NCBI GenBank assembly: GCA_029269845.2
Contig: CP149973.1
Span: 1,260,001 to 1,292,000, forward strand
Length of the DNA: 32,000 bases
Direction: 5' to 3'
DNA from: Opitutia bacterium KCR 482
Lineage (GTDB): Bacteria > Verrucomicrobiota > Verrucomicrobiia > Opitutales > Intestinicryptomonadaceae
Shown: positions 1 through 32,000 of the stretch, one piece after another
Numbering within the stretch: position 1 is the stretch's first letter
How the letters are laid out: each line of letters starts with the position of its first letter
Notes under the pieces: model-generated
Told to the model about the DNA's origin: nothing
Seen by the model: the letters and a program-made list of their open reading frames with translations, nothing else
Databases searched by the model: none
Program-made: the position numbers and the translations under genes

Positions 1-1085
1 TCGCGGCAGTTGACGGCGTAGAACGGCACGTCGATGTTGCGCACTTTGATGTCCGCCATTTCCGACGCGGCGCACTCGAAGCCGATTCTGAAAATGTTGG
101 CTATGTCCGTCCAGAACAGGCAGTTTTCTATCGAGATATTTTTGCACGGCAGGAACGCGCCGAACGCAGGCTTTCCCGAAATCACCGTGCCTACGGTGCT
201 CTCCGCGCCGCCCATTCCCTTGACGGCGATGATGTCGTCCTGGGCGCGGGCGAAGACGTTTTTAATGGAGACGTCGGAAGTGTTGCAGAGGTCGATTGCG
301 TCGTCGTTAATCATGCGCGAGGCGCAGAGCTTTACGTTGTCGATTTCCACGCCTTTGCTCGACCGCACGACGAACATCCAGCCCGACGGGTCTTTGCAGA
401 CGATGTCGCGCACGGAGAGGTTTTCGCATTTGTCGAAGTCGAGCATGTTGCCCGTGCTGAAACGCTCCGACAGCTCGCCGCTCAAAATTCCGCGCCCGCG
501 AACGGAGATGTTTTTGCCCGTCGCCCGAAGCCTCGACTTCACGACAGCCCCGCCCGCGATGTACAGCGTCTGGTTGTCGGAAAGCTTTATTTCGTCGGGA
601 GTGTGCACGCCCGCGCCGAAGTACACAACGTTTTTGTCGCCCGCTTTCGGCGCGTCCTTTTCGAGCGGATTGCCGAAGATTACAAGCGGCATGTTGCGCT
701 CGTCGCGAATCACGACCGCGCTGAACGGCGGCTTTGCGACGTCGAAAACAATCCTGTTCTTTTCCGAAACTTTCGCCTTTATTCGGTTCGGGAACAGCTC
801 CGCCTTGTCGAGGGGCTTGGCGGATTTCACGGTAATTTCGGCGTCGCGGTCGAAATCGAACATCGCAAAGTAGTACTCGCCGCCCTCGAACTGCGGCGAC
901 AACGCCTTGTAAATATCCACATTCTTTCCGTTGACGCTCACACTCCAGCTCGTCCGCGCCTTTTCCGAAGCGGGCGCGGGGTAGGTTATTACTGTCGGCT
1001 CGGATTTTGCGCACGCGGCAAACGGCAAAACGAACAGCGCGGCAAGCGGCGCGAAGAGTTTTGTTAACATCATTTTTTTCATCAT
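1..1085 (-). CDS. Right-handed beta-helix glycoside hydrolase, GH28-like lipoprotein; 3' end runs off the window
   Basis: My own translation of the minus strand from ATG at 1085 (GGGAG SD-like motif upstream) gives MMKKMMLTKLFAPLAALFVLPFAAC (lipobox-like). Later motifs are ...NDDAIDLCNTSDVSIKNVFARAQDDIIAVKG..., resembling the GH28 NTDG.D / DD.IAIK motifs. This frame is absent from the ORF track because it has no stop inside the window. Track ORFs 34..873(+) and 307..1125(-) are shadow frames. Confidence 0.7.
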   Translation of the reverse strand, partial: MMKKMMLTKLFAPLAALFVLPFAACAKSEPTVITYPAPASEKARTSWSVSVNGKNVDIYKALSPQFEGGEYYFAMFDFDRDAEITVKSAKPLDKAELFPNRIKAKVSEKNRIVFDVAKPPFSAVVIRDERNMPLVIFGNPLEKDAPKAGDKNVVYFGAGVHTPDEIKLSDNQTLYIAGGAVVKSRLRATGKNISVRGRGILSGELSERFSTGNMLDFDKCENLSVRDIVCKDPSGWMFVVRSSKGVEIDNVKLCASRMINDDAIDLCNTSDVSIKNVFARAQDDIIAVKGMGGAESTVGTVISGKPAFGAFLPCKNISIENCLFWTDIANIFRIGFECAASEMADIKVRNIDVPFYAVNCR

Positions 1086-1293
1086 ATAATTCACTCCCTG
1101 TATTTACATTCAATTTGTTGCTCAAAAAATAAATTCAGACGCGCAAAGGAAAGTCAATAGCGTTTTGCGCGTTTAAAGCGGTTCGGAATACTGACGGCGC
1201 GGCGCAAGGATTGCCCTAAAACCCGCCGTTCTCGCGGAGATTTTTTGCGTTTGCCGTTGTCCGATTTTTTCGTTTCGGCAAAGCGGAGTTCCG

Positions 1294-3321
1294 CTATCTG
1301 GGCGCGGCCATCTTTCTGTAAAACAGGAATTGGAAGTCGCGCGGCGGAAGGTCTATGCGCAGGTCTTTGAAGTCCCTGCCCGATATTTTCGACTTCGAGC
1401 CGTCCTTGTTTTCGATTTCGTACACCGCGTTTTCGTCGATTCCGCGCGGACTGATTCGCAGGAAGCCGGCGGGGCTTTGCCGGCGGCGGAATGCCGCAAT
1501 GAACCCCCCGCCCGATTCGGGGTCGTGCCCCTGATAGGCGCACCAATTTTCGAAGTTTTCGGGGGCCTGGGTAAGCCTGTAAAAATCGCGCGCAATGTAT
1601 TTGCGTATGCGTTGAGCCCAGCCGAAATATTCGCGGAGAAGCGGAAGCCGCGACGCGTCTTTCAGCGCCCCCGACGACACGAAAAAGCCGGCGTTCATCG
1701 CGCTTGCCATCGCGTATTGGTCGTCGAGGCTCGCGCCGTTGCCGCCCGTATGAGAGGGCAGCCAAGACGACAGGTAGAAAGTCTGTATTTGGTTCGATTC
1801 AGCCGCGCCGTCTATCCGCCAGCATTGGGAATCGGAACGCCACACGACGAACGTGCGCGACATCGATTCGCAGTCGAGCCGCCTGCCGCCGCTTGCGCAG
1901 TTGTCGAACTGCATTTGCGGGTATTTTTGTTTGAGCGCGTCCCAAAGTTTCAGAACGCCTTCGGCGTGCTTGAGCATGCCGATTCCCCTGCGGTTCGGAG
2001 ATTTCGAGTCGAGCAGGTCGAATGCGGCGGACATAGTGTCGGCGGGCAGATTGGAGTCCATTCGCCAGACGTCTGCGCCGTTTTCTTCGAGGGTGTTGGA
2101 AAGCGTTTCGAACGCGTAGTTCCATGCGTTTTTGTCGCCCAAGTTGAGGACGGCGCGGGAGTTGTCGGGAGATGGCGCAAGAAATTCGGGGTGTTCGCGC
2201 CAGAGCGGCGTTTGCGGCATTACGCGCTCGATTTCAATCCAGAGCGAAAATTTCATTCCCGCCGCGTTTGCGGCTTTTGCGAGAGGCAAAAGTTTTTGCG
2301 GGTGTACGTTTGTGTTTACGCGCCAATCGCCCGCGTTTTGCATCCAGTCGCCGAAAGCGCCCTTTTTCTTCGGGACGTGCGCGCCGCCGAACCAACCCGC
2401 GTCGACGCCGTACATCGAAAACGGCAACTCGTGAACCCGCGCGAAGTCGGCGATGTTTACGAGCTTTTCGGTCGGAATGTTGCCGCCTATGCTCGTATAT
2501 ATAGGGGCGCAAACGGGCTTGCCGACGGCGTCTTTGGGCGTCTTGTGTTCGAACACGAATTTGCGCCAGAGGTTCTGCGCGTCGGCAATGCGCATATTTT
2601 TCCGGCGCATTACGAGCACCGACGGCAAACTTACCGACTCTTCGGGATTCAGCGAAAAATCGCAGTCGGGAACGCCGATTTTAAGCGAGAAATTCCGCCT
2701 GTCTATTTCGAAGAGCGCGCTCCAGTTCCCGCACCCGCCGACGGCGAACAGCGCGCCGTTTAGCTCGTCGAAATCCGCGCCGAAATAGGGAAGCCAGACC
2801 GACGCGGGGTAGCCCGTTTTGTTTTCGAGCAGAAGGGAGTCGGACTGCGGGCGGCGTTCGAGCACTACGGTTTCTTCGGCGAAGTCAAACATTGTAGTTG
2901 CCGCGCCTTTCAATCTGCGGATTTTCACCTTGTCGCTTTTAATATTGTCGGGGTTGTTTTTCAGGATTAGCGAGTACACGCATAAGTCCGAAAGGTTTTT
3001 CGAAGCCGATTTTTTCGAAACGTTCCGCAGGGTGGTTTTGAATTCGGTTATCGGAAATTTTTTGTATCGGCGGATTTCCCTTTCCACTTGCAGCAGCCCG
3101 TCGGGCGAAGTGTAGACGAGCCGTTTCGCCGCGCATTCGGGAGTGTCTTCAAGCGGAGTTTCGGCGGGCGCGCCGAACGCAAGCTGTTCGCCTCCGTATT
3201 TTAGCGACGCCGACGCCGCTTCGGGCGCTTCGAAAAGCGGCGCATACTCCGCGGCGCGGGAAAACGCCGCGAAGATAGATGCGCCCGCAACGGCCAATAT
3301 GGTGTGGATTGCTCTGTTCAT
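1294..3321 (-). CDS. GH36-family alpha-galactosidase-like glycoside hydrolase, secreted
   Basis: 675 aa with an N-terminal signal peptide (MNRAIHTILAVAGASIFAAFSRAAE). Motifs GVDAGWFG and FDNCASGGRRLD resemble the GH36 DDGW and C.GGG.R.D signatures. Confidence 0.8.
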   Translation of the reverse strand: MNRAIHTILAVAGASIFAAFSRAAEYAPLFEAPEAASASLKYGGEQLAFGAPAETPLEDTPECAAKRLVYTSPDGLLQVEREIRRYKKFPITEFKTTLRNVSKKSASKNLSDLCVYSLILKNNPDNIKSDKVKIRRLKGAATTMFDFAEETVVLERRPQSDSLLLENKTGYPASVWLPYFGADFDELNGALFAVGGCGNWSALFEIDRRNFSLKIGVPDCDFSLNPEESVSLPSVLVMRRKNMRIADAQNLWRKFVFEHKTPKDAVGKPVCAPIYTSIGGNIPTEKLVNIADFARVHELPFSMYGVDAGWFGGAHVPKKKGAFGDWMQNAGDWRVNTNVHPQKLLPLAKAANAAGMKFSLWIEIERVMPQTPLWREHPEFLAPSPDNSRAVLNLGDKNAWNYAFETLSNTLEENGADVWRMDSNLPADTMSAAFDLLDSKSPNRRGIGMLKHAEGVLKLWDALKQKYPQMQFDNCASGGRRLDCESMSRTFVVWRSDSQCWRIDGAAESNQIQTFYLSSWLPSHTGGNGASLDDQYAMASAMNAGFFVSSGALKDASRLPLLREYFGWAQRIRKYIARDFYRLTQAPENFENWCAYQGHDPESGGGFIAAFRRRQSPAGFLRISPRGIDENAVYEIENKDGSKSKISGRDFKDLRIDLPPRDFQFLFYRKMAAPR

Positions 3322-3394
3322 AGGGTAAAACTACCAAACGCGGCGTTTTTCTTCAAGCAAAATGCGCGCCCGCGTTGCATGGCAAAAAAAATGT

Positions 3395-3423
3395 TTGACA
3401 GAGGAGCGCGATTTTTAAATATT
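3395..3423 (+). promoter_or_regulatory. Sigma70-type promoter candidate for the gfo-gfo-nramp-uxuB-uxuA operon
   Basis: TTGACA (3395-3400), 17-nt spacer, AATATT (3418-3423), about 50 nt upstream of the ATG at 3475. Lies in the divergent region shared with the GH36 gene. Confidence 0.55.
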
Positions 3424-3474
3424 TTCTCAATCGTTTGAGGCAAAAATTTTATAAATTCAGAAAAAGGCGAAACT

Positions 3475-4620
3475 ATGGTAAGATTTGCGGTAATAGGAAT
3501 GGGCCCCATCGGCTCAATGCACGTTGACAACCTCATGGGAGGGAAAATCCCCGAAGCGGAAATCGCATGCGCATGCGAGCAGCGCCCCGTGGAAGACCCA
3601 AAATATGCGGGGCTTAAAATATACAAAGAGCTTGACGACATGCTCGCAGCGGGCGGCTTCGACGCGGTGATTGTTTCGACCCCATCGTTCACGCACTATC
3701 CGCTCGCAAAAAAGTGCCTCGAAGCGGGCTACCACACCCTCGTTGAAAAACCCATCGCCCTCTGCACGGCGGACGCGATAGAGCTTCAGGAGTTCGCAAA
3801 AAAATGCGGAAAGAAGTGCGCAATCATGCTCAACCAGCGCACGACCCCGCTCTACGCGCGAATCAAAGAGCTTATCGACAGCGGCGAAATCGGCAAAATC
3901 AACCGCGTTTCGTGGACGATGTCGAACTGGTACAGACCCGACATCTACTTCCAGTCGAGCCCGTGGCGCGGGACGTGGAAGGGCGAGGCGGGCGGCGCGC
4001 TCATCAACCAGTCTATACACAACATCGACATTTGGGCGTGGGCGTTCGGAATGCCCGAAAAGCTCCGCGCGTGGTGCAAATTCGGCAAATACCACGACAT
4101 CGAAGTCGAGGACGAAGTAGTCTGCCACCTCGACCTCAAAGGCGGCGCGAGCGCGACTTTCATAACCTCCACGGGCGAATACCCCGGCGCAAACAGGCTC
4201 GAAATCGCGGGCGACAAGGCGTTTGTCGTGGCGGAAAACGACGCGCTTACAATCACGCGCATCGAGGGCTCTTCGCTCTCGGAATACACCAGGGACACAC
4301 TCTACATGTTCGGCTCGCCCGACACAAAGACCGAAACCGAAACGTTCGACGGCAAAGGCGAACAGCACGTCGGCGTTCTCAAAAACTTCGCCCGCGCGAT
4401 AGACTCGGACGGGCGGCTCGACTTCGACGCCTCGCAGGGCGAGCTTTCGCTCGAACTCGCAAACGCGATGCTGCTTTCGGCGTGGACCGATTCGGAGGTT
4501 TCGTTCCCGCTCGACCACGCGAAATACAAGAAGATGCTCGACGGGAAAATCGCGTCGTCCAAGCTGCGCGACAAGCCGCGTCAGGGCGCGATTGTAGACT
4601 TCAAAAAATCCTTCAAATAA
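3475..4620 (+). CDS. Gfo/Idh/MocA-family NAD(P)-dependent oxidoreductase
   Basis: 381 aa. N-terminal Rossmann motif VRFAVIGMGPIGSMH, the EKP motif (TLVEKPIA), and a C-terminal alpha/beta domain typical of the family. Confidence 0.88.
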   Translation: MVRFAVIGMGPIGSMHVDNLMGGKIPEAEIACACEQRPVEDPKYAGLKIYKELDDMLAAGGFDAVIVSTPSFTHYPLAKKCLEAGYHTLVEKPIALCTADAIELQEFAKKCGKKCAIMLNQRTTPLYARIKELIDSGEIGKINRVSWTMSNWYRPDIYFQSSPWRGTWKGEAGGALINQSIHNIDIWAWAFGMPEKLRAWCKFGKYHDIEVEDEVVCHLDLKGGASATFITSTGEYPGANRLEIAGDKAFVVAENDALTITRIEGSSLSEYTRDTLYMFGSPDTKTETETFDGKGEQHVGVLKNFARAIDSDGRLDFDASQGELSLELANAMLLSAWTDSEVSFPLDHAKYKKMLDGKIASSKLRDKPRQGAIVDFKKSFK

Positions 4621-4647
4621 ACGCAACCCGCAAACGAAAGGCAGAAA

Positions 4648-5727
4648 ATGTCGAAACACGCAACGGGCTACGACTACGTCCCCGACGGCAACGCAAAAGA
4701 CAAGACGGTCGCCGACGGCGAGCTTAAATTCGCCGCCGCGGGGCTCGACCACGGGCACATCTACGCAATGACGCAGGGCATGCTCAACGCGGGCGCGAAC
4801 TGCGAATACGTCTGGGATACCGACGAAAAGCGCATTGCCGAATTCCTGAAACGCTTTCCCGACGTAAAGGTCGCGGAATCGCTCGGGCAGATTTTGGACG
4901 ACCCGTCCGTAAGGCTCGTCGCCAACGCGGGAATCCCCGCGCACAGGTTCGACATGGGCAAAACCGTCCTCGAAGCGGGCAAAAACTTCTTTGTGGACAA
5001 GCCGCCGTTCACGACCCTCGAACAGCTCGCCGAAGCGCGCGCTCTCGCCGCGAAGACGGGGCTTAAATACATGCCCTACTACGCCGAACGCGTCCACAAC
5101 GAAGCCGCCGAACGCGCGAACGCGATAATCAAAAGCGGCGGAATCGGGCGCGTGTTGCAGGTGCTCATCATGGCGCCGCACAGGCTTTCGAAACAGGCGC
5201 GCCCTAAGTGGTTTTTCGAGCGCGGCGAATACGGCGGAATTTTGTGCGACATCGGCTCGCACCAGTTCGAGCAGTTCCTCGAATTTTCGGGCTGCGACGA
5301 GGCAAAGGTAAACTTCGCAAGGGTCGCCAACATGGACAACCCCGACACCCCCGAATTGCAGGACTTCGGCGAAGCGTCGGTCGAAATGGCGAACGGCGTT
5401 TCGGGCTACTGCCGAGTAGACTGGTTCACGCCCGACGGACTCCCCGTGTGGGGCGACGGCAGAACTTTCGTGCTCGGCACGGAGGGCTATGTGGAAATCC
5501 GCAAATACATAGACTTCTCGCGCGAGGGCAACCCGCCGCAGACGCTCTACTGGGCGAACAAAACTGGCGTCGAGCGCATGGACTGCCTCGGCGACGGATT
5601 CCCGTTCTTCGGAAAATTCGCCCGCGACGTTCTCGACGGAACGGAGACGGCGATGACGCAAAAACACGCGTTCGCGGCGGCGGAGCTTTCGCTCTCGGCG
5701 CAGGCGAAGGCGGAAGGCAAAATTTAG
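4648..5727 (+). CDS. Gfo/Idh/MocA-like oxidoreductase with a degenerate N-terminal dinucleotide motif
   Basis: 359 aa. It has FAAAGLDHGHIY in place of GxGxxG, and VDKPP where the family has EKP. AAGG SD upstream, 27 nt after the preceding gene. Confidence 0.75.
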   Translation: MSKHATGYDYVPDGNAKDKTVADGELKFAAAGLDHGHIYAMTQGMLNAGANCEYVWDTDEKRIAEFLKRFPDVKVAESLGQILDDPSVRLVANAGIPAHRFDMGKTVLEAGKNFFVDKPPFTTLEQLAEARALAAKTGLKYMPYYAERVHNEAAERANAIIKSGGIGRVLQVLIMAPHRLSKQARPKWFFERGEYGGILCDIGSHQFEQFLEFSGCDEAKVNFARVANMDNPDTPELQDFGEASVEMANGVSGYCRVDWFTPDGLPVWGDGRTFVLGTEGYVEIRKYIDFSREGNPPQTLYWANKTGVERMDCLGDGFPFFGKFARDVLDGTETAMTQKHAFAAAELSLSAQAKAEGKI

Positions 5728-5742
5728 AAAAAAGCAAATACC

Positions 5743-7461
5743 ATGGCAGAAAAGAACGCACAAATAGAATCGCAACGCGCCCAAATACTCGAAGCCCGCA
5801 AACGCGGCAAATGGGCGACAATCGCAACTTTCGCAAAGTTTTCGGGCCCCGGCTGGCTTCAAAGCGCGACGACACTCGGAGGCGGGTCGCTGGCTTCCGC
5901 GCTCTACCTCGGAGTCCTCGGCGGATTCGGCTTCATGTGGCTGCAACCCGCCGCGATGATTCTGGGCATAGTAATGCTCGCGGCAATTTCGTACGTAACG
6001 CTTTCAATTAACAACAAGCCAATGCAGAGCGTGAACTCGCAAATCAGCCCGATTCTGGGCTACGGCTGGGCGATAGGCTCGCTGCTCGCGTGCCTCGTGT
6101 TCGCAATGCCGCAGTTTGCGCTGGGGGTTGCGGCAATCACGCAGAATTTCTCGGCTTCGACCGACGCGCCCTCGATGCTCACGGAAGTGGGAATCACTGC
6201 GGCGCTGTTCGCGCTGGCGACGGCGATGGTCTCCATGTACGCGTTCGGCGGCAAGGGCGTAAAATTCTTCGAAAGGATAATCAAGCTTTCGGTCGCGGCG
6301 ATTGTAATATGCTTCTTCGGCGTGGTGCTCAGCCTCTGGTGGAACGGCAAGATTGACTGGTCGGCGGTGTTCGCGGGCTTTGTGCCGAACTTCTCGGTGC
6401 TTTCCGAACCCAGCGCGGACTTCATGAAATACATCTCGCAGCTCGGCGCGGAGGGTCAGAAGTTTTGGAGCGACATGATTGTATCGCAACAGCGCGACGT
6501 CGTGATTTCCGCGGCGGCGATGGCGGTCGGCATCAACATGACTTTCCTCTTCCCCTACTCCATGCTCAAAAAGGGCTGGGACAAGGATTTCCGCGGACTC
6601 GCGATTTTCGACTTGGCGACGGGGCTTTTCATTCCGTTCCTGCTCGCGACATCGTGCATAGTAATCGCGTCGGCTTCGCAGTTCCACGCAAAACCCGCCG
6701 ACGGGCTTGCGATGGCGCAAATGGTTGACGGCAAGCTCAAGCCCGCGGTCGTCGGCGGAAAGGAAATCGTACCCGCCCCGAACCTCGTAGCCCCCTATAT
6801 TTCGCTGCTCGATTCGAGAATCGGAAACGCGATGGGCGCGGACAAATTCGCCGCGCTTCCGCCCGTGCAAAAGGACGCCGTCCGCAACGCATTCCCGATT
6901 GAAGAGCGCAAAATGGCGGCGATGCTCGTAAAGCGCGACGCCTCCAACCTCTCCGAAACGCTCGCGCCGCTCCTCGGCGACGACGTCGCCCGCTACGTTT
7001 TCGGGCTTGGCGTGCTCGGCATGGCAATCAACGCGGTGCTCATGAACATGCTTATCTGCGGGCTTTGCTTCGCGGAAATTTTCGGAAGGGGGGCTTCGGC
7101 AAAATGGAATCTCTGCGGCTCTATGCTGATTGCCCTAAGCGCGACAGCCTCCGTATTCTTCAAGGGCGCAAAGATGTGGCTTGTAATCCACGCGGGGGTA
7201 ATCGCGATGGTGCTTCTGCCGATTGCCTACGGCGCGTTCCTCGTGATAATGAACAGCAAAAAGATTCTCGGAAGCGAAGCCCCGCGCGGCGGCAAACGCG
7301 CCCTCTGGAACGCGCTCATGTGCTGCTCGGTGGCGGCAAGCTCGGTGGCGAGCCTCTACGTTCTCTGGAACAAACTCGGCTACGCCGGCCCCGCGATTTT
7401 CGTGGGCTTCCTCGCGCTGGTCGCGGTCTCCAACAAATTCATGAAAAAATCCTCCAAATAA
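5743..7461 (+). CDS. Polytopic membrane transporter, divergent Nramp/MntH-fold (COG1914-like) permease
   Basis: 572 aa and highly hydrophobic. The N-terminal segment GPGWLQSATTLGGGSLASALYLGVLGGFGFMWLQ aligns by eye with MntH [32 protein letters not shown]. The DPGN and MPH metal-binding motifs are not conserved. Confidence 0.6.
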   Translation: MAEKNAQIESQRAQILEARKRGKWATIATFAKFSGPGWLQSATTLGGGSLASALYLGVLGGFGFMWLQPAAMILGIVMLAAISYVTLSINNKPMQSVNSQISPILGYGWAIGSLLACLVFAMPQFALGVAAITQNFSASTDAPSMLTEVGITAALFALATAMVSMYAFGGKGVKFFERIIKLSVAAIVICFFGVVLSLWWNGKIDWSAVFAGFVPNFSVLSEPSADFMKYISQLGAEGQKFWSDMIVSQQRDVVISAAAMAVGINMTFLFPYSMLKKGWDKDFRGLAIFDLATGLFIPFLLATSCIVIASASQFHAKPADGLAMAQMVDGKLKPAVVGGKEIVPAPNLVAPYISLLDSRIGNAMGADKFAALPPVQKDAVRNAFPIEERKMAAMLVKRDASNLSETLAPLLGDDVARYVFGLGVLGMAINAVLMNMLICGLCFAEIFGRGASAKWNLCGSMLIALSATASVFFKGAKMWLVIHAGVIAMVLLPIAYGAFLVIMNSKKILGSEAPRGGKRALWNALMCCSVAASSVASLYVLWNKLGYAGPAIFVGFLALVAVSNKFMKKSSK

Positions 7462-8276
7462 TGGAAAATCCATTCGACATTAAAAACAGGGTTATCGCGG
7501 TAACGGGCGCGACGGGCGTGCTCGCGGGCGAAACCGCAAGGCATCTTGCAAAATGCGGGGCGAAAGTCGCGTTCATAGGGCGCGACCCCGAAAAGCTCGC
7601 CGCCGCCGAAAAATTCTGCAAGGACAACAAGTGCGAGGGCGCGGCAATCCGCGCCGACGTCACGAACAAGTCAGACCTGATTTCCGCGCGCGACGAAATT
7701 CTCGGCAAGTGGGGCGCGCTCGACTGCCTCGTAAACGGCGCGGGCGGCAACCGCGCGGGAGCTACTATCCCGCCCGACAAAACATTCTTCGACCTCGACC
7801 TCTCCGCGTGGGAGGACGTCTTCAAGCTCAACATGGAGGGCACGCTCCTGCCGACCCTCGTCTTCGGCGAAATTTTCAGAAAGACGGGCAAAGGCTCAAT
7901 CGTCAACTTCTCGTCGATGACGGCGCAGCAGGCGGTAACGCGCGTTCTGGGATACTCGAACGCAAAGGCGGCAATAGACAACCTCACGAAGTGGCTGGCG
8001 GTCGAATTTGCAAAAAAAATCGGCGACGGCGTGCGCGTCAACGCGGTAGCCCCCGGATTCTTCCTCAGCGAGCAAAACAGAACGCTGCTCACAAACGAAG
8101 ACGGCAGCCTGACATCGCGCGGCAAGGACATCGTGAAGGCGACGCCCTTTGCGCGTTTCGGACGCTCCGACGAAGTCTGCGGGGCGGTGCACTACCTCTG
8201 CTCCGACGCGTCGTCGTTCGTGACGGGAACGGTCATGGCAATCGACGGCGGGTTCTCGTGCTTTTCGGGAGTATAG
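7461..8276 (+). CDS. uxuB: SDR-family D-mannonate oxidoreductase-like (fructuronate reductase type)
   Basis: Real start is ATG at 7461, overlapping the upstream stop (TAATG). MENPFDIKNRVIAVTGATGVLAG is a TGxxGxxG motif; also YSNAK (the YxxxK catalytic motif) and NGAGGN...TFFDLDL. Sits immediately upstream of uxuA. The track ORF 7065..8276 is an in-frame upstream extension into the transporter gene. Confidence 0.7.
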   Translation: MENPFDIKNRVIAVTGATGVLAGETARHLAKCGAKVAFIGRDPEKLAAAEKFCKDNKCEGAAIRADVTNKSDLISARDEILGKWGALDCLVNGAGGNRAGATIPPDKTFFDLDLSAWEDVFKLNMEGTLLPTLVFGEIFRKTGKGSIVNFSSMTAQQAVTRVLGYSNAKAAIDNLTKWLAVEFAKKIGDGVRVNAVAPGFFLSEQNRTLLTNEDGSLTSRGKDIVKATPFARFGRSDEVCGAVHYLCSDASSFVTGTVMAIDGGFSCFSGV

Positions 8277-8289
8277 GGAGGACGCAAAA

Positions 8290-9477
8290 ATGCAAAAGCT
8301 CAAAGAGGGTTTCAGATGGTACGGCGACAACGACCCCGTGCCGCTCACGTTCATTCGCCAAAGCGGCGCGACGGACGTATTCGCGTCGCTGCACCACATT
8401 CCCTACGGCGAATTGTGGACGGTAGAGGAAATCGAAAAGCACAAGGCGAAAATCGCCGCCTGCGGGCTTGAATGGAGCGTCGTGGAATCGCTGCCCGTCA
8501 CGGAGGACATGAAACTGCGCTCCGGCGATTTCCGCCGCCACACGGAAAACTACAAGCAGAGCCTGCGGAATCTTGCGAAGTGCGGAATCACGAAAATCGT
8601 CTACAATTTCATGCCCGTGCTCGACTGGATTCGCACCGACCTGCACTACAAACTGCCCGACGGCTCGCAGTGCCTGCGCTTCGACCCCGTGCAATTCGCG
8701 GCTTTCGACATCTTCGTCTTGAAGCGCGGCGGCGCGGCGGAGGAGCGGACGCCAGAGCAGGTCGAAAAGGCAAAGGCGTTTTACGAATCGCTCGACGCCG
8801 CGCGGAAAAAGGCTTTCGAACGCTCGATTATCGACGTTTTTCCGGGGTGCAAAATGGGGCTTGAAATCGGCGACATGCGCAAAATGCTCGCCCGCTACGA
8901 CGGAATCACGCCGCAGAAACTCAAAGAAAACCTCGCGGAATTTCTGAACGAAGTAGCTCCCGTCGCGGAGGAAGTCGGCGCGATTCTCGCAATCCACCCC
9001 GACGACCCGCCATTCCCCGTGCTCGGCCTGCCGCGAATCGCCTCGCGCGTGGAGGACTTCGAGGAAATGTTCGCCGCGTGCCCCTCGAAGGCAAACACAA
9101 TCTGCTTCTGCACGGGCTCGCTCAGCGCGGGCGCACACAACGACATCTCGAAAATGGTAGACAGGCTCGCCGACAGAATCGGCGTGGCGCACCTGCGCAG
9201 CACGCAGGTCAACCCCGACGGCTCGTTCTTCGAGGCGGGACACTTGGAGGGCAGAGTGCCCATGGCGGAAGTAGTAGAAAAGCTCCTGAAAATTCAGGAC
9301 AAGCGGCTCGCAACCGGCGGCGAAAGATTAATCTTCCGCCCCGACCACGGCCGCGACATGGCCGACGACCTCCTCAAACCGCCGCCCGACAACCCGGGGT
9401 ATTCGTTCATCGGCAGAATGAAAGGCCTTTGCGAAATCCGCGGAGTGCAAACCGCTCTCTGCGCGGCGCAAAAATAG
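8290..9477 (+). CDS. uxuA: Mannonate dehydratase
   Basis: 395 aa. The N-terminus MQKLKEGFRWYGDNDPVPLTFIRQSGATDVFASLHHIP and the overall sequence are typical of UxuA. GGGAGG SD upstream. Confidence 0.92.
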   Translation: MQKLKEGFRWYGDNDPVPLTFIRQSGATDVFASLHHIPYGELWTVEEIEKHKAKIAACGLEWSVVESLPVTEDMKLRSGDFRRHTENYKQSLRNLAKCGITKIVYNFMPVLDWIRTDLHYKLPDGSQCLRFDPVQFAAFDIFVLKRGGAAEERTPEQVEKAKAFYESLDAARKKAFERSIIDVFPGCKMGLEIGDMRKMLARYDGITPQKLKENLAEFLNEVAPVAEEVGAILAIHPDDPPFPVLGLPRIASRVEDFEEMFAACPSKANTICFCTGSLSAGAHNDISKMVDRLADRIGVAHLRSTQVNPDGSFFEAGHLEGRVPMAEVVEKLLKIQDKRLATGGERLIFRPDHGRDMADDLLKPPPDNPGYSFIGRMKGLCEIRGVQTALCAAQK

Positions 9478-9499
9478 GGCAAAAAAAAAACGCAAACGC

Positions 9500-9537
9500 A
9501 AGCTTCGGGGAACAACGCCCCGAAGCTTTGTTATTTT
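9500..9537 (+). terminator. Rho-independent terminator of the uxuA operon
   Basis: Perfect 11-bp stem aagcttcgggg / ccccgaagctt with a 7-nt loop, followed by tgttatttt. Confidence 0.8.
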
Positions 9538-9640
9538 CGGAATCGCCGCAATATAAGGTTGACGAGCGCGGAAAATTTTGGAGACTTTGCAATTACTTAA
9601 TCGGCGGGAATTTTTTTGCGCCGCAAGGGGATTTTTATAA

Positions 9641-11302
9641 ATGAAAGTCAAAGATTCGACAACTATCGACAGCGGATACGACGTTTTTAATTCGCTTGAA
9701 TTCCTAAACCAAAACCTCGCGTACGCGGCAACTTGCGCGCTCGCCCGCGACACGAAAAAGGAATACATCTACGATTTTTCCCTGAACAGACATCTCGACA
9801 GGGGAACGACGCTTGCGGTTGCGCTCGCGCTCAAAGGGTATATCCAGAAGAATTTTCCGGACAGCCAGCGAATCGGCATCGCCCTGCCCGCGTGCTTCCC
9901 CGGGGTGGCGGTAAACCTCGCGGCGCAAATGGCGGGAAAATCCTGCGTGAACATAAATTTCACGACGGGGTCGGACTCAGCAAAGGCGTGCCTTGCAAAG
10001 GCGGGAATCACCTGCATAATCGGCTCTAAAAAGGTTCGCGAAAAGGTCTCGGCGCACGCGCCCGACTTCCCGTGGACGGACAACTTTGTAGACATCGGCG
10101 ACATTCTCAAAAGCATAGGCAAAAAGGGCATTCTGCCGCATCTGATTGCCGCGCGGACGCTTTCGGGCAAAATGCTCTGCGCGCTCTACGGAATCCCGAA
10201 AACGGGCGGAGACAAAGAGGCGTCGATTATCTTTACGTCGGGTTCGGAGGCCGCGCCGAAGGCGGCGGTTCTCACGCACAGAAATTTGATGGCAAACGCC
10301 CGCCAAATGTCGGAAATCGGCATTGTGGGCTCTACGGACTCGCTCCACGCAAACCTGCCGCTGTTCCACAGCTTCGGGCAGTCCGTGCAAATGTGGTTTA
10401 CGATGATTTTCGGCGTGAGAATCGTGATGGTGCAAAGCCCGCTCGAAGTCCAGACGAACTTGGAGGCTGCGCGAAAGGGCGGCTCTACAATCATGATTTC
10501 CACGCCCACATTCCTCCGCGCATACTATAAAAAGGCGACTTCCGCCGACTTCCCCAAGCTCAAACACGTCATCGGCGGCGCGGAAAAAACGCCCGACGGC
10601 TTCATCGAAGCGTGGAACGCAAAGTTTCCGCATGTGGCGTACCTCGAAGGCTACGGACTGACGGAGGCGTCGCCCGTGGTTAGCGTCAACCTGCCGCCGA
10701 ACCTCAGACGCGGCAAGCTCTGCCCGCAGCCGAGCGCGACAAAAGCGGCGTCGGTGGGCGAAATCTTCCCCGGAATGCAGGCTCGCGTTGCCGACCCCGA
10801 CAGCGGCGCAATCCTGCCCGTCGGCGAAGTCGGACTGCTGCAACTCAAAGGCGCGAGCATTTTCGGCGGATACCTCAACCAGCCCGAAGAAAACAAAAAG
10901 AAGCTCTCCGACGGCTGGCTCAACACGGGAGACCTCGCCATGCTCGACTCCGACGGCTTCATTTTCATCAAGGGACGCCTCTCGCGCTTCTCGAAAATCG
11001 GCGGCGAAATGGTGCCGCATTCGGGCGTAGAAGAGGCGATTGTCCGCGTGCTTGGGCTGCAAGAGTCGGAGCTGCCGCTCGTGGCGATAGGCTCAAAAAT
11101 AGACCCCGCAAAGGGCGAAGCACTCGTGCTTCTTGCGGCGGTGGACATCGACATTCCGCAACTGCGCAGACTCCTTACCGAGGCGGGGCTTCCCAACCTC
11201 TGGATTCCCAAATACGTCGTGCGGGTTGAGGCAATTCCGCTGCTCGGAACGGGCAAGCTCGACCTCGGCACAATCCACAAAATCTGCAAAAGCGCGGGCT
11301 AA
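9641..11302 (+). CDS. AMP-dependent synthetase/ligase, similar to the acyl-ACP synthetase domain of Aas
   Basis: 553 aa. AMP-binding motifs IIFTSGSEAAPKAAVLTHRNL, EGYGLTEASP and TGDLAMLDSDGFIFIKGRLSRFSKIGGEMV. Monocistronic, with terminators on both sides. Confidence 0.85.
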   Translation: MKVKDSTTIDSGYDVFNSLEFLNQNLAYAATCALARDTKKEYIYDFSLNRHLDRGTTLAVALALKGYIQKNFPDSQRIGIALPACFPGVAVNLAAQMAGKSCVNINFTTGSDSAKACLAKAGITCIIGSKKVREKVSAHAPDFPWTDNFVDIGDILKSIGKKGILPHLIAARTLSGKMLCALYGIPKTGGDKEASIIFTSGSEAAPKAAVLTHRNLMANARQMSEIGIVGSTDSLHANLPLFHSFGQSVQMWFTMIFGVRIVMVQSPLEVQTNLEAARKGGSTIMISTPTFLRAYYKKATSADFPKLKHVIGGAEKTPDGFIEAWNAKFPHVAYLEGYGLTEASPVVSVNLPPNLRRGKLCPQPSATKAASVGEIFPGMQARVADPDSGAILPVGEVGLLQLKGASIFGGYLNQPEENKKKLSDGWLNTGDLAMLDSDGFIFIKGRLSRFSKIGGEMVPHSGVEEAIVRVLGLQESELPLVAIGSKIDPAKGEALVLLAAVDIDIPQLRRLLTEAGLPNLWIPKYVVRVEAIPLLGTGKLDLGTIHKICKSAG

Positions 11303-11330
11303 GAGCGGCGCAAGACGGGCTTTCACAATG

Positions 11331-11361
11331 CGCGGAGCGGCATACGCCCCGCGTTTTTTTT
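11331..11361 (+). terminator. Rho-independent terminator after the AMP-ligase gene
   Basis: GC-rich imperfect hairpin cgcggag...ccccgcg followed by a T8 run (11354-11361). Confidence 0.7.
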
Positions 11362-11487
11362 GCGCAAAACCGCCGCGGCGGCTCAACTGTAAAGTAAATT
11401 TCCGCAACTCTGGTTTGACAAGATGGCTGCGTCAATGTTCAGTATCGGCATAGGACAAAACAACTCAATATGCGGAAGGGGAACAAT

Positions 11488-13068
11488 ATGTTGAAAAAAT
11501 TAATAGCTGCGGCGGCACTTATGCCCGCTCTCGCATTCGCAAGCCTCGACGTTAAAATAGACGCATCGAAAACCCACCAGAAAATCGACAACTTCGCGGC
11601 GGCGGACGCTTGGAGCGGACAGTTTGTAGGACAGTATTTCAACGACGCGCAAAAGGGACAAGTCGCAAAATGGCTGTTCTCGCAGAAAATCGGCGCGGAC
11701 GGCAACCCCGAAGGCATAGGACTTTCGATGTGGCGCTTCAACATCGGCGGAGGCTCGCTCGAACAGGACGGCGCAAACATAGTTCCGTTCCAGCGCAGGG
11801 CGGAAAGCTTCCTCACAAAGGACGGCAAAGCCTACGACTGGGGCAAGTGCGCTGGGCAAATGTATTTCGTGAAAAAGGCGAAAGAGTACGGGGTAGAAAA
11901 GCTCCTGCTGTTCTCGAACACGCCGCCCGTACAGTACACCCGCAACGGACAGGGCTACGGCAAGCCCAACGACAACAAGGCGAACATCAAGCCCGACTGC
12001 TACGGAAAATTCGCCGACTACATGGCGGACGTCGCAAAGAAATTCGGAGAATGGGGCTACAAGGTAGACTACATCAGCCCCATCAACGAGCCGCAGGTAA
12101 ATTGGGACTCAAACAGACAGGAGGGCAGCCCGTGGTACATCTCCGAAATGAAGCGCGTGTTCGTCGAGCTTGACCGCGCCCTCACCGAGCGCAATCTCGA
12201 CACCCTCATTTACATAGGCGAAACCGCCCACCCCAAATACAACTATATGAACGCCGCGTGGGACACCCCGCCCTCCCGCTGGAACAAAGACCCCGAAGCG
12301 GAACGCCCCACATACATCATCAAAAACTTCTTCGACAAAAACAGCAAAGCCTACGTCGGCAACCTCAAACACATGCCGAAAATCGTGTCGGGGCACAGCT
12401 ACCACGCGCACCTGCGCAACCCCGACATGGTCAGCGTCCACAAGGCTGTTGCGGCGGAGGCGGAAAAGTACGGCGTCGAATTCCAGCAGTCGGAATGGTG
12501 TCTGCTTCCGCACTATACGGCGGCGCAAATGGACGGCTTCACAAAAGACTGGTTCAGCGACAACCGCGCCGACATTCAAACGGCTCTTCTGATGGCGCGC
12601 ATAATACATTCCGACTTCGTGAACACAAACTCGCGCGCTTGGGGCTACTGGAAAGGCATCGAAATCAAGGGAGACCACGCGCTTGTGGGCGTCTACCCCA
12701 CGAACGGACGCCTCGAAGACGGCGGCGTTGCCCGCGCAAACAAACTGCTCTGGGCGCTCGGCAATTACAGCCTGTTCATTCGCCCCGATTTCAAGAGAAT
12801 CGAGCTTTCGGGCGCAAACGATTTGGACAAAACCGCGGGCACGGCGTTCGTCTCGCCAGACGGCAAAAGAATCGTCGCGGTTTTCGTGAACTCGTCGTTC
12901 GAGCGCGACACCGCGAAAGTCTCGCTTCCCGAAAACTTCAAAAACGCGAAAGTCCGCGCGTTCAGAACAGACGCAAACTCCGACTTGGCGAACATATGGG
13001 CGGATGAATCCTCGCGCGAATTCACAATCGCCCCACGCTCGATTACAACTCTCGTGTTCGACCGCTAA
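11488..13068 (+). CDS. GH30-family glycoside hydrolase, secreted
   Basis: The preferred start is the second ATG at 11488, preceded by GGAAGGGG. It gives the signal peptide MLKKLIAAAALMPALAFA. ISPINEPQ is a candidate acid/base NEP motif and FQQSEWC a candidate nucleophile. The track start at 11470 is less likely. Confidence 0.82.
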   Translation: MLKKLIAAAALMPALAFASLDVKIDASKTHQKIDNFAAADAWSGQFVGQYFNDAQKGQVAKWLFSQKIGADGNPEGIGLSMWRFNIGGGSLEQDGANIVPFQRRAESFLTKDGKAYDWGKCAGQMYFVKKAKEYGVEKLLLFSNTPPVQYTRNGQGYGKPNDNKANIKPDCYGKFADYMADVAKKFGEWGYKVDYISPINEPQVNWDSNRQEGSPWYISEMKRVFVELDRALTERNLDTLIYIGETAHPKYNYMNAAWDTPPSRWNKDPEAERPTYIIKNFFDKNSKAYVGNLKHMPKIVSGHSYHAHLRNPDMVSVHKAVAAEAEKYGVEFQQSEWCLLPHYTAAQMDGFTKDWFSDNRADIQTALLMARIIHSDFVNTNSRAWGYWKGIEIKGDHALVGVYPTNGRLEDGGVARANKLLWALGNYSLFIRPDFKRIELSGANDLDKTAGTAFVSPDGKRIVAVFVNSSFERDTAKVSLPENFKNAKVRAFRTDANSDLANIWADESSREFTIAPRSITTLVFDR

Positions 13069-13102
13069 ACCGCGCCCGAACGCCCGAAATCTACCCGCAA
13101 AA

Positions 13103-13129
13103 CGCGCTTCCGCCCGAAGCGCGTTTTTT
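13103..13129 (+). terminator. Rho-independent terminator after the GH30 gene
   Basis: Stem cgcgcttc / gaagcgcg, 5-nt loop, then tttttt. Confidence 0.8.
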
Positions 13130-13193
13130 ATCGACATTGAGCAACAAAGCTCCATTATTTGCCGAAACACTTTCTAAAAACAAAAGGGATTAT

Positions 13194-15137
13194 ATGAAAT
13201 ACAAGGTGGGAGCGGTTGGGTTTGCCGCATTATTTGCGTCATTTTTTGCGTTTTGCGGGTGCAAAGAAAATTGCGCAAAGAAAATATTTTTTGCAGGAGC
13301 AACCCAAAACGCAAAAGTTTCGCCGAAAGCCGACGGAGCGATTTCGGACAAATTCATTTTCCCCGCGGAAGGCGCGGTGAAATTCGACGGCATGCTCGGA
13401 AAATCGCTCGATACGGCGATGAACGGCGACATTCTCGTCTGGAATACCGACGAGCTTCTGCGCCCGTACAGGGAACGCTACGAAAAAAAACCCACCGACT
13501 GGCAGTCGGAATTCGCGGGCAAATGGCTCGACGGCGCGGAGCTTGCGTACGCCTACGCGCCCACGGCAAAGCTCGATAAAATCCTGAAAAACATGTCAGG
13601 CGAACTGATAAAAACGCAGAAGCCCGACGGCTCGATAACGACGTTCGTTCCCGCCGCCGAATTTTCCGCCGTCTGGGATTTGTGGGGGCGCAAATACGTC
13701 ATGCTCGCCCTGCTCTCCGAGTACAAAAGAACCGCCGACCCGAAAGTTCTCGACGCCCTCGTCAAATGCGCCGACAACATCATGGCGAACGTCGGCGACG
13801 GCAAACGCATAAACAACATCTGCTTCGGCTGGTGGTACGGACTGGTTTCGTCGAGCATTCTCGAACCCTTCGTGGGCGTCTACAAATACACGGGCGACAA
13901 AAAATACCTCGACTACGCCGAATGGATTGTCTCCTGCTGGGCGACAAGCAACCTCAAACCCGACCTCCTCAACAAGGGGCTTGCAAACACGCCCGTTGTC
14001 AAAATGTTCGCGCCGCGCAAAAGCGTTGTAAAAATTTATCAGGACGGCGGAGAATCGAAAGCCTACGAAATGATGTCTTGCTACGAGGGACTTATCGAAC
14101 TGTACAGGGCAACGGGCAACGAAGACTACAAAAAAGCGGTGCTCAACACGGCAAGGCAAATCGCCGAACGCGAAATCACGGCAATCGGCTCAGGCTCTAT
14201 TTGGGAACGCTGGGTAGACGGCAAATTCCTGCAACAGGAAGATTCGCCGTACTGGATGGAAACTTGCGTATCAACCACATGGATAAAGCTTTGCGCCCAA
14301 CTTCTGCGACTCTCCGCCGATCCCGTTTACGCCGACTACGCCGAACTTGCCGCATACAACGCGCTCGCGGGAGCGCAGGGCGCGGACGGCAAATGGTGGT
14401 CGTACTTCGCGCCGCTCAAAGGCGCGCGCAACCCGTCGCCCGAACAGGTAAAAATGCACATAAGCTGCTGCGTGGCAAGCGGCCCGCGCGGGCTTTTTAT
14501 CTTGCCGAAAATCGCCTACACAGCCGATTCGTCCGACGGGCTTTACGTCAATTTTTACGAAAACGGCGAAGCCAAGCTCGAAATCCCCGCATTTGGGGCA
14601 AGCGCGACGCTTAAAGTTTCGGAAGTCGATTTCGGGGCGGAAAAATTGCGGGCAAAAATCGCGGTTTCCCTGCCCGACGGCAAGCCGCAGAAATTCGCCC
14701 TCAACGCGAGAATTCCGTCGTGGAGCAAAAACACCGAAATTTTCGTCAACGGCAAAAAATCGGCTTCGCCCGAATCGGGAAAATACGCGGAAATCAGGCG
14801 GAAATGGAGGGACGGCGATACCGTCGAAATCGTCTTCGACTCCCGCGCATTCGTTGTCCGCGACCCGAACAATCCCGAAATTTACGCCCTCCAAAGAGGC
14901 CCCATTGTCTTCGCCCAAGACCTGCGCTTTGAGCCGAACATAGACAAGCCTTTCAAGTTCGAATTCGAAAACGGCGATTTTGTAAAGAATGTCGAAGTGG
15001 TTAAGATTAACGGCACAAACGCCGCGCTCAAAGTAAAAACCGCCGACGGCGGCTACCGCACCTTTGCCGACTACGCTTCGTGCGGAGCTACTTGGGACAA
15101 AAACTCGCGGCTGCGGGTTTTCGGCGGCGCGTTTTAA
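13194..15137 (+). CDS. GH127-like (DUF1680) beta-L-arabinofuranosidase-family protein, secreted
   Basis: Start at ATG 13194 (MKYKVGAVGFAALFASFFAFCGC signal). WMETCVSTTW (E-x-C) and HISCCVASGPRG (CC) match the Zn-Cys3-Glu catalytic arrangement known for GH127. The track start at 13137 adds 19 non-signal residues. Confidence 0.8.
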   Translation: MKYKVGAVGFAALFASFFAFCGCKENCAKKIFFAGATQNAKVSPKADGAISDKFIFPAEGAVKFDGMLGKSLDTAMNGDILVWNTDELLRPYRERYEKKPTDWQSEFAGKWLDGAELAYAYAPTAKLDKILKNMSGELIKTQKPDGSITTFVPAAEFSAVWDLWGRKYVMLALLSEYKRTADPKVLDALVKCADNIMANVGDGKRINNICFGWWYGLVSSSILEPFVGVYKYTGDKKYLDYAEWIVSCWATSNLKPDLLNKGLANTPVVKMFAPRKSVVKIYQDGGESKAYEMMSCYEGLIELYRATGNEDYKKAVLNTARQIAEREITAIGSGSIWERWVDGKFLQQEDSPYWMETCVSTTWIKLCAQLLRLSADPVYADYAELAAYNALAGAQGADGKWWSYFAPLKGARNPSPEQVKMHISCCVASGPRGLFILPKIAYTADSSDGLYVNFYENGEAKLEIPAFGASATLKVSEVDFGAEKLRAKIAVSLPDGKPQKFALNARIPSWSKNTEIFVNGKKSASPESGKYAEIRRKWRDGDTVEIVFDSRAFVVRDPNNPEIYALQRGPIVFAQDLRFEPNIDKPFKFEFENGDFVKNVEVVKINGTNAALKVKTADGGYRTFADYASCGATWDKNSRLRVFGGAF

Positions 15138-15160
15138 TCCGAGCGGCGCGTTTTAATCCG

Positions 15161-15190
15161 AAAAAACCGGACTTTAAGTCTGGTTTTTTT
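15161..15190 (+). terminator. Rho-independent terminator after the GH127 gene (A-tract/T-tract flanked)
   Basis: aaaaaa ccggac tttaa gtctgg ttttttt; the stem contains one G-U pair. Confidence 0.75.
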
Positions 15191-15278
15191 GCGCCCAGAG
15201 AAAACGCCGCAAATTCGGCAAAAAATAGTTGACCGTTTAACTAATTTGCATTTTCATATTTCCGACAAGAGGAAACAA

Positions 15279-17735
15279 ATGAAAAAGAAATTCATCGAAA
15301 TACTGACAGGGCTTGCCGCGCTCGCATTGCTTGCGGCTTGCGGGGAAAAGGAATCGGGTAAATCGGAAGCTTCGGCAAGTCTCGACGGCAACTGGACACT
15401 CTCATACGCCGAACAACCAGAAATTGCGGCGCGCACGCCGTCCGACTTCAAAAAACTGCGCGGGCTTAAAACGATTCCCGCAAAAGTTCCGGGAACGGCG
15501 CAGCTCGACCTCCAACGCGCGGGCGTCGAGCCCGACGCCATGATTGGCGACAACGTCTATAAATACCGCAAGTACGAAGCGTTCGAATGGATGTTCTCGC
15601 GCGAATTTAAATCGCCCAAGCTCGCAAATGGCGACCGCGCGGTACTCAACATGCGCGGCGTAGACACCCTCGCCGACGTGTTCGTCAACGGCAAGCTTGT
15701 AGGAAGCCCCGAAAACATGTTCATTGAGCACGAATTCGACATCACCGACTTCTTGAAAAAGGGCGGCGTAAACAAAATCGACGTAATTATACGCTCGCCC
15801 GTAATCGAATCGAAAAAGTACGCAAACATAATCGGCTCGGGCACGGCGGAGCGCACGGAGTATATCAATATCAGAAAAGCACCGTCGAGCTTCGGCTGGG
15901 ACATTCACCCGCGCATCATCACCGCGGGGCTTTGGCGCAGCGCAACGCTCGAAATCCGCAACGAAGTGCACATCGAAGACGTCAATATTTACACGATTGC
16001 GGCGGACGCGAAAAATTCGCAGGTGAAGTTCGGTCTCGAAACAAAAATCGACGCTCCGTACTCGAAATTCGACTCGCTCTTTATGCGCGTTGAGATTTCC
16101 AAAGACGGCAAAAAGGTTTTCGAATCTAAAACGCCTTTCATGACGTACGTCAACAAAATCGGCGGCACGCTTCGGAACGCCGAGCTTTGGTGGCCGCGCG
16201 GCTACGGGGCGCAAGCGCTCTACGACGTGCGCGTAGACGTTTGCGACGAAAAGGACAGCGTTTTAGCCTCAAAAAAAATGCGCACGGGCTTCAGAACGGT
16301 GCGCCTCGAATTCGCCGAAGTGGAGTTGCCCGCGGGCGAATCTTTCAAGTACGCCGGCGCGGGAACGGCGTTCGGCAAAACCGACCTCAAAAAGCTCAAA
16401 GGCGAATTTAAATTCTACGTCAACGATGTCCCGATTTTCATGAAGGGCACGAACTGGGTGCCGCTCGACGCCTACCACAACCGCGACAAAGAGCACGTCA
16501 AGGCGGCGGTGGACATGCTCGCCGACCTCAACTGCAATATGGTTCGCTGCTGGGGCGGAAACGTCTACGAAGACCACGATTTCTTCGACCTTTGCGACAA
16601 GTACGGCATTCTCGTTTGGCAGGACTTCTCCCTTGCGTGCTGCATAACGCCGCAAAATGCGGACTTCGCCAAGAAGATGGAGCAAGAGGTTGCAAGCGTT
16701 GTCCGCAAGCTCCGCTCGCACCCGTCGATTGCGCTTTGGGCCGGCAACAACGAGATAGACCAAGCCTACTTCTGGCGCAAAGTCTCCCCCAAGCCGATTA
16801 ACCCCTCGCACGATAAAATCAGCCGCCAAACAATCCCGAACACGATTTTCGAATACGACTGGACGCGCCCCTACCTGCCGAGTTCGCCGTATCTCTCCGA
16901 AAAGGCGTTCGCCAACCCCGAAAAATATTCCGCCCCCGAAGTCCATCTCTGGGGCGCGCGCGGCTACTACAAGACGCCGTTCTACAACGCTTCGCTTGCG
17001 CCGTTTGTCAGCGAAATCGGCTACCACGGCTGCCCCAACCGCAAAAGTCTCGAAAAAATGATGACGAAAAAATGCGTCTATCCGTGGAACAAAAAGGGCG
17101 AATTTAACAAAGAATGGCAGGCGAAAGCCACAATGCCCTTCCAAAACGGCAAAAGCTGTATTACCCGCAACAATCTCATGGTAAATCAGGCAAAGCTCCT
17201 CTACGGCGAATGCCCGAAGGATTTGGACGACTTCATCTTGGCGTCGCAGCTCGTGCAGGCGGAGGCAAAAAAATATTTCATCGAGCTTTGGCGCACAAAG
17301 AAATTCGAGAACAAAACGGGCATTCTCTGGTGGAATCTCCGCGACGGCTGGCCGATTCTCTCCGACGCAATCGTAGACTACTACGGCTCGAAAAAGCTTG
17401 CGTACTCGTTCATCAAGCGCGTCCAAACCGACGTCTGCGCCATGATTGACGACGACTTCAAGCTCGTCGCCGCCAACGACACCCTCAAAGCCGCCAAGGG
17501 GCACGTCAAGGTAATCGACGCCGACTCCAAGAAAACCGTCTTTGAGGGCGACTTCGAAGTGCCCGCAAACGCAAAGACCGACATCGCCCGACTGCCCGCG
17601 CAGGACGGGCAGGGCGTGCTGCTTATCGAATATACCGTAGACGGCAAGCCGCAGTTCAACCACTACATGTACGGCAGACCGCCCTTCAAGCTTGCCGACT
17701 GCAAACGCTGGCTGAAAACAATCAACGCCAAATAA
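15279..17735 (+). CDS. GH2-family beta-mannosidase-like glycoside hydrolase, lipoprotein
   Basis: Start at ATG 15279 after AAGAGGAAA. MKKKFIEILTGLAALALLAACG carries a canonical L-A-A-C lipobox. WAGNNE (acid/base region) and VSEIGYHG (nucleophile region) resemble GH2 beta-mannosidases. Confidence 0.82.
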   Translation: MKKKFIEILTGLAALALLAACGEKESGKSEASASLDGNWTLSYAEQPEIAARTPSDFKKLRGLKTIPAKVPGTAQLDLQRAGVEPDAMIGDNVYKYRKYEAFEWMFSREFKSPKLANGDRAVLNMRGVDTLADVFVNGKLVGSPENMFIEHEFDITDFLKKGGVNKIDVIIRSPVIESKKYANIIGSGTAERTEYINIRKAPSSFGWDIHPRIITAGLWRSATLEIRNEVHIEDVNIYTIAADAKNSQVKFGLETKIDAPYSKFDSLFMRVEISKDGKKVFESKTPFMTYVNKIGGTLRNAELWWPRGYGAQALYDVRVDVCDEKDSVLASKKMRTGFRTVRLEFAEVELPAGESFKYAGAGTAFGKTDLKKLKGEFKFYVNDVPIFMKGTNWVPLDAYHNRDKEHVKAAVDMLADLNCNMVRCWGGNVYEDHDFFDLCDKYGILVWQDFSLACCITPQNADFAKKMEQEVASVVRKLRSHPSIALWAGNNEIDQAYFWRKVSPKPINPSHDKISRQTIPNTIFEYDWTRPYLPSSPYLSEKAFANPEKYSAPEVHLWGARGYYKTPFYNASLAPFVSEIGYHGCPNRKSLEKMMTKKCVYPWNKKGEFNKEWQAKATMPFQNGKSCITRNNLMVNQAKLLYGECPKDLDDFILASQLVQAEAKKYFIELWRTKKFENKTGILWWNLRDGWPILSDAIVDYYGSKKLAYSFIKRVQTDVCAMIDDDFKLVAANDTLKAAKGHVKVIDADSKKTVFEGDFEVPANAKTDIARLPAQDGQGVLLIEYTVDGKPQFNHYMYGRPPFKLADCKRWLKTINAK

Positions 17736-17764
17736 CGCGCGGGGCGCAATCCTCCGTTTGCAAG

Positions 17765-17795
17765 CTCCGCTTCCGACAAGGACGCGGAGTTTTTT
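17765..17795 (+). terminator. Rho-independent terminator after the GH2 gene
   Basis: ctccgc...gcggag stem with inner tcc/gga pairing, followed by tttttt. Confidence 0.8.
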
Positions 17796-18050
17796 ATGTC
17801 CCGACAGCCGCGCGACTATTTATGCGCTGTTGTCTGCGCGGCATCAGTTGCGGCATGGCGCAGCCCATTATTATGACAGCCCGTCGCGGGCGCGTCGCAA
17901 ACAATGAGTTTTAGCATTTAAGAATGCGCCGCGCCGCTATTTACGCCCTATTGAGGGAGTCGCGCGTTATGTGTGTGCCGCATTGGAAGCCGCCTGTGGG
18001 CGCATTCTGCGCGGAATTTCGGCGGGGATAAAATGTAGGCGTGTGTATAC

Positions 18051-18084
18051 AAAAAATCTCCGCCTCTACATTCGAAAGGCGGAG
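18051..18084 (-). terminator. Rho-independent terminator of rpmJ-rpmE (read on the minus strand)
   Basis: Stem ctccgcc / ggcggag. On the minus strand it is followed by ATTTTTT. Lies 40 nt downstream of the rpmE stop. Confidence 0.75.
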
Positions 18085-18124
18085 TGTGTAAGATAACGAG
18101 GAAGCCCTCGGAAATTTCGCGAGA

Positions 18125-18373
18125 CTACTTTCTGACGCGCGAGAATTTCTTCTGGAATTTCTCAACGCGGCCAGCCGTGTCAACGAAACGCTTTTCGCCC
18201 GTGTATGCGGGGTGCGAATCAGCCGTGACGTCGCGGGAAATCATGAAGCATTCAACGCCGTCGATTGTTTCGACCTGCTTGCTCTTCATTGTCGAACGCG
18301 TAACGAAACGCGCGCCGGACGAAACGTCCACAAAGCAAACGGGGTGTACATCGGGATGGATTTTGTCTTTCAT
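18125..18373 (-). CDS. rpmE: 50S ribosomal protein L31, type B (no CxxC zinc motif)
   Basis: 82 aa, MKDKIHPDVHPVCFVD...SHPAYTGEKRFVDTAGRVEKFQKKF. L31 signature present. Its length and the lack of paired Cys motifs match the YkgM-like C-minus form. Confidence 0.9.
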   Translation of the reverse strand: MKDKIHPDVHPVCFVDVSSGARFVTRSTMKSKQVETIDGVECFMISRDVTADSHPAYTGEKRFVDTAGRVEKFQKKFSRVRK

Positions 18374-18392
18374 TATATAATGCTCCGAAAAA

Positions 18393-18518
18393 TTAGCCCT
18401 GCTTAGCCTTGAAGCGGGGGTTGGTTTTATTGATGATATAGACGCGTCCCTTTCTGCGGACTACTTTGCAGTCGGGGTGGCGGGTCTTCAAAGATTTGAT
18501 TGATGATACGACTTTCAT
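18393..18518 (-). CDS. rpmJ: 50S ribosomal protein L36, type B (YkgO-like, Zn-independent)
   Basis: Not in the ORF track because it is only 41 aa. My translation is [41 protein letters not shown]. It closely resembles E. coli YkgO as I recall that sequence, and it has only one Cys. GAGGAAAAG SD lies upstream of the ATG at 18518. Confidence 0.88.
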
Positions 18519-18535
18519 CTTTTCCTCGTTTCTAA

Positions 18536-19087
<552 letters not shown>

Positions 19088-19266
19088 GGCGCGAGCCGCG
19101 GGCGCGAGTCGCGCCTCCCTACGGAACTTCGTTCCTTTCTGTGATTATGCGGCGCGGGTATCCCCGCGCCTTTTGTCGTTCAGTCCCGTATTGGCTTCGC
19201 CAATTACTGGCGGCGGAATTATTCTACGGCAGAAAGAAACTTATCTAAATAGACGCGCTACGCGCG
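19088..19266. repeat. V-type repeat unit (179 bp) starting directly after the glnB stop
   Basis: Homologous to 27661-27832 and 27833-27998. Contains ccctacggaacttcgttcc, hairpin Vb ggcgcggg/cccgcgcc followed by tttt (19151-19174), hairpin Vc attggc-ttc-gccaat (19190-19204), and the 3' box aatagacgcgctacgcgcg. Confidence 0.85.
19151..19174 (+). terminator. Probable glnB terminator (hairpin Vb of the V repeat)
   Basis: 8-bp GC stem ggcgcggg / cccgcgcc, tatc loop, then tttt. Confidence 0.6.
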
Positions 19267-19277
19267 AAAAAATAAAA

Positions 19278-19311
19278 GCGGAAATCCCACAACTTGGAAT
19301 TTCCGCTTTTT
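19278..19311. terminator. A/T-flanked hairpin, terminator-like in both directions; conserved part of the composite repeat
   Basis: aaaa gcggaaatcc...ggaatttccgc ttttt. A homologous copy sits at 28011-28045. Confidence 0.55.
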
Positions 19312-19312
19312 G

Positions 19313-19655
19313 TACACTCAACTTTTCTCACAAAGCACTCTAAAAATCTTCGTGCGCAAGCACTGTAATTTTAGGCGCGTCAAAATGCCGTTCAGACGGC
19401 GGCTTTCACGCGCTTGCGGGTGCGTGGCGTACGCGGCTTTCCGCAAACATTAGACAACTGACGAAACGCCCCACCCAACTTTTATCCCAAAGCACTCTAA
19501 AAATCTTCCGCGCCGTGCGCTGTAATTTTAGGGGCGTCAAAATGCCCCTATAAGAGTGGCTTTGCGAGTGGCTCAGGGTGCGTGGCGTACTGACGTACGC
19601 GAGCAGTCTGAGACATTCGCGAAACGCTCTTAGAGGGGCGTTTTCACGCCCCGTG
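19313..19655. repeat. Two U-type repeat units: one with a truncated H3 arm and one complete
   Basis: Each unit starts with the box ctaaaaatcttc. Then follow a 4-bp hairpin (gtgc-gcaa-gcac or gcgc-cgt-gcgc), tgtaatttta, hairpin H2 (aggggc-gtcaaaat-gcccct), the box ataagagtggcttt, the long hairpin H3 (19564-19620), gaaacgc, and terminal hairpin H4 ggggcg-ttttca-cgcccc (19634-19651). Confidence 0.85.
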
Positions 19656-20981
19656 TAAAAAGCGGAGGGATATGTAAAGAGTCGATATCGAGAGGGAGAT
19701 TAGAACCACAACTACCCCGTTTTTCAAAAACTGCATGAACGAAATCGGGCAGCCGTGCTTTGCCGCGTTTTCGGAAACTATGACGTTTGCCGCCGCGCCG
19801 ATTAGGGTCATGTTTCCGCCCAAGCACGCGCCGAGCGAGAGACACCACCAGAGCGGGAGGGCGTATTCCGCGCCCATGGAATTGCGGATTTCGGAAATCA
19901 TGGGAGTCATGGTCGCGGTGTAGGGAATGTTGTCAATCACGCCGGAAATCACGCCCGACGCCCACAGAATCATCAGAGCCGTCGCCGACTGCGAGCCGTG
20001 CGTAATTTTCAGAACTTCCTCGGCCATGAGCTTTATGCCGCCCGACGCCTCCAAGCCGCCGACTATTACAAACAGCCCGATGAAGAAGAAAATCGTGTTC
20101 CATTCGACCTCCTTGAAGATGTCGGCGGGCTTTTCGAAAATCAGCAAAATGCTCGCGCCGAAAAGCGCGACGACCGACGTTTCGATTTTGAGAATGCCGT
20201 GGAGCATGAAGCCCGCAATCACAAGAAACAGCACTAGCAGCGAACGCACCGTAAGGCGCATATCGACGATTTTCGAGAACGAGTTGTCGATTTTCGCAAT
20301 CTGCGCCATGCGTTCTGGGGTAGTTTTGAGCGAGTGCCTGAACGCGAACGCAAGAAACAGAACCGTCGCGAAAAATATCGCGAACACGATTCCCGTAAGC
20401 TCTTCGAGAAAATCGACAAACGACAGCCCCGCCGCGCTTCCGATAATGATGTTCGGAGGGTCGCCGATGAGAGTCGCCGTGCCGCCGATGTTCGAGGCGA
20501 AAATTTCGGTAAGCAGAAACGGCACGCAGGGGACGTCGAGCTTTTTGCAAATCGCGAAAGTAATCGGCATGACGAGAATGACGGTCGTTACGTTGTCGAG
20601 AAACGCGCTGACAAGCGCGGTAAAAAGCCCGAGCGAAACCAGAATGAGCACGGGGCGGCCGCGCGTCTTCTTCATGATTGCGTTGGCAAGGTAGGTGAAG
20701 ATTCCGCTGCGGGTCGTGATTGAGACAATAATCATCATCGAAATCAGCAGGAATATGACGTTGAAGTCTATGAAATTTACAAAATAGTTCGGGTTGGGAG
20801 AGCCGTCGGGAAGGGATTTCGTCTGCCCCACAAGCCCCAAGAGAATCGCCAAGCACGCCCCCACGAGAGCCACGACCGATTTCGAAACGATTTCGGCGGC
20901 GATAAACACATACGCCAAAAGCAGCAAGCCCGCCGACACTGCGACGGAATTTGCCGCAACCCAATTCATTAAATCTTCCAT
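19644..20981 (-). CDS. ArsB/NhaD-superfamily (citrate-transporter-like) anion permease
   Basis: Polytopic membrane protein with motifs such as ALVSAFLDNVTTVILVMPI and GVIDNIPYTATM typical of this superfamily. I place the start at MEDLMNW (ATG 20981); the ATG at 20969 is also possible. The upstream part of the track ORF (to 21065) is not hydrophobic and looks non-coding. Confidence 0.78.
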   Translation of the reverse strand: MEDLMNWVAANSVAVSAGLLLLAYVFIAAEIVSKSVVALVGACLAILLGLVGQTKSLPDGSPNPNYFVNFIDFNVIFLLISMMIIVSITTRSGIFTYLANAIMKKTRGRPVLILVSLGLFTALVSAFLDNVTTVILVMPITFAICKKLDVPCVPFLLTEIFASNIGGTATLIGDPPNIIIGSAAGLSFVDFLEELTGIVFAIFFATVLFLAFAFRHSLKTTPERMAQIAKIDNSFSKIVDMRLTVRSLLVLFLVIAGFMLHGILKIETSVVALFGASILLIFEKPADIFKEVEWNTIFFFIGLFVIVGGLEASGGIKLMAEEVLKITHGSQSATALMILWASGVISGVIDNIPYTATMTPMISEIRNSMGAEYALPLWWCLSLGACLGGNMTLIGAAANVIVSENAAKHGCPISFMQFLKNGVVVVLISLSISTLYISLRFLHGA

Positions 20982-21073
20982 ATAAAAAACTGCGATTATG
21001 CGGGAAAATCGTCCGTTTTTATAAATATTGCAATCGAAAAAATTTTGTGAAAAAATGCGCGGCAAAAATCGAA

Positions 21074-21577
21074 ATGGACATGGAAAACAAACCTCTTGTA
21101 AGCATAGTTTTGGGAAGCGTCAGCGACTGGGACACAATGCAGCACTGCGCCGCGACCCTCGAAAAATTCGGAATCCCCTACGAGCGCAACATCGCAAGCG
21201 CGCACCGCACTCCCGCAAAGGCGTGCGAAATAGCGTCCACGGCAATGGAGCGCGGAGTGAAAGTAATTATAGCCGCCGCGGGCGGCGCGGCGCATCTTGC
21301 GGGAGTTCTTGCGGCGCACACGCAGCTGCCCGTGCTTGGAGTGCCCATGAAAGGCTGGGCGACCGACGGAATGGACTCGCTTCTTTCGACGGTTCAAATG
21401 CCGCGCGGAATACCCGTTATGACGCTCGCGATAGGCAAGGCGGGCGCGGTAAACGCGGCTGTGTCGGCGTTGCAGATACTTGCCCTTTCCGACGCCGGCT
21501 ACGCGCAAAAACTCGCCGACTTCCGCAGGAGGCAGACCGAAGAGGTCTTGGCGGCAAAATTCCCCGACGAAAAATAA
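21074..21577 (+). CDS. purE: N5-carboxyaminoimidazole ribonucleotide mutase
   Basis: 167 aa from ATG 21074 (MDMENKPLVSIVLGSVSDW...SAHRTP...AAGGAAHLAGV), the classic PurE signatures. Confidence 0.92.
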   Translation: MDMENKPLVSIVLGSVSDWDTMQHCAATLEKFGIPYERNIASAHRTPAKACEIASTAMERGVKVIIAAAGGAAHLAGVLAAHTQLPVLGVPMKGWATDGMDSLLSTVQMPRGIPVMTLAIGKAGAVNAAVSALQILALSDAGYAQKLADFRRRQTEEVLAAKFPDEK

Positions 21578-22395
21578 TGCCGCAGAAAATCGGATTTCCC
21601 GCAGGAGTGCTCGGCGAAAACCCGCTGAGGCTCGACGTGCTTGCGGCAAACGCGCCGCACTTTGTCGCGCTCGACAAACCCGCAGGCATTTTGCTGGACT
21701 CGTACCTCGGCTCGCCGAAAGGCAAGTCGGTAATGCTCGCCATGCGCGACACGCCCGAAAAGCCCGAATTCAAGCGGCTCGGTATAGTCTCGCCCTACGC
21801 GGTCAACCAAGTCGATTTCGAAATATCGGGCGCGGCGGTGGTCGCGTGCGACAAGGATACGTCGGTAAAAATGCGCAACGCGATGTGGTCGGAGGCTATG
21901 GAATTTCAGTACCTGCTGCTGGCAAAGCCCGTAAAGCCCCTCGAAGACGTCTTCGACGCCGACCTGCCCATTCTCATGCACAAGGAACGCCCTGTGTGGC
22001 TTGTCTCGCACAGATTCGGGAAAAAGGCGCGGACGCGCTTCGAGATAGTCGAAACCGTCGGCGCGTTCCAGCTCTGGCGGGCGACGACGCGCACAGTGCG
22101 CCCGCACCAAATACGCGTGCACGCAAACGAAAACGGGCTGAAAGTAATAGGGGAGCAGCTGTACTCGCGCACGCCGCACGTCTATATGTCCGACCTAAAA
22201 GAGGAACGCTACAAAATAGGCTTCGGCGAAGAGGAGCGTCCGCTCTACCCGCACATTTCAATCCACCTGTCGAAAATAACTTTCGACGGCGCGGAGACGG
22301 GCTGCGACGGGGTCGGGAAAGTCGAGATAAACTCGCCGCTTCCGAAAGGCTTTGCAACGCAGCTCAAACGCCTCGGCTTCAAAACCCGCGCGTAA
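21577..22395 (+). CDS. RluA-family pseudouridine synthase-like protein, divergent
   Basis: Start ATG overlaps the purE stop (TAATG). It has the RPHQIRVH motif and the core fold pattern. The usual HRLD..TSG catalytic block reads NQVDFEISG, so the Asp is retained. There is no S4 domain. Confidence 0.65.
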   Translation: MPQKIGFPAGVLGENPLRLDVLAANAPHFVALDKPAGILLDSYLGSPKGKSVMLAMRDTPEKPEFKRLGIVSPYAVNQVDFEISGAAVVACDKDTSVKMRNAMWSEAMEFQYLLLAKPVKPLEDVFDADLPILMHKERPVWLVSHRFGKKARTRFEIVETVGAFQLWRATTRTVRPHQIRVHANENGLKVIGEQLYSRTPHVYMSDLKEERYKIGFGEEERPLYPHISIHLSKITFDGAETGCDGVGKVEINSPLPKGFATQLKRLGFKTRA

Positions 22396-22400
22396 TTTTT

Positions 22401-22429
22401 TTGACATTCAGGCAAAGCTCCGCAATATT
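22401..22429 (+). promoter_or_regulatory. Sigma70-type promoter candidate placed to give a leaderless or near-leaderless mRNA
   Basis: TTGACA (22401-22406), 17-nt spacer, AATATT (22424-22429). The ATG at 22436 lies 7 nt after the -10 element, and no SD is present. Confidence 0.45.
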
Positions 22430-22435
22430 TTCCGA

Positions 22436-23863
22436 ATGAAAAAGATGTTGCGGAGGTTTCTTATTGCAAATTGTCTAACGCTTGCCCTGTGCGCAAGCGC
22501 AATCGGGGCGGAAAACGCGGATACGCAAAAATACGCGCCCGAAGATTTCAGAAACTATTTCGGGCTTGCGTGGAACTCGACGCCTGCCGAAATTCTGCAA
22601 TACTGCAAAAACGTGGGGCACACATGCGTAATGTACAAGGAAGGCATGGAAAGGAACCCGCTCTCCGACGGCATGACTTTCGTGATTGAAACGCCCGAGT
22701 ACGCGGCGTATCGGCGGACAATCGACCTGTCGAAAAAATACACAAAAGAGGAAATTGCGAAAATCGAAAGCCTCTGCGCAGTCGCCTTTCCCGAAAAGCC
22801 GTTCCCGCAGAACATGGCGACGGGCTGGTTTTTCAACAAAAACCAAGTGAGCATGCAGCTCGACATGCAACAAAAGGCGGTTCACGACATCATAATAAAA
22901 AGGATTTTCGAGCGCGTCGAAAAAATCGAAAAGCGCAACCCCCGCTTCAAATTCGCGGGATTCTCGTGGGACGTTCCGCAGCCCTACGGCGACTTCAACA
23001 TATACGTCGAAAAATCGAAAAACAGAAACAGGCAAACCACCCTCTCCCACTGGACGGGCTTCGACGGAACGCCCGAACGCGCGGGAATCAAGCACGACTA
23101 CCCCACATATTTCGAGGGCTATTTCGAATTCTACCGCGCCCTCATGGAACGCGCCCGCGCGAAAAATCCGCAGGCGAAATTCATAGTAGAGCCCTACGAC
23201 ATCTACCACGACTGGATTAGACACGCCGAAAGCGAATTCATAAAATCGAAGGGCGCGGACGCAAAAAAATACATGCCCGACTTCATCTGGGCGGAGGGGC
23301 GCGGAACGGCTTTTGTCAACGACGCCCGAATCTTCAAGTCGGGACTGTTCACAAAGCGCGACGTGGGGAACTCGTGCCCCGCCGAATTTGCCGAGCAAAA
23401 AGTGCGCGCAACGGCGTCAGCCGCCGCAAAGGCCGGCGCGTGGACCGCGTTCTTTGGACGCTACGGCGGCTACAACACCGCCCCGCACGCAAAATCGATA
23501 CGCGACATCGCCGCCCGCGTGAAGCTCGCAAAGCTTATCCCCGTGTGGGAGAACCTCAACAACACGCCGCTTTCGGAAAGAAAACTCGAAAACGGAGTCT
23601 ACCAAAGCCCGACCGCGCACATGTCCGCCGACGCGTACTCTGCGGTGCGTCCGCAGGGCGACGGCATGTTCTTTGTGTTCATTACCGACAACGGCTCGGT
23701 AAAAATTCCGCAGGGCAAAAAGCTCGACAAGGTCGTGTACCTCGACGGAATTTTCGGAGAATGCGGAGTCGTGCCGAAGGGCATTCTCAAAAACGCGGAC
23801 GGGGCAATCTACCCGATAACGGGAGGTCTTGCGGGGCAGGCGTTCTGGGCGAAATTCAAATAA
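22436..23863 (+). CDS. Secreted protein of unknown function, possibly a carbohydrate-active enzyme
   Basis: 475 aa from MKKMLRRFLIANCLTLALCASAIGA (signal peptide). The composition is non-repetitive and globular, not a shadow frame. I recognise no family motif. Confidence 0.7.
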   Translation: MKKMLRRFLIANCLTLALCASAIGAENADTQKYAPEDFRNYFGLAWNSTPAEILQYCKNVGHTCVMYKEGMERNPLSDGMTFVIETPEYAAYRRTIDLSKKYTKEEIAKIESLCAVAFPEKPFPQNMATGWFFNKNQVSMQLDMQQKAVHDIIIKRIFERVEKIEKRNPRFKFAGFSWDVPQPYGDFNIYVEKSKNRNRQTTLSHWTGFDGTPERAGIKHDYPTYFEGYFEFYRALMERARAKNPQAKFIVEPYDIYHDWIRHAESEFIKSKGADAKKYMPDFIWAEGRGTAFVNDARIFKSGLFTKRDVGNSCPAEFAEQKVRATASAAAKAGAWTAFFGRYGGYNTAPHAKSIRDIAARVKLAKLIPVWENLNNTPLSERKLENGVYQSPTAHMSADAYSAVRPQGDGMFFVFITDNGSVKIPQGKKLDKVVYLDGIFGECGVVPKGILKNADGAIYPITGGLAGQAFWAKFK

Positions 23864-23944
23864 ACGCGCTTGACCCGCAAACGCGGCGCATTATTTTACT
23901 CAAATTTGACACAATCAATATATAGATAGAAGGAGAAAACATAC

Positions 23945-25606
23945 ATGACAAGACTCACCCTTGCAACGTTCTGCGCCGCAACGGCAATGCTGTCGTTCGG
24001 CTGCGCGTCGAGACCCGACGTTTCGAAAGTCGGCGACAACCGCGTGGAATACAAATTTGAGGACAACAAAAAGCCTCTCGTAAACCCCGGAATGGGCTGG
24101 GTGCACCACTACTATTCGGGCAGAACGGGCAACTACGGCTACTACCTGAAACCGTCCGACTCTCTCGACTGGTTTCCGGGGGCAAACGTGCAGTACATGC
24201 GCATTCCTTGGGCTTTCGTAGAACCCAAAGAGGGAGAATACAACTGGTCGGTTTTCGACACGCCCGCGCAACGCTATGTGCAAAGCGGCAAACAGTTCGC
24301 AATCCGCATAAACTGCTGCGAACACTGGATTCCGTGGGCGACACCCAAGTGGCTTAAAGACAAGGGCTGCAAAGGCGTACAGTTCACAGTCCGCCGCGGG
24401 CCCGACCCCAACGGCGCATGCTGGGAGCCCGACTACCTCGACCCCATTTATCTCGAACACCTCGAACGCCTCATAAAGAACCTCGCCGCCCGCTACGACG
24501 GCGACCCGAACATTGCGTTTATCGACATCGGCACTTTCGGACTCTGGGGCGAAGGCCACACGGGCGCAAGCAGCAGGCTTCCCCGCGACGTGCAAATAAA
24601 GGCGGTCAAGCTGCAAATCGACATCTACACGAAATACTTCAAAAAGACGCAACTCTGCATTAGCGACGACGTTGACGGCTGGAAGGAACAGGAAAAATTC
24701 CCCGTGCTCGACTACGCCCGCGCAAAGGGCGTCTCGCTCCGCGACGACTCGATTTTGGTTGACATTCCCGAAGCCCCGAACCCCAACAAAAAGGGGCACA
24801 AAAAGGCGTCGTGGTACCACGACGGACTCGCGGGAAAATACTGGCCGACAATGCCCGTAATCGTCGAACACGAGCACTACGGACTTTCAAAAGCCCGCGG
24901 CGCGTGGAAGGGCGAATGGCTCGAAAACAGCGTGGAAGCCTACCACTGCTCTTTCCTCTCAATCCACTGGTGGCCCGAACAGTTCTACAAGGAAAACAGG
25001 GAGTCAATCGAACGCATCAATTTGAGACTCGGATACAGACTCAATTTGAAGTCGCTCGAAATGCCGAAGTCGGTTGAAATCGGCGAACGCTTCCCCGTGC
25101 GCTTCGCGTGGGCAAACGTGGGCGTCGCGCCGTTCTACGCGGGCGGATACGCGACAATCACAATCAAGGACAAAAAAGGCGGCATAGTGGCGGTTCTCGT
25201 TGACGACACACTGAACCTCTCGACACTCCCCGTGGAGGAAAAGGGCAAAGAAAAAGTCGTTTCGAGCACAAAGACATTCAATATCGGCTTCCTCAACCCC
25301 AAGGAATTCTTCAACGAATTTACGCTCAATATGGAAAAGCGCGACGGCGCGGAATTCTACGGCGCGCCCGTAGTTCCCGCAACAAAGGCGGGCAAGTACG
25401 ACGTCTACGTCTCGGTGGGCATGCGCGACGGCACTCCGCAAATCGCGCTTCCGCTCGACCTGCCGACGGACGGACACAAACGCTATAAAATCGGAACAAT
25501 CCGCGTGAAAGAGCCGAGCGTCCCAGGGGTTGAAATCAAGACGCCCGAAAACGCGCCGCTCTCAACGATGGACTACGACGCCAGCGGCAAAAAATTCAAG
25601 TGGTAA
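23945..25606 (+). CDS. DUF4832/DUF4874-like putative glycoside hydrolase, lipoprotein
   Basis: AAGGAG SD. MTRLTLATFCAATAMLSFGCAS signal. NPGMGWVHHYY, GTFGLWGEGH and VIVEHEHYG resemble the TIM-barrel DUF4874/DUF4832 family as I recall it. Confidence 0.7.
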   Translation: MTRLTLATFCAATAMLSFGCASRPDVSKVGDNRVEYKFEDNKKPLVNPGMGWVHHYYSGRTGNYGYYLKPSDSLDWFPGANVQYMRIPWAFVEPKEGEYNWSVFDTPAQRYVQSGKQFAIRINCCEHWIPWATPKWLKDKGCKGVQFTVRRGPDPNGACWEPDYLDPIYLEHLERLIKNLAARYDGDPNIAFIDIGTFGLWGEGHTGASSRLPRDVQIKAVKLQIDIYTKYFKKTQLCISDDVDGWKEQEKFPVLDYARAKGVSLRDDSILVDIPEAPNPNKKGHKKASWYHDGLAGKYWPTMPVIVEHEHYGLSKARGAWKGEWLENSVEAYHCSFLSIHWWPEQFYKENRESIERINLRLGYRLNLKSLEMPKSVEIGERFPVRFAWANVGVAPFYAGGYATITIKDKKGGIVAVLVDDTLNLSTLPVEEKGKEKVVSSTKTFNIGFLNPKEFFNEFTLNMEKRDGAEFYGAPVVPATKAGKYDVYVSVGMRDGTPQIALPLDLPTDGHKRYKIGTIRVKEPSVPGVEIKTPENAPLSTMDYDASGKKFKW

Positions 25607-25651
25607 ACCCCGCCGCGCAAACAACACAACGCGCGACAAATAAAAACACAA

Positions 25652-25685
25652 ACCGCACTCCCAACGGAGCGCGGTTTTTTGTTTT
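25652..25685 (+). terminator. Rho-independent terminator after the DUF4832-like gene
   Basis: accgcactcc-caac-ggagcgcggt (10-bp stem with one A-C mismatch) followed by tttttt. Confidence 0.8.
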
Positions 25686-25743
25686 GAGAAAACGCCAGAG
25701 AGAAACAGCCCCTTTAGTGTTTTGCCTTTTCATAAAGCTAATA

Positions 25744-25909
25744 CACAAAAAATGCGGAAGCATTTTTTAAGAAAACGGCAATCCGCATACTAATCTAAAA
25801 AACTTCATGCGCGGCTGTGCGCGGGGAGACAGGCGGAAATTTTCGCGGTAGCGAAAACCGCCTTTTGGGGGCGGCAGCCCCCTCTGCGGCGTGCAGGCTC
25901 CAGCCTGCC
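25744..25909. repeat. R-type repeat, copy 1 (166 bp)
   Basis: Near-identical to 26018-26185. Contains the palindrome aaaaaatgc-ggaa-gcatttttt, the box ctaaaaaacttc, hairpin ggcgg..ttttcgc-ggta-gcgaaaa-ccgcc followed by tttt, hairpin gggggc-ggca-gccccc, and hairpin gcaggct-cc-agcctgc. The U-family box ataagagtggc follows at 25915-25925. Confidence 0.9.
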
Positions 25910-26017
25910 CCCAAGATAAGAGTGGCGCGGCTCGCGCCCAGATTCACAAGCCAAATCGGCACTTGGGCTATCCGCTAAGCCTCCGCTTATTCGTAAAACT
26001 TCCGCAAACCGCCAAGC

Positions 26018-26185
26018 CACAAAAAATGCGGACGCATTTTTTCAAAACGGCTATCCGCATACTAATCTAAAAAACTCCATGCGCGGCAGCTGTGCGCGGG
26101 GGGACAGGCGGGAATTTTCGCGGTAGCGAAAACCGCCTTTTGGGGGCGGTAGCCCCCTCTGTCGGCGTGCAGGCTCCAGCCTGCC
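26018..26185. repeat. R-type repeat, copy 2 (168 bp)
   Basis: Direct repeat of 25744-25909 with a 274-bp period. It differs by a few substitutions and by indels of 2, 3 and 1 nt. All hairpin stems are preserved; the changes fall in loops and linkers. Confidence 0.9.
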
Positions 26186-26224
26186 GCGCTGCTTAGGCTT
26201 GTCAAGCTGAACGAAGAAATGCGG

Positions 26225-26290
26225 CTTTGCGTAGCGAGGCGCAGGGAGCGTACTAACGTACGTGACCAAGCCGCAGCAAGCGAAACGCAT
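26225..26290. repeat. Degenerate H3-module remnant
   Basis: ggctttgcgtagcgaggcgcagggagcgtactaacgtacgtgacc...gcgaaacgc keeps the core cgtac-taac-gtacg and the flanking boxes ggctttgcg and gaaacgc, but the outer arms no longer pair. Confidence 0.6.
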
Positions 26291-26333
26291 TTATCCGTCA
26301 GCTTCACAAGCCCAAAAAAAGCTTGGGCAATGT

Positions 26334-27389
26334 CTAACCCTCGGAATCTTCTTCGCCGAGAGTCATGCCGCCGACGACCGTGGTGTTGCCCTCAATCGCC
26401 GCGCGTATCTTGTCGCAAACTTCGGGGTGCTGCATGAGGTACGCTTTCGCCGCCTCGCGCCCCTGCCCGATAAGCTCGCCGTCGTAGGAAATCCACGCGC
26501 CTTTCTTTTCGAGAATCTTCTGCTCAATGCCGAGGTCAATAAGGCTGCCCGTCTTGGAAATGCCTTCGTCGTACATAATGTCGAATTCGCATTCGGTAAA
26601 CGGCGGCGCAACCTTGTTTTTGACGACCTTGATTTTCGTGCGATTGCCCACAACCTTGCCCGACGGGTCTTTAATCTGCCCGATTCTGCGAATGTCGATG
26701 CGCACCGACGCAAAGAATTTCAGGGCGCGTCCGCCGGGGGTTGTTTCGGGGTTGCCGAACATCACCCCGATTTTCTCGCGGATTTGGTTTGTGAAGACGC
26801 AGATGCACTTGGTCTTGCTGATTGCCGCGGTGAGGCGGCGCATTGCCTGACTCATCATGCGCGCCTGCAAGCCCACGGTAGTGTCGCCCATCTGGCCTTC
26901 AAGCTCCTGACGCGAAACGAGCGCGGCGACGGAGTCTATCACAACGACGTCGATTGCGCCCGAACGGATAAGGGTTTCGGCGATGTTGAGGGCGTCCTCT
27001 CCGCATTCGGGCTGGGAAACCATGAGGTTTTCGAGATTGACGCCAACGACTTTCGCGTACTTGGGGTCGAGAGCGTGCTCGACGTCGATGAACACCGCGT
27101 TGCCGCCCCTTCGCTGCGCCTCTGCTATGAGCGAAAGACAGAGAGTGGTTTTTCCCGAAGATTCGGGCCCGTAAATTTCGACGATTCTGCCGCGCGGAAG
27201 CCCGCCGACGCCAAGCGCGAGGTCTATCGCTATCGAGCCCGTGCTTATGGTTTCGACATTCATCTTGAACGCTTCGCCGAGCCTGATGAGCGAGCCTTCC
27301 CCGAACTGCTTGTTTACCATGCCTAAGGCGGTTTCGAGAGCCTTGTCGTCCTTGTTTATAATAGTTATTGGTATTTTCTGTTTTGCCAT
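26334..27389 (-). CDS. recA: Recombinase RecA
   Basis: 351 aa. Walker A motif GPESSGKTT, plus [55 protein letters not shown]. Confidence 0.97.
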
Positions 27390-27579
27390 AATGTTATAAA
27401 TCCTGCTAAGATAAAAGGCGCAAAGCCTTAAAATTTAATCCGCAGGCAACCCTATTTAAAAAGCCGCAACGTGTCCACAAAAATGTTGATTAAAATTTTT
27501 TCTTGCAAGTCGGCGGGCGATGCGCATTAATTGTCGGCTTAAACGAGGAGACGCCGACGCATTCGGCGGCAACCCCGAT

Positions 27580-27655
27580 GGGGGCGTAGCTCAGCGGATA
27601 GAGCAGCGGTTTTCTAAACCGTTGGTCGAGGGTTCGAGTCCCCCCGCCCCTGCCA
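27580..27655 (+). tRNA. tRNA-Arg (anticodon TCT), CCA encoded
   Basis: Cloverleaf folded by hand. Acceptor gggggcg/cgcccct (one G-U pair), D arm gctc...gagc, anticodon stem gcggt/accgt with loop tttctaa (TCT at 27613-27615), T arm gaggg-ttcgagt-ccccc, discriminator g, then cca. Total 76 nt. Confidence 0.9.
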
Positions 27656-27660
27656 TTTAA

Positions 27661-27998
27661 CGCACAGGCGCAAGGTGCGCCACCCTACGGAACTTCGTTC
27701 CTTATGATGATTATGCGCGGCAAGTATACTTGCCGCTTTCCCCGATTAGTTCGTATTGACTTCGCCAATTACTCGCGTTGGGAAATTGCATACATAAGAA
27801 AGAAACCAATAAAAATAGACGCGCTACGCGCGGGCGCGAGCCGCGCCGGTCGTCGGAGTTTCGCCCCTTTCTGTAATAATGCGGCGCGGCTATAACCGCG
27901 CCTTTTCTGTATCAGTTCGTATTGCCTACGGCAATTACTGGCGTTGGGATATGCGATATTTAACGAAGAAACCAATTAAAATAGACGCGCTACGCGCG
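27661..27998. repeat. Two tandem V-type repeat units (27661-27832 and 27833-27998) directly after tRNA-Arg
   Basis: Homologous to 19088-19266. Vb hairpins are gcggcaag-tata-cttgccgc (27717-27736) and ggcgcgg-ctataa-ccgcgcc followed by tttt (27883-27906). Vc hairpins are attgac-ttc-gccaat (27755-27769) and attgcc-tac-ggcaat (27921-27935). Both units end in aatagacgcgctacgcgcg. Confidence 0.88.
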
Positions 27999-28010
27999 GA
28001 AAAAGAAAAA

Positions 28011-28045
28011 GCGGAAATCCGCAAACATGGATTCTCCGCTTTTTT
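28011..28045. terminator. A/T-flanked hairpin homologous to 19278-19311
   Basis: gaaaaa gcggaaatcc...ggattctccgc tttttt. Confidence 0.5.
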
Positions 28046-28668
28046 GTAAACTCTTCTTTTCTCCCAGCGCATTCTAAAAATCTTCGTGCGTCTGCACTGT
28101 AATTTTAGGCGCGTTAGAGTGCCGTTCAGGCGGCGGCTTTCACGCACAGGCAGGGCGCGTGGCGTACTTTCGTACGCGAGCGGTCTGACTGTGCGGGGAA
28201 ACGCCGCATCAACGGTGCTATAACGCGCCGCCTTTAGGGGCGTCAAAATGCCCCTATAAGAGTGGCTTTGCGAGTGGCTCAGGGTACGTGGCGTACTAAC
28301 GTACGCGAGCAGTCTGAGACACTCGCGAAACGCCCTACTTAACTTTTATCCCAGCGCAACTTAAAAATCTTCCGCGCCGTGCGCTCACTTGTTAGGCGCG
28401 TCAAAGTGCTTTCATAAGGGTGGCTTTCCTGTGCGCACAGGGCGCGTGGCGTACTTTCGTACGCGAGCGGTCTGGGCGCACAGGGAAACGCCCTTAGGGA
28501 AGTGCTTTCACGCGCCGTCTAAACGCCATGCGCTGTAATTTTAGGGGCGTCAAAATGCCCCTATAAGAGTGACTTTGCGAGTGGCTCAGGGTGCGTGGCG
28601 TACTAACGTACGCGAGCAGTCTGAGACACTCGCGAAACGCTGTTAGAGGGGCATTTTCACGCCCCGTC
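28046..28668. repeat. Array of about four U-type repeat units containing four complete H3 hairpins
   Basis: H3 copies lie at 28143-28195, 28270-28326, 28428-28484 and 28577-28633. H2 and the box ataagagtg[ga]c occur at 28236-28266 and 28543-28572. The ctaaaaatcttc or cttaaaaatcttc boxes lie at 28073-28084 and 28361-28373. The array ends in H4 ggggca-ttttca-cgcccc (28648-28665), 3 nt from the hisB stop. Confidence 0.88.
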
Positions 28669-29262
28669 TCAGATGGAGCCTTTTGTTGAGGGTATATTCG
28701 CGCCGCGGCGGGGGTCTTTTGCAACCGACATCGACAGCGCCTTTGCAAAGCACTTGAACGCGCCCTCCGCGATGTGGTGCGGTTCGTCGCCGTATTCAAG
28801 CTTGATGTGGAGGTTTGCGCCCGCCTCGTTGGCGAACGCCTGAAAGAACTCGCGGCAAAGCGACACGTTGAAATCGCGCACGCGGGCGTCGAAGCTGCCC
28901 AAATTGTAGACAAGAATCGGTCTGTTCGAGAGGTCTATTACCGCGCGGACAAGCACTTCGTCCATGGGGAGAATGAAGAAGCCGTAGCGGTTCATGCCCG
29001 CCTTGTCGCCGACCGCCTTTTTCACCGCCTGACCGAGCACAATGCCGACGTCCTCAACCGTGTGGTGGTAGTCGATGTCGATGTCGCCGACCGCCTTGAT
29101 TTTGAGGTCGAAAAGCCCGTGCCGCGCGAAAAGTTCGAGCATGTGGTTAAAGAACGGAATGCCCGTGTCGATTTCGTAGTTTCCCGCGCCGTCGAGGTTT
29201 ATTTCAAGCTCGATTTGCGTTTCCTTTGTGTTGCGGACTATTTTTGCGCTGCGTTGATTCAT
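28669..29262 (-). CDS. hisB: Imidazoleglycerol-phosphate dehydratase
   Basis: 197 aa. [46 protein letters not shown] and [16 protein letters not shown] are classic IGPD motifs. AGGAGAG SD upstream. Confidence 0.95.
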
Positions 29263-29271
29263 TGGACTCTC

Positions 29272-30372
29272 CTATTTTTGCGCCCATTCGAGCGCGGCTT
29301 TCTTGAAAAGTTTCATCTGCGCCGCCGTGCCGATGGACAGGCGGATACCGTCGGCTATTTTCTTTTGGGTCGGGAAATAGCGCATGAGGATTTTCTTTCC
29401 CCGCATGAATTCGAAGAGGTCGGCGGCGACTTTCGCGCCCTTTTTGCCGTTTTTATTCGGGCGGAAGAACACGAAGTTTGCGGAGCTTTTGTGGTACTGC
29501 CAGCCGAGCTTGTCGAAGAATTTTTCTACGCTCTCGCGCTCGGCGATGACCGCGCCGCACTTCTGCGCGTAGTAGGGGGCGTCGGCAAGCGCGGCTATTC
29601 CCGCCGCCTGCGCGAGTCTGTCGAGGTTGTAGCTGTCGCGCACTCTGTCGAGCACTTCGATTATCGCGGGGTTCGCGAACGCCCAGCCGATTCGCATGCC
29701 CGCAAGCCCCAAGCCCTTCGACGACGTTCCCGTGACGATGAGGTTGGGGTATTTTTCGACAAGCGGCACGCAGGAGTAGTCGGCAAAAGGCGCGTACGCC
29801 TCGTCAACAAGGACGATTCCGTCGAAGCCCGCGGCGATTTTTTCGACCGTCGCGCAGTCGAAGCCCACGCCCGTGGGGGCGTTGGGGTTTGTGAAGAAAA
29901 AGATGTTCGCCCCGCAGGAAAAGATTTTGTCGAAATCTATTTCCATATTCTTTTTGAACGGAATCTGGACGAGCTTGGAACCCTGTAATTTTGCGAGGAC
30001 GGGATAGAGAGAGTAGCTGGGGTCGAGGGTGGCAATCGGGCGGGAGTCGTCGGAGAACGCGCGGATTACGACGTTCAGGGCGTCGTCCGAGCCGTTTGCG
30101 GCGAACGCGCACGCGGCGGGCACGCCGAAGTATTTGCCGAGCTGCTCGCGCAGCTTGGAGCTTTCGGGATTAGGGTAGAGGCGCAGCGACGCGCCGTCCC
30201 TGCCAAGCTCGTTTTTAATAGCCTCGACGACTTTCGGGCTGGGCGGGAACGGAAATTCGTTCGTGTTGAGTTTCACCCATTTTTCAATGTCTTTCGGCTG
30301 TTCGCCGGGGGTGTAGCCCGCCATGTTGGCGACGGATTTTGAAATGCGTTTTTTCAGATTAAATTTTTTCAT
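29272..30372 (-). CDS. hisC: Histidinol-phosphate aminotransferase (class II aminotransferase)
   Basis: 366 aa. LNTNEFPFPPSP, YPNPESSKLREQL and the PLP-lysine region TGTSSKGLGLAGMRIGW. The start codon overlaps the upstream gene's stop by 4 nt. Confidence 0.9.
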   Translation of the reverse strand: MKKFNLKKRISKSVANMAGYTPGEQPKDIEKWVKLNTNEFPFPPSPKVVEAIKNELGRDGASLRLYPNPESSKLREQLGKYFGVPAACAFAANGSDDALNVVIRAFSDDSRPIATLDPSYSLYPVLAKLQGSKLVQIPFKKNMEIDFDKIFSCGANIFFFTNPNAPTGVGFDCATVEKIAAGFDGIVLVDEAYAPFADYSCVPLVEKYPNLIVTGTSSKGLGLAGMRIGWAFANPAIIEVLDRVRDSYNLDRLAQAAGIAALADAPYYAQKCGAVIAERESVEKFFDKLGWQYHKSSANFVFFRPNKNGKKGAKVAADLFEFMRGKKILMRYFPTQKKIADGIRLSIGTAAQMKLFKKAALEWAQK

Positions 30373-31145
30373 TTTTCGGATTCCCTCGTTTCCATGACAT
30401 ACCCGCGAATGTCGGGAATTTGCTTTACGCGCGCGCCGTTGGCGAGCCGCTCCATGTAGGGGTCGGGCTTGCGTTCGAGGCTGAAAGGTTCGTCGGGTAT
30501 GTTGTTTTCGTCAATGTCAAGCTCGTCGATTGGGTCGATGTCGTCGAAGAGCATTGAGATTCTCCGCGCCTCCTCGATGAGAAGCTCGACGGGGTTTGCG
30601 ACTTCGAATTTTTTATCTACAAGCTCGAAGCGCATTGGGTAGCAGAGCTTTTCGTAGCGCGATTTTATGTCGGCGATGTCGCGATTCGGGACGCCCGAAC
30701 GGCGCGAAAGCAGCATGCAGTCGGCAAAATGCGCGAGAGCGTCGGCGAAGGGGGCGCATTCGTCGCGGTGTCGGACAAGCGTTGCGCAGTCGAGCACGCT
30801 CCAAATGCGGGCGAGCCTGATTTTCCCGCAATCGACGGTCTTCTTGAACTCCTCGATTTCGTCGGCGGGGTTTTTCGACGAGTCCGCGACGTAGAAAACG
30901 TGCGTGAAGCGCGATTCGTCGAGCGCGTCGATTTTCGCGCGGGCGTCGGCGGCGTCGGAATAGCGAACAAAGCCCGCGTTCGGAGCGGAGGCTATTTTTT
31001 TGTCGAAGTCCGTGCGGGCTTCGTTTTCGGAAATGAAAACGCCGCAAAAATCGTCGTCGCCCAATGCCTTGTAGATTACGTCGGCGCAGATTCCGCAACG
31101 CCCCGATGTCGGCGTGCCCAAAATCAAATATGCGGGAATGCTCAT
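30369..31145 (-). CDS. Degenerate CobW/COG0523 (G3E GTPase)-like protein with an acidic C-terminal tail
   Basis: 258 aa from ATG 31145, which overlaps the aroC stop as ATGA. By-eye alignment to YjiA-type proteins: IPAYLILGTPTSGRCG vs IAVTLLTGFLGAGKTT; VFISENEARTD vs AVIENEFGEVSVD; FYVADSSKNPADEIEEF vs VIECTGMADPGPIIQTF; FADCMLLSRRS vs YADRILLTKTD. The Walker A Lys/Thr, the CxCC motif and the TKxD motif are all lost. The track start at 31244 lies inside aroC and is rejected. Confidence 0.6.
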   Translation of the reverse strand: MSIPAYLILGTPTSGRCGICADVIYKALGDDDFCGVFISENEARTDFDKKIASAPNAGFVRYSDAADARAKIDALDESRFTHVFYVADSSKNPADEIEEFKKTVDCGKIRLARIWSVLDCATLVRHRDECAPFADALAHFADCMLLSRRSGVPNRDIADIKSRYEKLCYPMRFELVDKKFEVANPVELLIEEARRISMLFDDIDPIDELDIDENNIPDEPFSLERKPDPYMERLANGARVKQIPDIRGYVMETRESEK

Positions 31146-32000
31146 AAAATTCGGCTCCTTACTGTTCGTTGTATCAATATTGCATCGGCACAAACCAGAG
31201 CCGCCATAGCCTCGACAATCGGCACTGCCCGCGGAAGCACGCACGGGTCGTGCCGCCCCCTGCCGACGACGGCGGTTTTTTCAAGCCCGCGCGTAAGGGT
31301 GGGCTGCTCCTTTGCGATTGTTGCGGTGGGCTTGAACGCCACGCGGAAATCGACGGGGCGCGATGTCGTTATTCCGCCGAGCACGCCGCCCGCGTTGTTC
31401 GTGCGCGTGGTGATGCCGCCGTCTTCCGACAGTTCGAAAATGTCGTTGTTCTGCGAGCCGAACATGCGCGCCGACGCAAAGCCGCCGCCGATTTCAAAGC
31501 CCTTTGTCGCGGGAATCGAAAGCATCGCCTTTGCAAGCTCCGCCTCGAAGCGGTCGAAGACGGGGTCGCCAAGCCCCGCGGGAAGCCCCTCTATTCGGCA
31601 GCGGATAACCCCGCCCACGCTGTCGCCCTCGGCGCGGGCCTTTTTGATGAACTCTTCCATTCGCGCCGAAACCTGCGGATTCGGGCAACGCACGGGGCTT
31701 TTTTCGACGTCCTCGAAACTCGGCATCTCGCGCTGCAAGGGCATTGCTATTGAATGCACGCTCTCAACCCACGCGGTGATTTTCACGCCGCCGCCCAAAA
31801 ATTTCCGCGCGACAGCCCCCGCCGCCACGCGCCCGATTGTCTCGCGGGCGGAGCTTCTGCCGCCGCCGCGCGGGTCGCGCAAGCCGTACTTGGCGTCGTA
31901 TGTGAAGTCGGCATGCGACGGACGCCAGAGCTTTGCGATTTCGGAGTAGTCTTGCGAGTGCTGGTTTTTGTTGCGCACAACAACGCAAATGGGCGTCCCC
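31142..32000 (-). CDS. aroC: Chorismate synthase; 5' end runs off the window
   Basis: ...GTPICVVVRNKNQHSQDYSEIAKLWRPSHADFTYDAKYGLRDPRGGGRSSARETIGRV... closely matches AroC. The reading frame stays open to position 32000. The track 'M' at 31978 is an internal GTG. Confidence 0.93.
   Translation of the reverse strand, partial: GTPICVVVRNKNQHSQDYSEIAKLWRPSHADFTYDAKYGLRDPRGGGRSSARETIGRVAAGAVARKFLGGGVKITAWVESVHSIAMPLQREMPSFEDVEKSPVRCPNPQVSARMEEFIKKARAEGDSVGGVIRCRIEGLPAGLGDPVFDRFEAELAKAMLSIPATKGFEIGGGFASARMFGSQNNDIFELSEDGGITTRTNNAGGVLGGITTSRPVDFRVAFKPTATIAKEQPTLTRGLEKTAVVGRGRHDPCVLPRAVPIVEAMAALVCADAILIQRTVRSRIL

Follow-up and report, generated by a model that had tools for sequence, protein, structure and literature searches.

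A structure-selected family of long gene-end hairpins in Opitutales, comparable to REP and TRIT elements and possibly acting as terminators or insulators

The array in the 1.28-kb spacer between a tRNA-Arg gene (27580-27655, plus strand) and the stop codon of hisB (28669-28671, minus strand) contains tandem copies of a 122-nt hairpin, and the structure of this hairpin is under selection. It lies in the window, by which is meant the whole 32,000-nt stretch of DNA that was analysed, and which derives from an uncultured bacterium of the human gut. The units share one anatomy, their helices covary, they stand in a fixed position and orientation at gene ends, they are polymorphic among strains, and elements with the same apex occur in other phyla. 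The array is best read as part of a family of structure-selected gene-end hairpins, about 100-125 nt long and similar to REP and TRIT elements, that would act in cis and at the RNA level as terminators or insulators; the reading as a whole was given a probability of roughly 0.4.

The core GTGGCGTAC-N4-GTACGCGAG was present in five exact plus-strand copies in the window, with 0.05 expected from dinucleotide shuffles, and five or more copies were reached in none of 100 such shuffles. A sequence-only reading of this DNA had reported five copies of a hairpin, H3, at 19564-19620, 28143-28195, 28270-28326, 28428-28484 and 28577-28633. All five were found there, with the layout it had described (a 6-bp apical helix, a tetraloop, a 3x2 GUG/GA loop, a 3-bp helix and a 2x2 GG/GU loop). 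As a hairpin H3 is real but incomplete, forming only the top third of a 122-nt hairpin, the outer arms of which pair and covary too (28108-28135 with 28202-28229 and 28544-28569 with 28640-28665, for example); the outer arms are what had been listed separately as H1 and H4. The H3 hairpins are the conserved tips of 122-nt imperfect-palindrome repeat units, called H units here. A covariance model (R1) was built from 26 copies and run on the window, and it extended the earlier count of five H3 by two further copies (26196-26314 and 19374-19416). The window contains four complete H units, one diverged unit and two truncated ones, all on the plus strand. The complete units, which start at 19531, 28108, 28395 and 28544, scored about 130-139 bits with R1 and each folded as one hairpin with a minimum free energy (MFE) of -84.6 to -87.6 kcal/mol (z -7 to -10); with the same model, plus-strand scores of the window units were about twice the minus-strand scores. 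The features are as follows.

28005-28046, minus strand: T module, hairpin GCGGAAATCC..GGATTCTCCGC flanked by A/T runs; second copy at 19274-19310.
28056-28107, strand not given: P module, CTTTTCTCCCAGCGCA..TCTAAAAATCTTC, a GC hairpin at 28086-28097, then TGTAATTTTA; second copy at 28343-28394.
28108-28229, plus strand: H unit U1, complete 122-nt hairpin with inner stem CGCACAG/CTGTGCG; MFE -84.9, z -7.2, 129.8 bits.
28143-28195, plus strand: H3 forming the top of U1.
28237-28335 (model match 28237-28362), plus strand: H unit U2, left outer arm, H3 (28270-28326) and GAAACGCC; 87 bits.
28395-28516, plus strand: H unit U3, complete hairpin with inner stem CCTGTGCGC/GCGCACAGG, from the fold and the covariance model.
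28517-28543, plus strand: linker GTCTAAACGCCATGCGCTGTAATTTTA between U3 and U4, matching the 3' part of a P module.
28544-28665, plus strand: H unit U4, complete hairpin with inner stem GCGAGTG/CACTCGC; MFE -84.6, z -9.6.
28669-28671, minus strand: hisB stop codon TGA, 3 nt from the base of U4.
19531-19652, plus strand: complete H unit of the second locus, with its H3 at 19564-19620; 139 bits.
19374-19470 (model-match fragment 19374-19416), plus strand: rearranged half unit, left arm and GGGTGCGTGGCGTAC joined to GCGGCTTTCCGCAAAC..GAAACGCC.
26196-26314, plus strand: diverged full-length unit, apex GGGAGCGTAC-TAAC-GTACGTGACC; 55 bits, E 5e-12.

In U2 a P module stands in place of the right outer arm. 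The half unit at 19374-19470 is a recombination derivative of two units that are present in other strains. The diverged unit at 26196-26314 is kept in other strains and in Opitutia bacterium UBA4654, its changes being compensated. The complete units consist of three stem tiers (outer, middle and inner), each of which occurs in several mutually compensated versions, around constant loops (GUG/GA, GG/GU, the GGCUUU/GAAACGC region and a C.C mismatch). The helices around the H3 loops had been described as differing yet self-complementary, and for the inner helices this was confirmed.

Covariation was measured on an alignment (A2) of 26 distinct copies, which were taken from the window, from six further strains and from metagenome-assembled genomes (MAGs) of related Opitutales. 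Standard pairs filled 96.1% of the cells, compared with 81% in shuffles and at most 50% when the partners were slid against each other. Both sides had changed in 25 of the 44 pairs, and the observed values were reached in 0 of 500 shuffles. The argument that fixed loops combined with covarying helices indicate selection on a folded strand was thereby borne out. Natural variants of the apical helix include GCGUGC/GCACGC, GUGUGC/GCACAC, GCAUAC/GUAUGU, GUGUAC/GUACAU and GCGUAU/AUACGC. For an independent sample, soil and gut metagenomes were scanned with pair 5 of the apical helix left free (R...Y). Among 93 elements found in family context, about 75 had G-C at this pair, about 17 had A-U, one had G.U and none had A.C, while the mismatched matches of the scan lay in otherwise random sequence. 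Because the apical half-sites vary only together, a dimeric binding site in double-stranded DNA (GCGTAC-N4-GTACGC) was ruled out, and a folded strand is supported. By inspection of the sequence, a kink-turn, a hammerhead and a hairpin ribozyme were also rejected, since the G.A/A.G register, the CUGANGA box and the loop sizes all misfit. A GUC beside the 2x2 loop is kept in Opitutales and not elsewhere.

A functionless hairpin drifting among recent segmental duplications, with both arms copied together, would also produce paired arms in many copies. Several copies are indeed nearly identical, such as the unlinked units at 28544 and 19531 with about 95% identity; arrays change by unequal recombination; and chimeric units with non-complementary arms exist (loci L056 and L254), so that the distal units are not all under selection. 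Against drift, the subfamilies differ at those 25 of 44 pairs yet remain complementary with unchanged internal loops, the long-standing mismatches are without exception G.U on a single strand (6 positions, with 0 on the other), distant phyla and archaea have the apex and architecture in common, and orthologous copies are retained. The earlier argument against drifting duplicates holds; some copies are duplicates of recent date (28544 versus 19531), and others fall into old subfamilies that are compensated among themselves. Drift is very improbable as an explanation of the family, having already been largely refuted by the covariation and the cross-phylum data.

The strand that folds can be read from the wobble pairs. 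The sequence-only reading had called this evidence mixed; when the whole hairpin was counted in the Opitutales alignment, 120 G.U cells were found against 9 A.C cells, which favours the plus strand, although such cell counts rest on few independent events. Mismatched positions at high frequency or invariant were G.U on the plus strand in six cases and in none on the other strand, and positions with rare variants were balanced (10 versus 9). The H units also fold about 10-14 kcal/mol better on the plus strand. The T hairpin behaves in the opposite way, with its wobble pairs on the minus strand (24-32 versus 3 cells in 11-13 true copies) and a better fold on that strand, so a local mutational bias is unlikely. 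The preference is not a universal one: it is strong in Opitutales, present in Coriobacteriia (G.U 50, A.C 28) and absent or reversed in archaea (31 versus 39) and soil Actinomycetota (90 versus 125), and a universal folding strand was therefore unsupported.

All window copies are intergenic, and each of the three window arrays finishes at the stop codon of a minus-strand gene. These genes are hisB, a CitMHS transporter gene, whose stop codon (19644-19646) lies within the 3' arm of the unit at 19531, and recA, whose stop codon (26334-26336) lies about 20 nt from the diverged unit. At the three window loci and about 20 loci of related MAGs, a mosaic of modules fills the convergent intergenic region from stop codon to stop codon. 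Read from the stop codon of the plus-strand gene, the order is A module, T hairpin, P module, at least one H unit and GT(T/C)A, where the last is the stop codon of the minus-strand gene. The A module is about 166 nt long and has terminator-like hairpins on the plus strand. The T module is terminator-like on the minus strand (hairpin and U run), and T hairpins with U runs lie distal to H on the strand of the abutting gene; T is the terminator of minus-strand transcripts that have already crossed H and P. The P module contains a small, covarying GC hairpin with an A-rich tract 5' and a T-rich tract 3' of it, and because of this placement it resembles a weak bidirectional terminator.

H units are like intrinsic terminators in being GC-rich hairpins just after genes; they differ in their stems of 45-50 bp (5-15 bp in terminators), their conserved loops and apex, and the lack of a U run in the window copies. 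In the window H units no U run follows the hairpin immediately, whichever strand is read, and no terminator was called among them by a consensus scan. The terminator form was found in the T module and in the big hairpins of Candidatus Merdousia and other Opitutales relatives, which are themselves flanked by A and U runs.

Positions in other genomes were counted from an exact-core scan with one genome per species, among the matches listed. On the opposite strand, an ORF of at least 120 aa ended within 120 nt 3' of the core in 80 of these 121 instances, and among the same listed matches the distance from stop codon to core peaked at 36-40 nt, which corresponds to the hairpin base. With stricter filters, the nearest long ORF on the 3' side was antisense in 36 cases and sense in 5, and the 5' side was unbiased. 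The same rule gave 43 of 55 instances in an independent set of soil metagenomes, with a peak at 35-41 nt. Upstream lie diverse, ordinary housekeeping genes (EF-Tu/EF-1a, EF-G, guaA, RNR, recA/RadA), and the same orientation was also found after a 5S rRNA gene (L078) and tRNA genes (L109, L126). In archaeal copies a conserved end, ...AAAATTA, provides the TAA stop codon. In Solirubrobacterales, the stop codon at the unit between fusA and tuf is paired within the stem; this unit is kept in 12 species, beyond the conservation of the adjoining spacer, and shows compensated changes.

The closest behaviour in the literature, compared by description, appears to be that of the TRIT (Tuberculosis Rho-independent terminator) elements of Mycobacterium described by Gardner et al. 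2011, which are sequence-conserved, largely palindromic hairpins in 147 copies, narrowly spread at the stop codon and often overlapping it (PMC3152330). Both TRIT and H units combine conserved sequence with conserved structure, are palindromic, and occur in many copies tied to stop codons, and the H units have the same narrow distribution. TRIT is restricted to Mycobacterium according to that report (PMC3152330), whereas the H family occurs in several phyla and in archaea; H units are also longer (100-125 nt), have an asymmetric apex of fixed polarity and form tandem or mosaic arrays. A factor binding a double-stranded motif was proposed by the TRIT authors (PMC3152330). TRIT positions show little overlap with real 3' ends in Term-seq, and their terminator role is doubtful, so termination may likewise be a mistaken function to assign to the gene-end hairpins described here.

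Integron attC sites are long imperfect hairpins of 57-141 nt at or over the stop codon, in fixed orientation, with an antisense fold and a variable sequence in which structure and unpaired bases are preserved, as is also true of the H units. H units could accordingly be imagined as attC-like sites, folded bottom-strand hairpins at the 3' ends of ORFs that are used by a tyrosine recombinase, and their position, orientation, antisense folding strand, length and conserved unpaired bases agree with this. The hairpin base, GGSGCG/CGCSCC, lacks the R''/R' core sites (RYYYAAC/GTTRRRY) and likewise the R/L pattern, the flanking GT(T/C)A fitting GTTRRRY in only about one copy among 12. In H units it is the apex that is kept and the base that varies, contrary to attC; their upstream neighbours are core genes with conserved synteny rather than cassettes; and no integron integrase was found adjacent to the copies examined. 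This identity was already disfavoured and is scarcely credible.

Another account takes the units for independent small RNA (sRNA) genes. A unit or array would be transcribed from the plus strand with P as its promoter, giving a stable, rod-like RNA with an apex that would bind or sequester a protein, as 4.5S and CsrB RNAs do; alternatively, the product would act in cis as an antisense RNA against the convergent gene's 3' UTR. The plus-strand wobble pairs and better plus-strand fold described above agree with it, as do the opposite preference of the T hairpin, which speaks against a mutational artefact, and the purine-rich internal loops (GUG/GA, GG/GU and AGGACGCAG on both arms), which are typical of RNA motifs. 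Each hairpin also has P immediately on its 5' side, and TGTAAT precedes the hairpin base by about 7 nt. P was nevertheless rejected as a promoter: no sigma-70-like promoter was called in 27400-28800, the P copies do not share a conserved -10-like hexamer (TCACTTGTTAG, TCACTATTCAG), and the covarying hairpin between A-rich and U-rich tracts is terminator-like. With no terminator 3' of the hairpin, transcription would continue antisense into the next gene. No conserved upstream promoter was found in the archaeal or Solirubrobacterales copies, and dozens of dispersed copies tied to stop codons suit a dedicated sRNA gene poorly. A promoter and terminator of its own on the folding strand, as expected of a stand-alone sRNA gene, were not seen, and this account is decidedly unlikely.

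Strain comparison separated fixed from variable units. A U3-type unit abuts the hisB stop codon in all 10 of the other strains. U4 is present in the window only, and the segment 28524-28668 was absent from these 10 strains; U4 and the 27-nt linker sit between U3 and the hisB stop codon without gene-side homology, and the junction shows a 2-nt TC duplication. The minimal hisB array, tRNA-A-T-P-H, is 687 nt long, other strains carry two or three units, and one has a U1/U2 chimera from recombination at the core. The second-locus unit (19531-19652) is fixed across the compared strains. The glnB locus has a gene-proximal unit that is fixed in every strain, and its distal units and number of units vary. 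Deletions and duplications of distal glnB units end within repeated modules; arrays thus change mostly through homologous recombination, with at least one event resembling a true insertion.

The insertion of U4 is one of the points in favour of mobile DNA, which together with plus-strand small RNA genes makes up the main rivals. On this account the units would be REPIN- or PATE-like non-autonomous elements, moved as folded single-stranded DNA by an HUH/Y1 enzyme acting in trans (RAYT or IS200/IS605 type) or by another enzyme that recognises a small imperfect apical hairpin, and effects at gene ends would be a by-product. The element is multi-copy and dispersed, with at least 19 contigs in UBA4654 and three loci in the 32-kb window. 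Near-identical copies are unlinked (19531 and 28544). U4 was inserted on the gene side of an older unit, next to the hisB stop codon, with a 2-nt TC/GA duplication and is unique among 11 strains, and head-to-tail junctions of the U3/U4 kind occur elsewhere as well. A preference for one strand with G.T tolerated is expected of a DNA hairpin too. As in REPINs, the arms hold small inverted local palindromes (GGGGC-N8-GCCCC). The 5' side of the apex, GT(G/A)G, is like the head of a REP, Opitutus terrae has been reported to be rich in GTAG REPs (PMC3733652), and the patchy spread over phyla suggests horizontal transfer.

REPs lie mostly downstream of ORFs, between tandem or convergent genes, in mosaics, and have a GT(A/G)G head; roles in termination and in stabilising mRNA have been suggested for them, as has mobility (Di Nocera et al. 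2013, PMC3733652). REP, REPIN and BIME elements and H units are alike as extragenic palindromes after ORFs that form mosaics and fold into larger hairpins, and the H units are high-copy, extragenic and dispersed in the same way. REPs are 20-40 nt long and lineage-specific, and their clustered units usually alternate in orientation, whereas H is a single 122-nt hairpin in direct orientation with a cross-phylum apex and no RAYT nearby. The H apex reads C-GTGG-CGTAC-N4-GTACG-CGAG, with GTAG variants, and sits atop the 122-nt hairpin rather than standing alone.

ERIC and Correia (NEMIS) elements are imperfect palindromes of about 100-150 bp that are transcribed, intergenic, form long RNA hairpins, can extend over stop codons and differ between strains in copy number; they have conserved terminal inverted repeats, target-site duplications and a variable centre. 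H units are similar as long, imperfect, intergenic palindromes that overlap stop codons and vary in copy number, and the presence/absence polymorphism among close strains is a feature of MITEs. They differ in having their centre most conserved and in showing only the 2-nt TC duplication at one insertion; the conserved terminal repeats, variable centre and target-site duplication of MITEs were not found in H.

Several observations speak against mobility. No transposase, integrase cluster or recurrent accessory gene was found as a neighbour in about 240 loci. Transposases were absent among the genes abutting 60 copies and among the 25 most frequent of 97 Pfam families in 102 ORFs at 22 Opitutales loci, and a linked protein was rejected when clustering of neighbour ORFs gave only EF-Tu/EF-G and other housekeeping genes. 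No match to the element was found in 2.9 million viral contigs or in plasmids, and it is therefore not phage- or plasmid-borne. The centre rather than the ends is most conserved, the reverse of MITEs, orthologous copies are kept across species, and homologous recombination accounts for most of the array changes. For fusA/tuf-type genes, the strand that folds better serves as the template of transcription. IS200/IS605 enzymes use the lagging-strand template; for co-directional genes, the folding strand would instead be the leading-strand template. In the window itself GC skew tracks gene orientation and is uninformative about the direction of replication. With the evidence on both sides, transposition as the basis of the family is possible though unlikely.

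Beyond the window, the exact-core scan with one genome per species gave at least 120 loci. Within Verrucomicrobiota, carriers are Opitutia bacterium UBA4654, Candidatus Merdousia and Opitutales MAGs; the UBA4654 MAG has the exact core on at least 19 contigs, often at contig ends. The core also tops long hairpins in Solirubrobacterales, other Actinomycetota, Coriobacteriia (Gordonibacter, Eggerthellaceae), Fibrobacter, three MAGs (one each of Rickettsiales, Lactobacillales and Thermomonas) and archaea. The archaeal carriers are DPANN (Woese-, Pace- and Nanoarchaeota), their identity backed by EF-1a and Gins51 neighbours. In Actinomycetota, Coriobacteriia, Fibrobacter and DPANN the hairpins again lie about 38 nt from a stop codon and keep the same orientation. 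Several non-Opitutales carrier genomes have more than one copy, and tandem copies also occur in soil contigs. Across lineages the centre is conserved and the arms are unrelated and always complementary. The Opitutales-trained model aligned full-length to elements from Actinomycetota, Gordonibacter, Thermomonas and archaea (E 5e-10 to 3e-5) and found extra copies with variant apexes. The element had not been recognised as a named RNA family, and this held: with Rfam 15, only the tRNA-Arg reached the gathering score in the window, nothing relevant appeared at E<=10 over 25600-28750, no matches were found in 18 loci from other phyla, and none at E<=10 on L038 and L037. In the literature the core sequence turned up nothing beyond primers and a meganuclease target in 23S rDNA, and the 12-mer identity of the core with 23S rRNA is probably a coincidence.

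Under the preferred reading of a gene-end terminator or insulator, one unit per gene end within the A-T-P-H mosaic would be the ancestral state in a gut Opitutales-type bacterium. Arrays would expand and contract by recombination between units, and occasionally a new unit would be inserted beside an old one. A unit adjoins the stop codon of a gene in one constant orientation, and the strand that carries its GUG/GA apex is antisense to that gene. Lying between the stop codon and the U-tract terminator T, the hairpin would be part of the 3' UTR of the abutting gene's mRNA. To polymerases arriving from the opposite direction, whose strand folds best, it would present a very stable barrier, and in this way it may define and insulate the gene end. 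In favour of a retained function, the hisB-proximal unit is fixed in 10 strains and the distal units are variable. Against a gene-end RNA, the fold of the Opitutales hairpin is better preserved on the antisense strand of the abutting gene, and no promoter was found for that (plus) strand, P resembling a terminator facing it. Stability of the fold alone also does not account for an apex conserved across phyla.

The apex, C-G(U/C)G-[6-bp helix]-N4-[helix]-(G/A)A-G, may be a recognition module that marks gene ends in a polar manner in Bacteria and Archaea, with a factor that would be widespread or horizontally spread; this proposal is speculative and we consider it rather doubtful. If it is true, the family would be a new class of gene-end element that is not a classical terminator, REP or attC site, and the Opitutales arrays would be its proliferated form. 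Palindromes at gene ends, among them REP, BIME and TRIT, are abundant, their function is disputed, and the individual families have been regarded as lineage-specific. In the present case one polar apical motif, not in Rfam, is carried by otherwise unrelated long hairpins in Verrucomicrobiota, Actinomycetota, Coriobacteriia, Fibrobacter and DPANN, and its study would bear on gene termination or insulation in organisms without canonical terminators and on the mobility of such elements. The strain series, with one to four units per locus, is a natural experiment on the effects on flanking genes. Among the flanking genes, the RecA and HisB proteins of the window were found unchanged on many ENA gut-metagenome scaffolds.

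Array formation is not peculiar to Opitutales, since tandem copies in the same orientation are also carried by the Actinomycetota/Coriobacteriia versions of the element, at a spacing of about 80-115 nt. Three units, taken from other loci carrying the conserved core (the hairpin tip with its GUG/GA loop, 6-bp helix and tetraloop), have left and right inner stems from different subfamilies, and these stems are therefore unpaired. The chimeric units originated by recombination at the conserved core. The copies concerned are as follows.

L152 (4573, 4652), tandem copies
L175 (5875, 5974), tandem copies
L206 (13043, 13138), tandem copies
L028 (286-387, 402-483), tandem copies
L254 (unit near position 745 in the array), chimeric unit
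L056:1094-1217, chimeric unit
L092:226-349, chimeric unit

The element was found 3' of guaA (GMP synthase) in an Opitutales MAG as well as in soil Actinomycetota contigs (L072:133-1770, L150, L157, L175), and 3' of translational GTPases (EF-G, EF-1a) in bacteria and archaea alike. About one such coincidence of a shared upstream gene (guaA, translational GTPases) is expected by chance. The archaeal elements fall into two subtypes (L015, L077, L090, L097 and L126 versus L037, L045, L116 and others), one of which carries the second conserved internal loop (CAAGGCG / CAACGMAG) in a form where, compared with the apex (UCGCAGCG / ACCAAGA), the two strands have changed places. The polarity of the apex towards the gene is unchanged between both subtypes.

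In the window, the H units (122-nt imperfect-palindrome hairpins) adjoin a terminator hairpin, T (GCGGAAATCC..GGATTTCCGC), whose strand preference, judged from wobble pairs and a U run, is opposite to theirs. The A module (about 166 nt) is a repeat family separate from H; its start coincides with a plus-strand gene's stop codon (glnB TAG, 19085-19087) or lies directly past tRNA-Arg, and it was found again ahead of T, P module and H at loci of Opitutia UBA4654. Positions of these features are listed below.

19087-19260, A module
27660-27825, A module
27826-27991, A module
19151-19170, plus strand, terminator-like hairpin in the A module, GGCGCGG..CCGCGCC then TTTT
27883-27902, plus strand, terminator-like hairpin in the A module, of the same form
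28005-28046, T hairpin, wobble pairs and U run on the minus strand
19274-19310, T hairpin, wobble pairs and U run on the minus strand

Two direct repeats of about 275 nt are located in the interval between the GH42 gene and recA (25737-25886 and 26011-26161), with a segment identity of 84-95% and small hairpins followed by T runs within them. They are a repeat family other than H. The likely tRNA-Arg promoter at 27470-27580, read by eye as TTGCAA-N17-ATTAAT with an AT-rich tract 5' of TTGCAA, was used only as a yardstick for the P module.

If the loop is taken out together with the apical stem's 5' half, the apex (e.g., 28595-28616) reads GUG-GUACGC-GAG, which is identical to 23S rRNA at about 2567-2578 (E. 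coli numbering). This identity, possibly a coincidence, came to light via a meganuclease target in 23S rDNA.
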